Virus record (IMG/VR): IMGVR_UViG_2778261570_000015
Length of the DNA: 9,616 bases
DNA from: a virus
Taxonomy: Duplodnaviria > Heunggongvirae > Uroviricota > Caudoviricetes
Direction: 5' to 3' (one strand)
Part shown: positions 1 through 9,616 of the stretch, in pieces
Layout: the number at the start of each line of letters is the position of its first letter
How positions within the stretch are numbered: position 1 is the stretch's first letter
The notes under the pieces: model-generated
Database searches by the model: none
Seen by the model: the letters and a program-made list of their open reading frames with translations, nothing else
What the model was told of the DNA's origin: nothing
Position numbers and translations under genes: made by a program

Positions 1-294
<294 letters not shown>

Positions 295-600
295 CCGTCC
301 AGAAGAAGATATTTTCACTGGCTGGTATGTCGCCAAAATCCAGCAATATGACAGCAAAGTCTGGCATTAATACAGCAGATACAAGCAAAGTTTATCATTT
401 TCTGGTGGTAGGAGCGGATGCCTTAACTATGTCAGAAATTACGGTCGATGGTGTTAGCGTTGAGAAGGTCGGCGGCTGCGCCAGAGAATTTCTGGTCGTA
501 GATGGCTTTCTCTGCTCGCGTAGTGACTCCACAAAAACCTTCGTCCACACGCGCGACGTTAACGAAATGAGCGCGATGTATTGTGCATCTGGTGCTTCCA

Positions 601-628
601 ATAGTGAGTTTTCGGAGTCCATAAAAAA
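601..628 (+). repeat. Direct repeat copy 1 (AGTTTT-NN-GAGTCCATAAAAAA); partner at 6481-6504
   Basis: 14-nt exact match GAGTCCATAAAAAA at 615-628 and 6491-6504, extended to 20/22 identity by AGTTTT at 607-612 and 6483-6488. Confidence 0.6.
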
Positions 629-725
629 GAGCTTGCCGTTATGCGGCAACACGGTTTATGGTTATAAGGCACCTCATAAAACGGGTGCCGGGTTTCGCAG
701 CCCGGAAATGTACGAGGCGACACAT

Positions 726-747
726 GACGCGCCGAGCGTCTTTTTTT
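726..747 (+). terminator. Weak intrinsic terminator candidate (5-bp GC-rich stem, 5-nt loop, T7 tract)
   Basis: GACGC (726-730) pairs with GCGTC (736-740), followed by TTTTTTT (741-747). Short stem, so marginal. Confidence 0.35.
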
Positions 748-754
748 GTGCCGT

Positions 755-800
755 TAGCCAGACTCACACTTTTTTCAGTGATGCGGTTATAATCCGCGTC
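755..800 (+). promoter_or_regulatory. Sigma70-type promoter candidate for the primase operon; -10 TATAAT at 788-793 flanked by a GCGG/CCGC inverted repeat
   Basis: Perfect TATAAT hexamer at 788-793; the -35 region is poor (CACACT-like). GCGG (783-786) and CCGC (794-797) embrace the -10, an operator-like arrangement. First SD-bearing start codon downstream is at 950. Confidence 0.35.
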
Positions 801-949
801 GCTTGCAAAATTATGGTGGGCTGGACAGGGCAGCCGAAAGGCTGGCCGGTTTCCTTGTACGCCGGTACTGCGAACTCTGTTCAGTCCACCACCAGCGAGT
901 TTCGCAGCTCCGGTGGTGGGAAGAATTCCCAGTACAAGGAGGCTGCCAC

Positions 950-1144
950 ATGCTGGCTACTACCCCTACCCAAAAACCGCAATTTATCTGGATTATCGCC
1001 GCAGTTCGCCGCGATTGCCCGACAATTACCGCCAAAATTCATCATATTGCTGCCGAGTCTGAACGCGATGCTCGCCGTTCTCTGGTGCGCGATCACATCT
1101 GCTTTTTTGCTGGTCGTATCCGCATGGAGGTGGCACATGATTAA
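950..1144 (+). CDS. Hypothetical small protein, 64 aa (first gene of primase operon)
   Basis: ATG 950 preceded by AAGGAGG (936-942, spacing 7). Codons in this frame are enterobacterial-preferred (CGC/CGT, CTG, ACC, ATC); the alternative long frame here has CTA/TTA/AGG/ATA and about 6% Trp. Stop overlaps the next start. Confidence 0.55.
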   Translation: MLATTPTQKPQFIWIIAAVRRDCPTITAKIHHIAAESERDARRSLVRDHICFFAGRIRMEVAHD

Positions 1145-1355
1145 AACCTACGATGTGCATATGGATCCCCTCGAACGCACAAGCCAGATCATCACACTGA
1201 CAGAAGTGATTAACGACATTCTGGTGAGCAACTCTCCCTCACGAGACGAAAGACTGAAGGCGTTACTCGCGATATTGGATCTCGCCGTTCGTGACGTTCA
1301 TTTCCTGCTGGAAGGTGGACAAATGCCATGCAAAACGGGGGCAACCAATGAATAA
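1137..1355 (+). CDS. Hypothetical small protein, 72 aa
   Basis: ATG 1137 preceded by GGAGG (1126-1130); overlaps the previous stop (ATGATTAA). Same frame as the 288-1355 track ORF, of which it is probably the only real part. Confidence 0.55.
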   Translation: MIKTYDVHMDPLERTSQIITLTEVINDILVSNSPSRDERLKALLAILDLAVRDVHFLLEGGQMPCKTGATNE

Positions 1356-1542
1356 CTCAATTAATACCCCTCGCCTTACGTCCGCACTTCAATTAATCGA
1401 GCAAGCAGCGGCTGTCCTGGTTGCTGTCAGTCTTTCGGCTGAAGAAATGGACGCTGCTGATGTCGTGGATGCGATTAAAGCGTGCTCATCTTTGGTTAAC
1501 GATGCCCGTGCCGAGCTGGTAATTCTTGGGGGTGAAAAATGA
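1348..1542 (+). CDS. Hypothetical small protein, 64 aa (MNNSINTPRL...)
   Basis: ATG 1348 overlaps the previous stop at 1353-1355; GGGGG at 1336-1340 serves as SD. The track ORF 1291-1542 starts from an earlier in-frame ATG without an SD. Confidence 0.5.
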   Translation: MNNSINTPRLTSALQLIEQAAAVLVAVSLSAEEMDAADVVDAIKACSSLVNDARAELVILGGEK

Positions 1543-1802
1543 ATATCAACTTAATTTATCGTCATCCGTGTGAGCTGGAAATTGAATCATTGCTGGGGCG
1601 CGAAGAGCCATATCCAGACACATTCACTCCCGCAGATTGCGCGACTGAACGGCTTACCAGAGCGCGCACAGGTCTGGTTCATGTGATGAATGAGATTGTT
1701 CCCTCGGTGGGAGGGGAACAGGCGACAGTAATCAATAGCTGGCTACAAAAAGTTACCTCCCTGATAGATATCGGTTTAATCGATGTGGAGAGTGCGAAAT
1801 GA
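1539..1802 (+). CDS. Hypothetical small protein, 87 aa
   Basis: ATG 1539 overlaps the previous stop (ATGA); GGGGGTG upstream. Track ORF. Confidence 0.6.
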   Translation: MNINLIYRHPCELEIESLLGREEPYPDTFTPADCATERLTRARTGLVHVMNEIVPSVGGEQATVINSWLQKVTSLIDIGLIDVESAK

Positions 1803-2020
1803 CCAACATCCAGCTCATTGAAGCGCAATGTCGCATCGAACAGGTTCAGACTGTTTTAGGGTTCTGGCTTGAAGGGGCCAGCCCCAGCAACAGAGACAAG
1901 TTAATGATTGGCGCGGTTATGTCACTGCTCAATGGCGTACCAGAAGCTATTCAGGAAGCGGACGAATTGTTGGGCAAATATGAGTTACAGAATCATTCAG
2001 GCGAGGCGAAACATGAATAA
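1799..2020 (+). CDS. Hypothetical small protein, 73 aa
   Basis: ATG 1799 overlaps the previous stop (ATGA); GGAGAG upstream. Track ORF. Confidence 0.6.
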   Translation: MTNIQLIEAQCRIEQVQTVLGFWLEGASPSNRDKLMIGAVMSLLNGVPEAIQEADELLGKYELQNHSGEAKHE

Positions 2021-2615
2021 TTTCTTAACTTTCCATGCAGAAGCAACGCCTGACGGCGTAAACATCATGTACCGCAGCAACGATGGCATGACAGAACGCG
2101 TTGAGACCGTCTCATATATTGATGCCGTAAATCGTCTGGATGCCGGGGATTATGACGATAAACCAGATGAAGGCATGTTTATACATCTCGCTATTGCCAG
2201 TGGCGGCAACCAGGGATATTTCGATTACACATCACAGCATCACGTGATTATGTGGCGCTGGCTGATAGCAACAGCATTCATGCTGGAAATGAGAGAGGAA
2301 AACGGCACTGTCAGCATCATTGATGATACTGGCAATCCTTCCGAAGTGGCTGTTTATTCCAACGACATCGTCGCCATGCCGCTGTATCCAGTAGCAGAGC
2401 GCCTCGCTATGGCAAACAACATTGAGGGCGCGATGATAGAACGTTTTGGCATCGAGTCTGGCACAGAACGCGCCATCATTTTCTACAGAGCCATGATGGA
2501 TGTGGAACAAGGAGCACTGACTCCATTTGGTCGTGAAACGCTTGCTGAACTTCACAACAGCTTTATAGCTGAACTGAATGAAAACGGCATGCCAGCGGAA
2601 CCAGTGACGCACTGA
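2013..2615 (+). CDS. Hypothetical protein, 200 aa (MNNFLTFHAE...)
   Basis: ATG 2013 overlaps the previous stop at 2018-2020 with GAGG upstream. The track ORF 1908-2615 begins at an earlier ATG inside the preceding gene; the coupled start at 2013 is more plausible. Confidence 0.6.
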   Translation: MNNFLTFHAEATPDGVNIMYRSNDGMTERVETVSYIDAVNRLDAGDYDDKPDEGMFIHLAIASGGNQGYFDYTSQHHVIMWRWLIATAFMLEMREENGTVSIIDDTGNPSEVAVYSNDIVAMPLYPVAERLAMANNIEGAMIERFGIESGTERAIIFYRAMMDVEQGALTPFGRETLAELHNSFIAELNENGMPAEPVTH

Positions 2616-2625
2616 GGATGGAGCC

Positions 2626-2967
2626 ATGATTACTAAAAATTTCCGACTGAATGCGCTGGCAAATAAGTATGCGTCAGCACTGTATAACCACATTACCTCC
2701 ACCAGCGGCGGGGACTATTTCATGATTGATGCGGACGGAGAGGCCGTCCGTGTGGAAATCGTCAATGGAGTAAAAGGCGTTCGCAGCCTGATCGATAGTT
2801 ACGCACTGGCAGCCATGAAAGTGTTCTACCCGCAGTGGGAAACCGTGGGGATCGAGCTTCTTGATCGTTGCGTCACTAAGGACAGATTGACTGACGTCGG
2901 GCGTGAGATATGGCAAAGCATGGTTAATGACATGGGCGCAACTGTAGCGGGAGGTTCTCATGCGTGA
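2626..2967 (+). CDS. Hypothetical protein, 113 aa
   Basis: ATG 2626 with GAGGATGGAG upstream; 10-nt gap after the previous stop. Track ORF. Confidence 0.65.
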   Translation: MITKNFRLNALANKYASALYNHITSTSGGDYFMIDADGEAVRVEIVNGVKGVRSLIDSYALAAMKVFYPQWETVGIELLDRCVTKDRLTDVGREIWQSMVNDMGATVAGGSHA

Positions 2968-3331
2968 AAATGTAGAAATGGCGCTTAGCTCCGCAATCGG
3001 AGAGCAGGTGGCAAAGATTGCTGGTGCTGTGTGGATTCATAACCTTCATTCTACTGGTGAAGAGAAAATGGCAATTCAGACGCCAGAGGGACGCACCATT
3101 ACTACATCTCTGAAGCCGTCAGATGTTTGTGATCTGATTTGCGCATTCATGTACCCAGCAATGAGGACTGTCCACGGCGATAAGTGGAAACTTGCGACAA
3201 CCGCTGAATTTGATATGTGGCTAAACAATGATGGCATGCTGACTGATTACGGAATAACCAAGTGGCAGATGCTAGTTAGCCATATCGCAAACGCTATAGA
3301 CCACGTGGGGTACGGTGATGCGAAACATTGA
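2960..3331 (+). CDS. Hypothetical protein, 123 aa
   Basis: ATG 2960 overlaps the previous stop; GGGAGG upstream. Track ORF. Its 3' end overlaps the primase start by 14 nt. Confidence 0.65.
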   Translation: MRENVEMALSSAIGEQVAKIAGAVWIHNLHSTGEEKMAIQTPEGRTITTSLKPSDVCDLICAFMYPAMRTVHGDKWKLATTAEFDMWLNNDGMLTDYGITKWQMLVSHIANAIDHVGYGDAKH

Positions 3332-6074
3332 TCTTATCCGTCAGGTTATCAGTGCGTCTGAAAACAACTGGCCTCATGTGCTGGGCTGCCTGAACATAAA
3401 TGTCCCTGACTCTCCGCGCCGTCATGCTCCCTGCCCTGCATGTGGGGGCAAAGATCGATTCCGGTTCGATGACAACGGGCGCGGTAGCTTCATCTGTAAT
3501 CAGTGCGGCGCTGGTGATGGGCTGGATTTAATTAAACGCGTAAATAACTGCGACACAACAGAGGCGGCGCTTCTTGCCGCTGATGTTCTGGGTATTGATT
3601 ACCGGACAACGGAAACACCAGAAGCCACCAGCCAGAAACGGGAACAACTGGAAACCGAGCGCCAGCGACGCGAACAGGAGCGCCTGAAAAGGGCAGAGAA
3701 GGACGAACAACAAAGACGGGATACGTTTTCCCGTCAGTTTGATGACATGCGCAGAAAGGCTGTAAACGGCAAATCTGATTATCTGGTTGCGAAAGGGGTA
3801 GGTGATTTTACATTCCCCGTGTTGCCCGATGGATCTCTGTTGCTGGCGCTGGTGGATAAATCCGGCGCAGTAACAGCAGCACAGACTATTACCTCACATG
3901 GTGAAAAAAGACTCCTGACAGGTTCAGCAAAGCGAGGGGCATATCACGCCATAAACGCACCAGAAACAACACAGAGCATCTTAATCGCAGAAGGGCTGGC
4001 AACGGCATTATCTGCCCATTTAATGCGTCCAGAGGCGCTGACAGTGGCGGCGATTGATGCCGGGAACCTGTTATATGTCGCCCAGGTACTGCGGGATAAA
4101 TTTCCTTCAGCACAAATCATCATTGCTGCGGATAACGACCACAGCGAAGGAAGACAAAACACGGGGAGAATAGCAGCAGAAAAAGCAGCTTTATCTGTTT
4201 CTGGATGGGTGGCATTACCCCCGACAGATCACAAAGCAGACTGGAATGATTACCACCAAAAACACGGTATTAAATGCGCCACAGAAGCGTTCAATAAGTC
4301 AATGTACCAACCACAGGGTAATGGCGTGAAACAGGAGCCACAGACCATTGAGGGAAGCGATTTTAAGGTTATGGATACCGATCCACTGAAACCAAGAATA
4401 GAAAGCCGCGAGGATGGTATTTATTGGGTATCTCCGAGAGCTGACAGCCAGAGTGGAGAAATCATCAATAACGAAAGCTGGTTATGTTCTCCGTTAAGCG
4501 TTATCGGTACTGGCAGAGACGATAAAGACCAGTATCTCATTCTTCGCTGGCTGTCGTTTGGTTCTGAAACGCCGACAACCGCTGCCATTCCACTGGCTGA
4601 TATTGGTGAACGTGAAGGATGGCGCACACTTAAAGCTGGTGGGGTAAATGTCACGACCAAAAGCAGCCTCAGAGCAATACTGGCAGACTGGCTACAACGC
4701 AGTGGCTCTCGTGAATTGTGGCGTGTTGCTCATGCCACTGGCTGGCAATGCGGAGCGTACATCATGCCTGATGGGGAAATCATCGGAACACCTGAAAATC
4801 CTGTGCTGTTCAGCGGGAGAAGCTCAGCCGCAGCCGGATATACCGTCTCAGGGAGCGCGAAAAGCTGGCGTGATAACGTGGCGCGTCTGGCCTTTGGTAA
4901 CTATTCAATGATGACCGGGATCGGCGCAGCACTGGCAGCGCCATTGATTGGGCTGGTGGGCGCTGACGGGTTCGGCATTCATTTCTATGAGCAGTCGAGC
5001 GCAGGTAAGACCACCACGGCAAACGTGGCGAGCAGCTTATACGGCAACCCTGATTTACTGCGGCTGACGTGGTACGGAACCGCGCTGGGGCTGGCAAATG
5101 AGGCCGCCGCCCACAATGACGGACTAATGCCGCTTGATGAAGTTGGTCAGGGCGCTGATCCTGTCAGCGTTTCACAGTCTGCCTATGCGTTATTTAACGG
5201 TGTAGGGAAACTGCAAGGCGCTAAAGATGGTGGAAACCGGGATCTAAAACGCTGGCGTACAGTGGCAATCAGCACCGGAGAAATGGATTTAGAAACATTT
5301 ATCGCTACTTCCGGGCGAAAAACCAAAGCCGGGCAACTGGTGCGACTGCTGAATATTCCGTTGAGTAAAGCAGTACGCTTTCACGATTACCAGAACGGAA
5401 AACAGCACGCAGACGCACTGAAAGACGCTTACCAGCATCACCACGGCGCGTCCGGGCGTGAGTGGATTAAATGGCTGGCAGACCACCAGCAACAGGCTAT
5501 TAAAACCGTTCGTGACTGCGAAAGCAGATGGAGAAGCCTGATCCCATCCGATTATGGTGAGCAGGTTCACCGTGTAGCCGCGCGATTTGCCATTCTGGAG
5601 GCCGCATTGTTGTTAGGCGAGGTTGTAACAGGCTGGGATGCTCAGACATGCCGTGATGCGATACAGCACAGCTATAACGCATGGTTGCGCGAGTTCGGCA
5701 CAGGTAACAAAGAGCATCAGCAGATTATTGAACAAACGGAGGCATTTCTTAATGCCTATGGGCTTAGCCGTTTTGCACCATTTCCATACAGCCCGGCAGA
5801 TTTGCCCATCAAAGATTTAGCCGGATACCGTCAGCGTGGAGAACATGACGAAAGCCCAATGATTTTCTACACATTCCCGGCCACATTTGAAAAGGAGATC
5901 GCATGTGGTTTCAACGCAAAACAGTTTGCTGAAGTGTTGAAAAAAGCCGGGATGCTAACCCCACCAAACAGCGGTCGTGGATACCAAAGAAAATCACCAC
6001 GTATTCAGGGACGACAAATAAACGTTTATGTACTCAATTACCAGCCAGGAGATTATAACTCATCTGAAGAATGA
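3318..6074 (+). CDS. DNA primase-helicase (replication initiator), about 918 aa: N-terminal zinc ribbon, TOPRIM primase core, P-loop NTPase domain (phage P4 alpha-like / DUF927-like architecture)
   Basis: Zinc ribbon CPACGGKDRFRFDD...CNQCG (about 3420-3524). TOPRIM signatures IAEG and AADNDHSEGR (about 3972-4244). Walker A-like SSAGKTT and Walker B-like LMPLDEVGQ (about 4980-5150). Start ATG 3318 (GGGG at 3307-3310); the track's GTG 3315 is too close to the SD. Confidence 0.9.
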   Translation: MRNIDLIRQVISASENNWPHVLGCLNINVPDSPRRHAPCPACGGKDRFRFDDNGRGSFICNQCGAGDGLDLIKRVNNCDTTEAALLAADVLGIDYRTTETPEATSQKREQLETERQRREQERLKRAEKDEQQRRDTFSRQFDDMRRKAVNGKSDYLVAKGVGDFTFPVLPDGSLLLALVDKSGAVTAAQTITSHGEKRLLTGSAKRGAYHAINAPETTQSILIAEGLATALSAHLMRPEALTVAAIDAGNLLYVAQVLRDKFPSAQIIIAADNDHSEGRQNTGRIAAEKAALSVSGWVALPPTDHKADWNDYHQKHGIKCATEAFNKSMYQPQGNGVKQEPQTIEGSDFKVMDTDPLKPRIESREDGIYWVSPRADSQSGEIINNESWLCSPLSVIGTGRDDKDQYLILRWLSFGSETPTTAAIPLADIGEREGWRTLKAGGVNVTTKSSLRAILADWLQRSGSRELWRVAHATGWQCGAYIMPDGEIIGTPENPVLFSGRSSAAAGYTVSGSAKSWRDNVARLAFGNYSMMTGIGAALAAPLIGLVGADGFGIHFYEQSSAGKTTTANVASSLYGNPDLLRLTWYGTALGLANEAAAHNDGLMPLDEVGQGADPVSVSQSAYALFNGVGKLQGAKDGGNRDLKRWRTVAISTGEMDLETFIATSGRKTKAGQLVRLLNIPLSKAVRFHDYQNGKQHADALKDAYQHHHGASGREWIKWLADHQQQAIKTVRDCESRWRSLIPSDYGEQVHRVAARFAILEAALLLGEVVTGWDAQTCRDAIQHSYNAWLREFGTGNKEHQQIIEQTEAFLNAYGLSRFAPFPYSPADLPIKDLAGYRQRGEHDESPMIFYTFPATFEKEIACGFNAKQFAEVLKKAGMLTPPNSGRGYQRKSPRIQGRQINVYVLNYQPGDYNSSEE

Positions 6075-6097
6075 GCTTCTTCATGTGCGTAGAAAAG

Positions 6098-6126
6098 GTG
6101 TTGGTTCAGTTGGTTCAGTTGGTTCA
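6098..6126 (+). repeat. Three tandem direct iterons GTTGGTTCA (first copy extended to GTGTTGGTTCA)
   Basis: Copies at 6098-6108, 6109-6117 and 6118-6126, read directly from the sequence. Confidence 0.7.
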
Positions 6127-6168
6127 ATTTGTAAAGAGTATTGTTTTATAAGGATTTTATTCTTTTTA

Positions 6169-6212
6169 TTGAACCAACACTGAACCAACAACACGGTATT
6201 TTGAACCAACAC
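6169..6212 (+). repeat. Three inverted-orientation iterons TGAACCAAC(AC), reverse complement of the upstream iterons
   Basis: Copies at 6169-6180, 6180-6191 and 6201-6212; centre spacing about 11 and 20-21 bp, roughly one and two helical turns. Confidence 0.7.
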
Positions 6213-6260
6213 AATGTGACTGAATTGATGCGCACAACACCTGGCTGGCATCAGAGAGTG

Positions 6261-6281
6261 TTTTACGAGACTTTCGTAAAA
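6261..6281 (+). promoter_or_regulatory. Palindromic operator-like site O1: TTTTACGA-N5-TCGTAAAA (core TACGA-N5-TCGTA)
   Basis: 8-bp perfect inverted arms at 6261-6268 and 6274-6281. Confidence 0.45.
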
Positions 6282-6318
6282 TCCTGTGTACAAGGGCGTG
6301 ACGTTTTTGAAAGTGAGC

Positions 6319-6337
6319 ACTACGAAATTTTCGTAGT
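6319..6337 (+). promoter_or_regulatory. Palindromic operator-like site O2: ACTACGAAA-T-TTTCGTAGT (core TACGA-N5-TCGTA)
   Basis: 9-bp perfect inverted arms at 6319-6327 and 6329-6337; same core and spacing as O1, 57 bp downstream. Confidence 0.45.
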
Positions 6338-6480
6338 TCAGAAAACAGCCTCTGAGAAGTTGTTATGCCTGTTCAGCAAACCATCCGCATAGCTGATCGC
6401 GAATCAAATTACCAATGGAGCCAGAAGCAAGGGCAGAACTGAAAAGCGCCTGCCGTGAAGAGTAATGCGACACCATAAAT

Positions 6481-6504
6481 ATAGTTTTTAGAGTCCATAA
6501 AAAA
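6481..6504 (+). repeat. Direct repeat copy 2 (AGTTTT-NN-GAGTCCATAAAAAA)
   Basis: See copy 1; lies 27 bp upstream of the 6531-6564 terminator. Confidence 0.6.
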
Positions 6505-6530
6505 CCTGTCAAAACCTGACACACAGAACG

Positions 6531-6564
6531 ATGCCACCAGCTACTGAGCGGTGGCATTTTTTTG
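6531..6564 (+). terminator. Rho-independent terminator, + strand
   Basis: ATGCCACC (6531-6538) pairs with GGTGGCAT (6550-6557), 11-nt loop, then TTTTTTT (6558-6564). No T-tract on the opposite strand, so unidirectional. Confidence 0.65.
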
Positions 6565-6584
6565 TGCTATTTGTTTCATATTTT

Positions 6585-6632
6585 GCAATTACGATGATGA
6601 ATATTGCGATTTGTGAAACTATAATAACTGTT
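6585..6632 (+). promoter_or_regulatory. Promoter candidate for the downstream operon; -10 TATAAT at 6620-6625
   Basis: Perfect TATAAT 34 bp upstream of the SD of the 6659 ORF; weak -35 (ATGAAT, 17-bp spacer); AT-rich upstream region. Confidence 0.4.
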
Positions 6633-6658
6633 GTTTTATACAGTTCTAAGGGGGCGTT

Positions 6659-6820
6659 ATGGCTATTTCAGTAAAGCCGGTATTGATAAGTGAGAAGCAA
6701 ATGGAAGCGATAAAGAAAATTCAGGAAGAGCAGCGTAAAAAATCAGGAATTGGAGTAGCGCCAACTCTGCATGAAATTGCACGAGGGTTAATAGATAAGG
6801 CGCTGGCAGGCTGTATGTGA
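6659..6820 (+). CDS. Small 53-aa protein, possible ribbon-helix-helix (CopG/Arc/MetJ-like) DNA-binding regulator; absent from the ORF track
   Basis: ATG 6659 preceded by AAGGGGG (6648-6654); stop TGA 6818-6820. Translation MAISVKPVLISEKQMEAIKKIQEEQRKKSGIGVAPTLHEIARGLIDKALAGCM has a short N-terminal beta-strand-like segment followed by two predicted helices. Next gene starts 16 nt downstream. Confidence 0.5.
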   Translation: MAISVKPVLISEKQMEAIKKIQEEQRKKSGIGVAPTLHEIARGLIDKALAGCM

Positions 6821-6836
6821 AAATGGATGGCATCGC

Positions 6837-7298
6837 ATGGAACTAAAATTTATTGATAACCCTGTGCGATTACAGGCCTTTCTTAACGAGCCAGGCAATA
6901 CCGAAAATATTGTTGAGCCGGGGCACACGTACTACATCAAGCCTGATGCGGTATATCTCGGCATCTACGAAGGATTAGTGCTGGCTGGCGTTCATGAAGT
7001 GCGTAACTTCTGGCATAGCGTTGTTGAATGCCATGCGGTGTACGACCCCGGATTCCGTGGTGAATATGCACTGCAAGGACATCGATTATTCTGCAAATGG
7101 CTTCTCGAAAACTCACCATTCCTTAACAGCATCACTATGGTTCCTGACACCACGAAATACGGACGGGCAATTATCCGTTTGCTTGGCGCTACCCGTGTTG
7201 GTCACCTTGATGATGCTTATATCAGATGTGGTAAACCCGTCGGCGTAACGCTTTATCAGTTAACTCGGCAACAATATAAGGAATTCAGCGAATGTTAA
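6837..7298 (+). CDS. Hypothetical protein, 153 aa
   Basis: Track ORF; ATG 6837 with GGATGG upstream; stop overlaps the next start. No family recognised. Confidence 0.7.
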   Translation: MELKFIDNPVRLQAFLNEPGNTENIVEPGHTYYIKPDAVYLGIYEGLVLAGVHEVRNFWHSVVECHAVYDPGFRGEYALQGHRLFCKWLLENSPFLNSITMVPDTTKYGRAIIRLLGATRVGHLDDAYIRCGKPVGVTLYQLTRQQYKEFSEC

Positions 7299-7969
7299 TT
7301 ACCCATATAGCTCATAAACATCTCAATCGTGCCGTATACGAAAAAGGCGGTGATGGTGGTGCCTCTAAAGCTCAGGCGAAGGCCCAGCAGCAGGCAATTG
7401 ATTTGCAGCGCGAGCAGTGGAATACGGTGATGAATAATCTCAAGCCGTATGCAGAAGTCGGATTGCCTGCTTTACAACAACTACAAGGACTGATGACTCT
7501 GGAAGGGCAGAATAAAGCCGCGAATGATTTCTTTGGTTCTGGTTTATATAAAACACAGGCAGATCAGGCCCGTTATCAGAACCTTGTCTCAGCAGAAGCT
7601 ACCGGGGGGCTTGGCTCAACAGCTACCAGTAACCAGTTATCTTCCATTGCGCCCATGCTTTATAACAATTGGCTTAGTGGGCAAATGCAAAATTATGGAA
7701 ACCTGCTAAATGTCGGGATGAATGCGGCATCAGGGCAGGCAACGGCAGGGCAAAACTACGCCAATAATACCGGACAACTCTTGCAGGGGCTTGGCGCTAT
7801 TCGTGCAGGTCAGGCGCAGCAGCCATCCAGTCTTGCGCGTGGTATTGGTGGGGCAGCATCAGGCGCTTTAGCGGGTGCGCAACTTGGTTCCGTTGTTCCT
7901 GGAATAGGAACTGCGGCCGGCGCTATTGGTGGTGGGCTTATTGGTCTTGTTGGGGGGCTTGGATTCTAA
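7292..7969 (+). CDS. Ala/Gln/Gly-rich protein, 225 aa, with a glycine-zipper hydrophobic C-terminus; putative internal-virion/ejection-type protein
   Basis: Track ORF; start overlaps the previous stop; AAGGAA upstream. Low-complexity AQ-rich N-terminal part; C-terminus GIGTAAGAIGGGLIGLVGGLGF. Composition resembles podovirus internal core proteins; not verified by homology. Confidence 0.65.
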   Translation: MLITHIAHKHLNRAVYEKGGDGGASKAQAKAQQQAIDLQREQWNTVMNNLKPYAEVGLPALQQLQGLMTLEGQNKAANDFFGSGLYKTQADQARYQNLVSAEATGGLGSTATSNQLSSIAPMLYNNWLSGQMQNYGNLLNVGMNAASGQATAGQNYANNTGQLLQGLGAIRAGQAQQPSSLARGIGGAASGALAGAQLGSVVPGIGTAAGAIGGGLIGLVGGLGF

Positions 7970-9288
7970 TGGCGACATGGCAACTTGGCGGGCTGCCTAG
8001 CATGGCACCGCAAAATGATAATGCTCCTCGTTCTTCCGTTCCTCAGCCTGTGCAGTATCAGCAGCAGCCAAACGTAGGTTTAATGGCGCTACAGGGGCTA
8101 AGAGGCGTTGCTGAGATTAATCAGCAGGCGCAAATTTCCCAGCAGCTAAAAGAATATCAGGCACGGTTGGGTAGTGCGGTAGCTAATAATGATCGTGTTG
8201 GCGTGCAGAAGTTAATGGCCCAGTATCCCCAGTTTATGGCTGATTCTCAAAAACAGATGGGATTCATTGATGCTGAGCAAAATCGGCAGACCGCTGACGC
8301 TGCCATGAATCTGCGTCTTGCGTCACAAACTGGAGATCCACTGACCATGCAGAAGGCCATTCAGCAGGCAAATCCAGTATTACAGCGATTTGGTCTTCCT
8401 GCTGAAGAGGTTTATCAGTCTTGGCAGAATGACCCACAGGAATTCAACAGAATCACTGACCTCATCCACCTCCATGCTGATCCAAATAGTTACTTTAGTG
8501 TTCAAGAGAAGCAGCAAGGGCAGAGTATTGCACAGCAGAACGCAGATACATCTGCATATAATGCTCAGGTTAATGCGGAGCAGGGTAATCGGCGGCTCGA
8601 TATGGAGCAGTTCAAAGTCCTATCCGATAACCAACTACGCACGAGAGAAATGGTTCTGAAAGCACGACTTGGACGTGCTCAAAATGACATCGAGAGAGAC
8701 AAGCTCAATGCTGAACTGAGCAAGGTACAGCAGGCGAAAGTGGAGAAGATGAACGATAAAATTAATACTGTTGCAGGTAATATCGACTCCTTGAACTCTG
8801 CGCTTGAAGTGGGTCATGAACTGGCGGGAATTGTAGGGAAACATCCTTCGGCCGTTACCCGTTCGCAGAACTATAACCCCCTGACGCTGGGGTTTGGATT
8901 CCTCCCTGATGTAGCAGAAGACACACGAAGCCTACGCGCCAAAGCTGATGAATACAACCTAAAGGTTATTCTGCCTAGCCTAAAAGGTACTTTTGGCTCT
9001 AACCCAACCGAAGGGGAAAGGGCTGCCCTTATGCAATCTCAAAATGGCATTAAGTCAGCAACCAGCAATGAGGCATTTTTGCGAGAGTTGAATAAAGCGC
9101 AGGACGTAATTATTCGAATGCAGAAACGACAGATTGCCGGGCTCGGTATTCCTGTAACCAAATCTAAGGACGAAGAAACTGATACCAAAATGCTGTTGCA
9201 GGATCCTTCACTGGTTAAGGATTATGTGACCGCACATGGCTATCTGCCGGAAAGTTACTATCAGGCAAAACTTAAGGGATGGCAATGA
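7969..9288 (+). CDS. Gln/Ala-rich protein, 439 aa; putative internal-virion/ejection-type protein
   Basis: Track ORF; TAATG overlap with the previous gene and TGA overlap with the next. Q/A-rich, coiled-coil-like composition. Confidence 0.7.
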   Translation: MATWQLGGLPSMAPQNDNAPRSSVPQPVQYQQQPNVGLMALQGLRGVAEINQQAQISQQLKEYQARLGSAVANNDRVGVQKLMAQYPQFMADSQKQMGFIDAEQNRQTADAAMNLRLASQTGDPLTMQKAIQQANPVLQRFGLPAEEVYQSWQNDPQEFNRITDLIHLHADPNSYFSVQEKQQGQSIAQQNADTSAYNAQVNAEQGNRRLDMEQFKVLSDNQLRTREMVLKARLGRAQNDIERDKLNAELSKVQQAKVEKMNDKINTVAGNIDSLNSALEVGHELAGIVGKHPSAVTRSQNYNPLTLGFGFLPDVAEDTRSLRAKADEYNLKVILPSLKGTFGSNPTEGERAALMQSQNGIKSATSNEAFLRELNKAQDVIIRMQKRQIAGLGIPVTKSKDEETDTKMLLQDPSLVKDYVTAHGYLPESYYQAKLKGWQ

Positions 9289-9616
9289 TGGCACAACTGA
9301 CAGAAAAACAGAAAGCCTATTCCCGTCATCTCGATGAAAAATATGGTTTCCCATCAGGGACGATGGAAACATTAGTTGGCAATGAATCTAGTGGTAACGG
9401 AAGTGCCGAGTCACCGAAAGGAGCTAGAGGATTTGCTCAACTGATGCCCTCAGTAATGAGTGATGCTGGTTATCGTGGAACAGATCCGCGCTCACTGCCA
9501 TTTGAAAAGCAAATGGATATCGCAGCAAACCATCTCAATAAAGGAATGAAGCGATTTGGTGTGAACCGCCCCGGGTTTCCTGGAGAGTGTTTTATCTGTG
9601 AACTCAGGCTGCCAGA
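9285..9616 (+). CDS. Lytic transglycosylase (SLT) domain protein, N-terminal fragment; gene continues beyond the window
   Basis: ATG 9285 with AAGGGATGG upstream, overlapping the previous stop. Translation contains GNESSGNGSAESPKGARGFAQLMP, matching the SLT catalytic signature (ES...A.S..GA.G..Q), at the same N-terminal position as in T7 gp16-type internal virion protein D. Open to the end of the window. Confidence 0.7.
   Translation, partial: MMAQLTEKQKAYSRHLDEKYGFPSGTMETLVGNESSGNGSAESPKGARGFAQLMPSVMSDAGYRGTDPRSLPFEKQMDIAANHLNKGMKRFGVNRPGFPGECFICELRLP

Follow-up and report, generated by a model that had tools for sequence, protein, structure and literature searches.

A 355-codon 'Ash family' reading frame laid over satellite immunity RNAs is probably a counterpart of P4 eta

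We analysed a 9,616-nt stretch of viral DNA (the window) that carries, at positions 288 to 1355 of its plus strand, an open reading frame of 355 codons belonging to the so-called Ash family. The annotated 355-aa 'protein' is a composite of a variable 5' part, a putative promoter, RNAs, the +1 reading of icd, and orf72, and it is unlikely that the ORF is an ordinary protein gene. By analogy with satellite P4, we think it likely that the frame is the counterpart of eta, kept open for the transit of ribosomes over an RNA immunity switch of the satellite. Most likely the region yields two RNAs, Icd and Orf72 as its discrete products, and any full-length 355-aa polypeptide would be a by-product or Orf72 in fused form.

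The long frame begins at ATG 288, preceded by GGAGG at 276–280, and ends at the stop at 1355; the same ORF in locus L005 is RefSeq WP_000958750.1. Upstream lies a plus-strand DUF4222 gene at 112–294 (Pfam PF13973, E=2e-24; pN/pS 0.18), to which the PGAP coordinates from loci L001 and L005 project. Its stop codon (TAA, 292–294) and the start of the long ORF (ATG, 288–290) share the motif ATGCTAA, so the sequence-only reading of this DNA was correct in describing a start-coupled frame that stays open for 355 codons. The frame is open in all eight E. coli relatives examined, where it encodes 355 aa, or 342 aa with an in-frame deletion of 39 nt, and a length of 329–355 aa is conserved in several genera. 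The annotation by PGAP varies between loci, from the full ORF to a pseudogene plus Icd.

The middle of the frame is occupied by RNA elements. A putative PLE-like constitutive promoter on the plus strand (633–662) consists of TTGCCG (633–638), an 18-nt spacer and TATGGT (657–662), with a predicted transcription start near 669. It is absent from the list of a generic promoter scan; the TTGCCG-18-TATGGT arrangement aligns with promoter-like hexamers upstream of isrK/seqA in P4 and D6, and none of its 36 columns varies among nine E. coli sequences (one of 36 among 29 unique sequences). Directly downstream, at 669–746 (+), lies an isrK or P4 SeqA-type RNA (Rfam RF01394, 69 bits, threshold 50), which ends in an intrinsic terminator found by a terminator scan (stem 726–740 plus a T-run) and holds the C4 targets b1 (694–700, TTCGCAG) and a1 (710–717). 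It is followed at 809–896 (+) by a C4 antisense RNA, the homologue of the P4 CI RNA (Rfam RF01695, 81 bits, threshold 45), with recognition segments a' (852–860, TCCTTGTAC) and b' (868–874, CTGCGAA). Further C4 targets lie at 901–942 (+), namely b2/seqC (901–907, TTCGCAG) and a2 (932–940, GTACAAGGA), the latter overlapping the icd Shine-Dalgarno sequence AAGGAGG (936–942). Segment b' is complementary to 694–700 and 901–907, and a' to 932–940.

Compensatory double changes occur in 17 of the 28 base pairs of C4 (36 sequences), and the C4 segments co-vary with their upstream and downstream targets across four types of immunity cassette; these pairs and co-varying targets argue that both the isrK and the C4 RNAs are functional. 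A second, degenerate isrK–C4 module at 418–650 was considered and excluded, since alignment places the conserved block at 667–971 with no duplicate. Weak Rfam matches to microRNAs and snoRNAs at 6099–6190 and 1531–1593 were attributed to chance; the region at 6099–6190 contains iteron-like repeats. The hairpin-rich, non-coding leader that had been proposed from the sequence alone does exist, but it measures about 280 nt (669–949, two Rfam RNAs and their targets) and not about 650.

Over the RNA stretch, the ORF frame has a pN/pS of 0.93, compared with 0.79 and 0.96 for the remaining two frames, and the variable sites within C4 are spread over the three codon positions (15/12/16). This per-frame comparison, which the sequence-only reading had suggested, points to an absence of protein-level selection on the long frame here, with constraint acting on the stretch as RNA, promoter and icd. 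The same stretch gives the match to Pfam PF10554 Phage_ASH (99 bits, threshold 26; aa 124–232, that is, nt 657–983), the extent of which coincides with the RNAs plus the ribosome-binding site of icd. Because the matched stretch equals these elements, and given its pN/pS of 0.93, PF10554 appears to describe a reading frame and not a demonstrated protein domain.

Past the RNAs the long frame crosses a gene read in another phase. The icd/kil-type gene at 950–1144 (+) encodes 64 aa and belongs by its match to the Icd/Kil family of putative cell-division inhibitors (NCBIfam NF033153, E=1e-19, 70 bits, threshold 25), with 43% identity to P4 Kil in an alignment, and its ATG at 950 follows the AAGGAGG at 936–942. 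The icd frame is +2 relative to the long ORF, which itself reads the +1 frame of icd. Over 950–1137 the codon-usage log-odds are +0.25 for the icd frame versus −0.20 for the 288 frame, and the 62 residues specified there by the latter include 13 Leu, 8 Ala, 6 Pro and 4 Trp. The earlier description of a +2 frame behind an AAGGAGG, opposed to poor codon usage and a Trp/Leu/Pro-rich peptide in the 288 frame, is therefore confirmed. Among the E. coli relatives the icd frame contains four variable sites, too few substitutions for a comparison between frames.

The last 72 codons have an identity of their own. Orf72 (1137–1355, +; 72 aa) has its own GGAGG at 1126–1130 and an ATG that overlaps the end of icd; since it shares the frame of the long ORF, it makes up the C-terminus of that ORF. 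Its pN/pS is 0.35 in its own frame versus 5.4 and 1.0 in the others, and in loci L061 and L078 it is unfused to the leader ORF with the same icd–orf72 junction present. These observations argue that orf72 is a separate, independent gene, one that PGAP leaves unannotated where 'ash' is truncated. Downstream of icd the order is orf72, small ORFs and replication genes, with antA located upstream of the leader. The suspicion that the 355-aa ORF is a chimera was thus well founded as to its composition: icd codes at 950–1144, an RNA leader lies in the middle and the last 72 codons belong to a separate gene. Of the three explanations then offered for it, two fail, and a genuine dual-frame overlap comes closest.

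A single sequence with an open frame of such length is unremarkable; the significance lies in the comparison across loci. Loci were retrieved through Icd alone, using a narrow Icd alignment (a broad one was too diverse), so the set covers one Icd clade. Over the 285-nt leader, one frame has no stop in 65 of the 66 unique loci (66 of 67 when the window is counted), against an average of 3.8 stops in the other two frames; the loci are related, and these counts and the Fisher test given below overstate their independence. The leaders form 13 to 29 sequence clusters. The near-universal open frame disagrees with the earlier suggestion of a leader that merely happens to lack stops. The exceptions are L082, with a stop (a TAA of the T25I type) inside icd, and L067, without an open frame. 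The start codon overlaps the stop of an upstream ORF in 38 of 61 loci, and in the P4-like loci from 40 genomes the frame is always open and holds a constant phase with respect to C4. Among the E. coli relatives, a cassette at about 693–937 has been exchanged, with some 50% of its columns variable, and the ORF is still open.

The phase of icd differs between loci, being nested in the long frame in 42 of 66 and shifted in 22 of 66. The +1 frame of icd was stop-free in nine of nine frame-shifted loci versus one of 27 in-frame loci; among unique icd sequences of the Icd-retrieved set the contrast was 14/15 versus 9/41 (Fisher p=2e-6, uncorrected for shared ancestry). When Icd was recoded synonymously, the +1 frame stayed open in 17% of trials. 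Given this value and the 9/41 in-frame loci that are open, the frame-shifted form may have arisen in ancestors whose +1 frame was already open by chance. That form occurs with at least five different junction/Icd types in several genera, in about one third of the Icd-retrieved loci. Taken together, the comparison argues that the open frame across the leader is not accidental, and the evidence indicates selection on translatability and not on the encoded protein, a qualification that also applies to the dual-frame overlap proposed before.

An eta-like function would account for such a frame. It starts upstream of the putative internal promoter and crosses the SeqA/isrK terminator, C4, the target at the icd ribosome-binding site and icd itself. 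Extrapolating from P4, we expect the internal promoter to yield the SeqA and C4 RNAs under repression, when C4 would pair with the ribosome-binding site of icd, leaving icd untranslated and transcription stopped early. On induction, transcripts from an upstream AlpA-operon promoter would be translated through the entire leader, and the ribosomes would override the terminator, the C4 pairing and Rho, allowing expression of the downstream replication genes. The spacer between the Shine-Dalgarno sequence and the ATG of icd is 1 nt shorter than that of P4, and therefore the long frame is icd +1; it would traverse icd without making Icd and continue in frame into orf72. Translation of the long frame and its anti-termination role are proposed from the example of P4, whose eta frame is in phase with kil. 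A passage in PMC10111431, citing Forti et al. 1999, describes P4 eta as coupled to an alpA homologue and its translation as preventing termination, which in P4 is Rho-dependent (timm).

The variable 5' part ('AshN', 288–632, +) has a weak and ambiguous coding signal and no domain, a Pfam search of it giving no match. It is hypervariable between genera, with indels, and pN/pS gives no clear answer (0.51 in the ORF frame versus 0.56 and 0.53 in two other frames), with 19/7/18 variable sites per codon position; a weakly constrained peptide, compatible with the value of 0.51, may be encoded here. Antisense to the long ORF, at 436–546 on the minus strand, lies a 111-nt relic of gene 3, a small-terminase gene of the P22 type, with 87% identity to P22 gene 3 and 93.7% to three phage contigs (L144, L148 and L149), each with a full gp3. 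Its minus-strand translation follows gp3 residues and then runs into stops. A minus-strand ORF at 395–652 was rejected as a real gene, having neither a Pfam match nor similarity to gp3; the gp3 similarity sits in another minus-strand frame, broken by stops. Phage Kapi1 was likewise rejected as the source of the fragment, since it matches neither the fragment nor the 22-mer described next and its small terminase is unrelated.

Within the relic, a 22-mer at 521–542 on the minus strand (reverse complement GAAGGTTTTTGTGGAGTCACTA) sits where, by homology, the annotated pac site of P22 (BK000583, 4–25) lies, and matches P22 at 16 of 22 positions. The exact 22-mer is present in 30 of 43 loci (27 satellite loci and the three gp3-bearing phage contigs, all of which have it), with one change in ten of 43 and one change plus a 1-nt deletion in one of 43; P22 and L140 carry the P22 form. 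The 22-mer varies less than the remainder of the terminase fragment and is a candidate packaging site.

A more ambitious joint reading, which we regard as speculative and on the whole unlikely, would make the locus a control hub: the sole 'product' of the ORF would be ribosome transit, the 1-nt shift would be adaptive and the antisense strand would carry a pac site. If so, ribosomes would override the immunity RNA switch and Rho on induction without making the toxic Icd sequence, the icd start would be occluded and Orf72 would be delivered as a fusion. The hidden pac site would belong to the satellite, as a copy taken from gene 3 of the P22-like phage that naturally helps it; this would explain how islands of the EcCIMP1 type are packaged, and also the very poor transduction of EcCIMP1 by the laboratory helper Kapi1, with its unrelated small terminase.

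Other explanations of the long frame were weighed against the eta-like one. It could be an annotation artefact, untranslated beyond noise, with only the RNAs, icd and orf72 functional and its openness either inherited or incidental to the conservation of RNA sequence. The pN/pS of about 1 over the RNA stretch, the probability of 0.17 that the +1 frame is open by chance and the switching of PGAP itself between the full ORF and a pseudogene plus Icd are all in keeping with this, as is the observation that inside C4 the same phase is stop-free even in D6, which has no long ORF. We nevertheless consider it quite unlikely: 65 of 66 Icd-retrieved loci in 13 to 29 clusters are open, including across the variable spacer and swapped cassettes, against an average of 3.8 stops in the other two frames; indels are in frame and start codons are coupled to upstream genes; stops in the icd +1 frame track the frame used by the long ORF; and P4 eta is reported as translated in the passage of PMC10111431 cited above.

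That the ORF encodes a genuine multi-domain regulatory protein ('Ash' or Bro-network), functional throughout its sequence with the RNAs merely embedded, seems to us very unlikely, despite the match to a curated Pfam family, the conserved length of 329–355 aa in several genera, the grouping of Phage_ASH with Bro-network domains (PMC10111431) and fusions to AntA or terminase domains (P0002, P0013, P0096). The Pfam domain coincides with two RNAs and a ribosome-binding site and lacks contrast between synonymous and nonsynonymous change, some 62 residues come from reading icd in its +1 frame, and the hypervariable, indel-containing 5' region is in part the antisense of a terminase relic. Least credible of all, and extremely improbable in our view, is a recent accident in which loss of the stop, or a frameshift, made a gene beginning at 288 run into its neighbours. 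A single nucleotide in the icd spacer does separate the long frame from the in-frame arrangement of P4. No homologue ends before the RNAs, however, and the shifted form recurs, as described above, across junction/Icd types and genera. The sequence-only reading had likewise allowed for a real gene that lost its stop and proposed a search for an intact homologue ending near 750–800; none was found among the relatives, those from E. coli being all 355 or 342 aa, and the frame is also open in loci of Klebsiella, Raoultella, Leclercia, Buttiauxella and Xenorhabdus.

The eta-like explanation bears on current annotation. Thousands of enterobacterial genomes carry an annotated 'Ash family protein' (PF10554), and one survey of P4-like satellites used PF10554 as its marker for P4 epsilon (PMC8628076). 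In the present analysis PF10554 corresponds to a frame that overlies the immunity RNAs SeqA and CI and not to epsilon, and the Phage_ASH profile gave no match to P4 epsilon. Pipelines that call a pseudogene plus Icd miss a gene, orf72. The eta/kil arrangement of P4 is of a known kind; its out-of-frame version is new. In-frame and frame-shifted loci amount to a natural experiment, suggesting that an ORF can be conserved for its translatability instead of its encoded content.

Over 9,517 nt the window shares 98.7% identity with EcCIMP1, the phage-inducible chromosomal island of E. coli MP1 and a characterised satellite (PMC11773190), with an identical ORF architecture and the same 22-mer; related loci lie, like EcCIMP1, at the tRNA-Thr adjoining proA. 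The EcCIMP1 paper names an 'Ash family protein' as a conserved gene and calls the packaging mechanism unclear (PMC11773190), and none of the terms antisense, sRNA, Rfam and 'pac site' occurs in its text (PMC11773190). EcCIMP1 would gain an RNA immunity switch, a proposed anti-termination device and a candidate pac site, none of which its published description mentions.

P4 resembles the window in the order of its elements (promoter, isrK/SeqA, C4/CI, a target over the ribosome-binding site of the first gene and a Kil/Icd gene of 64–65 aa) and in a long ORF that begins ahead of the internal promoter, runs through all these elements and has an identical phase with respect to C4. Its isrK match scores 60.8 bits, and Phage_ASH matches both long ORFs, in P4 eta across seqA, CI and the start of kil. 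In P4, kil is nested in frame in the 214-aa eta ORF and shares its stop, whereas the window ORF reads icd +1 without nesting and ends at the orf72 stop (1355), 211 nt past the icd stop (1144). The 5' part of the window ORF is longer than that of P4, unrelated to it and carries the terminase-gene relic, and the SeqA–CI spacer is 62 nt in the window versus 107 nt in P4.

The immI regions of P1 and P7 also have a C4-family RNA whose two recognition segments both find one target upstream and another downstream, and there too the downstream target covers the icd ribosome-binding site. In P1-type immI an antirepressor gene follows icd and is controlled by way of icd translation, whereas in the window no antirepressor gene lies directly downstream of icd, its place being taken by orf72 and the replication genes, with antA upstream. 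The P1-like phage D6 has the same isrK–C4–icd order as the window but no long ORF across the RNAs; its RNAs work without any such ORF. In Salmonella, the IsrK–orf45–anrP transcript of Gifsy-1 resembles the window in carrying the Rfam isrK motif at its 5' end, and also gives rise to a downstream processed RNA (PMC4825925). Its downstream genes differ from those of the window. In Gifsy-1 the short IsrK RNA, described as structurally homologous to P4 SeqA, acts in trans to activate translation of the long transcript (PMC4825925).

The long ORF (288-1355, plus strand) runs for 355 codons from ATG 288 to its stop, and inspection of the sequence revealed a GGAGG before this ATG, which shares bases with the stop codon of the preceding DUF4222 gene (ATGCTAA). 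A 64-codon icd ORF, matching the Icd-like family of NCBIfam, starts on the same strand in the +2 frame, with AAGGAGG at 936-942 and ATG at 950. Across 950-1137 the icd frame scores above the long frame in codon usage, and the long-frame peptide has a high content of Leu, Ala, Pro and Trp. The open 288 frame, the position of icd and the codon-usage score therefore confirm what the sequence-only reading had observed, namely a frame open over 288-1355 that crosses a region (950-1137) coding in another frame.

The long ORF is probably no conventional protein-coding gene. Its 5′ part (288-632) gave no detectable domain in a domain search and is hypervariable, with indels between genera and an ambiguous substitution signal. 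For 669-949 the ORF frame has a pN/pS of 0.93, compared with 0.79 and 0.96 for the remaining frames, and the variable sites of the C4 RNA are evenly spread over codon positions. The stretch 950-1136 is icd read in the +1 frame. The last 72 codons are orf72, a gene in its own right (GGAGG and ATG 1137), with a pN/pS of 0.35 in its own frame versus 5.4 and 1.0 in the others; two loci (L061 and L078) have the icd–orf72 junction of the window, yet orf72 is unfused to the leader ORF. The term 'chimera', proposed for the 355-aa ORF, fits as a description of the annotation, which joins RNAs, a +1 reading of icd and orf72 in one ORF. RefSeq is itself inconsistent, giving this one DNA stretch two incompatible annotations: a 355-aa 'ash family protein' in some genomes and a truncated 'ash' pseudogene plus Icd in others, with 1145-1347 unannotated. 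PGAP missed orf72 (1137-1355; 9091-9293 in locus L001) wherever 'ash' is a pseudogene.

Judged from sequence, the isrK and C4 RNAs inside the ORF are genuine and carry out the immunity function. Both isrK (669-746, plus strand, with an intrinsic terminator at its end) and the C4 antisense RNA (809-896, plus strand) score well over the Rfam thresholds. The Pfam family Phage_ASH matches ORF residues 124-232 (nt 657-983, plus strand), covering both RNAs and the icd ribosome-binding site. A promoter-like TTGCCG-18-TATGGT (633-662, plus strand), near-invariant among relatives, aligns with the corresponding hexamers that directly precede isrK/seqA in P4 and D6. Its −35 is overlapped by a palindrome, TTGCCGTTATGCGGCAA (633-649). 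A T-run comes after this palindrome on the minus strand, where it scores as a terminator, and a comparable GCC...GGC symmetry occurs at this place in P4. Among 36 diverse sequences, C4 presents compensatory double changes in 17 of 28 predicted pairs, with few pairs broken. In E. coli relatives otherwise 97-99% identical, a cassette (~693-937) with sharp borders and ~50% of columns variable has been swapped between immunity types. The cassette takes in a portion of isrK, the spacer, C4 and the downstream targets, and it comes in at least three to four types of specificity. Two plus-strand C4 segments co-vary with their targets across four cassette types: a′ (852-860), which pairs with an isrK site and with 932-940, overlapping the icd Shine-Dalgarno, and b′ (868-874), which pairs with 694-700 and 901-907. 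This design matches those of P1 c4 and P4 seqA/seqB/seqC.

The open frame is no accident. In a first set of 40 enterobacterial genomes with both RNAs, whose loci were found via the Ash peptide, all P4-like loci whose icd encodes 62-66 aa share one phase, relative to C4, that stays open from before isrK and on through C4; D6, a P1-like phage with these RNAs, lacks such an open frame. Because that set had been found via Ash, a second was retrieved via Icd alone. In 65/66 unique Icd-retrieved loci (66/67 with the window), falling into 13 leader clusters at 85% identity and 29 at 95%, one frame lacks stops throughout the 285 nt preceding icd, while the other two leader frames hold 3.8 stops on average. 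The open frame is in phase with icd, P4-style, in 42 of these loci and corresponds to the +1 frame of icd, window-style, in 22; in none is it the +2 frame only. Its start codon overlaps the stop of the upstream ORF in 38/61. A leader that merely happens to lack stops, one option of the sequence-only reading, is unsupported by such recurrence. A gene at 288 that lost its stop is equally unsupported, since the ORF is open in 8/8 E. coli relatives with differing cassettes, one of them carrying a 39-nt in-frame deletion. The third option, a genuine dual-frame overlap, comes nearest to the truth.

A single nucleotide of the icd spacer separates the window-type from the P4 arrangement (GGAGGCTGCCAC against GGAGGCTGCCGCT, each followed by ATG). 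The +1 frame of icd is open in 9/9 frame-shifted versus 1/27 in-frame loci of the genome set, and in 14/15 versus 9/41 unique icd sequences of the Icd-retrieved set (Fisher p=2e-6, ignoring shared ancestry). A typical contrast is IWII versus IWLI, the TTA codon of in-frame loci yielding TAA in the +1 frame. In a single sequence this frame would be open by chance in 17%, so the case rests on the association between loci. Possibly, only ancestors that already had a stop-free +1 frame could tolerate a frame shift. Under either reading the long frame is constrained to extend to the end of icd or beyond, which it does in 64/65 loci with an open leader frame. In the window's lineage it runs on past icd and reads the whole of orf72 in frame. 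Three frame-shifted loci (L010, L021 and L022) have its stop just past icd, and the orf72 fusion is therefore incidental.

Over 55-9561 the window shares 98.7% identity with EcCIMP1. This phage-inducible island of 20 kb resides in E. coli MP1, and Kapi1, a phage related to P22, mobilises it (PMC11773190). EcCIMP1 lies at tRNA-Thr beside proA, a site shared by related loci. Both window ends (1-54 and 9562-9616) fall outside EcCIMP1, and the 3′ end (TGAACCGCCCCGGGTTTCCTGGAGAG...) resembles a terminal repeat of the IS3 family (IS629/IS1203 type); in that case, either insertion sequences have truncated the element or the ends of the contig are repeats. The DUF2824 gene region (6837-7426) has 81% DNA identity to the phrog_651 gene of Kapi1 (L153 27948-28536), and P22-like ejection-protein genes are also on the island. 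Directly downstream of the primase gene (3315-6074), region 6098-6212 contains three direct GTTGGTTCA repeats (6100-6126) opposite three inverted TGAACCAAC copies (6170-6210), separated by an AT-rich spacer. The arrangement resembles a replication origin of the iteron type, and the repeats account for spurious Rfam microRNA hits.

Antisense to the long ORF lies a relic of a small-terminase gene of the P22 type (gene 3), a 111-nt fragment (436-546, minus strand) recognised by sequence identity, 87% to P22 and 93.7% to three phage contigs with full gp3 (L144, L148 and L149). By its position in the fragment, a 22-mer (521-542, minus strand) is the homologue of the annotated P22 pac site; it is identical in the three contigs and nearly invariant among fragment-carrying satellites. 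A search of Kapi1, which serves as laboratory helper of EcCIMP1, found no copy of the 22-mer, and its small terminase is unrelated. The 521-542 sequence is a candidate site for the packaging of EcCIMP1-type islands, plausibly a pac copy from a different P22-like helper. If true, this could explain how EcCIMP1 is packaged, a mechanism its authors called unclear, and why its transduction by Kapi1 is very inefficient (PMC11773190).

An eta-like ORF over CI and SeqA RNAs is a kind of element known from P4 since 1999, and the Phage_ASH–eta–C4–isrK link has already been noted (PMC10111431). The searchable literature appears to contain no description of the variant that lies out of frame with icd, of comparative evidence for conservation of the frame's openness alone, or of the RNA switch, eta-like ORF and candidate pac features in EcCIMP1. 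P4 has the layout of the window on its minus strand, with isrK at 8692-8615, C4 (the CI RNA) at 8507-8420 and a 214-codon ORF (8812-8168) that crosses both and holds the 65-aa kil in the same frame. IsrK has been called a structural homologue of P4 SeqA (PMC4825925). Phage_ASH (PF10554) matches this eta ORF (L002 8168-8812, minus strand) over seqA, CI RNA and the kil start; P4 epsilon (L002 7888-8175, minus strand) matches PF25738 and lacks a Phage_ASH match, and PF10554 has been used as the epsilon/Ash profile to detect P4-like satellites (PMC8628076). Many related islands carry the int-alpA RNA motif (RF02996, Rfam) ahead of their alpA-type operon, where it may mark the promoter region feeding the long ORF; it precedes the leader in L006, L007, L013, L015, L017, L018, L025-L027, L029, L030, L034 and L042.

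According to the account of P4 in PMC10111431, citing Forti et al. 1999, transcripts from a constitutive promoter within eta end early through CI–seqA interactions and are processed to CI RNA, Kil being translated on read-through only. As described there, full-length eta is translated solely on transcripts of the late promoter upstream, with coupling to the alpA homologue, and this translation blocks termination. Because every sequence feature is homologous to those of P4, we infer that the long ORF, coupled to the alpA-antA-DUF4222 operon, would work like the P4 eta device.

Follow-up and report, generated by a model that had tools for sequence, protein, structure and literature searches.

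Immunity of the phage P4 CI / P1 C4 type, a switch that silences the replication genes of a satellite element, is already well described, and the switch discussed here is not new. In P1 and P4, the C4/CI RNA is released from a longer leader by RNase P, which generates the 5' end; with its CCA-type 3' end, the product is a stable RNA of about 77-79 nt. Reportedly, it is the specificity boxes that set the immunity type (P1 vs P7), a point attributed to the work of Citron and Schuster in 1990. PMC10111431 sets out the eta/kil/CI logic and reports that it occurs in gram-negative PICIs. In Gifsy-1, the loop of a middle hairpin (b1) pairs with a box ~135 nt downstream within a C4-like RNA (PMC4825925). 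The Gifsy-1 authors call IsrK a structural homologue of P4 seqA (PMC4825925), and IsrK and C4 have been equated with P4 seqA and the CI RNA (PMC3632133; PMC4825925).

The window considered here is a 9,616-nt stretch of DNA from a virus of the Caudoviricetes (IMG/VR record IMGVR_UViG_2778261570_000015). An original prediction, made from the sequence alone, had pointed to an exact 10-mer, GTTTCGCAGC, at 692-701 and 899-908, and had proposed either a switch on the early/primase operon resembling the P4 CI RNA or a protein-binding site. Each copy of the 10-mer does lie in a hairpin loop. Very probably, the region is a P4-type (P1/P7 C4-type) immunity module that works through antisense RNA and belongs to a P4-like satellite or a chromosomal island. 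A small antisense RNA would be encoded between the two hairpins, with one loop as its upstream target and the other as its downstream target. The RNA switch is supported by the Rfam families shared with P4, by the identity to P4 given below, by a kil homologue, and by an alpha-like primase N-terminus, while the protein-binding site is without support.

Comparison with P4, P1/P7, and Gifsy-1

The P4 cI/seqA region matches the Rfam families C4, isrK, and c4-a1b1 in the same order as the window, and the two sequences are 76% identical over 370 nt. Both contain, in order, an internal promoter (a probable one in the window), the seqA hairpins, an intrinsic terminator, the CI/C4 RNA (cI, or seqB, in P4), and seqC over the kil ribosome-binding site (RBS). 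In P4 terms, the upstream target b1 belongs to seqA and the downstream target b2 to seqC, and the P4 switch lies ahead of the alpha primase operon. In both, hairpin B is kept by compensatory changes, kil or its homologue comes next, and a long ORF runs across the module. Within this conserved scaffold, every box has been exchanged with full compensation. The b' box of the antisense RNA is CUGCGAA in the window and UUCUCAC in P4, with targets UUCGCAG and GUGAGAA, respectively; a' is CCUUGUAC in the window and CCUGUGAA in P4, with targets GUACAAGG and UUCACAGG. Since the specificity boxes differ, the window element and P4 are presumably heteroimmune. Judged from these sequences, the relation to the P4 CI system is one of homology, beyond the analogy first suggested.

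There are also differences from P4. In the window, the spacer from terminator to CI is 45 nt shorter and contains a different hairpin; the kil-like ORF, whose P4 counterpart is nested in frame at the end of eta, is out of frame with the eta-like ORF; and the long ORF has an N-terminal part that shows no relation to that of P4. The C-terminal half of the window primase is DUF927-type, unlike P4 alpha, although the N-terminal domain is homologous. None of the P4 capsid genes sid, delta, and psu is present within the 21.5-kb stretch examined.

The window RNA belongs to the same RNA family as C4 of P1/P7 immI (RF01695, RF03163; 81 bits). In each case, a' is located in a loop and b' in a joint, and the targets are duplicated upstream and downstream, with the downstream copy covering the first RBS, that of the first ORF. 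A P1-like phage matches positions 652-960 of the window with 75% identity, and 'Icd protein' is annotated under the match. However, the cargo of P1/P7 is icd-ant, whereas that of the window is a kil-like ORF, small ORFs, and a primase operon, and in this respect the locus does not correspond to immI. In addition, an AntA/AntB-family gene lies upstream of the module here, in contrast to the downstream ant of P1/P7.

The Gifsy-1 IsrK/STnc1160/orf45-anrP locus (RF01394) shares with the window an isrK match and the arrangement, predicted for the window, of a short terminated RNA plus a read-through form. In Gifsy-1, the module has an antirepressor under its direct control and an antiterminator under its indirect control, with IsrK activating in trans, whereas the window cargo consists of replication genes. 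Furthermore, Gifsy-1 falls in a short-spacer class, with b1 at -112; b1 in the window is at -151.

The stretch is part of a common E. coli island, found near full-length in 226 of 5,426 complete genomes. The island has four zones, as in the gram-negative PICIs and P4-like satellites covered by the available text of PMC10111431: an integrase with a small HTH protein; a Bro/Ant zone, in which the CI and seqA relatives lie inside the long ORF; primase replication; and a late zone with captured helper late genes, which are of the P22-like phage (Lederbergvirus) type. Neither the island nor its box combination was found among the elements treated in that part of the paper.

The upstream leader and the C4 RNA

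The features of the module are collected in Table 1.

Table 1. Features of the immunity module and its surroundings (window coordinates)
Feature	Position	Strand	Details
Long eta-like ORF, 355 aa (PGAP 'ash family protein')	288..1355	+	open frame
Probable constitutive internal promoter (P4 PLE equivalent)	633..662	+	-35 TTGCCG 633-638, 18-nt spacer, -10 TATGGT 657-662
IsrK-like / P4 seqA-type leader RNA	669..746	+	hairpin 1 (669-674/683-688), hairpin A, a1 box, intrinsic terminator
Hairpin A, loop with b1 target box UUCGCAG (694-700)	688..705	+	sequence and Rfam
a1 target box GUACGAGG	710..717	+	pairs with a' CCUUGUAC, one G.U pair
Intrinsic terminator, GACGC GCCGA GCGTC then T7	726..747	+	3' end of short IsrK-like RNA
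Spacer hairpin, 10 bp (777-786/794-803)	777..803	+	loop UUAUAAU holds TATAAT 788-793
C4 antisense RNA / P4 CI RNA homologue	809..896	+	Rfam RF01695
a' box UUUCCUUGUAC	850..860	+	12-nt loop of C4 hairpin 2
b' box CUGCGAA	868..874	+	single-stranded joint of C4; complement seen in the original prediction
Hairpin B, b2 target box UUCGCAG (901-907) in 18-nt loop	886..919	+	8-bp stem
a2 target box and Shine-Dalgarno GUACAAGGAGG	932..942	+	11 bp possible with a' 850-860
Kil-like ORF, 64 aa, first translated after switch	950..1144	+	P4 kil homologue
Operon of overlapping small ORFs ending in TOPRIM/DUF927 primase (3315-6074)	1137..6074	+	ORFs and domains

The sequence at 633-662 aligns with TTGCCT...TATAGT in P4 and with TTGCTT...TATAGT in many relatives. 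Its agreement with the consensus is limited to 8 of 12 positions, and a promoter scan did not call it. By alignment, it is a probable constitutive internal promoter, whose start would lie near 669. This is also where position 1 of the Rfam isrK model falls. The isrK match (RF01394) scores 69.0 bits against a gathering score of 50 (E 1.8e-13). A match to c4-a1b1 (RF03163) at 656-708 reaches 22.5 bits, below the gathering score of 46.7; P4 itself, at 44.1 bits, is likewise just under this threshold, and the bases of the sub-threshold match are those covered by the isrK match.

Several structures make up the leader. Hairpin 1 is 99.3% paired among related loci, with all 6 pairs changed on both sides. 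Hairpin A has the stem (CCGGG 688-692 / CCCGG 701-705) and the loop (UUUCGCAG, 693-700) that were originally described; in the Rfam model its pairs are 689-693/700-704, and all of 72 distinct sequences keep the stem fully paired. The a1 box has a pairing score of 7.5/8 at an offset of -135. Another candidate for a1, UUAUAAGG at 662-669, was discarded after alignment with P4, and the register 711-718 gives only 34.5% pairing, 710-717 being correct. Between the two hairpins there is indeed, as had been noted, an intrinsic terminator (stem 726-740 and a T run up to 747). This terminator was detected independently of the isrK match; it is included in the isrK model, conserved in P4, and 96.5% paired in related loci.

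The antisense RNA is a full-length match to the C4 model (positions 1-87), with 81.1 bits against a gathering score of 45 (E 3.7e-15). It is composed of a 17-bp closing stem (814-830/875-891), hairpin 1 (831-835/840-844), and hairpin 2 (845-849/862-866), and folding at minimum energy (-45.8 kcal/mol, z -4.9) reproduces the model structure exactly. In related loci, pairing in the closing stem reaches 99.7%, and 10 of its 17 pairs are compensated, as are 4 of 5 pairs of hairpin 1. Directly behind the closing stem is CCA (892-894), present in most relatives too.

The a' and b' boxes are each complementary to one upstream and one downstream site in the same transcript. Nowhere on the + strand of the window does a' form a better duplex than at 932 (the Shine-Dalgarno sequence, 932-942), with -15.2 kcal/mol. 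CTGCGAA at 868-874, which had been recognized as the complement of the repeat, is complementary to TTCGCAG (694-700). Its position inside the regulatory RNA gene itself (809-896) had been overlooked, as had the second box pair, a'/a1/a2, which is the pair that covers the Shine-Dalgarno sequence.

Hairpin B and the ribosome-binding site

The arms of hairpin B, CCACCACC (886-893) and GGTGGTGG (912-919), are 100% complementary over 8 bp, and the hairpin ends 30 nt upstream of the ATG at 950. Its stem is 97.7% paired in related loci, and in 5 of the 8 pairs both sides have changed (e.g. CUAUCGCC/GGCGAUAG in P4). Beyond it, a2 includes GGAGG (938-942), 7 nt upstream of the ATG, and thus the downstream target overlaps the RBS of the first gene. 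The a2-a' duplex has an energy of -14.9 kcal/mol, a value reached in 1 of 500 shuffles. A minimum-energy fold of 892-960 that hides both the Shine-Dalgarno sequence and the AUG (-35.2 kcal/mol, z -5.2) was rejected. It is 63.6% paired in relatives, with covariation equal to that of shuffles, and only its mostly conserved CUCC/GGAG core pairs in most related sequences.

Hairpin B also has ties to the C4 RNA. Six bases of its 5' arm (886-891) form the 3' strand of the C4 closing stem as well, while part of its 3' arm (UGGUGG, 914-919) repeats the 5' strand of that stem (814-819). In relatives, hairpin B co-varies with this closing stem; in P4, whose C4 stem includes wobbles, every pair of hairpin B is Watson-Crick. 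Beyond displaying b2, hairpin B could, though we think it unlikely, work in cis as a toggle within read-through transcripts. C4 could fold in one state and the RNA be processed, leaving b2 single-stranded; in the other, hairpin B could form, opening the base of C4 and offering b2 as a kissing loop. If this were true, each transcript would choose between being repressor RNA and being target or message. No description of such a toggle was found in the literature outside the P4 primary papers.

Covariation of boxes and targets

A set of 74 related loci was picked by scaffold alone. It contains 21 a' variants and 13 b' variants in 38 box combinations, with matching targets at fixed offsets. The exact complement of a locus's own b' is present upstream in 59 of the 74 loci and downstream in 68; for a', the counts are again 59 upstream and 68 downstream. 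When boxes are borrowed from other loci, there are 0-1.2 matches. Upstream, the b1-b' pairing is 98.2% paired with both sides changed in 6 of 7 pairs, and a1-a' is 96.2% paired with both sides changed in 6 of 8. Downstream, b'-b2 (99.6% paired) and a'-a2 (93.8% paired) have 6 of 7 and 6 of 11 pairs compensated, respectively. By pair counts, 98.4% are paired. The covariation is 0.494, while shuffles give 0.18 and slid partners no more than 0.09. When b1-b', a1-a', and hairpin B are taken together, 97.3% are paired, and the covariation is 0.652, while shuffles give 0.20 and slid partners no more than 0.15. In both comparisons the shuffles overstate significance, because the loci have a common ancestry, and the fair controls are the slid-partner and cross-locus ones.

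The targets, then, co-vary with the boxes almost perfectly over the 74 loci. The original prediction had offered loops that are neither conserved nor co-varying in relatives as grounds for its own refutation; the loops do co-vary. The four complementarities and their covariation, together with the RNA folds, the homology to P4, the RBS overlap, and a conserved open frame, are seen directly in the sequence data.

Proposed mechanism and possible role of the upstream RNA

A leader transcript from near 669 would carry, in order, hairpin A, the intrinsic terminator, the C4/CI RNA, and hairpin B. Hairpin A with b1 in its loop, followed by a1, would be the equivalent of P4 seqA and IsrK. By analogy with the homologues, the C4/CI RNA, of ~80 nt with a tRNA-like stem and two hairpins, would be cut out of the leader. 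Its exposed a' (in the hairpin loop) and b' (in the single-stranded joint) would pair with two-part targets, consisting of b1 and a1 upstream and of b2, in the hairpin B loop, and a2, over the GGAGG of the first ORF, downstream. Pairing with a2 and b2 would block ribosome entry on the kil-like ORF; the untranslated RNA would then be terminated, and the primase replication operon would be off while the element is quiescent. Transcription from an upstream operon would translate the eta-like ORF across the module, which would override the block. We infer RNA processing, the translational block, Rho-dependent termination, and the override from work on P4, P1, and Gifsy-1, as all of these functional steps are transferred from homologues. 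Hairpin A could contribute with either sign, since the upstream target is needed for immunity in P4 and is an activator in Gifsy-1.

The short RNA of 669-746, with b1 and a1, might instead serve as a trans decoy, or anti-antisense, that pairs with a' and b', frees the RBS, and turns the downstream genes on. This reading, which we hold to be possible but rather less than probable, can be compatible with the module described above; in that case, hairpin A would serve activation instead of being a target for repression. The isrK match above threshold, an intrinsic terminator that would give an RNA of ~78 nt, and the pairing potential that b1 and a1 share with b2 and a2 all agree with it. In Gifsy-1, translation is activated when short IsrK binds in trans to the read-through transcript, and the compensatory changes G28A/C162U and G31A/C159U fall in the counterparts of b1 and b' (PMC4825925). 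However, in P4-like prophages the IsrK-like sequence is reportedly needed to establish, and perhaps to maintain, lysogeny, an effect of the opposite sign (PMC3632133). Moreover, a1 of the window is a weaker competitor than a2 (-11.7 vs -14.9 kcal/mol), as it contains one G.U pair and is missing the three extra pairs of a2.

Open reading frames across the module

The antisense-RNA module lies within a long ORF that corresponds to P4 eta (PMC10111431). This eta-like ORF, whose ATG overlaps the stop of a DUF4222 ORF (28-294), spans the internal promoter, the IsrK-like RNA, the terminator, the C4 RNA, and seqC. Its alignment with the 214-aa ORF of P4 (8168-8812) is confined to the RNA region, and Pfam Phage_ASH matches aa 124-232 (nt 657-983). 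RefSeq annotates the stretch as a single long 'ash family protein' CDS and leaves out the kil-like ORF. From IsrK-like hairpin 1 to the Shine-Dalgarno sequence, the eta-like frame is stop-free in 60 of 65 distinct related loci, compared with 12 and 1 for the other two frames. In addition, spacer lengths differ by multiples of 3 among loci with full four-site complementarity (b1 between -112 and -196). On the grounds of the open frames and the spacer lengths, the idea that the 'ash' CDS is a spurious translation of RNA genes was rejected.

Given this frame, the 10-mer might reflect a repeated peptide motif of the eta-like/'Ash' ORF (…G-F-R-S-P… and …E-F-R-S-S…). The two copies are 207 nt (899-692), or 69 codons, apart and hence lie in one frame, which is the widely open one, and the Pfam family is built on its translation. 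Yet such an origin is highly improbable, as the boxes change in a way that maintains pairing with b', transversions on both partners included, but leaves the peptide unprotected, since the residues encoded by UUCGCAG, GUGAGAA, UUGGCGU, and GUAGGAA differ. Nor would a peptide repeat explain the third partner, b', which is the reverse complement. The open frame itself is accounted for by the known requirement that eta be translated through the module (PMC10111431).

The kil-like ORF is 42% identical to the C-terminal 65 aa of the P4 ORF (E 5e-11) and matches phrog_1743, and its start region, ATGGCTAC, is conserved in relatives. It is not in the eta-like frame because of a 2-nt difference just upstream of the ATG, an arrangement common to loci L022, L032, L079, L087, and L108. 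The eta-like frame runs on to 1355, ending in the frame of the second small ORF. Overlapping ORFs continue from 950 to the primase, whose N-terminal ~340 aa, the N-terminal third, are 33% identical to P4 alpha (E 2e-41). The operon of 1137-6074 is presumed to be the regulated cargo. Elsewhere in the window, the minus-strand ORF at 395-652 has no protein similarity to the P22-like small terminase, and Rfam microRNA/snoRNA matches at 6099-6190 and 1531-1593, far below threshold, were dismissed.

The spacer hairpin and the TATAAT sequence

The spacer hairpin has a fold energy of -16 kcal/mol. Among medium-spacer relatives, a hairpin of 9-12 bp is found here in 17 of 18 distinct sequences, with differing stem sequences, and an interrupted 8-bp stem takes its place in the other one. 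In short-spacer relatives, the spacer segment with TATAAT is missing altogether. The original prediction had also placed a promoter between the two hairpins. This promoter is doubtful, and TATAAT (788-793) was rejected as a -10 sequence: it has no acceptable -35, it was not called by the scan, it lies inside the loop of a co-varying hairpin, and it is absent from the short-spacer relatives.

The position of the 10-mer on both sides of TATAAT, together with the HTH and AntA/AntB genes encoded upstream, would fit DNA operators, in which the repeats flank a promoter and bind a repressor, such as the HTH or antirepressor-family proteins of the island. We find this scarcely credible. The copies are direct, non-palindromic repeats; they always co-vary with a complementary box in a structured RNA and lie in the loops of co-varying RNA hairpins. 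Furthermore, most relatives are missing the TATAAT, which here is in a hairpin loop, and still keep the boxes.

On its own, the repeat is weak evidence. With one mismatch allowed, GTTTCGCAGC has 3 matches where 0.87 would be expected, a count reached by 9 of 200 shuffles. It rises above chance through its context: both copies are complementary to a box in a high-scoring C4 RNA, and the three sites co-vary over the 74 loci. A chance repeat in GC-rich structured sequence, for which the unimpressive shuffle count would speak, has a negligible probability, being refuted by the fixed positions and the near-perfect covariation over 38 box combinations.

Implications

For annotation, the island stretch holds two RNA genes and a regulatory leader. 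For biology, the module represents nothing new in kind, adding one further immunity type to the P4 CI / P1 C4 family. Its box pair, CCUUGUAC/CUGCGAA, is absent from the 73 other loci sampled, and such an unseen pair fits the mix-and-match of specificity boxes that is evident from the numbers of a' variants, b' variants, and observed combinations. Mixed specificity boxes would allow related elements to coexist without cross-immunity.

A C4-type immunity module

The region that holds hairpins A and B is a textbook P4 CI/P1 C4 immunity module, recognised directly by current RNA family models. When the window was searched with the Rfam models, two scored above their curated thresholds: C4 antisense RNA, the homologue of the P4 CI RNA, and the leader RNA IsrK (seqA). 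The a1/b1 target motif also matched, but below its threshold. The second IsrK hairpin is hairpin A, and an energy-only fold of the C4 segment (-45.8 kcal/mol, z -4.9) is identical to the model structure.

Features of the leader region and their positions in the window
Feature	Position	Details
Eta-like ORF	288-1355	355 aa
Candidate promoter	633-662	TTGCCG-18-TATGGT
a1/b1 target motif	656-708	sub-threshold
IsrK (RF01394)	669-746	69.0 bits, threshold 50
Hairpin A	688-692/701-705	CCGGG/CCCGG, loop UUUCGCAG
10-nt repeat	692-701, 899-908	GTTTCGCAGC, both without mismatch
a1	710-717	
Intrinsic terminator	726-740 (stem)	followed by T run
Spacer hairpin	777-786/794-803	10 bp, -16 kcal/mol, TATAAT loop
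C4 (RF01695)	809-896	81.1 bits, threshold 45
a' (C4 hairpin 2 loop)	850-860	UUUCCUUGUAC
b'	868-874	CTGCGAA
Hairpin B	886-893/912-919	CCACCACC/GGTGGTGG
a2	932-942	GUACAAGGAGG
Kil-like ORF	950-1144	64 aa
Next small ORF	1137-1355	72 aa

The original prediction had described a repeat displayed by two hairpins, its complement CTGCGAA, and a terminator between the hairpins, and all of these are present. The repeat by itself is statistically unremarkable, its count being equalled in 9 of 200 shuffles. CTGCGAA, complementary to TTCGCAG, is the b' box and lies in a single-stranded joint of the C4 fold; the 3' end of hairpin B is 30 nt upstream of the kil-like ATG.

A second set of boxes (a', a1 and a2) was overlooked. 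The a' loop and a2 can form 11 bp, and a2 is the best duplex partner of a' on the whole + strand of the window. It spans the entire Shine-Dalgarno (SD) sequence, 7 nt upstream of the ATG at 950. The a1 box is directly 3' of hairpin A, and its pairing with a' includes one G.U. Since b1 plus a1 and b2 plus a2 can pair with b' and a', the targets are two-part, b before a, and both b targets are displayed in hairpin loops. Segment 892-960 can also adopt another fold of favourable energy, in which the SD and AUG are hidden, but relatives give this fold no support.

Comparison with phage P4

The P4 genome (NC_001609) was put through the identical Rfam scan. Its cI region scores 74.9 bits for C4, 60.8 for isrK and 44.1 for c4-a1b1, and the families have the same order and orientation as in the window, upstream of the alpha primase operon. 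Window 630-1000 is 76% identical to P4; the scaffold is conserved, whereas the short boxes have changed, with compensation at all partner sites; the changes in hairpin B are compensated as well. The kil-like ORF, the first after the switch, shares 42% identity with the C-terminal 65 aa of the long P4 ORF (kil), and the N-terminal ~340 aa of the window primase are 33% identical to alpha.

Boxes and hairpin B arms in the window and in P4
Element	Window	P4
b'	CUGCGAA	UUCUCAC
b1, b2	UUCGCAG	GUGAGAA
a'	CCUUGUAC	CCUGUGAA
a1 / a2	GUACGAGG / GUACAAGG	UUCACAGG for both
Hairpin B	CCACCACC/GGUGGUGG	CUAUCGCC/GGCGAUAG

Covariation in related loci

Viral contigs were searched with the invariant C4 hairpin 2 stem, and among the matches listed 74 loci were kept for having the closing stem and hairpin 1 of C4, whatever their boxes. 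Among these 74 there are at least 21 a' boxes, at least 13 b' boxes and at least 38 combinations; this number of combinations suggests independent exchange of the a and b boxes. A locus's own b' is exactly complemented upstream in 59 and downstream in 68 of the 74, and the same counts hold for a'; with boxes from other loci, the counts (of 74) are 1.2 upstream and 0.15 downstream for b', and 0.02 and 1.2 for a'. Among the same matches, the downstream targets have constant offsets (b2 +56, a2 +87), and b1/a1 are found at -112/-96, -151/-135 or -196/-180.

Pairing in the 74-sequence alignment (loci among the matches listed)
Pairing	Cells paired	Pairs with both sides changed
b'-b2	99.6%	6/7
a'-a2	93.8%	6/11
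b1-b'	98.2%	6/7
a1-a'	96.2%	6/8
Hairpin B	97.7%	5/8
Hairpin A	100%	2/4
C4 closing stem	99.7%	10/17

When partners are slid by 1-3 columns, pairing falls to 33-56% and the covariation score drops from 0.49-0.65 to 0.15 or less. A shuffle control is generous because the loci are related; the slid-partner and cross-locus controls are free of this weakness. Thus, the loops, whose covariation had been proposed as a check, are kept in place and covary in relatives. Together, the Rfam C4 and IsrK matches, the P4 homology and the box covariation bear out the earlier reading of a P4-CI-like RNA switch.

Among the matches listed, eight other loci (L005, L026, L044, L047, L070, L073, L096 and L106, handles for related loci in viral contigs) also have b' CUGCGAA with a perfect b2. 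The b1 loop in those eight is GGUCGCAG, with one mismatch to b', whereas b1 is identical to b2 only in the window. One viral contig, L026, carries two complete IsrK-C4-seqC modules (seqC being the downstream target region) on the minus strand, at 9636-9975 and 10948-11287, 1.3 kb apart; their box pairs differ (CCGTATGC/GTTCCAA and CCTTGATC/CTGCGAA).

The eta-like frame and its annotation

RefSeq/PGAP gives 288-1355 as one 'ash family protein', a CDS that takes in the promoter, both RNA genes and the leader; the kil-like ORF, the 72-aa ORF and the RNA genes are missing from this annotation. The Pfam Phage_ASH match (aa 124-232, nt 657-983) coincides with the IsrK-C4-seqC module. Two results argue against a spurious CDS. 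Among the matches listed, the eta-like frame has no stop between IsrK hairpin 1 and the SD in 60 of the 65 distinct loci (the other frames, in 12 and 1), and the spacer-length classes of fully matching loci, from -112 to -196, are all multiples of three apart. P4 has an equivalent open frame at 8168-8812. Taken together, the open frame in relatives, the spacers and the P4 frame identify 288-1355 as the eta equivalent. In the window, L022, L032, L079, L087 and L108, the kil-like and eta-like ORFs are in different frames owing to a 2-nt difference upstream of the ATG, and the window's eta-like frame ends in that of the next small ORF.

Promoters and the spacer hairpin

The promoter originally placed between the hairpins, TATAAT at 788-793, is doubtful: it has no usable -35, is not called by the promoter scan, and forms the loop of the 10-bp spacer hairpin between the IsrK terminator and C4. 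Among the matches listed, a 9-12 bp hairpin occupies this position in 17 of 18 distinct medium-spacer sequences and is an interrupted 8 bp in one, L087; the stem sequences vary, and the AT-rich loops have 4-8 nt (carriers: L009, L020, L022, L025, L033, L045, L048, L050, L066, L087, L091, L092, L095, L100, L108, L115 and L121). Short-spacer loci do not have it, and the P4 insert there is longer. Because the terminator-to-C4 distance in short-spacer relatives is only ~20 nt, C4 in this family would be made by read-through from an upstream promoter. The better candidate is probably that at 633-662, which aligns with P4 TTGCCT...TATAGT; its predicted RNA start, ~669, is isrK model position 1. A hairpin resembling a terminator lies on the minus strand at 623-649 (TTGCCGCATAACGGCAA, then a T run) and overlaps the -35 of this proposed internal promoter.

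The rest of the island

According to PMC10111431, gram-negative PICIs carry CI and seqA relatives and are divided into zones for integrase/AlpA, for Bro and the immunity RNAs, for replication and for captured late genes, four in all; the window's island has this layout. The late zone, 6837-9616 and continuing in the sequence L001 (12783-17951), contains genes of P22-like phage (Lederbergvirus) type, for a DUF2824 protein, a hypothetical protein, a 'phage DNA ejection protein' and a lytic-transglycosylase protein; 6930-7325 has ~90% identity to phages Kapi1 and Louie. The P4 capsid genes sid, delta and psu are absent from the 21.5-kb stretch examined.

At 436-549, where the eta-like ORF encodes its N-terminal region, the opposite (minus) strand carries in sense orientation a ~110-nt piece of a P22-like small-terminase gene (gene 3; 86-88% identity), which encodes no TerS protein. 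It starts at phage sequence GAAGATTTATCTGAAGTCGTTA, the P22 pac site; the window counterpart is GAAGGTTTTTGTGGAGTCACTA, followed by ~90 nt at >90% identity. The piece could be a pac-site mimic for packaging of the island by a P22-like helper phage.

Directly after the primase stop (6074), 6098-6212 resembles an iteron-type replication origin, in which three direct copies of GTTGGTTCA with 9-nt spacing (6100-6126) precede a 40-nt AT-rich spacer and three inverted copies, TGAACCAAC (6170-6210). Rfam microRNA matches there are spurious, being accounted for by these direct and inverted repeats.

Proposed mechanism

C4/CI RNA is processed by RNase P, the P4 terminator is Rho-dependent, and P1/P7 heteroimmunity runs through the boxes. 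By homology, the C4/CI RNA would pair with seqC, at b2 in the hairpin B loop and at a2 over the SD; this pairing would stop translation of the kil-like ORF, with transcription then ending upstream of the primase operon. The block would be overridden when the eta-like ORF is translated from transcripts that start upstream. As PMC10111431 describes P4, with reference to Sabbattini 1995 and Forti 1999, a constitutive promoter within the long gene eta yields a transcript that RNA interactions involving CI and seqA soon terminate; CI is a processing product of this transcript; Kil is a truncated product, full-length Eta being made only from the upstream late promoter; and Eta translation prevents termination.

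IsrK is a structural homologue of P4 seqA, and compensatory mutations show that its middle hairpin pairs with a site ~135 nt downstream (Hershko-Shalev et al. 2016, PMC4825925). In Gifsy-1, IsrK is reported as a trans-activator (PMC4825925), and hairpin A may act in this way, a role that may coexist with immunity. However, in P4-like prophages seqA/IsrK is reported to be required for immunity (PMC3632133). Within the C4 immunity module itself, hairpin B and the C4 closing stem have six bases in common and so cannot both form fully, an exclusion that may serve as a functional toggle. The type of module is already known, and the main use of the result is annotation correction.

Follow-up and report, generated by a model that had tools for sequence, protein, structure and literature searches.

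A conserved leader hairpin with a candidate -10 hexamer in its loop, between the IsrK and C4 RNAs of a P4-like island

We describe here a stem-loop in the RNA immunity leader of a P4-like island (positions 777-803, + strand, of the window, the whole 9,616-nucleotide stretch of DNA under analysis) that we regard, with high confidence, as a real RNA element. The loop of the hairpin contains the consensus -10 hexamer TATAAT (788-793, + strand), which is a candidate internal promoter of the precursor of the C4 immunity RNA with a predicted start at ~800-801. We would best explain the whole as a conserved hairpin of the leader that offers, in its loop, an optional promoter from which the immunity RNA could be made, an account to which we give about an even chance. 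A first-pass annotation of the same DNA had taken the hexamer to be the -10 element of an early promoter that is occluded by a protein bound to the flanking inverted repeat. That interpretation is partly supported by the present analysis.

The immunity leader and its genomic setting

The leader belongs to an integrative island inserted at tRNA-Thr and adjoining proA, in agreement with the earlier description of this DNA as a lysogenic element. The gene content of the island comprises an integrase, AlpA, AntA/B, DUF4222, an 'ash' ORF, icd, small ORFs, a TOPRIM/DUF927 primase-helicase and P22-type ejection proteins. The P22-type DNA-ejection genes (Inj_translocase at 7969-9288 and DUF2824 at 6837-7298) are unusual cargo for a P4-like satellite island. 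The leader itself (633-942) is a phage P4-type RNA immunity system, organized in the order PLE-like promoter (633-662), IsrK/seqA with a leaky terminator (669-746), spacer, C4/CI (809-896), targets together with the icd ribosome-binding site (899-942), and replication genes. It is matched in ~870 of 5426 complete E. coli genomes. We found no phage record that carries the window allele and, among the carriers of that allele, no model strain with a start-site map. Compared with window positions 640-775, the E. coli islands L002 and L003 show ~86% identity as far as ~775, beyond which, over C4 and its targets, the similarity falls off steeply. The break near 775 has the look of a mosaic boundary and would fit immunity cassettes that are exchanged together with the hairpin and the -10 hexamer.

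Upstream of isrK lies a candidate promoter that is homologous to the early promoter PLE of P4 (633-662, + strand), with a -35 element TTGCCG (633-638) separated by 18 nt from a -10 element TATGGT (657-662). The -10 ends 6 nt ahead of the first base of isrK and the predicted start is at ~669. The arrangement in P4, TTGCCT-18-TATAGT located 6-7 nt before the P4 isrK/seqA match, corresponds to the TTGCCG-18-TATGGT of the window, and the TTGnnn and TATnnT motifs are kept across alleles while the bases between them vary. As judged by sequence, the early promoter homologue is this putative promoter at 633-662 and not the TATAAT at 788, which had earlier been given that name. The -35 of this PLE-like promoter is overlapped by a palindrome, TTGCCGTTATGCGGCAA (633-649, - strand), which, with the T-run that follows it on the - strand, forms a terminator-like site for antisense transcription.

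The first RNA of the leader is an IsrK, or P4 seqA-type, sRNA (669-746, + strand; Rfam RF01394, 69 bits against a gathering score of 50). It ends in an intrinsic terminator, identified in a terminator scan and composed of a hairpin and T-run (726-747, + strand), and this is the terminator-like hairpin that had been noticed upstream of the hexamer. The second RNA is a C4, or P4 CI-type, antisense immunity RNA (809-896, + strand; Rfam RF01695, 81.1 bits against a gathering score of 45). Two sites on the + strand of IsrK are complementary to C4: an a1-like site, TTTCGCAG (693-700), matches C4 868-874, and a b1-like site, GTACGAGG (710-717), matches C4 852-860. There is in addition a weak c4-a1b1 Rfam match at 656-708. 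The corresponding parts of C4 (both + strand) are the loop b', TCCTTGTAC (852-860), and a' (868-874), the latter having two complements, 901-907 and the IsrK loop at 694-700. Two further + strand targets, equivalent to P4 seqC and to P1 a2 and b2, lie downstream of C4. The first, TTTCGCAGC (899-907), pairs with a' as an inverted repeat. The second, GTACAAGGA (932-940), is complementary to b' (852-860) at 9 of 9 positions. This second target covers the Shine-Dalgarno sequence AAGGAGG (936-942) of an Icd/Kil-like ORF of 64 aa (950-1144, + strand), annotated in RefSeq as 'host cell division inhibitor Icd-like protein' and with no Pfam match, which would be the first gene whose translation is blocked by the C4 RNA.

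P4-type immunity is exerted by the antisense RNA C4/CI acting after initiation, and no protein repressor is needed. The immunity region of the window codes only for RNAs and for Icd-like and small ORFs; a cognate repressor gene was not found there, and the AlpA gene sits elsewhere in the island. In one related locus (L043, ~213-303) an IS1 end lies within isrK, such that the upstream promoter and most of IsrK are gone and the terminator, TATAAT hairpin and C4 are intact.

The spacer stem-loop

The spacer module between the two RNAs (748-812, + strand) is 65 nt long, the gap between the IsrK and C4 Rfam matches being ~62 nt. Alignment and per-column diversity divide it into a CAC(C) motif (765-768), a T-run (770-775), the hairpin and an A-rich tail (807-810), all on the + strand. 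A comparison of this spacer with the curated Rfam families (positions 600-1000) returned only isrK, C4 and c4-a1b1 at E-values up to 1. The sequence at 781-799 is ATGCGGTTATAATCCGCGT, in which TATAAT (788-793) stands between GCGG (783-786) and CCGC (794-797) exactly as the first-pass annotation had it. The repeat is longer than was then noticed, however, and 781-799 forms only the upper part of a stem-loop extending over 777-803 (+ strand). In this structure the 5' arm AGTGATGCGG (777-786) pairs with the 3' arm CCGCGTCGCT (794-803) through 10 pairs, two of them G-U, to enclose the 7-nt loop TTATAAT (787-793). The + strand RNA folds with -16.0 kcal/mol (z = -4.1, with none of 200 shuffled sequences as stable) as against only -9.5 kcal/mol for the - strand, and the hairpin is retained in the fold of the entire read-through RNA (669-960).

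Other assignments for elements of the spacer were considered and set aside. An intrinsic terminator was rejected on either strand, as on both strands the U-run precedes the hairpin and an A-run follows it. A pseudoknot between the loop and the tail (AUAAU 789-793 with AUUAU 810-814) is lost in those alleles in which the tail ends CAATGG or GTAATGG. A P2/P4 late-promoter dyad (TGT-N12-ACA, spacer columns 2-19) is present in the consensus and degenerate in the window (TGC...TCA); it is also centred at -42.5 instead of -55, and was dropped. Sigma-dependent pausing at +120 from the upstream start was judged implausible.

The comparative evidence comes from a sample of 234 loci holding the IsrK terminator, taken from viral and metagenome contigs. 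These contain 92 distinct spacers, measured from the terminator to the 5' end of C4, and the dominant length class is 65 nt, as in the window. Spacers of this class follow a common plan of ~22 nt up to CAC(C), a T-run, a stem of 7-10 bp with a loop of 7-8 nt, and an A-rich tail that runs into ATGGTGG, the start of C4. The diversity of the CAC(C) columns (765-768) is 0.0-0.14 and that of the T-run (770-775) is 0.0-0.23 in 5 of its 6 columns, values which are both below the 0.26 of the hexamer; in an RNAalifold analysis the CAC could pair with GUG at the 5' end of C4 and the T-run with the A-rich tail.

We examined covariation in a gapless alignment of the 70 distinct 65-nt spacers. Across these spacers 81.4% of helix cells are paired, compared with 71.2% in shuffled alignments (none of 500 reaching the observed value), and sliding the 3' partner out of register drops pairing to 32-52%. 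Changes on both sides are found in 9 of the 10 pairs and the covariation score is 0.376 vs 0.201. Cells that are not Watson-Crick pairs are G-U in 127 cases vs A-C in 15, an asymmetry that is expected of an RNA helix and is meaningless for double-stranded DNA. In 70 of 90 alleles it is the + strand that gives the more stable of the two folds. The arm sequences themselves differ at nearly every position between alleles of otherwise similar islands, with pairing kept. This combination of drifting arms with maintained pairing, the great excess of G-U over A-C and the bias to the + strand argues for an RNA helix on the + strand and not for an operator. Since it is kept by compensatory changes that tolerate G-U on the + strand, the helix acts as RNA, within transcripts initiated upstream that continue past the IsrK terminator.

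The hairpin extends beyond the 65-nt class. It occurs at the same place in the 51- and 53-nt spacers, with covarying tops GCGG/CCGC, GTGG/CCAC and ACGG/CCGT, and these two classes are mostly without a -10-like hexamer. By contrast, the near-identical sister islands L003 and L035, in which the flanking genes are alike, have a spacer of only ~24 nt with no hairpin, and P1 and the Stx phages are likewise short here and lack the hairpin/-10 module. The 65-nt spacer module is present only in a subclass of these leaders. Matches of a 14-base hairpin pattern to viral sequences were mostly due to chance, and after filtering of the viral matches no hairpin-C4 module without an isrK terminator was found, save for one variant terminator and one contig end. 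An isrK 18-mer compared with 596 Gb of genome contigs proved too short a pattern, giving mostly chance matches in unrelated phyla.

The loop hexamer and competing explanations

The TATAAT hexamer is located ~20 nt upstream of the C4 RNA gene, a position that makes a promoter plausible. The loop contains exactly TATAAT in 48 of the 70 distinct 65-nt alleles, and it does so across the stem families GCGG/CCGC, TTGG/CCAG, ACGG/CCGT, ATGG/CCAT or CCGT, and CTGG/TCAG. In column diversity the hexamer, at 0.26, lies below the stem arms (0.39-0.40), the 3' flank (0.42) and the base that immediately precedes it (0.65). Three alleles change the hexamer at position 4 only (TATTAT, TATCAT and TATGAT), keeping A2 and T6; position 4 is the least critical position of a -10 element. 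In the frame that is open across the spacer the hexamer is read gtT-ATA-ATc, and the rare codon ATA (Ile) hardly varies within an otherwise unconserved protein sequence, which points to a constraint on the nucleotides and not on the amino acids. Such a nucleotide-level constraint would resemble that acting on a -10 element. Other loops observed include TTCAAAA (the L052 type, which with 29 copies is the commonest sampled allele), TGTCATT, CGTTACT and CTATAGC.

The remaining elements of a promoter are harder to discern. At the 17-nt spacing the -35 position is occupied by CACACT (765-770), which matches at 2 of 6 positions and is CACCCT in other alleles; the other candidates, TCACAC (764-769) and CTCACA at a 19-nt spacing, are unacceptable. 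An extended -10 TGn is absent, the hexamer being preceded by GGT, and a scan for consensus promoters made no call here. The proposal that the hexamer belongs to a promoter thus stands as far as a consensus -10 that is more conserved than its surroundings, and falters on the missing -35 and TGn and on the lack of the hexamer in common alleles. Weighing these features of the sequence, we are evenly divided over whether the hexamer would be an active promoter. No internal promoter is described for P4, P1 or IsrK systems in the literature that was searchable here, the key P4 papers aside, and for P4 we know of none that has been described.

As DNA, the loop hexamer would be the -10 of a weak, constitutive sigma-70 promoter that has no -35 and starts at ~800-801. 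Transcripts from this internal start would be C4 precursors with a leader of ~10 nt, to be trimmed by RNase P. Trimming by RNase P is known for P1 C4 and P4 CI. An internal promoter would supply immunity RNA independently both of the upstream promoter and of the decoy IsrK, which has the target sequences of the mRNA and can titrate C4, and C4 made without IsrK from a promoter of its own would shift the IsrK:C4 balance towards repression and immunity. The hairpin, for its part, probably insulates or stabilizes the processed read-through RNA. Its specific role is a guess: it may serve as a 3' exonuclease stop for the IsrK-spacer fragment after RNase P cleavage or, alternatively, may insulate the folding of C4. 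No repressor protein would take part, and control would be exerted after initiation through the pairing of C4 with 899-907 and 932-940.

There is a substantial, if minority, chance that the element functions only as RNA, in processing, stability or the insulation of folding between IsrK and C4, and that TATAAT is simply an incidental A/U-rich loop. The strong strand-specific covariation indicates transcription from an upstream start and selection at the level of RNA, and the hexamer stands without a -35 or TGn and is dispensed with in many functional alleles and in whole spacer classes. Moreover, the isrK promoter alone suffices for the C4-like RNA of Gifsy-1, so that an internal promoter is not indispensable for C4 and is at most an optional addition. 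What an incidental loop explains poorly is that 48 of 70 alleles hold to the exact consensus against a background of drifting stem and flanks, and that hexamer variation is confined, in three cases, to position 4 with A2 and T6 intact. Nor was an RNA partner for UAUAAU found, as the pairing with AUUAU (810-814) is not kept across alleles.

It is highly improbable that, in line with the first-pass annotation, a repressor, here taken to be dimeric and island-encoded, binds the inverted repeat and so occludes the -10 of the early promoter. The geometry is suitable, with the -10 centred in the dyad, the island encodes DNA-binding proteins (AlpA/Vis-like, for example), and P1 has a C1 operator at its c4 promoter, though there both are located upstream of a1/b1. 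Yet between alleles of similar islands the GCGG/CCGC arms are not conserved in sequence but only in pairing, their mismatches are G-T and not A-C (127 vs 15), and the fold is favored on the + strand in 70 of 90 alleles. The dyad also occurs with loops that are not promoters, the homologue of the early promoter is elsewhere (633-662), and P4-type immunity can dispense with a protein repressor.

The hexamer also lies within a long open reading frame. This ORF of 355 aa (288-1355, + strand, from the ORF list), designated 'ash family protein', begins upstream of the PLE-like promoter and spans isrK, the spacer, C4 and icd in the manner of P4 eta, with TATAAT in frame as Val-Ile-Ile. Its Pfam match to Phage_ASH (PF10554) covers residues 124-232, corresponding to nt 657-984, that is, isrK, spacer and C4. 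Because the match spans exactly two RNA genes and the spacer between them, the family profile is a translation of two Rfam RNA genes, and caution is warranted over Pfam 'Ash' and RefSeq 'ash family protein' calls. The 'Ash' ORF may still be a real eta-like ORF. One frame is open from before the terminator to past the icd ATG in 84 of 84 distinct loci, and in 108 of 108 loci in a second count, and the lengths of the spacer classes (26, 53, 65, 71, 98 and 107 nt) are separated by multiples of three. The open frame is that of icd in about half of the loci, as in P4 eta/kil, and in loci of the window type it is +1 relative to icd and joins the next gene (ATG 1138). Translation of P4 eta from the late promoter reportedly makes transcripts insensitive to immunity.

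We attach very little weight to the idea that this overlapping eta/Ash-like ORF fixes the hexamer through a requirement for Val/Gly-Ile-Ile. A frame that is always open, spacer lengths that change in steps of three, and hexamer variants TATTAT and TATCAT that are synonymous for Ile would all suit it. But the spacer peptides differ between alleles (DAVIIRVA, GRWCIIQR, RFGVIPYL, RVVVQNRS), the rare ATA is nearly invariant although ATT or ATC would be the expected codons, and the changes in the stem compensate pairing and are not synonymous. A more elaborate possibility, which we put forward only tentatively and consider rather unlikely, is that the same 27 nt carry three codes: a DNA -10 from which immunity RNA is made independently of the decoy IsrK, a selected RNA stem-loop that influences how the IsrK and C4 precursors are processed or stabilized in read-through transcripts, and an in-frame stretch of the eta-like ORF that overrides immunity when translated from an upstream promoter. 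On this reading, whether the cassette is present would tune how tightly different P4-like satellites stay silent.

Viewed by itself, the single sequence is not beyond chance, since the window contains 4 TATAAT hexamers where 3.9 are expected and a 4-bp inverted repeat is trivial. That the element is nevertheless an ordinary, functionless TATAAT beside a short GC repeat, with arms of a common length, is refuted by the comparative data (covariation across 70 alleles and a conserved hexamer), and the fold z-score of -4.1 likewise speaks against it, so that this explanation retains almost no probability.

Significance and comparison with known immunity systems

Satellites of the P4 kind, and phages that carry IsrK/C4 modules, abound in enterobacteria. 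Lysogeny in them is switched by the balance of two RNAs, the decoy IsrK/seqA and the repressor RNA C4/CI, and a single promoter had been assumed for the latter. If the preferred reading of a leader hairpin with an internal promoter is true, an optional cassette gives the repressor RNA alone a second promoter, and the output of IsrK would cease to be tied to that of C4. Such a cassette could also account for islands that are otherwise identical and yet differ in inducibility. The RNA immunity of P4, P1 and Gifsy-1 is already known and the window does not contain a new kind of system. What is new is the spacer stem-loop with its embedded -10, which has no Rfam match and no description in the searchable literature. 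Its relevance is chiefly to those working on satellite and prophage immunity.

The window dyad resembles operators that overlap a -10 element, such as the P1 C1 operator Op51 and those of lambdoid phages, in being centred on the -10 hexamer. It differs from them in that it is unconserved in sequence, tolerates G-T but not A-C, persists where the -10 is lacking, and has no cognate repressor. The immI region of P1 and P7 is similar to the window in that an antisense C4 is processed from the leader of its own operon, has targets on both sides, and is followed by icd as the first ORF. In P1, however, the promoters P51a and P51b and the C1 operator Op51 are all located upstream of a1/b1, and only ~26 nt separate the terminator-like hairpin from c4, a gap containing neither the hairpin nor a -10.

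The isrK - orf45 (STnc1160) - anrP locus of Gifsy-1 (Hershko-Shalev et al. 2016; PMC4825925) likewise has an IsrK with a leaky terminator followed by a C4-like RNA that is complementary to IsrK, and differs in that the downstream gene is an antirepressor. In that system the target of the short IsrK is the read-through RNA, downstream transcription without the isrK promoter amounts to 3 Miller units vs 280, and deletion of the isrK promoter abolishes the C4-like RNA STnc1160 (PMC4825925). A stable processed species, 'isrK-orf45'', has also been reported there (PMC4825925).

The closest parallels are to P4, in which the Rfam matches occur in the same order as in the window (isrK at 8692-8615 and C4 at 8507-8420), the upstream RNA being seqA and the C4 homologue CI. 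P4 shares with the window the promoter layout upstream of seqA, that of PLE in P4 and of a candidate promoter in the window, a terminator of the same type after seqA, an Icd/Kil-like first ORF with its ribosome-binding site inside the downstream target, and a long ORF that begins ahead of the early promoter and continues across the leader; an integrase, AlpA/Vis and a primase-helicase in the window's island extend the likeness. As for differences, the long ORF of the window is in the +1 frame and not in the icd frame, its replication protein is TOPRIM+DUF927 and not P4 alpha, and the P4 spacer is 107 nt long and forms a different, longer stem-loop without TATAAT. That P4 spacer (L270 8614-8508, - strand) contains, within its long stem-loop fold, a partial duplicate of the 5' end of CI, CAGATTATGGTGTGGTG. 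The region between seqA and CI seems to be especially prone to structured insertions.

Follow-up and report, generated by a model that had tools for sequence, protein, structure and literature searches.

An eight-ORF coupled array upstream of a primase-helicase gene is probably the immunity-controlled early operon of a PICI/P4-type satellite

Results

Eight tightly coupled small ORFs precede a primase-helicase gene

We analyzed a 9,616-nt stretch of DNA from a tailed-phage record (Caudoviricetes; IMG/VR IMGVR_UViG_2778261570_000015), hereafter the window. It carries an array of small genes followed by a primase-helicase gene:

950-1144, plus strand: ORF1, 64 aa, basic; first cistron beneath C4
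1137-1355, plus strand: ORF2, 72 aa, acidic
1348-1542, plus strand: ORF3, 64 aa, acidic
1539-1802, plus strand: ORF4, 87 aa
1799-2020, plus strand: ORF5, 73 aa
2013-2615, plus strand: ORF6, 200 aa, strongly acidic
2626-2967, plus strand: ORF7, 113 aa
2960-3331, plus strand: ORF8, 123 aa; overlaps the primase start
3318-6074, plus strand: primase-helicase with Zn ribbon, Toprim_3 and DUF927 (Pfam, PHROGs); last gene of the operon

The original prediction had described eight small ORFs at 950-3331, tightly coupled and each with its own Shine-Dalgarno (SD) sequence. Coordinates and lengths were recovered exactly, all eight starts are ATG and follow a purine-rich SD-like motif, and the junctions from ORF1 to ORF8 (-8, -8, -4, -4, -8, +10 and -8 nt) are overlaps of 4-8 nt throughout, except for a single 10-nt gap. 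ORF8 overlaps the primase gene by 14-17 nt, the primase start being 3315 (GTG) or 3318 (ATG). The coupled chain of eight ORFs is not a product of chance: in 500 dinucleotide shuffles the longest chain was four and the usual one was one, and the reverse strand of the window holds a chain of two. ATGA-type coupled junctions are kept in 19 operons. In addition, the conservation analysis proposed with the original prediction found purifying selection on ORF1, ORF4, ORF5, ORF6 and ORF7 (pN/pS 0.25-0.46).

Two regulatory RNA genes lie directly upstream of ORF1

Two Rfam RNA genes, isrK and C4, which the original prediction had overlooked, are situated directly 5' of ORF1 and explain the tight coupling of the ORFs:

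633-662, plus strand: putative constitutive promoter just 5' of isrK (-35 TTGCCG, 18-nt spacer, -10 TATGGT)
669-746, plus strand: isrK / P4 seqA-like RNA (Rfam RF01394, 69 bits)
809-896, plus strand: C4 / P4 CI-like antisense RNA (Rfam RF01695, 81.1 bits)
897-942, plus strand: downstream targets, P4 seqC-like; a2 at ~897-907 (GAGTTTCGCAG) and b2 at 932-942 (GTACAAGGAGG)

The putative promoter was read from the sequence and is conserved across a 20-locus alignment; in a consensus promoter scan it fell below the threshold and was not reported. The isrK gene contains the upstream C4 target sites and, according to a terminator scan, an intrinsic terminator at 726-746 (hairpin plus T-run). The C4 match is full-length (model positions 1-87; gathering score 45), with the b' loop at ~850-861 and the a' segment at ~867-878. 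Calculated cognate duplexes of C4 with the isrK sites reach -11.7 and -13.7 kcal/mol, and those with the downstream targets -14.9 kcal/mol (b' loop against 11 nt over the ORF1 SD) and -14.6 kcal/mol. The SD of ORF1 lies within b2, and the 11-bp duplex with the b' loop covers the AAGGAGG at 936-942.

The predicted pairing between the C4 loop and the ORF1 SD co-varies across 13 immunity types, that of P4 included: the mean energy of the b' loop with the SD region was -14.2 kcal/mol for cognate and -6.1 kcal/mol for non-cognate pairs, and the cognate pair was the best one in 12 of the 13 types. For the a' segment, the pairing can be seen in the alignment, although in a crude energy matrix it was not distinct from non-cognate pairs. 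In each of the 12 loci examined from other genera, the isrK and C4 genes likewise occur together 5' of an Icd ORF. In the literature, isrK corresponds to seqA and C4 to CI within the termination control of P4, together with the eta/kil arrangement (PMC4825925, PMC3632133, PMC10111431).

ORF1 is an Icd/Kil-like protein and ORF4 to ORF8 belong to conserved families

The original prediction had recognized no motif or function in any of the eight proteins, which holds for seven of them and does not for ORF1. Family scans of the eight ORFs (Pfam, NCBIfam, PHROGs, PADLOC) returned a named family for ORF1 only, and the other seven proteins matched no family of known function in these collections or in the PDB; ORF5, ORF6 and ORF7 fell into PHROGs of unknown function, and the PADLOC matches were noise. 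ORF1 is Icd-like, scoring 70.4 bits (cut-off 25) over all 48 positions of the NCBIfam profile NF033153; it shares 41% identity with the P4 kil region and matches a P1-type Icd with an E value of 2e-6 at an identity between 26% (BLASTP) and 32% (MAFFT). Its pN/pS is 0.25 (17 sequences). A tblastn search of ORF1 against phages gave no match at 1e-3, the query being too short for that database. ORF1 is a small basic protein of the Icd/Kil type and probably acts as a division inhibitor or a toxic early protein.

ORF4 to ORF7 represent conserved Enterobacterales families, and all five proteins from ORF4 to ORF8 are acidic and conserved. Orthologs of ORF4 (pN/pS 0.45) are ~50% identical in Enterobacter, Kosakonia, Shimwellia and Lonsdalea and 27% identical in Kluyvera. 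ORF5 (phrog_20558; pN/pS 0.46) has orthologs of ~41% identity and occurs as tandem copies in one locus (L003). ORF6 (phrog_1515; pN/pS 0.32) has 550 homologs with many invariant columns and is present in 20 of 21 related operons, 18 of which had been retrieved with ORF6 or ORF6-containing DNA as the query; phiP27, Stx and Klebsiella phages also carry homologs of it in their early-left regions. Structure prediction was among the checks suggested for these proteins. The model of ORF7 (phrog_37628) is confident and combines helices with a beta-hairpin, a fold for which structure comparison gave no informative match to a known one, and the AF2 model of ORF6 was poor (pLDDT 52) and unfit for a structure search. 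ORF8, whose own family reaches down to 39% identity, is a diverged paralog of ORF7: hhalign aligned the two across 91 columns (probability 94.8%, E 5e-8), and ORF8 scored 15.2 bits with the HMM of ORF7, where shuffles gave 7.2 at most. Sequence searches of the PDB with the profiles of ORF4, ORF6, ORF7 and ORF8 gave nothing meaningful. We also considered ORF2-5 as a single paralogous helical family; all-against-all BLASTP and hhalign argued against it, apart from a weak link between ORF3 and ORF5.

The array lies in a satellite-like island

Further features of the window, and of related loci (L numbers), bear on its genomic context:

28-294, plus strand: DUF4222 ORF (Pfam PF13973, 85 bits; annotated in L001)
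288-1355, plus strand: Ash/eta-like ORF, 355 aa, RefSeq/PGAP 'ash family protein', P4 eta-like
436-542, minus strand: P22-type small-terminase gene fragment, beginning exactly at the pac site
6100-6212, no strand assigned: probable replication origin (repeat search; GC down to 0.40)

The DUF4222 ORF, whose stop overlaps the start of the Ash ORF, is part of an upstream coupled AlpA-AntA-DUF4222 chain. In the probable origin, GTTGGTTCA is present three times as a direct and three times as an inverted repeat around an AT-rich spacer. The corresponding 19-kb island L001 carries int, an AlpA-like HTH gene, AntA, DUF4222, the primase and late genes, which include homologs of P22 gp14, gp7 and gp20, and Pfam Phage_AlpA matched the 67-aa HTH gene of the sister locus L026. 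The features that characterize a Gram-negative PICI were found here: int, alpA, a primase/replication module and captured late genes, co-oriented within ~10-20 kb. The terminase fragment is 88% identical to nt 268-374 of gene 3 of phage APC_JM3.2. A search for the exact P22 pac 22-mer with up to three mismatches found nothing, and a diverged copy (16 of 22 positions matching) was seen only through the alignment of the gene-3 fragment. As far as such similarities can tell, the late genes and the pac fragment point to P22-like helpers and not to lambdoid cos helpers.

Discussion

The presence of isrK and C4, the Icd-like ORF1 and the co-varying pairing over its SD identify the cluster as an immunity-gated early operon of a PICI/P4-type island. 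We consider it probable that the eight ORFs and the primase gene make up the early ('left') operon, under immunity control, of a Gram-negative PICI/P4-type satellite that is integrated beside yicC in E. coli. The likeness to satellite early operons put forward in the original prediction was borne out at the head of the array, which shares homology with both the left operon of P4 and the immI operon of P1 (seqA/isrK, CI/C4 RNA, kil/icd). The design, with a single antisense RNA controlling an entire set of coupled genes, is already known from P4 and P1; a run of 'hypothetical' genes found in ~5-9% of complete E. coli genomes hence belongs to a well-understood regulatory design.

The P4 left operon reads PLE - seqA - CI RNA - seqC - kil/eta - epsilon - orf151 - cnr - alpha. 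It shares with the window the target RNA, the antisense RNA, a second target over the ribosome binding site of the first cistron and a Kil/Icd-like cistron, followed by small coupled ORFs and a Zn-ribbon/Toprim primase-helicase; the RNA regions align base for base and the N-terminus of the primase is 33% identical to that of P4 alpha. The two differ in several respects: (i) none of psu, sid, delta and epsilon is annotated in the 19-kb island, (ii) the helicase part is DUF927, whereas L003 and L007, both sister islands, carry a P4-family helicase, (iii) the small ORFs that follow the kil-like gene have no significant similarity to epsilon, orf151 or cnr, (iv) in the lineage of the window, Icd and the eta-like ORF are read in different frames, and (v) the late genes are of the P22-like ejection-protein type instead of capsid-size determinants. 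In P1/P7 immI (c4 RNA - icd - ant), the C4 RNA, an Icd-like cistron with its SD in b2 and a coupled downstream gene are likewise present, and a P1-like plasmid with the same c4-icd layout aligns with window positions 652-991. However, the cargo 3' of icd is the antirepressor Ant in P1 and seven small ORFs plus a primase in the window, whose AntA/AntB gene lies upstream.

By homology with these systems, a constitutive promoter 5' of isrK would produce a leader RNA that mostly ends at the isrK terminator, and read-through would yield the C4/CI-like RNA. Two segments of the latter would pair with the isrK sites upstream and with the downstream sites, the pairing at b2 covering the SD of ORF1. The blocked translation of the first cistron would then expose the transcript to premature termination, as in P1 immI and P4. 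Because each later cistron overlaps the stop of its neighbour, a single RNA-RNA contact would shut off all eight ORFs together with the primase. Upon infection by a helper, or upon induction, transcription would enter from the AlpA-AntA-DUF4222 genes, and ribosomes translating the Ash/eta-like ORF through the RNA region would, as in P4, keep the RNA structures from forming and the transcript from terminating, which would switch the operon on. The start of transcription, the processing of the RNA, the dependence on Rho and the repression of translation are here all inferred by homology.

The long Ash ORF runs through isrK and C4, passes over ORF1 in another frame and enters the frame of ORF2, which raises the question of whether ORF1 and ORF2 are separate genes at all or whether a single 355-aa ash product leaves six small genes instead of eight. 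In L001 and L004-L006, the PGAP annotation has a single CDS at 288-1355, an open frame of 355 codons is improbable by chance, and the equivalent eta ORF of P4 is reportedly translated (PMC10111431). Nevertheless, we regard a single product as very improbable. The Ash frame is broken in L020 and L022, where ORF1 is intact and PGAP calls it separately as Icd-like; ORF2 is intact and separately annotated in L020 and L021 and frameshifted in L022; in L027 the Ash ORF terminates with Icd in frame and a separate ORF2 follows. Moreover, the Pfam Phage_ASH match (aa 124-232, nt 657-983) coincides with the RNA region, and variable sites in this stretch are spread evenly over the codon positions (41, 37 and 39) with no codon periodicity, while ORF1 in its own frame encodes an Icd-like protein conserved across genera. 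Both readings are nonetheless compatible, as translation of the long ORF may serve anti-termination and yet yield no functional protein. The 'ash family protein' annotation, which lies on top of two RNA genes and masks an Icd-like one, is thereby corrected. Icd shares the frame of the Ash part in the 14 loci outside the lineage of the window, in L027 and in P4; in the lineage of the window a 1-nt deletion has put Icd out of frame, because the SD-ATG spacer is 1 nt shorter (GCCAC-ATG), and the nested eta/kil detail of P4 therefore fails in this lineage. Selection on the Ash ORF to run into ORF2 was rejected in view of the separate ORF2 of L027 and the broken frames of L020 and L022. ORF2 itself is weakly supported as a gene, and it might be argued that both ORF2 and ORF3 are young or decaying, functionless frames kept open for ribosome transit that couples ORF1 to ORF4. 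They are restricted to the E. coli/Salmonella lineage (ORF2 homologs form 20 protein clusters only, all at least 73% identical; ORF3 occurs in 490 of 5426 E. coli genomes and never falls below 95% identity there), ORF2 carries a frameshift in L022 and L027 and is fused to ORF3 by a 177-nt deletion in L026, and in other genera ORF4-like genes or other families directly follow ORF1. This appears rather doubtful to us, since changes within the lineage are biased towards synonymous ones (7 synonymous to 7 non-synonymous in ORF2 and 4 to 2 in ORF3, against a neutral expectation of ~1:3), both have their own SD and ATG, intact copies number in the hundreds, and ORF3 scored 8.1 bits against the ORF5-family HMM, a value reached by 3 of 1000 shuffles. 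On the latter similarity, ORF3 is possibly a diverged relative of ORF5.

For the remaining ORFs, the position directly 5' of the primase could indicate that ORF6-8 are accessory factors of the primase-helicase, such as Cnr-like copy-number regulators or loaders, and not host or helper manipulators. They are translationally coupled to the primase in many loci, in L028 an ORF8-like gene directly precedes a fragment of 43 aa at the contig end, which probably represents the primase, cnr occupies the equivalent position in P4, the C-terminus of ORF6 faintly resembles Cnr (hhalign E 0.036; HMM P 0.002), and a precomputed PF17345 (DUF5375) flag is attached to three ORF6 homologs. However, the similarity to Cnr is not significant and none of 16 ORF6-family members matched PF17345 on rescanning; in the comparison with P4 early-operon proteins that had been proposed, none of the eight ORFs convincingly matched epsilon, orf151 or cnr (hhalign E at least 0.025). 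ORF7/8 are missing in L005, L006 and L020 despite the same primase (99% identical) and ORF6 is missing in L007, the same small ORFs precede three unrelated helicase types (DUF927, P4-family and DUF5906), and homologs of ORF6 and ORF7 in the early-left regions of true phages (phiP27, Stx phages, phi467) do not adjoin a primase. A replication role for ORF6-8 is thus unlikely. ORF2-5, which are replaced by other small families in other loci, behave as an exchangeable mosaic accessory cassette, and our best guess is that ORF2-8 are non-essential early proteins that manipulate the host or the helper, and not core replication factors. It is tempting to speculate, though only as a tentative possibility, that the ORF2-5 cassette, ORF6 and ORF7/8 make up an undescribed toolkit of a satellite of P22-like phages, released only when the C4-type RNA lock opens, that derepresses or exploits the helper or disarms host defences, and that one of these proteins does for P22-like helpers what epsilon does in P4. 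We found no description of satellite exploitation of P22-like phages in the literature searched; if these proteins do manipulate helper or defence, they would be an entry point to how satellites exploit such phages. The unknowns are narrowed to a few families, namely ORF4, ORF5, ORF6 and the ORF7/8 fold.

Gram-negative PICIs are organized in the zones Integration - Bro - Replication - Late (PMC10111431), and the island follows this order: int, the AlpA-like HTH gene, the Bro-network genes (AntA, Ash) with the C4/isrK RNAs, the primase, the probable iteron origin and the late genes. That report gives no description of small ORFs lying between immunity RNA and primase (PMC10111431). A related arrangement exists in Salmonella Gifsy-1 (isrK - orf45 - anrP), where IsrK activates translation in trans and the effector is an antiterminator (PMC4825925). 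Gifsy-1 shares with the window an isrK with terminator, a processed downstream RNA and a short ORF coupled (AUGA) to the effector (PMC4825925), whereas the architecture of the window is of the repressive P4/P1 type and carries other cargo.

Organization of the coupled ORFs and the RNA genes ahead of them

The original prediction of eight small, coupled plus-strand ORFs ahead of the primase gene, each with its own SD, is confirmed by the coordinates listed below. The junctions from ORF1 to ORF8 measure -8, -8, -4, -4, -8, +10 and -8 nt, ORF8 overlaps the primase start, and a purine-rich SD-like motif lies 5' of all eight ATGs. In dinucleotide shuffles (n=500) the longest coupled chain was usually 1 ORF, reached 4 at most and was never eight, and the opposite strand of the window holds a coupled chain of 2. 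ORF2 to ORF8 are acidic (pI 4.2-5.6, with a net charge of -21 for ORF6) and ORF1 is basic.

Features of the operon and its leader (window coordinates, strand, description)
669-746, +, isrK RNA (Rfam, 69 bits)
809-896, +, C4 antisense RNA (Rfam, 81 bits, full length)
950-1144, +, ORF1, 64 aa
1137-1355, +, ORF2, 72 aa
1348-1542, +, ORF3, 64 aa
1539-1802, +, ORF4, 87 aa
1799-2020, +, ORF5, 73 aa
2013-2615, +, ORF6, 200 aa
2626-2967, +, ORF7, 113 aa
2960-3331, +, ORF8, 123 aa
start at 3315/3318, +, primase-helicase, 918 aa, after ORF8

The region before ORF1 carries the isrK and C4 RNA genes, overlooked in the original prediction, directly upstream, the 3' end of C4 lying 53 nt from the ORF1 start; both RNA genes are also found 5' of the Icd ORF in 12/12 loci from other genera. 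Published work treats isrK as the counterpart of P4 seqA, and C4 as that of CI, the immunity RNA of P4; in P4 the pairing of CI with seqA and seqC leads to premature termination, leaving the replication genes silent (PMC4825925; PMC3632133; PMC10111431). ORF1 itself belongs with the Icd/Kil proteins: it matches the NCBIfam family "host cell division inhibitor Icd-like protein" with 70 bits (cut-off 25), shares 41% identity with the kil region of P4, the C-terminal portion of the former "cI" ORF, and can be aligned with Icd of a P1-like plasmid in which the order is c4 - icd - ant. The view that none of the eight contains a recognisable motif thus fails for ORF1 and holds for ORF2 to ORF8.

Predicted pairing of the C4 loop with the ORF1 ribosome-binding site

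The alignment covered the 330 nt 5' of the Icd start codon in the window, in 18 related loci and in P4. The loop of C4 hairpin 2, UUUCCUUGUAC (~850-860), is complementary to GUACAAGGAGG (932-942), which includes the ORF1 SD AAGGAGG, with a predicted duplex energy of -14.9 kcal/mol. Loop and SD-proximal sequence covary in every immunity type, as exemplified by the pairs CCUUUGUGU with ACACAAAGG, CCAUUCGA with UCGAAUGG and CUAUACAG with CUGUAUAG, and by CCUGUGAA with UUCACAGG in P4. Over 13 types, the mean energy was -14.2 kcal/mol for cognate versus -6.1 kcal/mol for non-cognate duplexes, the cognate pair being best or tied best in 12/13. A second C4 segment, CUGCGAAC, matches GAGUUUCGCAG (897-907) and the isrK loop; this pairing is plain in the alignment but poorly separated from non-cognates in the crude energy matrix.

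A conserved motif, TTGCCG-18 nt-TATGGT, ends 7 nt 5' of isrK and is a plausible candidate promoter, although it scores below the promoter-scan threshold. Between isrK and C4 there is also a perfect TATAAT box (788-793, within 781-800), conceivably a second promoter for C4; the stretch of about 27 nt that bears it appears intact in only some immunity types (W, the window's own, L005/L006, L010 and L012), and shorter versions occur in a few others.

The Ash/eta frame and the proposed operon control

PGAP annotates 288-1355 as one CDS of 355 aa, and its name "ash family protein" conceals the Icd-like gene in this genome. The Pfam Phage_ASH match within this frame (aa 124-232, nt 657-983) coincides with the isrK-C4 stretch. 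When window positions 657-949 were compared with five near-identical islands (L004, L005, L006, L020 and L022), this stretch was only 59-75% identical, against 95-100% in the flanks, and the substitutions fell about equally on the three codon positions of the Ash frame (41, 37 and 39). The low identity and this even spread argue that the stretch evolves as an exchangeable RNA immunity cassette and not as a protein and, since the substitutions lack codon periodicity, that the Ash family is for the most part a model of translated RNA genes. The loci examined show at least 13 loop/target specificities, in what looks like recombinational swapping of immunity types.

The P4 eta/kil nesting, with the Ash frame continuous with Icd as in P4, is present in L027 and in the 14 loci that fall outside the window's own lineage of E. 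coli and Salmonella islands, but absent in that lineage. There the SD and the ATG are closer by 1 nt (GCCAC-ATG versus GCCATCATG or GCCGCTATG; 946-950), a shortening specific to this E. coli lineage, so that Icd falls out of the Ash frame and the long frame runs on into ORF2. This continuation is incidental: L027 has Ash-Icd in frame and, behind it, ORF2 as an ORF of its own; the long frame is interrupted in L020 and L022, where PGAP annotates ORF1 (Icd-like) by itself; and in L020 and L021 PGAP also annotates ORF2 separately.

By analogy with P1 and P4, C4 would block the translation of ORF1, the untranslated leader would then be terminated and, as the start of every cistron overlaps the end of the one before it, the entire operon from ORF1 to ORF8 and the primase gene would be off in the integrated state. 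After induction, transcription coming from the AlpA-linked upstream genes, with ribosomes crossing the RNA region in the Ash/eta ORF, would override the block. We regard this operon-level account as rather likely, and have low confidence in any function proposed for an individual protein. Both the mode of regulation and the kind of element are already known from P4, P1 immI and the Gram-negative PICIs, and the small proteins of the operon constitute uncharacterised families; the more unusual features are the pac-site fragment and the ejection-protein genes around the operon rather than the operon proper.

Variation, selection and possible roles of ORF2 to ORF8

The operon was mapped in 19 loci from Escherichia, Kluyvera, Scandinavium, Shimwellia, Kosakonia, Enterobacter, Lonsdalea and Atlantibacter. 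Their common order is Icd, one to three small ORFs, ORF6, an optional ORF7 and the primase, and the coupling is conserved, with ATGA overlaps at almost all junctions. Several of the ORFs are modular and dispensable. The slot after Icd is occupied by unrelated families (ORF4-like of 87 aa, ORF5-like of 73 aa, and others of 65, 66, 59 and 104 aa); ORF6 (196-208 aa) is nearly always there, being missing in L007; L005, L006 and L020 are devoid of ORF7 and ORF8 and their primase is still 99% identical; and ORF2, ORF3 and ORF8 were seen, among these loci, only in the window's own lineage. Within complete E. coli genomes, ORF2-ORF3 occur in 490/5426 and ORF8 in 252/5426, always at 95% identity or more. 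Frameshifts interrupt ORF2 in L022 and L027, and in L026 ORF2 and ORF3 are joined by a 177-nt deletion; these loci overstate the rate of disruption because they were chosen as divergent.

Purifying selection, on which the functional reading of the eight ORFs depended, is borne out for ORF1 (pN/pS 0.25), ORF4 (0.45), ORF5 (0.46), ORF6 (0.32) and ORF7 (0.33); these values are pooled and uncorrected, so the true ratios are lower. For ORF2, ORF3 and ORF8 the synonymous to non-synonymous counts within the lineage (7:7, 4:2 and 2:1) fit mild purifying selection and are underpowered. The ORF6 family has 550 members and many invariant residues, the ORF7 family has 137 and reaches Yersinia, Serratia and Pectobacterium, and ORF8 has a small family of its own, with identities down to 39% and a conserved GYGDAKH end. 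In another island (L029 4001-5092; GCA_900215445.1) a 39%-identical ORF8 homolog adjoins a P22_gp7-like gene, not the primase.

ORF8 is a diverged paralog of ORF7, as judged by hhalign (probability 94.8%, E 5e-8, 91 columns) and by the 15.2 bits of the ORF7 HMM on ORF8, against at most 7.2 in shuffles (n=500). ORF3 may be distantly related to the ORF5 family (8.1 bits, equalled by 3/1000 shuffles). L003 carries two ORF5-like genes in tandem. A grouping of ORF2 to ORF5 into a single family was not upheld by comparison.

In comparison with the P4 early-operon proteins, none of the eight ORFs resembles epsilon or orf151, and ORF6 may have a weak similarity to Cnr (E 0.036), as it may to ORF7 (E 0.007). 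The Cnr family DUF5375 was flagged, in precomputed matches, on three ORF6 homologs, and 0/16 members match on rescan. The early-left regions of phiP27, several Stx1a/Stx2a phages and Klebsiella prophages encode ORF6 homologs of 31-36% identity, and homologs of ORF7 occur in phi467 and one other record. In the two contexts inspected, phiP27 and phi467, they stand among unnamed early genes, in phiP27 between the repressor region and xis/int and in phi467 5' of the recombinase gene, with no primase near. These contexts argue for a general early accessory role of ORF6 and ORF7 in temperate elements and against one as primase cofactors. For ORF2 to ORF8 we favour non-essential host or helper manipulation over replication accessory roles.

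The island and its late genes

At 99% identity, the window corresponds to an island adjoining yicC in many E. coli chromosomes. In the 19-kb island locus of E. coli CV839-06 (L001) the order is int, hypothetical, 67-aa HTH, hypothetical, AntA/AntB, DUF4222, "ash family protein", six hypotheticals, TOPRIM/DUF927 primase, P22-like gp14, gp7 and gp20, and a large lytic-transglycosylase protein; the counterpart of the 67-aa HTH protein in the sister locus L026 matches Pfam Phage_AlpA. Gram-negative PICIs are laid out as Integration - Bro - Replication - Late, with C4/isrK matches inside the Bro-network (Ash/eta) genes (PMC10111431), and the island shares this layout. The L001 annotation lists no psu, sid or delta, so the island does not count as a P4-like satellite sensu stricto.

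After the same small ORFs, the helicase part of the primase is DUF927, P4-family or DUF5906: a Zn-ribbon/Toprim N-terminus of ~72-85% identity, shared with L003 (7759-10200), L007 (4339-6780) and L026 (4307-6201), is joined to one or another of these three parts, a case of domain or module swapping in the replication gene. Directly after the primase stop, a low-GC stretch (6100-6212) is probably the replication origin; it has three direct GTTGGTTCA repeats of 9-nt period and, beyond an AT-rich spacer, three copies in inverted orientation, TGAACCAAC.

On the minus strand, the 107 nt at 436-542 match part of a P22-type small-terminase gene (gene 3) with 88% identity; PGAP annotates this fragment in L022 as belonging to a "DNA-packaging protein" pseudogene. 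Its homology begins precisely at the pac 22-mer (GAAGGTTTTTGTGGAGTCACTA in the window versus GAAGATTTATCTGAAGTCGTTA in P22, 16/22), which fits 16/17 positions of the published pseudo-pac pattern and suggests that the island has adopted the packaging signal of P22-like helpers. 3' of the primase (6837-9288, and L001 15783-20951) lie homologs of P22 gp14 (DUF2824), gp7 and gp20, followed in the gp16 position by a 906-aa lytic-transglycosylase protein, which makes up a complete series of ejection-protein genes arranged as in P22; in the literature searched we found no description of satellites with such genes. Together with the pac-site fragment they point to P22-like helpers.

The Rfam int-alpA RNA motif was detected 3' of the integrase gene in 7/12 scanned loci (L003, L009, L012 and L016-L019), for example at L003 2565-2631, the position being checked against annotation in L003 only. 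A few kb from the island in CV839-06, a "reverse transcriptase family protein" gene between slmA and pyrE (L001 1413-2372) could be a retron and seems to have no connection with ORF1 to ORF8.

Follow-up and report, generated by a model that had tools for sequence, protein, structure and literature searches.

The Rep proteins of the staphylococcal SaPIs are self-loading helicases in which a C-terminal winged helix recognises the iterons of the origin (PMC9371898). Immediately 3' of rep lie six to twelve iterons, divided equally between the two sides of an AT-rich centre and facing in opposite directions, and neither the binding nor the melting of this site by Rep requires ATP (PMC9371898). The origins of Gram-negative PICIs are also composed of two iteron sets around an AT-rich region 3' of pri-rep (PMC6092414), and EcCICFT073 is the sole Gram-negative PICI origin that has been functionally tested (Fillol-Salom et al. 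2018, PMC6092414). EcCIMP1 is a PICI that excises and is transduced by the P22-like phage Kapi1 (Pick et al. 2025, PMC11773190); neither an origin nor iterons are mentioned in the paper describing it (PMC11773190). The satellite P4 has a different arrangement, with crr immediately 3' of the alpha gene and ori approximately 4.5 kb away, upstream of the operon.

The window analysed here is a stretch of viral DNA of 9,616 bp, and we assign a probability of roughly 0.85 to the reading that an EcCIMP1-like PICI replicates from an iteron array at 6098-6212, which would serve as its origin or as one of two origin modules. The initial annotation had proposed a layout of initiator sites plus an unwinding element. 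This proposal is supported by the conserved geometry of the array among related loci, the co-variation of the iterons with a hairpin of the initiator, the homology of that initiator to SaPIbov1 Rep and the EcCIMP1-like PICI context, and on these grounds the layout is, at the sequence level, that of a SaPI/PICI-type origin in every feature compared. The origin is ordinary in layout and previously undescribed; a literature search with the iteron string found no paper, although Fig. 2a of PMC6092414 might still draw such an origin.

Comparison of the window (55-9561) with EcCIMP1 revealed 98.7% nucleotide identity over 9.5 kb, with the genes, the iterons and two arrays in common. Judged from this identity, the window very probably represents an EcCIMP1-like PICI, a satellite of P22-like phages. 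In E. coli cq9, an island of approximately 19 kb between yicC and dinD contains the window; along it, an integrase, an HTH regulator (AlpA-like), AntA/B, DUF4222, 'Ash', small ORFs, the primase, ejection-protein genes and perC follow one another, whereas EcCIMP1 is located at tRNA-Thr (proA-yagU) and has another integrase. EcCIRM13514, which is also found at yicC-dinD, encodes a D5-type primase. The region 5700-6900 of the window was matched in 574 of 5426 complete E. coli genomes.

The gene order 3' of the primase consisted of a 53-aa ORF followed by homologues of P22 gp14, gp7 and gp20. These ejection and head-completion homologues (gp14 being DUF2824) occupy 6837-9288, within which 6930-7325 has 90.7% DNA identity to the helper phage Kapi1; gp16 is truncated in cq9 and full length in EcCIMP1. 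The minus strand at 436-549 resembles, with 86-90% identity, the pac-containing portion of the P22 small-terminase gene (gene 3). Of the 22 positions of the P22 pac 22-mer, 16 match in its alignment to 522-543, and the helper Kapi1 gave no megablast match in this segment, which is a candidate signal by which P22-like helpers could be hijacked for packaging. Rfam placed c4-a1b1 at 656-708, isrK at 669-746 (69 bits) and C4 antisense RNA at 809-896 (81 bits). An Icd-like ORF, which is intact, comes next at 950-1144, and by its sequence features the region 656-1144 is classed as an RNA immunity module of the P1/P4 type. This module lies within a 355-aa 'Ash family' ORF (288-1355), a call that is doubtful because its Pfam match (aa 124-232) overlaps the RNA genes. 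EcCIMP1-like islands with an integrase have also been deposited as closed circular 'plasmids' of 12.2 kb (NZ_CP148430.1) and 19.2 kb (CP031370.2), and a 21.8-kb record (CP031371.2) was seen as a search match only. Such circular records suggest excised, possibly replicating episomes in ordinary cultures.

A repeat finder and direct reading of the sequence revealed six copies of the 9-mer GTTGGTTCA within 111 bp, with no exact match elsewhere in the window. Iteron block A (6100..6126, plus strand) is made up of three tandem copies at 6100-6108, 6109-6117 and 6118-6126 with a period of 9. Iteron block B (6170..6210, minus strand) contains three further copies at 6170-6178, 6181-6189 and 6202-6210, where the plus strand reads TGAACCAAC; their start-to-start spacing is 11 and 21 bp, whereas in EcCIMP1 it is 21/21. 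Longer 11-mer forms could be located at 6098 (GTGTTGGTTCA) and at both 6170 and 6202 (TGAACCAACAC). The 9-mer is the most repeated of the window, and when up to one mismatch was allowed it gave 8 matches compared to 2.21 ± 1.33 expected, a count reached in 0 of 200 shuffles. The first iteron begins 26 nt past the stop codon (6072-6074) of the ORF 3315-6074. The three direct and three inverted iterons, the 11-mer forms, the spacing of the inverted copies by about one and two helical turns and the location immediately downstream of the primase gene had all been claimed in the initial annotation, and each agrees with these measurements.

The spacer between the two blocks (6127..6169), a candidate DNA-unwinding element, has the highest AT content of any 43-mer in the window and was also its least stable duplex over 40 bp (nearest-neighbour dG of -42 kcal/mol vs a mean of -56.4, sd 3.7). 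It had been described as 41 bp long with approximately 85% AT; the AT-richness holds at 83.7%, but the length between the 9-mer cores is 43 bp. The spacer holds the motif TGTTTTATAAGG, which is kept across iteron classes, and the spacers of 60 loci had a median length of 43 bp and a median AT fraction of 0.785, with conserved tTGtTTTatAaGg / TGtTTTATAAGG. The leader between the stop codon and the first iteron (6075..6099) contains a partly palindromic CA(C/T)GTG-centred motif (inverted repeat I5) that is conserved across loci, and an alignment of 60 origins gave the leader consensus tttttCAcgTgcG.a.aaa..gt. Just past block B, a CCTGGCTGGCA motif occurs at 6240..6250 on the plus strand; of 59 related loci, 22 carry it between +149 and +171, and in 7 of these 22 the motif at this position is an exact Chi site, GCTGGTGG.

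Several elements further 3' of the array could be recognised. Palindromes are present at 6261-6281 (TTTTACGAgacttTCGTAAAA) and 6319-6337 (ACTACGAAAtTTTCGTAGT), and AAAACCTGWC is repeated in tandem at 6501-6520. On the plus strand, a strong hairpin that resembles a terminator, including a T-run, occupies 6522-6566. The region 6261-6566, which separates the origin from the late genes, could have a regulatory function or encode a small RNA. The 53-aa ORF (6659-6820) has no Pfam match and is conserved with 43-85% identity 3' of the origin in many related islands.

No DnaA box was found in 6075-6260, a single IHF-like match (6149-6161) was at chance level, and a sigma-70 promoter scan of 5900-6900 returned none. 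The iteron plasmids (pPS10, R6K, RK2, F, P1) resemble the window in having repeated initiator sites beside an AT-rich unwinding element, with extra clusters elsewhere. However, these plasmids carry direct repeats of 17-22 bp, encode RepA-type proteins and depend on DnaA and on DnaB/DnaC, whereas the window has 9-bp inverted sets and an initiator that is itself a helicase; direct iterons of the plasmid length, DnaA boxes and a Rep_3-type initiator were all lacking.

The primase-helicase gene (3315..6074, plus strand) encodes a protein of 919 aa according to the ORF list and Pfam. Pfam analysis revealed a Zn-ribbon (aa 35-70), a Toprim domain (aa 222-319) and a DUF927 helicase domain (aa 366-644), while the C-terminal domain (aa 645-919) gave no Pfam match. 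Homology to P4 alpha (33% identity, E 2e-41) is confined to the N-terminus, which corresponds to the primase part of alpha, and the remainder is not similar to alpha; no P4 domain was matched in the PDB searches with this protein. Residues 341-919 match SaPIbov1 Rep, a replication initiator-helicase (PDB 8tch; E 8.9e-12), and more weakly the SCCmec helicase Cch. Identity to the SaPI initiators was approximately 14-15% in structural alignments. A phmmer search of the PDB with the C-terminal 179 aa gave nothing useful, and it took the longer fragment and structure searches to reveal the homology. The AlphaFold models, of moderate confidence (pLDDT 71 for aa 645-919 and 81 for aa 810-919), showed a helix-turn-helix followed by a beta-hairpin that holds residues 892-897. 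A winged-helix origin-binding domain is predicted accordingly at aa ~820-912 (5772..6050, plus strand), and the codons for residues 892-897 (RKSPRI), the hairpin or 'wing' segment, are located at 5988..6005 on the plus strand. Plasmids with DUF927 proteins of 32-33% identity exist; the presence of a Rop gene on the single one inspected, a small plasmid, points to replication of the ColE1 type.

Homologues of the primase occur across Enterobacterales. When one genome of each species was scanned, 77 loci with such a homologue were recovered, and 61 of them had enough downstream sequence for analysis. In 59 of the 61, the iteron array started 22-31 nt past the stop codon, or 48 nt in the case of L041, with a fixed geometry of tandem copies at approximately +25, +34 and +43, a spacer, and inverted copies at approximately +95, +106 and +127. 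About 25 loci continue with six extra copies (two plus one, then three tandem) ending near +285. The same repeat score was reached by 4.9% of random 330-nt windows from the same loci. The iteron sequence was uniform inside each locus and varied between loci, and eight in-register variants could be distinguished: GTTGGTTCA, GTTGTCTCA, GTCGGTTCA, ACGGGTTAT, GTGGGTTAT, CTTATCCCA, GTCGGGTAA and GTCGGTTTG. If a single co-evolving protein reads all 6-12 sites, they would be expected to change uniformly while keeping a fixed geometry, as is seen here. Conservation in related elements, which the initial annotation had made a test of its reading, was thus found for position, orientation and spacing, and it is the sequence of the iteron itself that changes.

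In relatives, ssb or perC comes directly after the origin. No array was present within 6 kb of two homologous primase genes, L050 (7734) and L057 (8709). The primase ORF of L050 is followed directly by ssb, which looks like an origin deletion. The Yersinia pekkanenii locus (L033) carried three separate arrays, at approximately -5735 to -5477, at approximately -1153 to -895 and 3' of the primase stop codon. Its primase match is stretched over 3.9 kb, and a protein with an HNH-endonuclease domain on the same contig matches the C-terminal query; this could reflect an insertion or duplication in the replication module.

The iteron classes were compared with the initiator proteins. In a sliding-window comparison of GTTGGTTCA-class and GTTGTCTCA-class proteins, between-class identity differed from within-class identity only in the last ~120 residues. 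Only 7 of 1083 alignment columns split the two classes, and five of these are contiguous at residues 892-897, where QRKSPRI of the GTTGGTTCA class is replaced by QGRV-RE in the GTTGTCTCA class (class B). Each of the remaining iteron classes has its own version of this segment. Iteron distance correlated with the distance across residues 886-906 after the rest of the protein was removed (partial Mantel r = 0.84, 0/2000 permutations), a correlative result in which shared ancestry is only partly controlled and class B may be a single event; the converse partial correlation was negative. Loci in which the P4-type primase head has been swapped out retain both the C-terminal domain and the iterons. 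The segment 892-897 may tentatively be regarded as a simple, swappable recognition code with at least eight mutually orthogonal replicon specificities, a proposal that we hold jointly with that of a bipartite origin considered below.

The inverted repeats could alternatively form a hairpin or cruciform, serving as a transcription terminator or an RNA element that closes the primase operon. The single-stranded DNA does fold well (-28.8 kcal/mol, z = -7.35 vs shuffles), and an Rfam search of the whole window gave weak hairpin-type matches on the array (6099-6190). However, these matches are of the miRNA type and far below threshold (24 bits vs 95-211) and are hairpin artefacts, and the two arms are not collinear (9/9 vs 11/21), an asymmetry that is kept in nearly all related loci. 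Moreover, no T-run follows the array, blocks C and D of the relatives could not pair, and a hairpin would leave the co-variation with the protein unexplained. We consider this explanation highly improbable and retain that of a replication origin.

Compared with the SaPI origins, the locus has the site immediately 3' of the initiator gene, at 26 nt here and similarly in 59 of 61 loci; opposed iteron sets that flank an AT-rich region (3 + 3, and 6 or 12 in relatives, against a SaPI range of 6-12); a helicase initiator with a predicted C-terminal winged-helix domain; and an iteron sequence matched to a specificity determinant, as indicated by the co-variation of eight variants with residues 886-906. 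It differs from SaPIbov1, SaPI1 and SaPI5 in its Gram-negative host, in its iteron length (9 bp against 5-6 bp), in having a Zn-ribbon/Toprim primase of the P4-alpha type fused to the helicase instead of a SaPI-type primase, and in the second array that the island carries kilobases away. EcCICFT073 is like the window in being a PICI with the origin 3' of pri, iterons in both orientations and ssb/perC downstream. However, its 584-aa initiator has D5_N/DUF5906/Pox_D5 domains and no BLASTP similarity to the primase-helicase of the window, and its iterons are CTGTCTACC-like as against GTTGGTTCA. The EcCICFT073 origin was rejected as a member of the same family on account of the unrelated primase.

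The resemblance to P4 is of another kind. The N-terminal primases are homologous, tandem iteron pairs occur in both at a 9-bp period, both iterons contain GTTCA, and both elements have two iteron-bearing cis sites kilobases apart, one of them immediately 3' of the initiator gene. By contrast, the D5_N/DUF5906/Pox_D5 helicase and origin-binding domains of alpha are not similar to the DUF927 and C-terminal domains of the window's protein, so that domains of the alpha type are absent here, and the P4 type I iteron TGTTCACC is likewise missing. The iteron GTTGGTTCA does differ from the P4 octamer, as had been claimed. Placement 3' of rep had been likened to that of both SaPI/PICI-type and P4-type replicons; the former likeness stands, whereas the latter holds only in part, the 3' site of P4 being crr and not ori.

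The initial annotation had suggested looking for a crr-like second site. None is present within the window, but the complete island (L001) carries arrays at 20401-20511 and 28543-28663, the second lying 8.1 kb downstream and outside the window; EcCIMP1 shares this second array. In the second array, three copies with a spacing of 21/21 come first, then an AT-rich spacer and a tandem block of three, so that it mirrors the first. It is located directly upstream of perC, with equivalents at 3736-3856 in L079 and 8436-8556 in L084 (NZ_CP148430.1). Its tandem block abuts the TATAAT-containing ttgcttatctatataat, which also occurs after the last iteron block of relatives with 12 iterons. The closed circle pZ1323CEC0013_1-4 (12,152 bp) is the same island without the ejection-protein genes, and its arrays are 1.9 kb apart. 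Among relatives, arrangements of 12 adjacent iterons and of split arrays separated by 0.3-8 kb could be observed; in relatives other than these islands, the second block adjoins the first or is 0.3-5 kb from it. The region between the arrays looks like a slot for variable cargo, because both the distance and the content differ between relatives.

The location of tandem iterons immediately before a promoter-like TATAAT upstream of perC would fit repeats that act as operators for another DNA-binding protein, such as the 53-aa ORF, which occurs in many relatives; a packaging or partition site is a related option. Yet, when six small neighbouring ORFs were assessed as iteron binders, none was present in every iteron-bearing locus, and it is the C-terminus of the primase that co-varies with the iterons. 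Neither a ParB nor a TerS gene is annotated in the element, and the homologue of the P22 pac region lies elsewhere (436-549). Operators, packaging and partition are therefore given hardly any credence as explanations of the array.

The mirror-image array 8.1 kb away means that initiation might occur there instead. The array beside the primase would then be an accessory cis site, comparable to P4 crr or to a copy-number or handcuffing cluster, with replication starting at the second array or needing both. This is the chief rival to the origin reading and the chief residual uncertainty. It is favoured by the two six-iteron arrays, each with its own AT-rich spacer, in the complete island, EcCIMP1 and L084, by the relatives with 12 adjacent or split iteron sets, and by P4, where the site in the corresponding position is crr. 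Against it, many relatives show the six-iteron module of block A, spacer and block B alone within the 6 kb examined, this module has the complete anatomy of a SaPI-type origin, and the SaPIs and EcCICFT073 have their origin 3' of rep (PMC9371898, PMC6092414). The rival is improbable on this balance. The two arrays, both of which have an unwinding element of their own, may cooperate in the manner of P4 ori and crr or constitute a double origin. It is possible, if doubtful, that the origin of the whole family is bipartite, with two six-iteron halves bounding the cargo slot, and this is held together with the recognition code at 892-897.

Under the preferred reading of the array as an origin, we infer binding, melting, self-loading and the actual start site from the repeats, their position and conservation, the co-variation and the homology to SaPIbov1 Rep, all of which were observed directly. 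Upon induction by a helper phage, the island would express the 919-aa primase-helicase. Its C-terminal winged-helix domain would recognise the 9-bp GTTGGTTCA, and the beta-hairpin around residues 892-897 would add specificity. With three opposed sites per side, the protein would be bound to the left and right of the 43-bp AT-rich spacer; this DNA would melt, and the DUF927 hexameric helicase would load itself. The fused Toprim primase of the P4-alpha type would then lay primers, and a host polymerase would complete synthesis. Counted against the origin reading are the unrelated initiator of EcCICFT073, which is the only tested Gram-negative case, the two loci without an array (L050 and L057), the lack of a DnaA box, the chance-level IHF-like match and the moderate confidence of the protein models.

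These results supply the absent origin annotation for EcCIMP1-like islands, which match about one-tenth of the complete E. coli genomes. They describe a Gram-negative PICI with a helicase and origin-binding module homologous to that of the staphylococcal SaPIs, fused to a P4-type primase, and the presence of this combination in a PICI connects three satellite lineages through their replicons. Our overall understanding of PICI replication is unchanged. The eight natural pairs of iteron and hairpin represent a ready set for studying how self-loading helicases read their origins, and they predict which islands would be incompatible or cross-replicating.

Follow-up and report, generated by a model that had tools for sequence, protein, structure and literature searches.

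Two operator-like palindromes in an EcCIMP1-like island are probable relics of P1 Ant-type antirepressor genes, a family with a palindrome in its coding sequence

The two TACGA-N5-TCGTA palindromes in the 9,616-bp stretch of DNA analysed here (the window) are relics of two decayed, overlapping gene fragments of the P1 Ant1/Ant2 antirepressor family (phrog_1726), which have become joined in frame. In the intact genes of this family a palindrome is found at the same codons and is constrained at the level of the nucleic acid. The account that we consider likely as a whole is that the sites in the window are such relics, that the constrained dyad of the intact genes is a putative self-recognition element, and that the copies present here are orphans, as the island that carries them has no intact gene of the Ant family. 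The sites in the window themselves are probably inert fossils.

Site 1 (6261–6281) reads TTTTACGA-GACTT-TCGTAAAA and has perfect arms of 8 bp, and site 2 (6319–6337) reads ACTACGAAA-T-TTTCGTAGT and has perfect arms of 9 bp. The TACGA-N5-TCGTA core is common to both, as TACGAGACTTTCGTA at 6264–6278 and TACGAAATTTTCGTA at 6321–6335, and the site centres, 6271 and 6328, are 57 bp apart, all of which agrees with the original prediction, in which the pair was described as operators situated between an origin and a terminator. Site 1 can alternatively be read with arms of 10 bp and one G.T mismatch (TTTTACGAG-A-CTTTCGTAAAA). With up to one mismatch allowed, the two sites are the sole matches to the core in the window, against 0.12 matches expected per shuffled window and two matches in only 1 of 200 shuffles. 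A search of the entire 25-kb island, as had been proposed, returned no TACGA-N5-TCGTA site beyond these two.

Both sites are in frame +3, exactly 19 codons apart, inside a mechanically called ORF at 6141..6392, and both encode Tyr-Glu-x-Phe-Val, as TAC GAG ACT TTC GTA in site 1 (peptide F-Y-E-T-F-V-K) and TAC GAA ATT TTC GTA in site 2 (peptide H-Y-E-I-F-V-V). This shared frame and peptide had been missed in the original prediction. Site 1 belongs to the “F..K” subtype of the family palindrome, the intact form of which is GTTTTACGAAACTTTCGTAAAAC, and is already eroding in the window through a GAA to GAG change; with its flanks (GAG-TTTTACGAgACTTTCGTAAAA-yCyTG) it agrees with the GEF-YETFVK-P subtype of loci L179, L181, L189 and L190. 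Site 2 belongs to the “H..V” subtype, and its 19-mer is the same as that found in the intact genes of L004, L013 and L134. The presence of two palindromes with one half-site, 19 codons (57 bp) apart, is explained by each fragment having kept its Tyr-Glu-x-Phe-Val codons, which the family writes as a palindrome. Given the same frame, the same peptide and the paralogous origin of the fragments, the two supposed operators are one short gene segment present twice.

The “F..K” fragment of an Ant N-domain gene (6257..6296, plus strand) is clearly recognisable in the palindrome and a few flanking bases only, and its local alignments to L179 and L189 are weak, with scores of 47–51 and gaps. Similarity to this subtype perhaps reaches upstream as far as ~6210, the match over 6210–6256 being weak. 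The “H..V” fragment (6297..6406, plus strand; ..D-x-x-E-x-E-H-YEIFVVQK..RES.) is 75% identical by blastn to genes of a P22-like prophage and of Klebsiella phages, and aligns to L134 with a score of 114. A tblastn search of the window with the L004 protein gave 16/26 identities at 6297–6365 (E = 1e-4) and a second segment in frame +2 at 6332–6406; past the palindrome there is a deletion and a frameshift from frame +3 to frame +2, and this continuation in frame +2 means that the gene copy in the window is frameshifted. The intact homologue is a 242-aa gene found in the P22-like prophage (L004) and in Klebsiella phages, the product of which matches phrog_1726 “anti-repressor” at E = 8e-101 and shares 54% identity with P1 Ant1/Ant2 in its N-terminal domain. 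The phrog_1726 members are annotated variously as “anti-repressor”, “KilA protein” or “hypothetical”.

Region 6297–6406 of the window is therefore homologous to the N-terminal domain gene of the P1 Ant1/Ant2 family, but unlike the genes of that family the copies here are truncated and frameshifted. An intact Ant N-domain comprises ~100 codons through to a RESKAVRR motif, of which ~35 codons are recognisable in the window, where the frameshift past the palindrome is accompanied by a stop codon at 6390–6392. What is left is a chimeric ORF of 54 codons that holds both sites (ATG at 6228 to TAG at 6392, plus strand, within the mechanical ORF 6141..6392); it is unannotated in RefSeq, has no match in the family library and no Shine-Dalgarno sequence visible by eye, and is probably not a gene. 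A tail (6359..6475, plus strand, frame +2) with an internal stop is homologous to the C-terminal 39 residues (..KSNATP*) of the 152-aa ORF of L003-type islands (tblastn, 16/39 identities, E = 2e-5). Points against the relic reading are the weak match over 6210–6256 and the perfect state of site 2 in all island variants seen, the latter not being significant with so few substitutions.

The palindrome is a hallmark of the gene family. In a sample collected by protein patterns, which are blind to codon choice (231 loci, 170 distinct genes), perfect arms at the Tyr-Glu-x-Phe-Val codons measure at least 7 bp in 165 of the 170 genes, at least 8 bp in 159 and at least 9 bp in 143. Ten very divergent members, from Escherichia, Klebsiella, Acinetobacter and Shewanella phages and from P1, have the palindrome at the same codons, with P1 and JL22 carrying a TACAC..GTG(T/C)A variant there (TACAC-AAAAA-GTG(T/C)A in P1-like genes). 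In a non-redundant set of 108 genes the codons are close to invariant, with TAC for Tyr (108/108), GAA for Glu (85/86), TTC for Phe (86/86) and GTA for Val (105/106). The middle residue (Ile, Thr, Ser or Asn) is written A-N-T in the main TACGA class, and the TACAC variants have AAA (Lys) at this position. Outside the palindrome, the invariant residues (Arg, Glu, Ser, Lys and Val) use all of their codons (Glu 56/52, Lys 60/48, Arg all six), and third positions hold 1.2–1.9 bits of information within the palindrome compared with 0–0.3 bits at most third positions elsewhere.

Changes in the two arms are also coupled. TACAAAA/TTTTGTA combines a Glu to Lys change with a synonymous Phe change, and the flanks contain the co-changed pairs CAC/GTG, ACC/GGT, GGT/ACC and TTT/AAA. 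Over 85 unique 33-mers, 89% of cells pair, double-change cells number 87 against 23 ± 6 after shuffling (none of 500 shuffles being as high), and the covariation score is 0.257 compared with 0.091 for shuffles and no more than 0.087 for slid controls. Since synonymous sites pair with non-synonymous sites opposite, dyad symmetry together with selection on the protein freezes every base of the palindrome. The palindrome of the intact genes is under constraint as a nucleic acid, with synonymous sites frozen there and nowhere else and with the two arms changing together. Among the sampled genes the arms measure between 7 and 13 bp, and by eye they reach ~15 bp in some non-coding copies. The arms are complementary right up to the central base, and base –1 is always A in spite of the varying amino acid. 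The hairpins of the family are modest (–6 to –9 kcal/mol). An RNA wobble signature was looked for in the arms and is absent, with 3 G.T against 8 A.C cells at positions 1–9. The constraint is read as acting on DNA symmetry, whilst an RNA hairpin and templated correction at the DNA level may act in combination.

This intragenic palindrome of the P1 Ant-type family appears to be undescribed: a full-text literature search for the palindrome sequences found no paper, a search by terms for palindromes of antirepressors brought up nothing of relevance, and in the GenBank record of P1 the palindrome is unannotated. Three complete phage genomes contain exactly one site each, within the Ant-family gene, which speaks against a multi-site phage regulon. 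Clustering of the ORFs within 3 kb, over 111 context groups, found no conserved neighbouring regulator, only the Ant family itself and lineage-specific Cro-like or RHH-like genes. A recombination hotspot was also rejected, with only 30 mosaic pairs available and no breakpoint peak at the palindrome. The palindrome is not a general property of antirepressor genes, as the perfect 20-bp palindrome in the AntA/B gene of the present island is not retained in distant AntA homologues and one close relative has arms broken by a synonymous change; persistence is thus no general feature of palindromes.

The core of the palindrome is linked to the protein that the gene encodes. The predicted model has a helix at residues 41–51 followed by a beta-hairpin, with a MerR-like winged-helix C-domain, and no sequence homologues of the Ant N-domain were found in Pfam or the PDB. 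The residue that precedes the conserved Phe of the predicted helix is 18 codons from the palindrome and tracks its core in 219/219 distinct genes. Asp occurs with TACGA..TCGTA (177 genes), Val with TACAA..TTGTA (12 genes, spread over five wing backgrounds, of which three are found with Asp as well), Lys with TACAC..GTGTA or TACAC..GGGTA (20 genes), and Ser with TACA(C/T)..ATGTA (10 genes). This association is confounded by residue 49, which covaries too and has its codon within the core, so that a contact between two protein residues could be the cause, as could templated mutation (PMC8794818). A 30%-identical member without YExFV has a different perfect palindrome at the same place (AACCGGAA-AAAAA-TTCCGGTT), and two Pseudomonas members have TGGCGGCC-A-GGCCGCCA at codons 7–13 instead.

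Because the core bases follow one helix residue without exception, it is proposed that the dyad is read as DNA by the protein of its own family. In such a model the dyad would be a double-stranded element that the gene's own dimeric, KilA-N-like product recognises, and would serve as a site of self-recognition or autoregulation in the manner of aba for BstA. On sequence and by analogy this is put forward tentatively, the odds being somewhat against it. The outer positions (8–11 from the centre) covary though many bases are allowed there, a pattern more in keeping with intra-strand pairing or templated fold-back mutation than with a fixed protein footprint; the variable arm length and the lack of a conserved neighbouring regulator also count against self-recognition. 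The original prediction had inferred a dimeric DNA-binding protein from the palindromes, and such a protein is plausible for the parent family given the helix association, but the sites in the window are codons of dead genes.

By analogy, BstA and aba offer the closest precedent for the putative function of the palindrome. BstA is a prophage protein with a KilA-N-like domain, the cognate aba DNA element of which overlaps its own coding sequence and is variant-specific, and BstA is suppressed when the cognate element is carried on a replicon (Owen et al., 2021; PMC8585504). The aba element is short, sits in the locus of its own protein, acts as DNA and forms variant-specific pairs with the protein, and the Ant-family palindrome may work in a similar way; at 63 bp, however, aba extends across the start codon and carries direct repeats (CCCGCC) at its termini with no dyad, whereas the Ant-family element is a dyad (PMC8585504). 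The Ant-type proteins are not members of the BstA family, as PADLOC gave no BstA match for seven of them. Some likeness is also seen to the operators of Arc and Mnt, the ribbon-helix-helix repressors of P22 immI that control ant, which are odd-centred dyads near P22-like antirepressor genes, and in the L004 prophage the ant genes have genes for three Arc-family proteins around them. Arc and Mnt operators overlap promoters, vary between phages and are unlike the present dyad in sequence. The present dyad, by comparison, is intragenic and conserved from Pseudomonas to Escherichia phages.

Copies of the palindrome were also found elsewhere. Exact matches to the 19-mer ACTACGAAANTTTCGTAGT are present in at least 120 IMG/VR contigs, 90 of those matches being within family genes. 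Representative genomes of 185,579 species contain it in 58 stretches, and 27 of these fall within family genes; the chance expectation is ~9 by our own arithmetic (596 Gb, 18 fixed bases). These counts speak against a host regulon. A degenerate host motif may exist, and we know of no host motif that fits the palindrome. Outside recognisable genes there are at least 30 IMG/VR and 31 genomic occurrences, all of which were found through the exact palindrome, so the sample is biased to intact copies and cannot show that the dyad outlives the gene. They include copies of the present island (L077, L109, L123 and L425), remnants of 40 nt that separate the tailspike gene from a P22-type ant gene (L037 and L078), copies directly past the stop codon of other antirepressor types (L076, L091, L121 and L072), and one in-frame copy within a KilAC-type linker (L057). 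Some non-coding copies are paired, with centres 23 bp apart in L095 and L380 and 19 bp apart in L400, and pairs also occur in the L418/L382/L036 cluster.

Several non-coding copies are positioned 100–400 nt past tRNA genes, at the end of a prophage, and several retain residual similarity to an Ant-family gene, including L036 of the tRNA-linked Pseudomonas cluster. The tRNA-adjacent chromosomal loci L418, L382, L400 and L404 have no match to an Ant-family gene. A role as att sites was set aside, the copies near tRNA genes being read as gene relics at prophage ends given the residual gene similarity. Most copies outside genes are likewise read as relics like those of the window.

Judging from its sequence, the window is part of an EcCIMP1-like phage-inducible chromosomal island (PICI). 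Its sequence is found at 100% identity in a chromosomal island carried by many E. coli strains, integrated here beside yicC, with genes for an integrase, a small HTH regulator, an AntA/B antirepressor, DUF4222 and an “Ash family” CDS (L001 annotation), followed by a TOPRIM-DUF927 primase (3315–6074 of the window) and, after this, a 53-aa ORF, DUF2824, homologues of P22 gp7 and ejection proteins, and PerC. The AntA/B protein was considered as a member of the P1 Ant-type family and ruled out, there being no similarity. EcCIMP1 is an E. coli PICI mobilised by the P22-like phage Kapi1, and shares with the present island an integrase, an AlpA-type regulator, an antirepressor, an Ash-family protein, a primase, DUF2824, DNA-transfer genes and PerC, although EcCIMP1 is located at tRNA-Thr rather than next to yicC (Pick et al., 2025; PMC11773190). 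Region 6930–7325 of the window is 91% identical to Kapi1. The island thus has the integrase, AlpA-type regulator, primase and Kapi1 similarity of a PICI, and capsid and lysis genes are absent. A term search of the EcCIMP1 paper returned nothing on a replication origin, a pac site or a palindrome (PMC11773190).

The landmarks that the original prediction placed on either side of the sites are both present. Three direct iterons (GTTGGTTCA) are located at 6100–6132 and three inverted ones (TGAACCAAC) at 6169–6212, with an AT-rich stretch between them, and site 1 begins ~50 bp past the last iteron. A terminator-like hairpin followed by seven T's is present at about 6522–6566, the scan placing the hairpin at 6540–6555, so that a terminator stands between the sites and the downstream operon. 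The region between the iteron origin and this terminator is a variable accessory slot. A scan of 5900–6900 found no sigma-70-like promoter, in agreement with the earlier observation that no promoter hexamers overlap the sites. An intrinsic-terminator test found no T-run after site 1 or site 2 on either strand and only the hairpin at 6540–6555, and Rfam gave no match at 6250–6350 at E up to 1. The 53-aa RHH-like ORF lies ~330 bp downstream of the sites, and upstream of it there is a different inverted repeat (6573–6589 / 6603–6619); the region at 6573–6625, which holds this repeat and a TATAAT, is the real candidate control region.

Among related elements, the L003-type islands agree with the window in iterons, terminator and promoter region, have a 53-aa protein (WP_001018524.1) and DUF2824 identical by accession, and contain neither site, with no TACGA-N5-T(C/T)GTA left; the 152-aa ORF takes the place of the palindrome region, with the junction within site 1. 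The L002-type islands (ETEC H10407) differ in their primase (DUF5906) and nevertheless contain the sites; their homology to the window begins exactly at 6257, and their site 1 has a second arm-breaking change (TTC to TTT). The sites therefore move with the downstream segment and not with the origin. No site exists in the 10.7 kb of the Klebsiella pKpvST101_3 element (L431), which has the primase family and the iterons of the present island, and the Kapi1 genome lacks a gene of the Ant family as well as any site, even with one mismatch allowed. These comparisons demonstrate that the sites are unnecessary for the island origin and the downstream operon. They also speak against the original prediction, which had itself named absence from homologous elements as grounds for abandoning the operators, a situation found in the L003-type islands; its suggestion of a control element associated with the origin does not hold in the Klebsiella relative, and nothing was found to link the sites to its candidate binder, the 53-aa protein, which has the different inverted repeat in its own upstream region.

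The relic reading was weighed against several others. It is very improbable that the sites are operators of the island itself, through which a dimeric regulator (the 53-aa RHH-like protein, AlpA or another island protein) controls a nearby promoter; two perfect dyads with one half-site and an RHH-like ORF 330 bp downstream are what such a system would show, but no promoter is found nearby, a terminator stands before the operon, the sites are codons of an ORF remnant, the 25-kb island has no more of them, the inverted repeat upstream of the operon differs, and the L003-type islands keep the downstream genes, with an identical 53-aa protein and promoter region, in their absence. An accessory role at the iteron origin, with the palindromes assisting the TOPRIM-DUF927 primase/helicase or a host factor, draws on the ~50 bp that separate the sites from the last iteron, and can hardly be entertained when pKpvST101_3 and the L003-type islands, the latter with an identical origin, have no site, whilst L002-type islands carry the sites, with homology from 6257, next to a DUF5906 primase. 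As RNA hairpins, the sites would act as signals for stability or processing in a primase read-through transcript or in ant mRNA. Folds of –8.6 to –8.8 kcal/mol (z-scores of –2.8 to –3.7 against shuffles), covarying arms and a mild excess of synonymous constraint over 13–22 nt on the 3′ side are consistent with this, yet it is quite improbable with no Rfam match at E up to 1, no enrichment of G.U pairs, pairing that runs into the would-be 1-nt loop, no U-run after either hairpin on either strand, and modest energies.

Two further readings, also unlikely, have somewhat more in their favour. The palindrome may have no function at all, if fold-back template switching copies arm onto arm and selection for Tyr, Glu, Phe and Val freezes all sites. 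The arms are strictly Watson-Crick, with complementarity to the centre and no wobble excess, arm length varies, no partner gene was found and phage genomes have one copy each; template switching at quasi-palindromes, as outlined by Monttinen and Loytynoja (2022; PMC8794818), can give rise to perfect hairpins and maintain them, and explains one-step double changes, perfect arms and arm growth. The mechanism as outlined there, taken alone, predicts neither the helix-residue association nor family-wide retention, and an absence of function does not predict a perfect association with a residue 18 codons away, nor that a member of 30% identity should have another palindrome in this position, and sits poorly with the AntA/B palindrome, not retained in distant homologues and synonymously broken in a close relative. 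Slightly less probable again are orphan decoy or immunity sites that titrate or sense, in an aba-like way, an Ant/KilA-N-type protein of a helper or co-resident prophage. The suppression of BstA by its cognate element on a replicon (PMC8585504) provides a model for such sites, P22-like phages with an intact family gene exist (L004 and phiKp_30), site 2 is perfect in all island variants seen, the sites adjoin the origin, and non-coding copies, some of them paired (L095, L380, L400 and the L418/L382/L036 cluster), occur elsewhere. On the other hand, site 1 is eroding, the L003-type islands manage without sites, and Kapi1, the helper shown for the related EcCIMP1, has neither gene nor site; many of the non-coding copies have residual gene similarity and are plain relics, and ascertainment by the exact palindrome biases the copies found towards intact ones.

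For the window, the relic reading is deflationary, as the operator-like pair is pseudogene debris and a false regulatory element is taken off the map of an EcCIMP1-like PICI. The gene family, which is very common in phages, has a nucleic-acid element hidden in its coding sequence, with frozen synonymous sites, compensatory double changes and a perfect association with one protein residue. A bolder reading, unlikely as a whole, is that more than 2000 phage KilA-N-like “antirepressor” proteins each have their own putative site in the codons of the DNA-binding domain, a perfect dyad with a core that co-evolves with a helix residue, and that PICI satellites keep orphan copies near the origin, without the protein, to escape or sense it when it is produced by a helper or rival prophage; if true, there would be D/TACGA, V/TACAA, K/TACAC and S classes, and the site would mark self DNA or autoregulate the gene, in the manner of aba and BstA. 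Should the protein indeed read the site, this would be a second example, independent of BstA/aba, of a phage protein with a DNA element in its own gene, and a natural system with specificity classes readable directly from sequence, in which antirepressor control, prophage self/non-self recognition and exploitation by satellites would become directly testable.

The sibling islands have module junctions at or within site 1 (the TACGA-N5-TCGTA palindrome at 6261-6281), around window position 6257. H10407-type islands, which carry a different primase (DUF5906), share homology with the window only from 6257 onwards, and in the islands that have the same origin and neither palindrome the match to the window breaks off halfway through site 1, between GTTTTACGA and AATCTG, with homology resuming near 6455. 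Further downstream, an inverted repeat at 6573–6625 (GTTTCATATTTTGCAAT / ATTGCGATTTGTGAAAC), with arms of 17 nt that are 76% complementary, ends in a perfect TATAAT (6620–6625), and the 53-aa RHH-like ORF (6659–6820) starts just beyond it. As the region that actually controls the DUF2824/ejection-protein operon, this inverted repeat is a better candidate than the palindromes of site 1 and site 2 (6319–6337).

Within the alignment of P1-Ant-type antirepressors, the family in whose coding sequence this palindrome is found, mild additional synonymous constraint is seen 3′ of the palindrome, at +13 to +22 nt from its center, the codons responsible being Gln CAA (48/50), Asn AAT (75/79), and Asn AAC (61/66). 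This constraint makes the palindrome element slightly asymmetric. Distantly related proteins with the Ant N-domain are encoded by genes that possess perfect palindromes of different sequence, one of them (L519) at codons 52–58 (AACCGGAA-AAAAA-TTCCGGTT), a position equivalent to that of the family palindrome, and two Pseudomonas phages (L516 and L517) near the 5′ end of the gene, at codons 7–13 (TGGCGGCC-A-GGCCGCCA). The AntA/B antirepressor gene of the island, just upstream of the window, also contains an internal perfect 20-bp palindrome, TTTCCCCAAATTTGGGGAAA (5646–5665 of the whole island locus, L001), which is kept in close relatives only, one of which breaks it by a synonymous change.

Dyads of the TACGA-N5-TCGTA type were also observed as non-coding pairs or clusters in four other loci (L095, 5421–5458; L380, 1068–1105; L400, 221–254; L418, 5445–5620), one example of a pair being TTTTACGA-N5-TCGTAAAA-CT-CACTACGAAAGTTTCGTAGTG, with a center-to-center distance of 23 bp. 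The cluster in Pseudomonas follows tRNA-Thr and adjoins pilA, and also includes TTCGTACGAA and GGTACGAATTTCGTCC. With regard to gene neighborhood, the helper phage Kapi1 has two antirepressor genes, each with an HNH endonuclease gene directly after it (L435, 13120–14132 and 33998–35553). In one P1-Ant-type family member, from an Acinetobacter phage (L009), the C-terminal half (residues 92–211) has a PADLOC match to PDC-S22, a candidate defence family (E = 1.7e-16).

Towards the start of the window, Rfam matches on the plus strand were obtained for a C4 antisense RNA (809–896, 81 bits), an isrK-like RNA (669–746, 69 bits), and, weakly, the a1/b1 target (656–708), all enclosed by a CDS annotated as an "ash family protein" (288..1355). 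The PICI therefore seems to carry, upstream of the genes for its replication, an antisense control module of the P1/P7 immI type. Calling a 355-aa CDS here is doubtful.

The packaging mechanism of EcCIMP1 is stated to be unknown (Pick et al., 2025; PMC11773190). Window 436–542 (plus strand) shares 87% identity, in opposite orientation, with the pac-containing portion of P22 gene 3, and TAGTGACTCCACAAAAACCTTC (521–542) matches P22 TAACGACTTCAGATAAATCTTC at 15 of 22 positions. The segment 436–542 is a candidate packaging signal that would serve a P22-like helper.

Follow-up and report, generated by a model that had tools for sequence, protein, structure and literature searches.

A copy of small-terminase sequence and an intrinsic terminator at the replication/late boundary of an Escherichia coli phage-inducible chromosomal island

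Introduction

What does the short stretch between the replication origin and the late-gene promoter of a phage satellite do? We investigated this question at positions 6480-6564 of a 9,616-nt stretch of DNA (hereafter the window), which is a Gram-negative phage-inducible chromosomal island (PICI) of E. coli. The initial annotation, made from the letters of the window, had proposed that a -10-like hexamer here starts an independent regulatory RNA of 70-85 nt ending at a strong intrinsic terminator, conceivably a counterpart of the P4-type immunity RNA, and had offered as a fallback that the terminator simply closes the primase operon. We found that a small-RNA gene at 6480-6564 is not supported. 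The region is better read as two adjacent and independent signals, a copy of sequence from the small terminase gene (terS) of P22-like phages followed by an ordinary terminator. The best explanation of the stretch, to which we assign a probability of roughly 0.58, is that it holds one of two copies in the window (6483-6504 and 607-628) of a packaging (pac) site, together with an intrinsic terminator.

Results

The stretch lies at a zone boundary of the island

A 651-nt query (6050-6700) matches E. coli strain cq9 at 100% identity, within an island of its chromosome, and at least 80% of 6440-6660 is matched in 483 of 5,426 complete E. coli genomes. In the RefSeq annotation of cq9 the island opens with an integrase, a small HTH regulator, AntA/AntB, DUF4222, an 'ash/Icd-like' ORF and small ORFs. 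It continues with a Toprim-DUF927 primase, an iteron origin, the stretch under study, a promoter region and a 53-aa gene, after which come P22-like late genes for gp14 (DUF2824), gp7, gp20 and gp16 (RefSeq, Pfam). As in other PICIs, int, the small HTH regulator (a candidate alpA-like gene) and the primase are co-directional, and ori lies downstream of pri. Gram-negative PICIs are organized into an integration zone, a zone with Bro and an immunity RNA, a replication zone and a late zone with captured helper genes (PMC10111431). The island fits this four-zone plan, and 6480-6564, between the replication origin and the late-gene promoter, falls exactly on the replication/late boundary (Table 1).

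Neither the RefSeq annotation of the cq9 locus nor a comparison of the window ORFs with Pfam shows a terminase gene in the island. The gp14-like gene is 87.5% identical at the DNA level to a gene of phage vB_EcoP-720R6, which carries a terS of the CUS-3 type; with the ejection proteins of CUS-3 itself, those of the island share only 24-54% identity. The protein of the 53-aa gene has no match in Pfam or PHROG and may resemble a ribbon-helix-helix protein. Islands with other primases have other iterons in place of this origin. Downstream of the origin, a 33-nt stretch with the palindrome CTACGAAATTTTCGTAG (6320-6336) is identical in phage phiKp_30.

Table 1. Features of the window discussed in the text, in order of position
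Feature	Position	Strand	Basis and remarks
Repeat copy 1, AGTTTTCGGAGTCCATAAAAAA	607-628	+	about 40 nt upstream of isrK; inside a long 'ash family' ORF
isrK (seqA-like partner)	669-746		Rfam, 69 bits, above gathering score
C4/CI-type antisense RNA	809-896		Rfam, 81 bits, above gathering score
Primase (zinc ribbon, Toprim, DUF927)	3315-6074	+	Pfam, RefSeq; last long annotated gene before the terminator
Iteron origin	6100-6213	.	sequence; three direct GTTGGTTCA, AT-rich spacer, inverted TGAACCAAC repeats
TATAGT hexamer, formerly proposed as -10	6480-6485	+	last three bases (AGT) part of the repeat
Repeat copy 2, AGTTTTTAGAGTCCATAAAAAA	6483-6504	+	non-coding; repeat family D1; candidate helper-pac mimic
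Inverted repeat TGTCA-AAACC-TGACA	6507-6521	+	sequence; 5-bp hairpin in the fold
Intrinsic (Rho-independent) terminator	6531-6563	+	stem, inner helix, T7; fold and terminator scan
Dyad TTTCAT-N4-TGCAAT / ATTGCG-N4-GTGAAA	6574-6589, 6603-6618	+	conserved as far as Pantoea and Pectobacterium
Late promoter TATAAT	6620-6625	+	conserved as far as Leclercia
LexA-box-like CTGT-N8-ACAG	6628-6643	+	consensus match; conserved as far as Leclercia
53-aa first late-zone gene	6659-6820	+	anchor for collecting relatives

An intrinsic terminator travels with the late module

The terminator that the initial annotation had called strong is real. Its 8-bp stem (ATGCCACC/GGTGGCAT, 6531-6538/6550-6557) has five GC pairs, encloses an inner 3-bp helix and runs into T7 at 6557-6563. 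Folded as RNA, the 91 nt of 6480-6570 reach -30.8 kcal/mol (z = -5.7; 0 of 200 shuffles equally stable); the terminator dominates this fold, and a terminator scan reports the same hairpin. On the minus strand no T-run follows the stem, so the terminator would work on the plus strand only.

To collect relatives we used the downstream 53-aa gene as an anchor in genomes, IMG/VR and metagenomes, which yielded 42 distinct upstream sequences. In 39 of them a hairpin with a run of 6-8 T lies 100-107 nt upstream of the late-gene ATG. The stem-loops are of five types (GCCACC-long loop-GGTGGC, GCCACC-TGAAAG-GGTGGC, GGCCACC-TCT-GGTGGTC, CACCAC-TTCAGA-GTGGTG and GCCCTGCG-AAC-GCGGGGC), and since most stems share the GCCACC/GGTGGC core, there are few true compensatory changes. 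Upstream of the terminator the relatives vary in primase (three types), in origin and in the presence of extra genes; downstream, the dyad, TATAAT and CTGT-N8-ACAG are constant. Hence the terminator moves as part of the late module.

The late-zone promoter region as a whole spans 6574-6643 on the plus strand, and CTGT-N8-ACAG is the established LexA-box consensus. Most likely, the terminator ends the early/replication operon and insulates the LexA-box late promoter, which agrees with the fallback that it closes the primase operon. It would halt transcripts that come in from the Bro/immunity and replication operon and would keep read-through out of the separately controlled late promoter with its dyad operator and LexA box. 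We regard it as an ordinary terminator, predicted to act in vivo. Terminators of phage and satellite early operons likewise consist of a GC-rich hairpin and a U-tract placed past the last long gene and the origin and before a separately regulated promoter, and the island terminator shows no notable difference from them.

A 22-nt repeat precedes the terminator

Upstream of the terminator lies a 22-nt repeat, AGTTTTYRGAGTCCATAAAAAA, which occurs twice in the window with 91% identity between copies; its 14-nt core, GAGTCCATAAAAAA, is exact at 6491-6504 and 615-628. The relaxed pattern TTTNNNSAGKCCNTAAAA has two matches in the window against 0.01 expected. In the 18.7-kb island locus this motif occurs twice together with a one-mismatch third copy upstream of the window, in the antA/B gene, all on the plus strand, again against 0.01 expected. 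Copy 2 is conserved in most relatives of the locus. Variant islands have TTTTGCAACGCCGTAAAC or TTTTGTAGCGCCATAAAC at its place, which retain xCC xTA and may correspond to other subtypes of TerS, and islands of the CFS3292 type are without copy 2. One element, L011, resembles a recombinant between copy 1 and copy 2, and mosaic breakpoints cluster at 6425-6505. A literature search with the exact motif string returned no paper.

The two copies differ in their coding context. In the frame of ORF 288-1355, copy 1 encodes E-F-S-E-S-I-K-K. A TAG stands just upstream of copy 2 in the E-S-I-K-K frame, so copy 2 is untranslated. We considered ORF 288-1355 as a TerS homologue and rejected it, the match being confined to the eight residues that the motif encodes.

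The repeat matches a fixed position in CUS-3-type terS

Where else does this sequence occur? An exact 14-mer search of IMG/VR found at least 120 loci, and 48 of the 120 matches listed lie inside TerS homologues, all of these in one frame and at one position, with the protein context ...TINKWKLDYP(E/K)F(S/L/F)ESIKKGKAVADAEV.... The 135-nt phage context matches 30 phage records, most of them annotated as small terminase. P22-like phages of E. coli and its relatives make up the majority, among them CUS-3, N7, phiv205-1, vB_EcoP-720R6 and Klebsiella phiKp_30, and most are placed in Lederbergvirus; four of the 30 are Acinetobacter phages with partial matches. The CUS-3-type gene matches PHROG 309 (terminase small subunit) at E = 2e-68, and tblastn places 411 phage records in this family, including phages of Vibrio, Acinetobacter, Riemerella, Lactococcus and enterobacteria. 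The relaxed motif has a single match in the 40-kb genome of CUS-3, inside terS, in the N-terminal third of the protein, presumed to be the DNA-binding domain. The last 38 residues of CUS-3 TerS are those of Sf6 gp1 (PDB 3HEF/4DYC) and the N-terminal part is different; many terS genes in E. coli genomes share just the 3' 90 nt.

Identity between island and phage extends over 22-24 nt and breaks off abruptly on both flanks. Copy 1 has the TCG allele and is identical to CUS-3 terS over 24 nt. Copy 2 has the TTA allele of CUS-3-type terS, as found for example in L099 and L142.

The motif is constrained at the nucleotide level in terS

TerS sequences at 99-100% identity are unfit for codon analysis, and a profile-based sample was used instead. 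Homologues were fetched with the profile-derived peptide patterns ESIKKGK and [AMI]IFWLKN, which avoids ascertainment by the motif itself. Among 18 ESIKKGK representatives (<90% nucleotide identity), 17 have exactly GAG TCC ATA AAA AA, and the glycine codon that follows varies freely. TerS retrieved through FWLKN that carry other residues here (ESVKK, DAIKS, QSLKS, QALKA, VSVKE and others) still use xCC xTA: serine is always TCC and alanine always GCC, isoleucine is ATA, valine GTA and leucine CTA or TTA.

The constraint was quantified in 42 diverged terS representatives (<85% nucleotide identity). At the motif's two codons the third position has a conservation of 1.00 and 0.98, and at the TTT before them of 0.93; all other conserved amino acid columns range from 0.3 to 0.88. 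Isoleucine in the motif is encoded by ATA in 97% of cases, and isoleucine columns elsewhere in terS favour ATT or ATC. Information per base is maximal at TTT..(N6)..CC.TAAA. Because synonymous positions are fixed, the terS element acts at the nucleotide level.

A packaging site is the best explanation of the repeat

We infer that the 22-nt element is a candidate pac recognition site of CUS-3-type TerS. Three features of the island lead to reading its repeats as pac copies: it has no annotated terminase gene, its late genes are P22-like, and its gp14-like gene is an 87.5% match to a phage with this type of terS. The island copies of the helper's pac would recruit the helper TerS/TerL, and headful packaging would start at these copies on replicated island DNA; TerS binding and packaging initiation at the repeat are thus predictions from sequence. 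The more general proposal is that the core TTT-N6-KCC-NTA-AAA (GAGTCCATAAAAAAG in E. coli phages) is the pac of the PHROG 309 family, that it limits the choice of codons in what is presumably the DNA-binding part of terS, and that terminase-less PICIs of E. coli and Leclercia hijack P22-like helpers through two or three copies of it. We put this forward tentatively, as a proposal with somewhat less than an even chance of being right.

We know of no experimental pac site for CUS-3-type TerS, and a search of the literature for the CUS-3 pac found nothing specific and no mapping data. Several observations run counter to a pac site. One pac site across so broad a TerS family would be unusual, CFS3292-type islands do without copy 2, and the ejection proteins of the island are distant from those of CUS-3. 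The motif also includes the -1 frameshift heptamer A_AAA_AAG, which at copy 1 is in frame in the long ORF, so that a translational role of this copy is conceivable.

Could the repeat be a functional nucleic-acid element of another kind? We consider it unlikely, though it is the most serious competitor of the pac site, and it takes three forms. The first is a translational signal, with A_AAA_AAG as a -1 slippery site, rare xTA codons or an out-of-frame TAA as candidates, and it gains from the heptamer being in frame in terS as well as in ORF 288-1355. However, xCC xTA stays fixed even where the heptamer is broken (AAA AGC, AAA AGA, AAG GCG), the free glycine codon leaves the -1 frame reading NAA after GGG, with a stop only when it is GGT, and copy 2 is untranslated. 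The second is a binding site for another phage or island protein: next to copy 1 there is a plausible isrK promoter (TTGCCG-18-TATGGT), relative to which this copy falls at about -54 to -41, and its AAAAAAGAG looks like a proximal UP element, but a UP element cannot account for conservation within the terS of unrelated hosts. The third, a recombination linker, would suit the recombinant-like L011 and the clustered breakpoints, but it needs neither two or three co-oriented copies nor synonymous-site constraint in phages. Sharp boundaries, multiple co-oriented copies and conservation in both E. coli and Leclercia make either a linker or a decayed terS fragment unlikely.

A small RNA at the stretch is improbable

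Transcripts that arrive from upstream must stop here, and a 3'-UTR-derived RNA might be cut from the early/replication transcript, for example between UAUAG and UUUUU, and be stabilized by the hairpin and U-tail. Hfq-dependent 3'-end RNAs have an AU-rich segment followed by a hairpin and a U-tail, and the AU-rich segment, hairpin and U7 found here are like them. Against this origin, no single-stranded seed is conserved, the stretch from motif to terminator is wholly different among lineages, and complementarity to targets does not rise above that of shuffles. In RNAduplex comparisons, 56%, 39% and 23% of dinucleotide shuffles equal the match to 780-960, 6626-6690 and the isrK region (660-760), respectively; the first two of these cover the targets suggested at the outset. 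We judge such a processed RNA improbable.

An independent RNA of 70-85 nt that starts just past TATAGT and ends at the terminator is a little less probable still. The hexamer is indeed present, has A2 and T6, and is kept as xAxAGT here in relatives; a strong terminator follows about 75 nt downstream, and the analogous region at copy 1 precedes a real short terminated RNA, isrK. A sigma-70-like promoter scan of 5900-7000 called no promoter on either strand; the scan also misses the evident late promoter and is thus blind to promoters with a weak -35. As a -10 element, though, the hexamer is no more than chance would give. It has no -35 and no TG extension, and it varies among relatives (CAGAGT, TAGAGT or TATAGT, with GTGAGT as the equivalent at copy 1). 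The sole conserved upstream block, GAAGAGTAATGCGACACCATAAA, is shifted by 9 nt in Leclercia, so no -35 can stand at a fixed spacing. Both the AGT of the hexamer and the supposed 5' end of the RNA, which had been described as conserved GAGUCCAUAAAAAA, are explained by the terS-derived repeat of which they are part. At copy 1, moreover, phage homology to isrK begins at about 667, past the repeat.

Between motif and terminator the body of the supposed RNA is unrelated from lineage to lineage, and a search of the whole window with Rfam 15 (E <= 10) found nothing at 6480-6564. In islands of the CFS3292 type the inverted repeat, terminator and promoter region are all present, and hexamer and motif are both missing. 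The inverted repeat TGTCA-N5-TGACA, reported earlier at 6508-6522, is present one base to the left; its arms are invariant in all E. coli-type islands, even those without the 22-nt repeat, and it is missing from Leclercia and other lineages and shows no covariation. As for an immunity RNA of the P4 type, the island has its C4 and isrK/seqA-like RNAs elsewhere, in the positions given in Table 1.

Two annotated upstream ORFs run through the conserved block at 6457-6479, just upstream of the hexamer, each in a different frame.

Other readings of the region were rejected: targeting of the late-gene ribosome-binding site by the C4 loop (the sequence there has no GUACAAGG-like site); a minus-strand hairpin with TTTTTT as terminator and a minus-strand TTGACA as -35 (both unconserved at copy 1, in islands of the CFS3292 type and in those of Leclercia); a 30-aa hydrophobic minus-strand ORF (MDSKNYIYGV...), whose start context is unconserved and whose conservation is explained by the motif; a tiny plus-strand ORF, MRHHKYSF, whose peptide is unconserved (MRLHK, MRHRK, a 14-aa form in Leclercia); and sites for CRP, IHF or DnaA, to whose consensus sequences the motif and the inverted repeat are poor matches.

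Discussion

The pac reading of the repeat places the island beside satellites that are known to mimic the packaging sites of their helpers, and it is probably a new member of this class. The closest parallel is PLE, in which a 14-bp core identical to part of the pac of phage ICP1 is needed for transduction and is placed between the PLE ori and a downstream gene cluster (PMC11417361). Both systems share a short exact core with a helper sequence (14 bp in PLE; 14 bp exact, extended to 22-24 nt, here), and in both this core is conserved among satellites and is found between their ori and a late-expressed cluster. They also differ. The ICP1 pac is intergenic, whereas the helper sequence here is inside terS; the PLE mimic acts with Gpi and GpsA/B, and no packaging proteins are evident here; and two or three copies of the candidate mimic are present here.

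P22-like phages offer a second precedent. The P22 pac is described in PMC8022706 (citing Wu 2002 and Leavitt 2013) as 22 bp within gene 3, the terS of P22. The likeness is that of a packaging recognition site, a candidate one in the CUS-3 type, placed inside terS in headful phages of the P22 kind; the difference is that the P22 pac comes from mapping and the CUS-3-type site from synonymous-site constraint. The pac of P22 itself is presumably unrelated in sequence to the CUS-3-type element. In Sf6, Leavitt et al. in 2013 reportedly placed pac in the terS segment coding for the DNA-binding domain, such that domain and site can move together. The N-terminal third of terS, where the CUS-3-type element lies, is also the reported place of pac in P22 and Sf6. 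CUS-3 TerS, with an N-terminal part of its own joined to the end of Sf6 gp1, would fit this modular arrangement of domain plus site.

Other satellites carry helper cos sites, among them P4, SaPIbov5 and E. coli PICIs such as EcCICFT073. They have no terminase specificity of their own and carry the helper's packaging signal, as is proposed for the island. Their cos sites serve lambda- or P2-type terminases, whereas the signal here would be of the pac type and for a P22-like podophage. A likeness to P4 CI and P1 C4 with seqA/isrK does exist in the island, in the RNA at 669-896 and not at 6480-6564.

For annotation, the locus is a warning that a lone -10-like hexamer plus a terminator is not enough to call a small RNA. 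Pac sites, for their part, are hard to find and are known for few headful phages. If the pac reading is true, it would define the packaging signal of hundreds of phages at once, would provide a short, portable tag of 15-22 nt that makes DNA transducible by P22-like phages, and would show that the invariance of synonymous sites in terS is usable for predicting such sites. For the satellites themselves, packaging mimicry of the pac type would be new to Gram-negative PICIs, and it would explain how an island family present in about 500 of 5,426 complete E. coli genomes is packaged without a terminase gene.

Motif copies and terS

A third copy of the relaxed motif (the looser pattern of the 22-nt repeat), ATTACTCAGTCCATAAAA, lies upstream of the window in an antA/antB gene (2475-2492 of L001, the locus holding the island); it is co-oriented and carries one mismatch. 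A single copy was also found at 2491-2560 of L011 (E. coli RMDEC465), where the motif locus is without a complete terminator and its host is a different element, bearing DUF2213 and Panacea-domain genes. On its left this copy has the flank of copy 1, on its right that of copy 2, and it looks like the product of recombination between the two direct repeats.

The terS gene of CUS-3 appears to be modular. The C-terminal 38 residues of its product are common to Sf6 gp1 (PDB 3HEF/4DYC), and in many prophage terS genes among the E. coli genomes searched, the match is restricted to the last ~90 nt. The comparison indicates that the N-terminal part of TerS, the presumed DNA-binding domain, has been swapped, with the TerL-facing tail held in common. 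Some records label CUS-3-type terS 'HNH homing endonuclease'. This label is probably an annotation error.

DNA between the origin and the motif

Gene content between the iteron origin and the motif varies by island: 152 aa, 93 aa or none. Two annotated ORFs (1078-1536 of L010 and 1245-1526 of L012, two retrieved loci) terminate in the same conserved DNA, window 6425-6478, in different reading frames, so the conservation of this DNA has a cause other than coding. Downstream of both palindromes, a short ORF starts at an ATG at 6365 and is cut to 26 aa in the island by a TGA where other islands have TGG. The Lederbergvirus phiKp_30, which also carries a CUS-3-type terS, has an identical 33-nt stretch that includes the second palindrome (corresponding region about 3990-4112 of L002); this stretch is possibly an operator or promoter common to both.

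Features of the island and of CUS-3 terS
Feature	Location	Remark
'ash family protein' ORF	window 288-1355	annotated, 355 aa
isrK RNA gene	window 669-746	inside 'ash family protein' ORF
C4 RNA gene	window 809-896	inside 'ash family protein' ORF
Palindromes TTTTACGA/TCGTAAAA	window 6261-6281	region 6261-6408
Palindrome CTACGAAATTTTCGTAG	window 6320-6336	region 6261-6408
Late-zone promoter region	window 6574-6643	dyad, TATAAT, LexA-box-like site
Late zone	window 6837-9616	P22-like gp14, gp7, gp20, gp16 (ejection-protein) genes
CUS-3 terS	L185 2396-2836	

Immunity region and late zone

The sequence GUACAAGGAGG, at the ribosome-binding site preceding the ATG at 951 (site within 931-953), complements the C4 loop, CCUUGUAC, as would be expected if an icd-like gene were under P1-type c4 control. 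The long 'ash family' ORF begins 7 nt upstream of the DUF4222 stop, an arrangement like that of P4 eta (PMC10111431).

In the late-zone promoter, a perfect TATAAT (6620-6625) is followed directly by CTGTTGTTTTATACAG (6628-6643), which agrees with the LexA-box consensus CTGT-N8-ACAG, and upstream of it lies a conserved dyad, TTTCAT-N4-TGCAAT / ATTGCG-N4-GTGAAA (6574-6589, 6603-6618). Leclercia and other relatives retain the TATAAT and LexA box, and conservation of the dyad is wider, extending to Pantoea and Pectobacterium. The presence and conservation of these elements suggest SOS control together with a second operator, of which the 53-aa protein is perhaps the ligand.

Behind this promoter, the proteins encoded by the P22-like genes share only 24-54% identity with their CUS-3 counterparts, and the gp16 homologue of E. 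coli strain cq9 is a pseudogene. In other islands an M41-peptidase-family gene occupies the late zone, replacing the P22-like genes. With the promoter constant, the late zone behind it thus resembles a slot for variable cargo.

Follow-up and report, generated by a model that had tools for sequence, protein, structure and literature searches.

A locus that places genes resembling those for the internal virion proteins of podoviruses directly behind a primase gene and a candidate replication origin raises two questions: what kind of element carries it, and what use does that element have for DNA-ejection proteins? We approached these through a 9,616-nucleotide stretch of viral DNA (IMG/VR record IMGVR_UViG_2778261570_000015; hereafter the window), for which an earlier note, made from the sequence alone, had proposed an ejection-protein-like operon at 6659–9616, and had offered a phage with an unusual gene order, a satellite-like element with its own DNA-delivery proteins, or a different envelope-acting system as its possible bearers. 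Our analysis favors the second of these. With a probability of roughly 0.6, the window represents an EcCIMP1-like satellite of P22-like (Lederbergvirus) podophages, which depends on such a helper and possesses a complete, functional gp14/gp7/gp20/SLT::gp16 ejection cassette whose products would be loaded into helper capsids, the last gene being broken by an insertion sequence in the window copy. The element itself is already known (EcCIMP1-like, published 2025); what is new here is the spread of the cassette across genera, the strong purifying selection acting on it and the swapping of gp20/gp16 as a unit.

An operon of P22-type ejection genes

The features of the operon and its immediate surroundings are as follows:

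6540..6565, plus strand: terminator-like hairpin with a T-run, about 100 nt 5' of the operon
6659..6820, plus strand: open reading frame for the 53-aa protein, the conserved operon-leading gene; a possible small regulator
6837..7298, plus strand: homolog of P22 gp14, 153 aa (DUF2824, 'head morphogenesis'); PF11039, E 1.5e-61; phrog_651, E 1e-66
7292..7969, plus strand: homolog of P22 gp7, 225 aa, ejection protein; PF25688, E 6.6e-73; phrog_598
7969..9288, plus strand: homolog of P22 gp20, 439 aa, ejection protein; PF16928 (Inj_translocase), E 3.7e-22, aa 34–196; phrog_917/2534
9285..9561, plus strand: first 92 codons (5' part) of the gene for the SLT::gp16 fusion, interrupted in the window copy; the intact product has 906 aa
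9562..9616, no strand assigned: terminal inverted repeat of an IS3-family element inside the SLT::gp16 gene, TGAACCGCCCCGGG... in place of gp16 sequence

All five open reading frames of 6659–9616 lie on the plus strand at the positions previously given for them, and their junctions, a 16-nt gap followed by overlaps of 7, 1 and 4 nt, argue for a single operon, as had been proposed. A scan of 5900–6900 recovered no sigma-70-like promoter as against 2.1 expected in shuffled sequences, which suggests that the operon would depend on an activator or on antitermination for its expression.

The 53-aa protein is identical to WP_001018524.1 of EcCIMP1 and other islands; its gene heads the cassette in all satellites examined, including the minimal version in L014, and evolves with a dN/dS of 0.03–0.05. 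Its earlier designation as RHH-like found no backing: there is no Pfam match at E<=1, no PHROG match, no PDB sequence match at E<=10 and no Foldseek match below E 4.9, and hhalign assigns a probability of 1% to its relationship with the Arc/Mnt profile. A single-sequence AF2 model (pLDDT 78) predicts an extended N-terminus followed by two helices, a topology compatible with an RHH monomer, though not specific to it.

For the remaining genes, the profile searches sharpen the proposed ejection-protein likeness: that to P22 gp7, gp20 and gp16 is one of true homology (Pfam/PHROG), whereas that to T7 gp14/15/16 is one of analogy, accompanied by homology of the N-terminal transglycosylase domain only. 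The compositional peculiarities that had drawn attention to the operon are equally real, with the gp7 homolog having 16% G, 15% A and 11% Q and a C-terminal glycine-zipper, and the gp20 homolog 12% Q and 10% A. In P22, gp7 forms the outer-membrane/extracellular portion of the ejection channel and gp20 its periplasmic tube. Identity to the P22-like helper phage Kapi1 falls along the cassette, from 84% at the amino acid level for gp14 (against Kapi1_055), through 58% for gp7 and 26% for gp20, to 24% for gp16. The gp14 homolog is only 23% identical to P22 gp14, and its region shares 81% DNA identity with Kapi1 across 596 bp; the gp7 homolog is 56% identical to P22 gp7.

The domain architecture of the last gene emerges from its intact ortholog in L001 (29231–31951). 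The SLT motif noticed at its N-terminus corresponds to a PF01464 domain (aa 15–117, E 1e-12), with this region also matching phrog_342, 'internal virion protein with endolysin domain' (E 3e-16), and aa 187–862 match phrog_770, a gp16-type DNA transfer protein (E 1.8e-120). The orthologs in L007, L013 and L015 likewise have precomputed matches to PF26808 (Phage_P22_gp16), and an alignment spanning 97% of the intact protein shows 47% identity to gp16 of phages Dewey and Huey. The window matches the intact gp16 copies up to 9561 and not beyond, and in E. coli M15 (L016) an IS3-family transposase occupies the same position, separating the gene pieces 22505–22861 and 25922–27976. These alignments indicate that the window gp16 gene is cut by an IS3-family insertion, besides being cut by the window edge. 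As gp16 is disrupted, the window copy may be non-functional, and its helper-dependent transfer may be affected.

An EcCIMP1-like island carries the operon

Sequence comparisons place the window within an EcCIMP1-like phage-inducible chromosomal island (PICI) of E. coli and confirm genuinely P22-type ejection genes in an island devoid of capsid genes. Its DNA is 97.5–100% identical to EcCIMP1-like islands in hundreds of E. coli genomes: over positions 55–9561, identity to the islands of about 226 E. coli chromosomes is 99%, and positions 55–8129 are 97.5% identical to L017, an island that shares the integrase of EcCIMP1. Intact islands (L001, L002, L017) measure about 19.5–20 kb, have chromosomal genes on both sides and display the gene order integrase, AlpA, antirepressor, DUF4222, Ash, primase, cassette, AlpA-like and PerC, with Pfam matches to Phage_integrase, Phage_AlpA, Toprim/DUF927, Ash and PerC; of these genes, Ash, the primase and the cassette fall within the window. 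Insertion occurs at yicC-dinD for L001 and at a tRNA-Thr for EcCIMP1, and the integrases differ too.

No portal, capsid or terminase gene lies upstream of the operon in the window, as the earlier note had stated, and the intact islands have no portal, coat, terminase, tail, lysis or T4SS gene. Likewise, tblastn searches with the virion markers of Kapi1 and P22, including gp4, gp10 and gp26, detected none in any satellite locus; L011 and L013, which are true prophages, have all of these markers as well as the precomputed Pfam families. A complete P22-like (Lederbergvirus) prophage can hence be rejected, as terminase, portal, scaffold, coat, tail hub/needle and tailspike genes are missing from the satellite loci.

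The same evidence bears on the proposals of a complete podovirus whose gene order is unusual and of a conjugative/T4SS-type or tape-measure-type envelope system. SLT domains are also found in the VirB1-type proteins of T4SS, and this occurrence, along with a first impression of the operon, is what speaks for such proposals. However, the island context, with chromosomal genes bounding 19.5–20 kb that lack virion and T4SS genes, including capsid and tail genes downstream of the cassette, and the profile searches, in which the cassette proteins matched P22 ejection-protein families at E 1e-22 to 1e-120 and showed no T4SS or tape-measure homology in Pfam/PHROG, refute them, and we regard their probability as negligible.

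EcCIMP1 (GenBank OR778291), a PICI that the P22-like phage vB_EcoP_Kapi1 mobilizes from E. coli MP1, was described by Pick, Stadel & Raivio (2025, ISME J): its excision occurs only with Kapi1, both alpA and int are required, and Kapi1 transduces it very rarely, with no drop in the titres, induction or lytic yield of the phage (PMC11773190). Further, its alpA_1 can replace the Kapi1 excisionase, an 'insurance' role, and a Kapi1-like prophage is present in only 2 of 21 EcCIMP1 strains (PMC11773190). In that study, the cassette appears as 'DNA transfer'/DUF2824-like packaging candidates and is never called ejection proteins (PMC11773190). The island context, the 98–100% identity of the EcCIMP1 cassette and the dependence of EcCIMP1 on Kapi1 (PMC11773190) together sustain the proposal of a satellite-like element with its own DNA-delivery proteins.

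Three further features of the window relate to its replication and packaging:

3315..6074, plus strand: satellite primase/helicase (Zn-ribbon, Toprim and DUF927); PF08273, PF13362, PF06048; phrog_1139, E 2e-178
6100..6212, no strand assigned: iteron cluster, candidate replication origin, directly 3' of the primase gene
436..542, minus strand: relic of a P22-type small-terminase gene (gene 3), starting at the pac site; 87% identity to P22 gene 3 nt 268–374

A primase covered to at least 80% is found in 361 E. coli genomes; identity is 99% or higher in nearly all of them. In the iteron cluster, three direct GTTGGTTCA repeats (6100–6132) face three inverted copies (6169–6212), and this structure, together with its position, makes it a candidate origin. 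At 541–522 lies a pac-like 20-mer, AAGGTTTTTGTGGAGTC, which matches 16 of the 17 positions of the functional pseudo-pac pattern (PMC11226127); even the relaxed pattern has 0 chance matches per 19.7 kb. The TerS reading frame is not preserved in the gene 3 relic, a stretch that may be coding in the annotated Ash frame. P22-type pac-like sites occur in many members of the family. The Serratia-type satellites L009 and L014 lack them, and the Kapi1 TerS is unrelated to that of P22; the proposed packaging step is therefore tentative even for EcCIMP1.

Spread, selection and allele exchange

Satellites that carry the cassette come from no fewer than four genera, Escherichia, Leclercia, Serratia and Pectobacterium, and a common layout, with 0 matches to portal, coat or terminase, is seen at about 20 satellite loci drawn from IMG/VR and several genera. 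The position and orientation of the cassette are constant, always behind the conserved 53-aa gene, with some variation in content: the gp14 gene is missing from certain satellites (L007, L014), and in L014 the cassette is reduced to the 53-aa gene, gp20 and gp16. The reading frames are intact in the satellites and, when those of different genera are compared, yield dN/dS values of 0.03–0.08 at dS >= 1 (0.07 for gp14, 0.07–0.08 for gp7, 0.065 for gp20 and 0.07–0.08 for the SLT domain), values that indicate strong purifying selection.

These values largely refute the reading of the cassette as an inert remnant, in which a piece of the late operon from a degenerate P22-like prophage had been joined to a P4/PICI-like island and now serves no function. 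Such a remnant could account for the IS-disruption of the window copy, for the small-terminase relic elsewhere in the island and for the DNA identity of the gp14 region to Kapi1, which implies recombination with phages. It is, however, hard to reconcile with dS at saturation alongside such low dN/dS in intact frames of the same layout in the four genera above and others, with the constant placement and orientation, and with alleles that are replaced rather than lost; hence, we consider it highly improbable.

The replacement of alleles has a distinct focus. The primase is common to 361 genomes, but the gp20/gp16 allele of the window occurs in only 71 of them; the others switch within gp7 or gp20, with a switch at about window position 8129 in other E. 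coli satellites. This pattern indicates that the gp20/gp16 pair is exchanged as a unit between near-identical backbones. Among 50,697 phage records, the best identity to the window gp20 is about 28%; its identity to satellite copies of other genera is 70–89%, and more distant homologs (45% and 38%) occur inside complete P22-like prophages. By these comparisons, the window gp20 is a divergent allele, mostly satellite-borne. Directly after gp16, the window-type islands encode a lipoprotein and the L017 variant a SieA homolog. P22 is sensitive to its own SieA; thus, a sieA gene beside gp16 does not by itself mean escape.

A proposed role for the cassette

Studies on P22-like phages provide the frame for interpreting these observations. 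Whole sets of genes for ejection proteins (E-proteins) are interchangeable among these phages, with the products being incorporated into virions and working; gp20 and gp16 of P22 must match, as mismatched pairs give non-infectious particles; and SieA targets gp20 and gp16, with the E-proteins of HK620 partly escaping it (PMC10883804). The E-proteins bind the procapsid via the scaffold by their N-terminal parts (PMC8402733), and the gp7/gp20/gp16 channel is templated by gp10 (bioRxiv 10.64898/2026.09.03.749273).

Briefly, we advance the following course of events: (i) upon helper induction, AlpA turns the island on, leading to excision and replication from its own primase and origin, as has been demonstrated for EcCIMP1; (ii) the cassette would then be expressed, with its proteins joining helper procapsids by the scaffold-dependent E-protein route; (iii) satellite concatemers would be packaged headful by the helper terminase (about two satellite genomes equal one helper genome length); (iv) by the precedent of the P22 structures, gp7, gp20 and gp16 would form a trans-envelope channel from the helper tail hub, with the SLT domain cutting peptidoglycan. 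The least certain step concerns the benefit, for which we suggest escape from injection blocks: the gp20/gp16 pair might decide the success of injection in the face of SieA-type inner-membrane exclusion and envelope differences, and an exchangeable pair of its own might open to the satellite cells, helper lysogens included, that are closed to the helper E-proteins. Since E-proteins are loaded before DNA packaging, the particles of helper and satellite should not differ in the mixture they take up; as mismatched gp20/gp16 are non-functional in P22, co-expression could harm both partners. Given the unaffected Kapi1 titres and the very low transduction of EcCIMP1, any benefit is not evident with Kapi1 as helper.

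Satellites commonly interfere with their helpers. This widespread tendency, the non-infectious nature of P22 particles with mismatched gp20/gp16 (PMC10883804), and the lipoprotein or SieA homolog adjoining gp16 lend some appeal to a rather unlikely alternative, namely that the cassette serves as a weapon or in immunity: it would build mismatched, defective channels into helper virions or, with the lipoprotein/SieA homolog, block the channels of incoming P22-like phages. However, Kapi1 induction and lytic yield are not lowered by EcCIMP1 (PMC11773190); both the near-identity of gp14 to that of the helper and the conservation of the N-terminal gp20 region that binds procapsids agree with productive assembly; an SLT enzyme domain under purifying selection would be needless in a poison subunit; and an immunity phenotype could come wholly from the adjacent lipoprotein or other genes.

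Alternatively, the cassette might complement helpers whose own E-proteins are defective, host-mismatched or absent, for instance degraded P22-like prophages, thereby widening the range of helpers. The stand-in role of alpA_1 for the Kapi1 excisionase is analogous, the rarity of Kapi1-like prophages in EcCIMP1 strains suggests diverse helpers (PMC11773190), and E-protein sets do work across P22-like phages (PMC10883804). Yet a helper lacking E-proteins but retaining all other late genes should be rare, and the specific swapping of gp20/gp16 between identical backbones is left unexplained, making this, in our estimate, improbable.

We retain the reading of a helper-dependent satellite with a functional ejection cassette. 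Going beyond it, we tentatively raise the possibility of an Enterobacterales satellite family with an exchangeable 'entry module', comprising a matched gp20/gp16 pair, often with gp7, gp14 and the transglycosylase, that might act in stolen P22-like capsids and bypass the SieA-type blocks and envelope barriers that stop helper particles, while copies of pac sites might provide for packaging without a satellite terminase. If true, this module would constitute a new class of satellite function, directed at the control of DNA entry rather than at capsid size or packaging.

Comparison with known systems

The closest counterpart is EcCIMP1 itself, whose 53-aa protein, gp14, gp7 and gp20 are respectively 100%, 98%, 98.7% and 99.5% identical to those of the window; for SLT::gp16 and the downstream lipoprotein, whose gene lies outside the window, the intact L001 copies are 99.8% and 99.6% identical to those of EcCIMP1. 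The two differ in that EcCIMP1 has a pseudogene and an Icd-like gene where the window has an intact long 'Ash' reading frame, and in that its gp16 gene is intact, whereas that of the window is split by the IS3-family element.

The cassette resembles that of P22 (32386–36788) in the gene order 14-7-20-16, on one strand and with tight coupling, and that of P22-like phages in the concentration of mosaic allele diversity in gp20 and gp16; one satellite variant (L017) further shares with P22 a sieA homolog after gene 16. In contrast, the phage cassette lies 3' of the tail genes 4, 10 and 26, whereas that of the satellites lies 3' of the primase, the iterons and the 53-aa gene. Moreover, gp16 of P22 and Sf6 is without the N-terminal SLT domain of the satellite gp16, a domain which is found in gp16 of phages Dewey and Huey and of a Klebsiella electrica prophage. 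With T7, the parallel lies in three ejected proteins (gp14/gp15/gp16) that form a trans-envelope channel, the largest having an N-terminal lytic transglycosylase; the cassette differs in having no profile match to T7-type gp14 or gp15, its gp7 and gp20 matching only P22-type families.

P4-like satellites share with the window family a tyrosine integrase, an Ash-family protein, a large Zn-ribbon/Toprim primase-helicase and a genome that is a simple fraction of the helper length. Their helpers are P2-like myophages as against the P22-like podophages of the window family, and no homologs of Psu, Delta or Sid were found among the annotated or Pfam/PHROG-scanned island genes. The Gram-negative PICIs of the EcCICFT073 and EcCIEDL933 type and the SaPIs show comparable parallels: an integrase, an AlpA master regulator, a primase/replication module, a PerC-type accessory gene, a helper-dependent life cycle and a size of 10–20 kb. 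The window family departs from them in its apparent reliance on cis-acting pac-like sites instead of a TerS of its own and in what lies 3' of the primase: where those islands have genes for capsid-size redirection, a small terminase or packaging specificity, the window family has DNA-ejection proteins.

An ejection-protein operon downstream of a satellite primase

The cassette that follows the satellite primase comprises five ORFs, all present where the earlier note had placed them and joined by a 16-nt gap followed by overlaps of 7, 1 and 4 nt; hence, they constitute a single operon.

Features of the operon and its upstream region
6100-6132: three direct GTTGGTTCA repeats (iterons), facing three inverted copies at 6169-6212, directly after the primase gene
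6540-6555: terminator-like hairpin with a T-run to 6565, some 100 nt before the operon begins
6659-6820: ORF of 53 aa, first of the operon
6837-7298: ORF of 153 aa, P22 gp14 family (DUF2824; PF11039, E 1.5e-61; phrog_651 'head morphogenesis')
7292-7969: ORF of 225 aa, P22 gp7 (PF25688, E 6.6e-73)
7969-9288: ORF of 439 aa, P22 gp20 (PF16928 Inj_translocase, E 3.7e-22)
From 9285: start of SLT::gp16, an ORF leaving the window, its family read from an intact copy

The resemblance to podoviral ejection proteins, previously guessed from composition, reflects true homology to the P22 families as detected by Pfam and PHROG profiles. The compositional traits also hold: the 225-aa protein is rich in Gly (16%), Ala (15%) and Gln (11%) and ends in a glycine zipper; the 439-aa protein has 12% Gln and 10% Ala; and the SLT motif of the last ORF corresponds to PF01464 (aa 15-117, E 1e-12, in the intact 906-aa copy). 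In that copy, the SLT lytic transglycosylase domain is fused to a full-length gp16-type protein (phrog_770 'DNA transfer protein', aa 187-862, E 1.8e-120). The gene order is identical to the 14-7-20-16 order of P22, whose gp14 is a non-virion late protein. As had been remarked, neither portal, capsid nor terminase genes occur upstream within the window. The profile matches and the genomic context together rule out a T4SS, a tape-measure protein or a complete phage as readings of this operon.

The 53-aa protein, with relatives detected solely inside these elements, had been labeled RHH-like; Pfam, PHROGs, PDB sequences, hhalign against Arc/Mnt and Foldseek on the PDB lend that label no support. 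Its predicted topology in a single-sequence AlphaFold model, an extended N-terminus and two helices, is compatible with an RHH fold, and it is possibly a small regulator.

The iteron cluster at 6100-6212 is a plausible candidate for the replication origin of the satellite. No sigma-70-like promoter was found in 5900-6900, a span covering the whole intergenic region; together with the hairpin, this suggests that expression of the operon requires an activator or antitermination.

In the window itself, the cassette is probably defective, since an IS3-family insertion shared with E. coli M15 interrupts SLT::gp16. The match to intact copies ends at 9561, and from 9562 to 9616 the sequence is the IS3-family terminal (inverted) repeat TGAACCGCCCCGGG..., which breaks the gene after codon 92; in M15, an IS3-family transposase occupies the same position and splits the gene.

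The host island and its relationship to EcCIMP1

The segment 55-9561 recurs at 99% identity in about 226 E. coli chromosomes. In strain CV839-06 (L001), which carries an intact copy, the whole element is ~19.5 kb and lies between yicC and dinD. A search for att sites by direct repeats yielded only a weak 12-bp repeat, and empty sites, used for comparison, put the left boundary where yicC ends.

Gene order of the intact island in CV839-06
First part: integrase, hypothetical, AlpA-type HTH, hypothetical, AntA/AntB antirepressor, DUF4222, Ash, six small genes
Second part: Zn-ribbon/Toprim/DUF927 primase, 53-aa gene, gp14, gp7, gp20, SLT::gp16
Last part: 232-aa lipoprotein, second AlpA-like HTH, PerC

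By gene annotation and Pfam/PHROG scans, the cassette holds the only virion genes of this island. Window positions 1-54 do not match the corresponding stretch of CV839-06 (19947-20000), marking a mosaic junction where the antirepressor gene ends; thus, the upstream module of the window's island differs. A few kb from the CV839-06 island, between slmA and pyrE, lies a reverse transcriptase family gene (12413-13372) that is unrelated to the cassette.

A copy of the cassette in E. coli MP1 sits at tRNA-Thr. The window proteins are nearly identical to it (53-aa protein 100%, gp14 98%, gp7 98.7%, gp20 99.5%), as are SLT::gp16 (99.8%) and the lipoprotein (99.6%) when compared between CV839-06 and MP1, the window stopping short of both. 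The MP1 element is EcCIMP1, a chromosomal island of 19,963 bp published by Pick, Stadel & Raivio 2025 (PMC11773190). Unless the P22-like phage Kapi1 is present and has been induced, the island neither excises nor circularizes; it requires its integrase and alpA, and is transduced at a very low rate by Kapi1, which lacks generalized transduction (PMC11773190). Its authors pointed out the similarity of the post-primase genes to 'DNA transfer' and DUF2824 proteins and put them forward as candidates for packaging (PMC11773190); the word 'ejection' is absent from that paper, and the published MP1 transcriptome offers no gene-level information on the cassette. Hence, among the options raised by the earlier note, a satellite-like element carrying its own DNA-delivery proteins proves correct: the cassette is 98-100% identical to that of EcCIMP1, in an island without other virion genes.

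Conservation of the cassette across genera

A close-relative search of GTDB genomes with gp20 recovered two loci and was widened by a homologous-protein search and retrieval of the encoding contigs. The gp20 homologs form a graded identity series, first of satellites and then of complete P22-like prophages. The satellite layout is defined as integrase, AlpA, Ant/Bro, DUF4222, Ash, primase, 53-aa gene and cassette, with no capsid genes.

Identity of gp20 homologs to the window's gp20
Leclercia (L005): 89%, satellite layout
Two Logan run assemblies (L007/L008): 84%, satellite layout
Three IMG/VR loci: 81-83%, satellite layout
Pectobacterium (L015): 73%, satellite layout
Serratia (L009/L010): 70%, satellite layout
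ENA metagenome assembly (L014): 49%, satellite layout
Klebsiella electrica (L013): 45%, complete P22-like prophage, gp16 likewise with an SLT domain
Providencia (L011): 38%, complete P22-like prophage

Fusions of SLT to gp16 are, therefore, also found in true P22-like prophages (L013, 11335-14049), as well as in the phages Dewey and Huey, which encode full-length relatives of SLT::gp16 at 47% identity. Among the E. coli, Leclercia and L007 satellites, all cassette genes are intact, with dN/dS of 0.03-0.08 at dS of at least 1. The cassette is genuine, conserved among satellites and under selection; these dN/dS values and the conservation across genera rule out a decayed-prophage remnant.

Variation in gene content delineates a core. 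In L007 (5854-9265), gp14 is missing, and an SSB, a HipA_2-domain gene and others are inserted between the primase and the operon, while in the metagenomic locus L014 (9822-14178) the cassette is reduced to the 53-aa gene, gp20 and SLT::gp16. Thus, the constant core is the small 53-aa protein with the gp20/gp16 pair. Recurrent contigs of ~22 kb with gp20 homologs were considered as excised circles; L007, the one examined, ends in chromosomal genes and hence is no evidence of packaged DNA.

Exchange of the gp20/gp16 pair between identical backbones

Protein identity to the helper Kapi1 declines along the operon, from 84% for gp14 through 58% for gp7 to 26% for gp20 and 24% for gp16; the gp14 region retains 81% DNA identity over 596 bp. 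Across 50,697 phage records, no sequence exceeds about 28% identity to the window's gp20. The primase is found in 361 E. coli genomes, nearly always at 99% identity or more, and this gp20/gp16 allele in just 71 of them. Other E. coli islands remain 97.5-100% identical until a switch that lies within gp7 or near codon 54 of gp20, beyond which another pair takes over. These alternatives comprise at least two allele sets: that of L017, an intact variant island, with a gp20 52% identical to that of P22 and a 670-aa gp16 without SLT; and that of L006 and L021-L027, with a gp20 38% identical to that of P22.

The slot after gp16 also varies. In L017, it holds a minus-strand membrane protein gene (15758-16372) homologous to P22 SieA (30% over 108 aa, E 2e-6), reproducing the arrangement of P22, where sieA follows gene 16. 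Window-type islands instead encode a 232-aa lipoprotein (L001, 32102-32800; also L007 and L020) with an LLAGC lipobox and no family match. Both are candidates for the superinfection immunity associated with EcCIMP1.

This pattern closely fits the rules established for P22 ejection proteins. Upon infection, P22 ejects gp7, gp20 and gp16 to form a trans-envelope channel of roughly 50 nm, for which the tail hub gp10 serves as template, with gp7 at the outer membrane, gp20 spanning the periplasm and gp16 at the cytoplasmic membrane (bioRxiv 10.64898/2026.09.03.749273). The proteins enter procapsids through scaffold-dependent binding by their N-terminal parts (PMC8402733). When distant homologs from Sf6, L, CUS-3 or HK620 substitute for the three P22 genes together, infectious yields stay normal and the phage contain the foreign proteins; gp7 can be exchanged singly, whereas gp20 and gp16 function only as a matched pair (PMC10883804). 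SieA, a prophage inner-membrane protein, blocks injection via gp20 and gp16, with escape mutations in their C-terminal regions and partial escape by the HK620 set (PMC10883804). The fit is close because the satellites always carry gp20 and gp16 together and swap them together, with gp7 more conserved and gp14 nearest to that of the helper.

A small-terminase relic and pac-like sites

On the minus strand, window positions 542-436 are 87% identical to P22 gene 3, beginning exactly at the pac site; by its sequence, this stretch is what remains of a small-terminase gene of the P22 type. The pac core has been published as AAGATTTATCTG, and functional pseudo-pac sites follow the pattern AA[GC][AG][TC][AT][AT][ATC][TC][TC]T[GT][ACG][ACG][ACG]TC (PMC11226127). 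The pac-like 20-mer of the window, AAGGTTTTTGTGGAGTC at 541-522, agrees at 16/17 positions of this pattern. Under the strict pattern, P22 has a match at pac, and the Leclercia and L007 satellites have two each, closely following the cassette; among the latter, one in L007 is the exact P22 17-mer within a 53-nt near-copy of P22. A relaxed pattern, with 0 matches in 300 shuffles of 19.7 kb, marks sites on the operon strand beyond the cassette, one each in L001, EcCIMP1 and L017, and four in L005. It also picks up the inverted copy that the window and EcCIMP1 have in their ash regions, and it matches neither in Kapi1 nor in the Serratia-type satellites.

Positions of pac-like sites
L001 (CV839-06 island): 32977
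L002 (EcCIMP1): 6455 and 18955
L017 (variant E. coli island): 16520
L005 (Leclercia): 14862-15371
L007 (Logan assembly): 15144-15172

The terS fragment recurs in about 690 E. coli genomes, at 85-100% identity in satellite ash regions and 83-88% in prophage small-terminase genes; with these as the best prophage matches, no closer donor or cognate helper emerged among E. coli prophages. The TerS proteins of Kapi1 and P22 are unrelated in sequence (E = 7). It is reasonable to infer that helpers whose TerS is of the P22 type would package the satellites through pac mimicry. Kapi1 may then be a poor helper because its TerS is not of this type, which could account for the very low transfer of EcCIMP1.

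The same region underlies an annotated 355-aa 'Ash family protein' (288-1355), in which the Ash domain covers only aa 124-232 and the N-terminal third shares its DNA with the terS-derived fragment, which runs on the opposite strand. This third is a patch of local divergence relative to L006 (87% against 96-100% in the flanks), and the terS-derived stretch gives an omega of about 0.45-0.5 in several frames, from 32 differences only.

Proposed role in delivery and an alternative

Briefly, we advance the following mechanism. Helper induction leads to AlpA activation, excision and transfer in helper particles, as established for EcCIMP1. Satellite ejection proteins would load into helper procapsids and travel with headful-packaged satellite concatemers, two ~20 kb satellites approximating the 39.4 kb Kapi1 genome. 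In the next cell, they would form the injection channel, with the SLT domain cleaving peptidoglycan. The selective benefit, the least certain step, might be escape from SieA-type exclusion and from envelope incompatibility; such escape would be of value to an element that gains by entering cells lysogenic for potential helpers.

The chief objection to delivery is that ejection proteins are loaded before the DNA, so that helper and satellite particles should contain the same protein mixture. Moreover, mismatched pairs are non-functional in P22 (PMC10883804). These points keep in play the main, though less probable, rival, namely that the cassette serves interference or immunity. EcCIMP1 does raise superinfection immunity against Kapi1; however, it does not lower Kapi1 yield (PMC11773190), which speaks against interference. 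The delivery role that we favor is amenable to test, as EcCIMP1 and Kapi1 provide an existing genetic system and the genetics and structures of P22 ejection proteins are mature.

Comparison with known satellites

As a kind, the element is already known, its family having been published in 2025. Our literature search found no paper besides that on EcCIMP1 discussing satellite-encoded ejection proteins. Not previously described are the identity of the cassette as a full P22-type ejection set; its status as a conserved, selected feature of the EcCIMP1-like family across genera; the exchange of the gp20/gp16 pair between identical backbones, sometimes linked to sieA; and the pac-like sites accompanying it.

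The swap falls precisely at the pair targeted by P22 SieA exclusion. If the cassette is loaded into helper capsids, host entry and exclusion escape would form a further axis of satellite-helper conflict or cooperation, affecting the range of cells reachable by these islands, whose accessory genes include Abi and PerC-type virulence regulators. Known phage satellites alter capsid size, packaging specificity or helper gene expression, and some make their own capsids; to our knowledge, none brings its own DNA-injection machinery.

Follow-up and report, generated by a model that had tools for sequence, protein, structure and literature searches.

What does a 53-codon open reading frame (ORF) do at the head of a satellite operon for DNA-delivery proteins? 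The question is raised by a stretch of 9,616 nucleotides (hereafter the window; IMG/VR virus record IMGVR_UViG_2778261570_000015), which matches an integrative element of ~19 kb in Escherichia coli chromosomes at 100% identity. In order, the element comprises genes for an integrase, an AlpA-type HTH protein, and an antirepressor, an 'ash' region, and several small ORFs; these are followed by a TOPRIM/DUF927 primase-helicase gene (3315..6074), the iteron origin, the 53-aa ORF, and homologs of P22 gp14, gp7, gp20, and gp16. The combination of an integrase, an AlpA-type HTH protein, and a primase-helicase with an iteron origin but no capsid or lysis genes, present in two loci, is that of a PICI of the EcCIMP1 type. 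EcCIMP1 is a PICI of E. coli MP1 with the P22-like phage Kapi1 as its helper (PMC11773190); mobilisation by a helper has been demonstrated for EcCIMP1 itself only (PMC11773190). The published description of EcCIMP1 (PMC11773190) mentions neither the 53-aa ORF nor RHH, an operator, or LexA, and the text of the MP1 RNA-seq paper (PMC12922286) names no EcCIMP1 genes. The features discussed below are collected in Table 1.

Table 1. Features around the 53-aa ORF in the window, and the cargo encoded behind the equivalent gene in related loci
Feature	Coordinates	Strand	Basis or remark
Terminator-like hairpin, GCCACC...GGTGGC then T7	6522..6566	+	inverted repeat and T-run
Distal 17-bp operator module (candidate), GTTTCATATTTTGCAAT	6573..6589	.	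ATTKCA / TGMAAT half-sites, 5-bp spacer, centred at about -51; PWM 21.1 bits
Weak -35-like hexamer, ATGAAT (3/6)	6597..6602	+	17 bp upstream of the -10 hexamer
Proximal 17-bp operator module (candidate), ATTGCGATTTGTGAAAC	6603..6619	.	inverted copy of the distal module; PWM 21.7 bits
-10 hexamer, TATAAT	6620..6625	+	position kept in 11 aligned loci (TATAAT/TAAAAT/TATACT)
LexA box-like palindrome, AACTGTTGTTTTATACAGTT (CTGT-N8-ACAG)	6626..6645	.	covers the expected transcription start, directly 3' of the -10 hexamer
Shine-Dalgarno sequence, AAGGGGG	6648-6654	+	4 nt before the ATG of the 53-aa ORF
Gene of the 53-aa protein with predicted RHH fold (WP_001018524.1)	6659..6820	+	ORF call, homologs, predicted fold, selection; ATG start; protein MAISVKPVLISEKQMEAIKKIQEEQRKKSGIGVAPTLHEIARGLIDKALAGCM
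First cargo gene, DUF2824 / P22 gp14 homolog (153 aa)	6837..7298	+	GNAT fold
P22 gp7-like ejection protein gene (cargo)	7292..7969	+	
P22 gp20-like ejection protein gene (cargo)	7969..9288	+	gp16-like gene beyond the window
Cargo in Citrobacter			gp14/7/20/16 homologs
Cargo in Serratia			gp20-like and gp16/SLT proteins only
Cargo in the second E. coli allele			gp20-like and gp16-like proteins, without DUF2824 or gp7
Cargo in Leclercia			T7-type internal virion protein and 888-aa SLT protein
Cargo in Klebsiella			SLT protein and 568-aa protein
Cargo in Cedecea			SLT 'lytic tail protein'
Cargo in Pantoea and Lonsdalea			tape measure proteins
Cargo in K. michiganensis			baseplate-hub-like protein, then TerS

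There is ample evidence that the 53-aa ORF is a genuine gene under purifying selection. Its ATG is the first start codon past an in-frame stop (6647-6649), and its stop codon (TGA, 6818-6820) is separated by 16 nt from the start of the 153-aa gene. The position of the ORF, the AAGGGGG Shine-Dalgarno sequence, and the 16-nt gap had all been given correctly in the initial annotation; its description of the ORF as unannotated holds for the list of ORFs it worked from but not for RefSeq, where the product is entered as hypothetical protein WP_001018524.1. The spacer between the Shine-Dalgarno sequence and the ATG is short but usable, and both the start codon and a GGAGG/GGGGG sequence at the equivalent place are kept in all loci compared. 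The gene is conserved in Escherichia, Citrobacter, Serratia, Leclercia, Klebsiella, Raoultella, Cedecea, Pantoea, and Lonsdalea. In the gap-free core of 45 codons, compared among 14 loci from ~10 genera, dN ranges from 0.04 to 0.31, dS is saturated (>0.8 or not computable), and dN/dS, where calculable, lies between 0.01 and 0.19; the substitutions in the protein family are conservative. Shortness, the lack of a family match, and the chance-level frequency of a bare TATAAT would suit a chance ORF or a non-functional remnant. The strong purifying selection, the retention of start codon and Shine-Dalgarno sequence, the conservation across genera, and a confidently predicted fold make this reading extremely improbable, and the dN/dS analysis refutes it.

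Of the 5426 complete E. coli genomes, 498 (~9%) carry the promoter together with the ORF. A word-indexed search retrieved 41 close clusters of the protein, all enterobacterial, and an HMM compared exhaustively with 1.84 billion representatives yielded only 58 clusters at E <= 1e-3, which indicates that the family is small and an orphan at the sequence level. A tblastn search of 50,697 phage genomes with the protein and two of its distant relatives gave no match.

The predicted structure agrees with the strand-helix-helix pattern that had been proposed from the letters of the sequence. The AlphaFold2 monomer (mean pLDDT 84.7; alignment of 16 sequences) has an extended N-terminus (residues 1-11) followed by two helices (residues 12-29 and 37-52), which is the ~45-residue strand-helix-helix topology of the RHH superfamily; DSSP assigns no strand in this monomer. 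Of the 53 residues, 4-50 make up the RHH core. The best structural matches are to ParD-type PrpA (5.3), the RHH domain of PutA (5.1), and omega (4.9), followed by a CopG-family protein (4.8), NikR (4.8 and 4.7), TTHA0139, and HP0222, and by further RHH proteins lower in the list (SvtR, VapB12, Reg576, and CopA_SO). Among 34 family members, S29, G32, and P35 are conserved in at least 90% and a Thr or Ser at position 36 precedes helix 2, so that the Gly turn between the helices and the Ser/Thr N-cap typical of RHH proteins are retained; an Arg in helix 2 is invariant throughout the family alignment. Arc and CopG have a shorter inter-helix loop, and for a ribbon that is to read bases, the hydrophobicity of the strand (VKPVLIS) is unusual.

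Searches by sequence, with the single protein and with profiles of 16 and of 34 members, covered Pfam, NCBIfam, PHROGs, and the PDB. Neither the protein nor any of its 34 relatives has a match in Pfam or NCBIfam at E <= 1, PHROGs gave nothing meaningful for the family, and there is no RHH chain among the PDB matches at E <= 10, including those of the 34-member profile. Foldseek found nothing significant in the PDB (E >= 4), and its top non-significant matches are plant TCP domains. The specific kinship with Arc and Mnt that the initial annotation had considered did not hold up, since BLASTP gives no alignment at E <= 100 between the 53-aa protein and either Arc or Mnt of the helper phage Kapi1. 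Judged by its structural model, the 53-aa protein is a new member of the RHH fold class and, at the sequence level, an orphan; as such, it would be expected to dimerise and to bind DNA.

The gene heads a transcription unit of its own, as had been supposed. The terminator-like hairpin and its T-run end the replication operon upstream and insulate the promoter below, and an equivalent structure precedes the operator in the Citrobacter and Leclercia loci; the -10 hexamer and the Shine-Dalgarno sequence are conserved. The TATAAT given in the initial annotation is present, 33 nt from the ATG; as a bare hexamer, it carries no weight, because four copies in the window compare with 3.9 expected by chance. 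A sigma-70 scan called no promoter ahead of the ORF, because the -35-like hexamer matches the consensus at three of six positions only. The call of a promoter is justified by the fixed position of the -10 hexamer in loci of many genera; also the TGAT core of the -35-like hexamer is conserved across genera. Rfam has no match near the ORF.

The promoter is embedded in a block of sequence that is common to at least ten enterobacterial genera. In the window, the block takes the form of a 17-nt inverted repeat (arms at 6573-6589 and 6603-6619), and both arms have a 6-5-6 pseudo-palindromic structure of their own (ATTKCA-N5-TGMAAT). The starts of the arms are 30 bp from each other, which is about three helical turns, and the arms bracket the -35-like hexamer; the proximal arm fills the spacer between -35 and -10 and abuts the latter. 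A protein bound at these candidate sites would block RNA polymerase because they bracket the -35 and touch the -10 hexamer. Over 58 bp anchored on the -10 hexamer, the satellites of E. coli, Serratia, Citrobacter, and Leclercia share 68% identity with those of Klebsiella, Raoultella, and Cedecea, whereas the adjacent 58 bp upstream share 29%; the conserved columns read T..TTTCA.T..TTGCAAT........TGAT.ATT.CA.T...TGAAA.TATAAT.

The motif TTTC[AG]-N4-TTGCAA occurs in 22 of the 24 RHH-carrying loci examined (~0.3 Mb), at most once per locus and always at the promoter of the RHH gene, and is absent from the helper phage Kapi1. Elsewhere in the window, the operator PWM scores no higher than 10.5 bits (next unrelated site, 7.9), compared with 21.1 and 21.7 bits at the two modules. 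It also recovers the modules in loci held out from its training: in L021, where the RHH gene is the third of its operon, the modules (17.2 and 16.8 bits, 30 bp apart) lie at the operon head, those of L022 score 21.1 and 12.4 bits at the same distance, and a module of L023, likewise not used in training, scores 25.0 bits. In the diverged loci L026 and L027, the best module-like palindrome is found at the head of the transcription unit, and in L032 at -56. By sequence comparison, the promoter/operator block is co-inherited with the 53-aa gene. Judged by eye, the sites of CRP, Cra, and PurR and the TGT-N12-ACA site of P2 Ogr/P4 Delta do not fit.

The initial annotation had pointed to other candidate operators at 6261-6337. 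The 15-bp palindromes in this region (TACGAGACTTTCGTA and TACGAAATTTTCGTA, at 6264-6278 and 6321-6335, 57 bp apart) are of the form TACGA..TCGTA; they occur only in E. coli-type loci and are missing from the other RHH-carrying loci, unlike the conserved module, to which they show no resemblance (low PWM scores), and were rejected as operators of the RHH protein. Just after the primase-helicase gene, three direct iterons (GTTGGTTCA, 9-bp spacing) face three inverted copies (TGAACCAAC) across an AT-rich spacer (6098-6132 and 6168-6212); this array is likely the replication origin. Further upstream, Rfam reports an isrK Hfq-binding RNA (669-746, + strand, 69 bits) and a C4 antisense RNA (809-896, + strand, 81 bits), both above the gathering score, together with a weak c4-a1b1 target. 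Both RNAs lie inside a 355-aa ORF (288..1355) that RefSeq lists as 'ash family protein'; this coding sequence was probably annotated in error across an RNA immunity locus of the P1/P4 type that follows the antirepressor gene.

Between the -10 hexamer and the Shine-Dalgarno sequence lies a second potential control site. The palindrome at 6626-6645 is the sole CTGT-N8-ACAG in the window, a pattern that is matched at least once in 26 of 200 shuffled sequences. With a LexA PWM built from E. coli sites of the literature (which themselves score 13-27 bits, median 21.3), it reaches 21.1 bits, against 8.7 for the next site in the window; judged by this PWM, it has the quality of a consensus box and overlaps the promoter, as is expected of a LexA-controlled promoter. 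A LexA box is found at the same position in Serratia (20.7 bits), Citrobacter (15.7), and Pantoea and Lonsdalea (20.4), and the second E. coli allele keeps it as well. The versions of Klebsiella, Raoultella, and Cedecea lack one base, and that of Leclercia is degenerate, so that the cassettes of these four genera seem to lack a functional box. An RNA hairpin formed by the CTGT/ACAG repeat is unlikely, because the expected transcript starts inside its left arm, near 6632, and the RNA of the expected 5' UTR folds no better than shuffled sequences (z 0.02), which makes a role at the DNA level likelier. The operon promoter of the satellite may be under the control of LexA.

The genes behind this cassette differ strongly among loci (Table 1). 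In the 12 loci compared, the cargo always consists of DNA-delivery proteins, of differing virion types, and the satellites appear to carry a genome-ejection machinery that is matched to their helpers. The second allele in E. coli (L033 4094-7843, from E. coli O112ab:H8) encodes an RHH protein of 57 aa, is 90-95% identical at the DNA level, and is followed directly by the gp20-like and gp16-like genes, with no homolog of gp14 or gp7; its group is the one carried by about half of the 498 genomes. In elements of the Citrobacter type (L011-L014 3822-5741), genes for SSB, a ProQ/FinO-family protein, and a 329-aa protein are placed between the primase gene and the RHH cassette.

The reading that best accounts for this arrangement, and which in our judgement is somewhat likelier to be right than wrong, is that the 53-aa protein is an Arc/CopG-like autorepressor of an SOS-gated operon for satellite ejection proteins, of which it is the first cistron. 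That it could regulate the downstream operon had been suggested from the outset, and this remains the best-supported proposal, drawn from the conservation of the palindromic operator. RHH dimers would bind the ATTKCA half-sites of the two palindromes, each 17-bp site being taken in the manner of Arc by a dimer of dimers, and would thereby occlude RNA polymerase at the weak -35 and the -10 hexamers. In the present window, LexA of the host, bound at 6626-6645, would act as a second lock. DNA damage, which removes LexA and also induces a P22-like helper prophage, would allow the operon to fire, and newly made RHH protein would feed back and cap the expression of the ejection proteins. This model presumes that the palindromes are occupied by the 53-aa protein and not by another factor, and it also presumes the sign of the regulation. 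The missing sequence link to RHH families and solved structures, the insignificant Foldseek matches, the lack of a DSSP strand, and the hydrophobic strand (VKPVLIS) speak against an autorepressor, as do the operator-free distant homologs described below, the loss of the LexA box in four genera, and the negative sigma-70 scan.

Three other readings compete with autorepression. The initial annotation had considered a functional pairing of the 53-aa protein with the 153-aa protein. RHH-GNAT toxin-antitoxin modules place an RHH gene before a GNAT gene, the order found here, and the 153-aa protein has a GNAT fold, which would make the 53-aa protein the RHH antitoxin of a GNAT-fold toxin next to it, as in TacA-TacT and AtaR-AtaT. 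However, the acetyl-CoA loop motif of the 153-aa protein, read from its sequence, is RGEYAL instead of R/Q-x-x-G-x-G/A; the 53-aa protein has no tail after its RHH core that could serve as a toxin-neutralising or toxin-binding C-terminal segment and no match to DUF1778 or another antitoxin family in Pfam; and PADLOC finds nothing among the cargo genes. DUF2824 belongs to the head-morphogenesis family of P22 gp14, which is present in P22-like phages, including the helpers, that lack the RHH gene. Conversely, DUF2824 is absent downstream of the RHH gene in most related loci, namely those of Serratia, Klebsiella, Leclercia, Cedecea, Pantoea, and Lonsdalea and the second allele of E. coli. Because the same gene and promoter front cargo that is swapped between loci, the 53-aa protein is not paired with the 153-aa gene; synteny largely refutes the antitoxin reading, which we consider very improbable, and rules out the tempting call of an RHH-GNAT module.

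A more serious rival comes from distant homologs (45-48% identical, 66-113 aa, some with a 50-aa C-terminal tail), which are located between the genes of internal virion proteins in the structural clusters of BPP-1-like prophages (L028 5001-5201, L029/L030 7001-7342). Other members of these clusters are Bbp19, a GP7-type capsid protein, Bbp16, and tail tubular proteins A and B; no operator module is present near the homologs. A hairpin (CTTTCCTCCTG-N9-CAGGAGGAAAG) just upstream of the homolog contains the Shine-Dalgarno sequence. The placement of the homologs suggests that the satellites captured the 53-aa gene together with ejection genes from BPP-1-like phages, and it makes an accessory of the ejection module the main rival of the autorepressor. 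Such an accessory could, for example, help in assembly, belong to the virion as an internal or ejected component, or bind DNA ends; its partner would be the delivery proteins or the delivered DNA, and its place at the operon head would be incidental. DNA-delivery genes as neighbors in every context found, the operator-free homologs with their Shine-Dalgarno-sequestering hairpin, and the hydrophobic residues of the ribbon all fit such a role. Yet the protein remains 60-87% identical while the cargo switches among unrelated families, which argues against a cargo-specific chaperone; it is the promoter/operator that stays constant with the gene, the predicted fold matches DNA-binding regulators, and the protein is absent from the sequenced phage genomes searched. 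On balance, we regard an accessory role as unlikely. Less probable still is an Arc/Mnt-like repressor that acts on promoters of the helper phage or elsewhere in the satellite and thus mediates interference or superinfection immunity; AlpA, a helper protein, or some other factor would then occupy the palindromes. P22-like helpers do use the RHH repressors Arc and Mnt beside their ejection genes, and 17-bp palindromes with an 11-bp spacing of half-sites are equally typical of HTH dimers, so that a factor other than the 53-aa protein could bind the modules. Against such action in trans stand the dissimilarity to Arc and Mnt of Kapi1, the best score in the Kapi1 genome (13.8 bits, compared with 18-25 for true modules), the lack of an operator-like module elsewhere in the 19-kb element, and the co-inheritance of gene and palindromes across helper types.

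The locus offers a concrete, testable point at which the operon that is least understood in EcCIMP1-type satellites may be controlled: the block at 6573-6645 is predicted to tie the expression of ejection proteins to the SOS response of the host and to a sequence-orphan family of RHH proteins. The exchange of DNA-delivery cargo behind a control cassette that stays constant is more unusual than the regulator itself, which is of an ordinary kind. It is tempting, if still doubtful, to see in the RHH gene, the double 17-bp operator, and, in many cases, the SOS box a portable cassette head that expresses helper-matched delivery proteins, a satellite strategy not previously described. If so, the satellite would supply its own genome-ejection machinery under the control of host LexA and of its own repressor, and the RHH family would have its ultimate origin in ejection modules of podophages like BPP-1. 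Such a strategy could underlie the otherwise unexplained superinfection immunity of EcCIMP1, and the swapping of delivery cargo may explain how these satellites exploit helpers with very different virion types.

The closest known relative of the present element is EcCIMP1, which belongs to the same family, has the same gene order, and encodes an identical 53-aa protein (WP_001018524.1; PMC11773190); the matched copy in strain cq9 differs in that it is integrated between yicC and dinD and not at tRNA-Thr. A few kb from this site, between slmA and pyrE, strain cq9 carries a gene of the reverse transcriptase family (L001 246-1205), possibly a retron, which is unrelated to the 53-aa ORF.

Among small regulators, CopG of pMV158 and Arc of P22 offer the best parallels. 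They share with the 53-aa protein the size (45-53 aa), the strand-helix-helix architecture, the first position in the operon, and a palindromic operator (here a candidate) over their own -35 and -10 hexamers, in which the half-sites are spaced by ~11 bp, as those of Arc are; in addition, the 53-aa protein structurally matches members of the CopG family. By contrast, it has no sequence similarity to either protein, its helix 1 and the G-x-x-P-T loop are longer, its ribbon is hydrophobic, and its candidate operator consists of two 17-bp sites 30 bp apart instead of a single site. A further parallel is the N-terminal RHH domain of TraM from F-like plasmids (pED208; PDB 3omy/3on0; 13% identity, no HMM match); the ORF lacks the C-terminal tetramerisation domain of TraM, and its context is not conjugative. 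The likeness to TacAT, AtaRT, and KacAT is limited to the succession of an RHH gene and a gene for a GNAT-fold protein, as the 53-aa protein lacks the C-terminal domain of the antitoxins, the pairing is not conserved, and the GNAT protein belongs to the gp14 morphogenesis family of phages.

The operon also resembles operon I of SaPIs, the packaging operon of staphylococcal PICIs, which is controlled by LexA (Ubeda 2007, cited in PMC6092414). This satellite operon, too, is located downstream of the replication module, contains genes for the exploitation of the helper, and has an SOS box at its promoter. The host of the present satellite, however, is Gram-negative, and its control by LexA is a prediction, with the box missing in several lineages. 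Moreover, its cargo encodes ejection proteins rather than capsid-size or TerS functions, and the satellite adds an element-encoded RHH protein with a candidate operator of its own.

Follow-up and report, generated by a model that had tools for sequence, protein, structure and literature searches.

The right-hand end of the window (the whole 9,616-nucleotide stretch of DNA analysed here) carries the beginning of a gene whose product opens with a lytic transglycosylase (SLT) motif, and the question is what such a gene encodes and in what kind of element it resides. The first-pass annotation had drawn a close parallel to the N-terminus of T7 gp16 and had proposed a large injected protein, as opposed to an endolysin. 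T7 gp16 is a well-known case of an ejected protein with a virion-borne lytic transglycosylase, and gp16 of phage P22 is a classic ejection protein. The part itself is of a known kind; its setting, a satellite, is under-described.

The native 5′ fragment of the gene was delimited by translation, Pfam and alignment to positions 9285–9561 of the plus strand. It may start at ATG 9285 (92 codons) or ATG 9288 (91 codons), both overlapping the stop codon with which the preceding gene ends (ATGATGG), and the peptide quoted by the annotation is present in the translation exactly where it was placed. All 92 native residues are identical to the 906-residue proteins of E. coli DLI.6n and of the E. coli island EcCIMP1. 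The Pfam SLT profile (PF01464, cutoff 21.3 bits) matches the 109-residue fragment with E=2.1e-8 and 34.1 bits, and the intact 906-residue allele with E=1.1e-12 and 48 bits at residues 15–117; by this profile the match in the fragment is well above chance, and the N-terminal SLT motif is real. The fragment keeps motif I (E34-S35) and motif II (G-F-A-Q-L-M-P), and residues E34, S35, S36, G49, Q52, M54, P55, Y101 and G104 are invariant among 10 to 16 divergent homologues. In the AF2 model of the intact allele, the N-terminal domain is predicted with a pLDDT of 84–91 as a lysozyme-like, alpha-helical fold. When the full-length model was compared with the PDB by Foldseek, all top matches were lytic transglycosylases (for instance 7eyb_I, 3.2 Å over 125 columns). 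Low confidence over more than half of the model keeps the E-values weak, at about 1e-2, and these results are used solely as fold support. With the full-length protein as query, phmmer found no PDB match at E<=0.01; the solved relatives Slt, Slt70, MltC and T7 gp16 were reached only by a profile of the family's N-terminal domain. By profile, motifs and predicted fold the domain is a family-1 lytic transglycosylase, and would be expected to have muralytic activity.

Native gene sequence runs to 9561 and an insertion sequence (IS) begins at 9562, the point of divergence having been mapped by alignment. Specifically, positions 9562–9616 (minus strand) hold the terminal inverted repeat and end of an IS629-like element of the IS3 family (TGAACCGCCCCGGG...); they match IS629/IS3-family ends in Stx phages at 98–100%, and 54 of the 55 positions are identical to a 1310-bp IS of strain M15, whose transposase lies on the minus strand. 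The transposase of the window IS would sit on the minus strand as well, past the window edge. The last 18 residues of the reading frame first reported are therefore IS-encoded, and its quoted tail 'VNRPGFPGECFICELRLP' is IS sequence. The exact gene/IS junction is absent from 5,426 complete E. coli genomes, among which M15 is the sole one to cover both junction halves, its IS being located 77 bp further downstream. Motif III (A-x-Y-N-x-G, residues 97–104 of the intact protein) is missing from the window copy because the insertion removes this region, and the entire gp16 body described below is missing with it. The window copy is therefore, as judged from its sequence, a pseudogene with an IS insertion after codon 91/92, and would be unable to make the large protein. 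The gene had been described as truncated by the window edge: it is incomplete in the window, but the IS already interrupts it. For annotation in general, the lesson is that an apparent ORF tail at the end of a contig can be IS sequence.

Uninterrupted alleles of the gene encode 906 residues, well beyond the roughly 600 that the annotation had taken to favour an ejection protein. Membership of the protein body was tested on the intact allele, as the window fragment holds none of that region. Residues 187–862 match PHROG 770 ('DNA transfer protein', E=5e-120), and the body carries the precomputed Pfam assignment PF26808 (Phage_P22_gp16); a local Pfam search gave no family for it, whereas PHROGs and the precomputed assignment did. 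The family profile aligns with P22 gp16 by hhalign at 99.9% probability (E=5e-31), and a pairwise match reaches 46% identity over 76 residues (E=1e-16). On these matches the intact protein is a member of the P22 gp16 family of ejection proteins, and its presence in virions would be expected. Its N-terminal SLT domain of about 130 residues is joined to the gp16-type body via a probably flexible region modelled with low confidence; the AF2 model is of low confidence over residues 150–513 and 759–821. The body has a single Gly-rich hydrophobic segment close to its C-terminus, and neither a signal peptide nor a lipobox was found in the hydrophilic N-terminus (mean Kyte-Doolittle hydropathy of −1.06 over the first 25 residues).

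P22 gp16 (an ejection or 'pilot' protein of 609 aa; PF26808) is homologous to this body along family residues 207–582 against P22 45–390 (hhalign), with a 46%-identical block (235–310 against 73–137), and its gene has the same place after genes 14, 7 and 20. It differs in having no SLT domain and in its low overall identity outside the conserved block, and some 230 N-terminal residues (SLT plus linker) here replace its first 70 or so; the gp16 of the helper phage Kapi1 is likewise without an SLT domain. Fusions of SLT with P22-type gp16 are common, and occur in Escherichia phage Dewey (875 aa), in Serratia P22-like prophages (825–874 aa) and in E. coli, Citrobacter and Leclercia sequences. The Dewey protein shares the two-domain architecture over its full length (46% identical across 19–901), and both it and the Serratia proteins carry the Pfam domains SLT and Phage_P22_gp16. 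These genes, however, sit within whole phage genomes that also encode terminase, portal, coat and tailspike, while the one in the window belongs to a satellite without virion genes. Going by sequence, the occurrence of such fusions in true P22-like phages and prophages is contrary to a 2022 review, and their spread supports a modular, mosaic view of ejection proteins.

The genes upstream, all on the plus strand, complete the picture of an ejection cassette. The first is a homologue of P22 gene 14 (6837–7298, 153 aa, DUF2824; PF11039, E=1.5e-61; PHROG 651), which is 84% identical in amino acids to Kapi1_055 and has the position of gene 14 in P22. It is followed by a gene for a P22 gp7-type ejection protein (7292–7969, 225 aa; PF25688 P22_gp7, E=6.6e-73; PHROG 598), with a Gly-rich, hydrophobic C-terminus (hydrophobic segment 198–225), and by one for a P22 gp20-type ejection protein (7969–9288, 439 aa; PF16928 Inj_translocase, E=3.7e-22; PHROG 917/2534), which is 99.5% identical to its EcCIMP1 counterpart, 26% to that of Kapi1 and 28% to that of P22. 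In P22, gp20 itself forms the periplasmic conduit. As the SLT::gp16 gene comes directly after these three, the P22 gene order 14-7-20-16 is preserved, and the same order is found in Dewey, Kapi1 and the Serratia prophages. A conserved small ORF (6659–6820, 53 aa, annotated WP_001018524.1) precedes the cassette in all islands examined, and Citrobacter islands have a 53-aa gene at the same position. Further upstream lies the satellite replication gene, a primase-helicase of 919 aa with Zn-ribbon, Toprim and DUF927 domains (3315–6074; PF08273, PF13362, PF06048; RefSeq), whose domain content identifies the element as a phage-inducible chromosomal island (PICI) or P4-type island. A scan for sigma-70 promoters upstream of the cassette (6000–6900) returned 0 sites, against 2.4 expected.

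Similarity to T7 gp16 (internal virion protein D, 1318 aa; PDB 7K5C and 7EYB) ends with the SLT domain. The T7 pattern given in the annotation is correct, since the true N-terminus in NC_001604 reads ...AWTESRFVPTAKSKTGPLGMMQF..., and the claimed position-for-position alignment is borne out by hhalign (E=1.9e-5), in which family residues 19–66 align with T7 22–69 without a gap, E34-S35 (the catalytic Glu-Ser) pairing with T7 E37-S38 and Q52 of the G-x-x-Q motif with T7 Q55. The family profile also finds PDB 7eyb/7k5c with E=6.9e-11. The closeness of the parallel holds at this profile level only: BLASTP of both the fragment and the full-length protein against T7 gp16 is non-significant (12–17 bits and E>4 in the correct register), so close homology was given up in favour of profile-level SLT similarity, and since cellular Slt, Slt70 and MltC outscore T7 gp16 with the family profile, the parallel is generic to the SLT family. 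A gene of the T7 gp16 family, encoding a T7-type internal core protein, would account for the near-equal offset of the N-terminal SLT domain (family 11–130 against T7 16–145 by profile, 18–130 against 22–144 by hhalign), for the match to PHROG 342 (T7 gp16 family, E=2.8e-16) and for the T7 gp16 chains ranking 1st and 3rd in Foldseek. It is nonetheless very improbable: similarity to T7 is undetectable past residue ~130, full-length BLASTP returns nothing significant, the body matches P22 gp16 at 99.9% probability, the partner genes are homologues of P22 gp14, gp7 and gp20 (P22_gp7, Inj_translocase) and not of the T7 gp14/gp15 types, and the Foldseek lead of T7 gp16 over MltD and Slt is negligible, all E-values being about 1e-2. 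Membership of the T7 family was accordingly rejected, there being no homology along the C-terminal body and no T7-type companion genes. What the two proteins have in common is a functional idea, an ejected protein bearing its own peptidoglycan cutter; by homology, the ejection-protein relative is P22 gp16, and T7 gp16 shares the SLT module only. P22-like phages also lack the ordered core stack to which T7 gp16 contributes (PMC8954989). A short secreted lytic transglycosylase (endolysin, VirB1-type or housekeeping) has even less to recommend it and its probability is close to negligible. The domain taken alone does find its best sequence and profile matches in cellular Slt, Slt70 and MltC, and the window ORF would end after ~144 codons, but this shortness is caused by the IS, intact alleles have 906 codons' worth of protein without signal peptide or lipobox, the domain is fused to a gp16 body within an ejection cassette, and no holin or spanin genes lie near the cassette. 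The length and architecture of the intact allele already refute such a protein, and the endolysin, VirB1-like and tape-measure readings were all rejected on architecture and context. The large injected protein of the first-pass annotation is thus upheld by the 906 residues, the missing signal peptide, the P22 gp16-type body and the ejection-gene neighbours; neither a short product with a signal peptide nor a failed SLT profile search, which it had named as grounds against, was encountered.

The element that carries the cassette can be named as well. In a DNA alignment, window positions 55–9561 are colinear with EcCIMP1, the PICI of E. coli MP1, and 98.7% identical to it. It is essentially the same element and the same gene (906-aa CDS, WP_000968283.1), and its gp14, gp7 and gp20 homologues are 98.0, 98.7 and 99.5% identical to those of the window. 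The differences are (i) the insertion sequences of the window copy, in the SLT::gp16 gene and in antA/antB, and (ii) the Ash ORF, which is intact (355 aa) in the window and annotated as a pseudogene in MP1. Close copies of the island, among them CRE1540 (98.1% identity to the window), are integrated between yicC and dinD and not at tRNA-Thr/proA. The window itself covers the antA-to-gp16 segment only, and PICI gene content was judged on intact island copies (CRE1540, MP1 and ten further places). These carry integrase, AlpA, AntA, Ash, primase and PerC, and no capsid, portal, terminase or tail genes were found in the islands examined; within ~20 kb they thus combine integrase, AlpA regulator, primase/replicase and accessory genes without a full virion gene set, which defines a PICI here. 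On this gene content and alignment, the carrier element is an EcCIMP1-family PICI of E. coli and not a phage. Its left boundary in the contig is the end of an IS100 element (IS21 family; positions 1–54, assigned by homology and multi-locus matches), inserted in the antA/antB antirepressor gene of the island. These 54 positions match thousands of loci and adjoin istA/istB of IS100 in strain E1433, and island homology begins at position 55. The island is decaying, because this second IS sits in the antirepressor gene.

It has been shown experimentally that EcCIMP1 is excised and transduced only upon induction of Kapi1, and that its transduction by Kapi1 is very inefficient (PMC11773190). The authors ran no tests on the CDSs of the cassette and proposed a packaging role instead; the CDSs were not recognised as a P22 ejection cassette, and the transglycosylase is not mentioned (PMC11773190). 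A search of the literature for satellites carrying ejection proteins turned up this paper only.

Taken together, and with the mechanism that follows included, it is highly probable that positions 9285–9561 represent the 5′ part, truncated by an IS, of the final gene in a P22-type ejection cassette of an EcCIMP1-family PICI. That the intact protein is enzymatically active, is packaged into virions and plays a role in satellite transfer we infer by analogy with P22 and T7. Upon induction of a P22-like helper such as Kapi1, the cassette proteins of a satellite with an intact gene would be expressed, loaded into helper procapsids and expelled ahead of the DNA at the next infection. The SLT domain would cut glycan strands locally, so that a gp7/gp20/gp16 conduit could cross the peptidoglycan, and the gp16 body would engage the inner membrane. 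In P22, the E-proteins are incorporated when the procapsid assembles and leave the particle ahead of the DNA (PMC4992974; PMC10883804), and foreign gp7/20/16 sets can substitute for those of P22 (PMC10883804). In T7, the transglycosylase of gp16-N is needed where the peptidoglycan is highly cross-linked (PMC8954989). The E-proteins of Kapi1 function without an SLT domain, so that P22-type ejection can do without peptidoglycan cleavage, and the benefit of the cassette is uncertain because EcCIMP1 is transduced so inefficiently by Kapi1.

The same inefficiency would also fit a cassette that is the inert remnant of a degraded P22-like prophage, lying beside a P4/PICI replication module and with no role in the island. 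Its genes are typical of prophages, and IS insertions have hit the gp16 gene at no fewer than three independent sites (the window, M15 and L022). Against this, at least three chromosomal sites share the layout integrase-AlpA-AntA-Ash-primase-cassette-PerC, which occurs in both E. coli and Citrobacter and with two primase types, no further remnants of P22 structural genes accompany the cassette in the islands examined, and nine of the ten places sampled have a complete SLT::gp16 gene (906 aa). Moreover, dN/dS between E. coli and Citrobacter satellites is 0.04–0.08 for all four cassette genes (0.044 for the SLT part) at a dS of about 1 or more, which is unexpected for relic DNA and points to strong purifying selection on the cassette in satellites; a remnant is accordingly improbable. 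Somewhat less so, but still unlikely, is that the satellite ejection proteins act mainly against phages and not in DNA delivery, either by poisoning helper virions with non-cognate gp16/gp20 or through superinfection immunity. P22 virions with non-cognate gp16 or gp20 do assemble and are non-infectious (PMC10883804), satellite gp20 and gp16 are merely 24–26% identical to those of Kapi1, and EcCIMP1 adds superinfection immunity against Kapi1, no known defence system having been found in it (PMC11773190). Poisoning of virions is at odds with the finding that EcCIMP1 does not restrict induction or lytic replication of Kapi1 (PMC11773190), the satellite proteins are without an export signal by which they could meet an incoming ejectosome, and the conservation of a complete cognate set that includes gp14 is more in keeping with a functional machine than with a decoy.

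A broader proposal can be made, which we hold only tentatively and at somewhat less than even odds: EcCIMP1-type satellites may go beyond borrowing the capsid of a helper and bring their own full ejection apparatus (gp14, gp7, gp20 and SLT::gp16), maintained by selection, which would be loaded in hijacked P22-like capsids and would alter entry into the cell. Identity between satellite and helper is only 24–58% for the three virion proteins gp7, gp20 and gp16, and the satellite would add a peptidoglycan-cutting domain that its helper does not have. This could aid passage through highly cross-linked peptidoglycan, or escape from SieA-type exclusion, which targets gp16 and gp20. The best-conserved home of the SLT::gp16 fusion in E. 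coli is a phage satellite that was published without recognition of its ejectosome. Other PICIs carry capsid-redirection or packaging genes downstream of the primase, and the cassette offers a concrete idea of what 'type C' PICIs may encode for in that place: if the proposal is true, satellite piracy would here target the delivery of DNA, and not packaging or the size of the capsid.

The open reading frame starting at window position 9285/9288 translates to MMAQLTEKQKAYSRHLDEKYGFPSGTMETLVGNESSGNGSAESPKGARGFAQLMPSVMSDAGY..., the peptide reported in the first-pass annotation; the overlap of its start with the preceding gene's stop codon (ATGATGG) is indicative of an operon. As had been anticipated for a profile search, the Pfam lytic transglycosylase (SLT) model (PF01464) matches the 109-aa fragment in the window (E=2.1e-8, 34.1 bits, residues 14-92 on profile positions 5-85 of 117), and since the curated cutoff is 21.3 bits, the motif is real and far beyond chance. 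The T7 gp16 pattern quoted in the first-pass annotation is accurate when checked against NC_001604 (...LLRKVAWTESRFVPTAKSKTGPLGMMQFTKATAKALGL...). Its position-for-position alignment is also borne out at the profile-profile level, where residues 19-66 of the family (homologues of the intact protein, whose numbering is used) align with T7 gp16 22-69 with zero gaps, placing E34-S35 on T7 E37-S38 and Q52 on T7 Q55; pairwise BLASTP against T7 gp16 returns nothing significant, the correct register scoring 12-17 bits (E>4). What does not stand is a particularly close parallel, as the likeness to T7 gp16 is generic to the SLT family and cellular enzymes score better. Specifically, the family profile places Slt, Slt70 and MltC (E=2.6e-14 to 5.5e-13) ahead of T7 gp16 (E=6.9e-11, profile 11-130 on T7 16-145). 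With the AlphaFold model, all top Foldseek matches are lytic transglycosylases, and the T7 gp16 chains in first and third place have practically no lead over MltD and Slt (all E-values ~1e-2).

Uninterrupted alleles encode 906 aa (the cluster of the identical protein, P0001, has 621 member sequences), a length above the roughly 600 aa expected of an ejection protein, and no signal peptide is present in the intact protein, which is thus not a short, secreted transglycosylase. The SLT domain occupies residues 15-117 (Pfam, E=1.1e-12), residues 187-862 match PHROG 770 'DNA transfer protein' (E=5e-120), and precomputed Pfam annotation assigns PF26808 (Phage_P22_gp16). Alignment to P22 gp16 itself is obtained both by BLASTP (46% identity over 76 aa, E=1e-16) and by hhalign (family 207-582 on P22 45-390, 99.9% probability, E=5e-31). 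Membership in the T7 gp16 family was rejected: past residue ~130 neither full-length BLASTP nor hhalign aligns T7 gp16 with the intact protein, and both body and gene order are those of P22 gp16, the family to which the protein belongs. Upstream lie homologues of P22 gene 14 (DUF2824, window 6837-7298), gp7 (7292-7969; PF25688, E=6.6e-73) and gp20 (7969-9288; PF16928, E=3.7e-22), so that the cassette follows the P22 order 14-7-20-16. This order, together with the P22 gp16-type body, supports a large injected protein over an endolysin, as the first-pass annotation had suggested, and the structural and genomic identification is very probably correct. AlphaFold models residues 1 to ~145 as a confident SLT domain (pLDDT 84-91); confidence is low over a long stretch after it (150-513), and the C-terminal part is mostly helical, a predicted layout at least compatible with the picture of ejection proteins as a 'conformational gymnast' (PMC8954989). 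The only Gly-rich hydrophobic segment is at residues 798-821.

The element carrying this gene is a phage satellite, not a phage. Bounded island copies are ~20 kb long (that of CRE1540 lies between yicC and dinD) and carry a tyrosine integrase, an AlpA-type HTH regulator, AntA/B, DUF4222, Ash, an Icd-like gene and small ORFs, together with a Toprim-DUF927 primase, the cassette, a conserved 232-aa ORF, a variable accessory region and PerC; none contains capsid, portal, terminase or tail genes. Window 55-9561 is colinear with and 98.7% identical to EcCIMP1 of E. coli MP1, identity of the cassette proteins is 98.0-99.5%, and the full-length gp16-like proteins of E. coli DLI.6n and EcCIMP1 share 99.7% identity. 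EcCIMP1 is an experimentally verified PICI, which is excised, circularised and transduced only on induction of the P22-like temperate phage Kapi1 (PMC11773190); the words 'ejection' and 'transglycosylase' are absent from that paper.

Several parts of the island vary. The Ash-family ORF is intact in the window (288-1355, 355 aa) and several other islands, and in MP1 and CRE1540 it is annotated by RefSeq as a truncated pseudogene followed by the Icd-like gene. Between the 232-aa ORF after gp16 and perC, the content differs among islands (L005 26055-28600; L016 and L021 15780-16757; Citrobacter L009 17744-18742), with cargo such as ImmA/IrrE (Peptidase_M78) or Abi_2, and this region resembles a hotspot for accessory or defence genes. 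The same cassette is paired with two primase types, either Toprim-DUF927 (918 aa; island L014, 5350-8106) or Toprim-DUF5906 (783 aa) with two extra ORFs (L015, L022 and L023, 4602-6955), and replication modules are therefore swapped between islands. Directly 3′ of the primase stop codon, the window holds an iteron-like array (6098-6212) of three copies of GTTGGTTCA with a 9-bp period, an AT-rich spacer and three copies of TGAACCAAC in inverse orientation. In intact islands a second ~121-bp copy, inverted and diverged (78-80%), is found ~8-9 kb downstream by perC (L005 28472-28581; DLI.6n 20505-20614; Citrobacter L009 15218-15328). The two copies resemble the ori/crr pair of P4, and the window array is a candidate satellite replication origin. 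Between these repeats and the small ORF preceding the cassette (6659-6820) there is a terminator-like hairpin with a T-run (6522-6566, + strand); scanning window 6000-6900 gave no sigma-70 consensus promoter.

The copy in the window is itself a dead pseudogene. Its ORF does run to the window end, but the truncation first ascribed to the window edge is caused by an insertion sequence: the last ~57 bases match IS629/IS3-family element ends, native sequence extends to 9561 (...AAGCGATTTGGTG) in alignment with the uninterrupted allele of DLI.6n and with strain M15, and the IS terminal repeat TGAACCGCCCCGGGTTTCC... starts at 9562, so that the ORF-tail residues 'VNRPGFPGECFICELRLP' are IS-encoded. 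Rebuilding the junction with the 1310-bp IS of M15 yields a stop at codon 144, and SLT motif III (A-L-A-G-Y-N-S-G, residues 97-104) is lost to the insertion along with all that follows it. This exact junction is absent from the 5,426 complete E. coli genomes searched. At least three separate events have disrupted the gene, the window included: in M15 (11486-16957) an independent IS3-family element sits 77 bp downstream of the window's site, together with an IS4, and in island L022 (11317-15350) an IS3-family element splits the gene into pieces of 415 and 505 aa. At window 1-54 lies the end of an IS100 (IS21 family) that has inserted into antA/antB, the antirepressor gene of the island, and island homology begins at 55; the window is thus a contig with IS repeats at both ends, and its island copy is decaying. 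The assembly collection has the exact gp20 protein (7969-9288) in 1,984 blocks; for 620 of these the longest contig that carries it is 5-10 kb (the window's size class), so IS-fragmented island copies may be present in one or more lineages that have been sequenced heavily.

The cassette could be regarded as an inert prophage remnant, against which three observations argue. It stays constant while integration sites (at least three), primase type (DUF927 or DUF5906) and accessory region differ; the 906-aa gene is intact in 9 of 10 sampled places; and the cassette is under strong purifying selection in satellites. Between E. coli and Citrobacter satellite copies (~80% DNA identity over window 6550-9561), Nei-Gojobori dN/dS is 0.064 for gp14, 0.040 for gp7, 0.055 for gp20, 0.076 for SLT::gp16 (the SLT domain fused to the P22 gp16-type body) and 0.044 for its SLT segment alone, ratios that are approximate as dS is ~1 or higher and near saturation. 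In P22, ~12 gp7, 12 gp16 and 30 gp20 molecules are incorporated as the procapsid assembles, a step that requires scaffolding protein, and leave the virion ahead of the DNA to form a trans-envelope conduit (PMC4992974, PMC10883804); foreign sets can replace gp7/20/16 provided that gp16 and gp20 are a cognate pair, and SieA exclusion targets these two proteins (PMC10883804). The T7 gp16 N-terminal transglycosylase is required where peptidoglycan is highly cross-linked (PMC8954989). By analogy, the satellite's ejection proteins would be made during lytic growth of the helper and loaded into its procapsids, and when the particle next infects a cell, the SLT domain would make a local opening in the peptidoglycan for the conduit. 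We regard such a role in satellite DNA delivery as possible rather than probable. Alternatively or additionally, these proteins may interfere with the helper, although lytic replication of Kapi1 is undiminished by EcCIMP1, or may underlie the superinfection immunity that depends on EcCIMP1 (PMC11773190).

Compared with the satellite, Kapi1 shows 84% identity in gp14, 58% in gp7, 26% in gp20 and 24% in gp16 (C-terminal part only), and no SLT domain is present in gp7, gp20 or gp16 of Kapi1 or P22. At the nucleotide level the window resembles Kapi1 solely over 6837-7426, which spans gp14 and the first ~130 nt of gp7 (81%). Elsewhere the cassette is much more diverged, and this suggests a mosaic junction inside gp7, with gp14 staying matched to that of the helper. 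Satellites are not the only carriers of SLT::gp16 fusions: Escherichia phage Dewey has its own (875 aa, 46% identity over full length; its SLT domain scores E=2.8e-25), and others are found in P22-like prophages of Serratia that have all the virion genes. Many E. coli and Salmonella homologues of ~703-722 aa (annotated 'DNA transfer protein') are without the SLT domain, and the fused architecture is already labelled in Pfam and RefSeq ('lytic transglycosylase domain-containing protein'). The part is therefore familiar; the novelty lies in its union with a P22-type body and, most of all, in its being conserved within a satellite.
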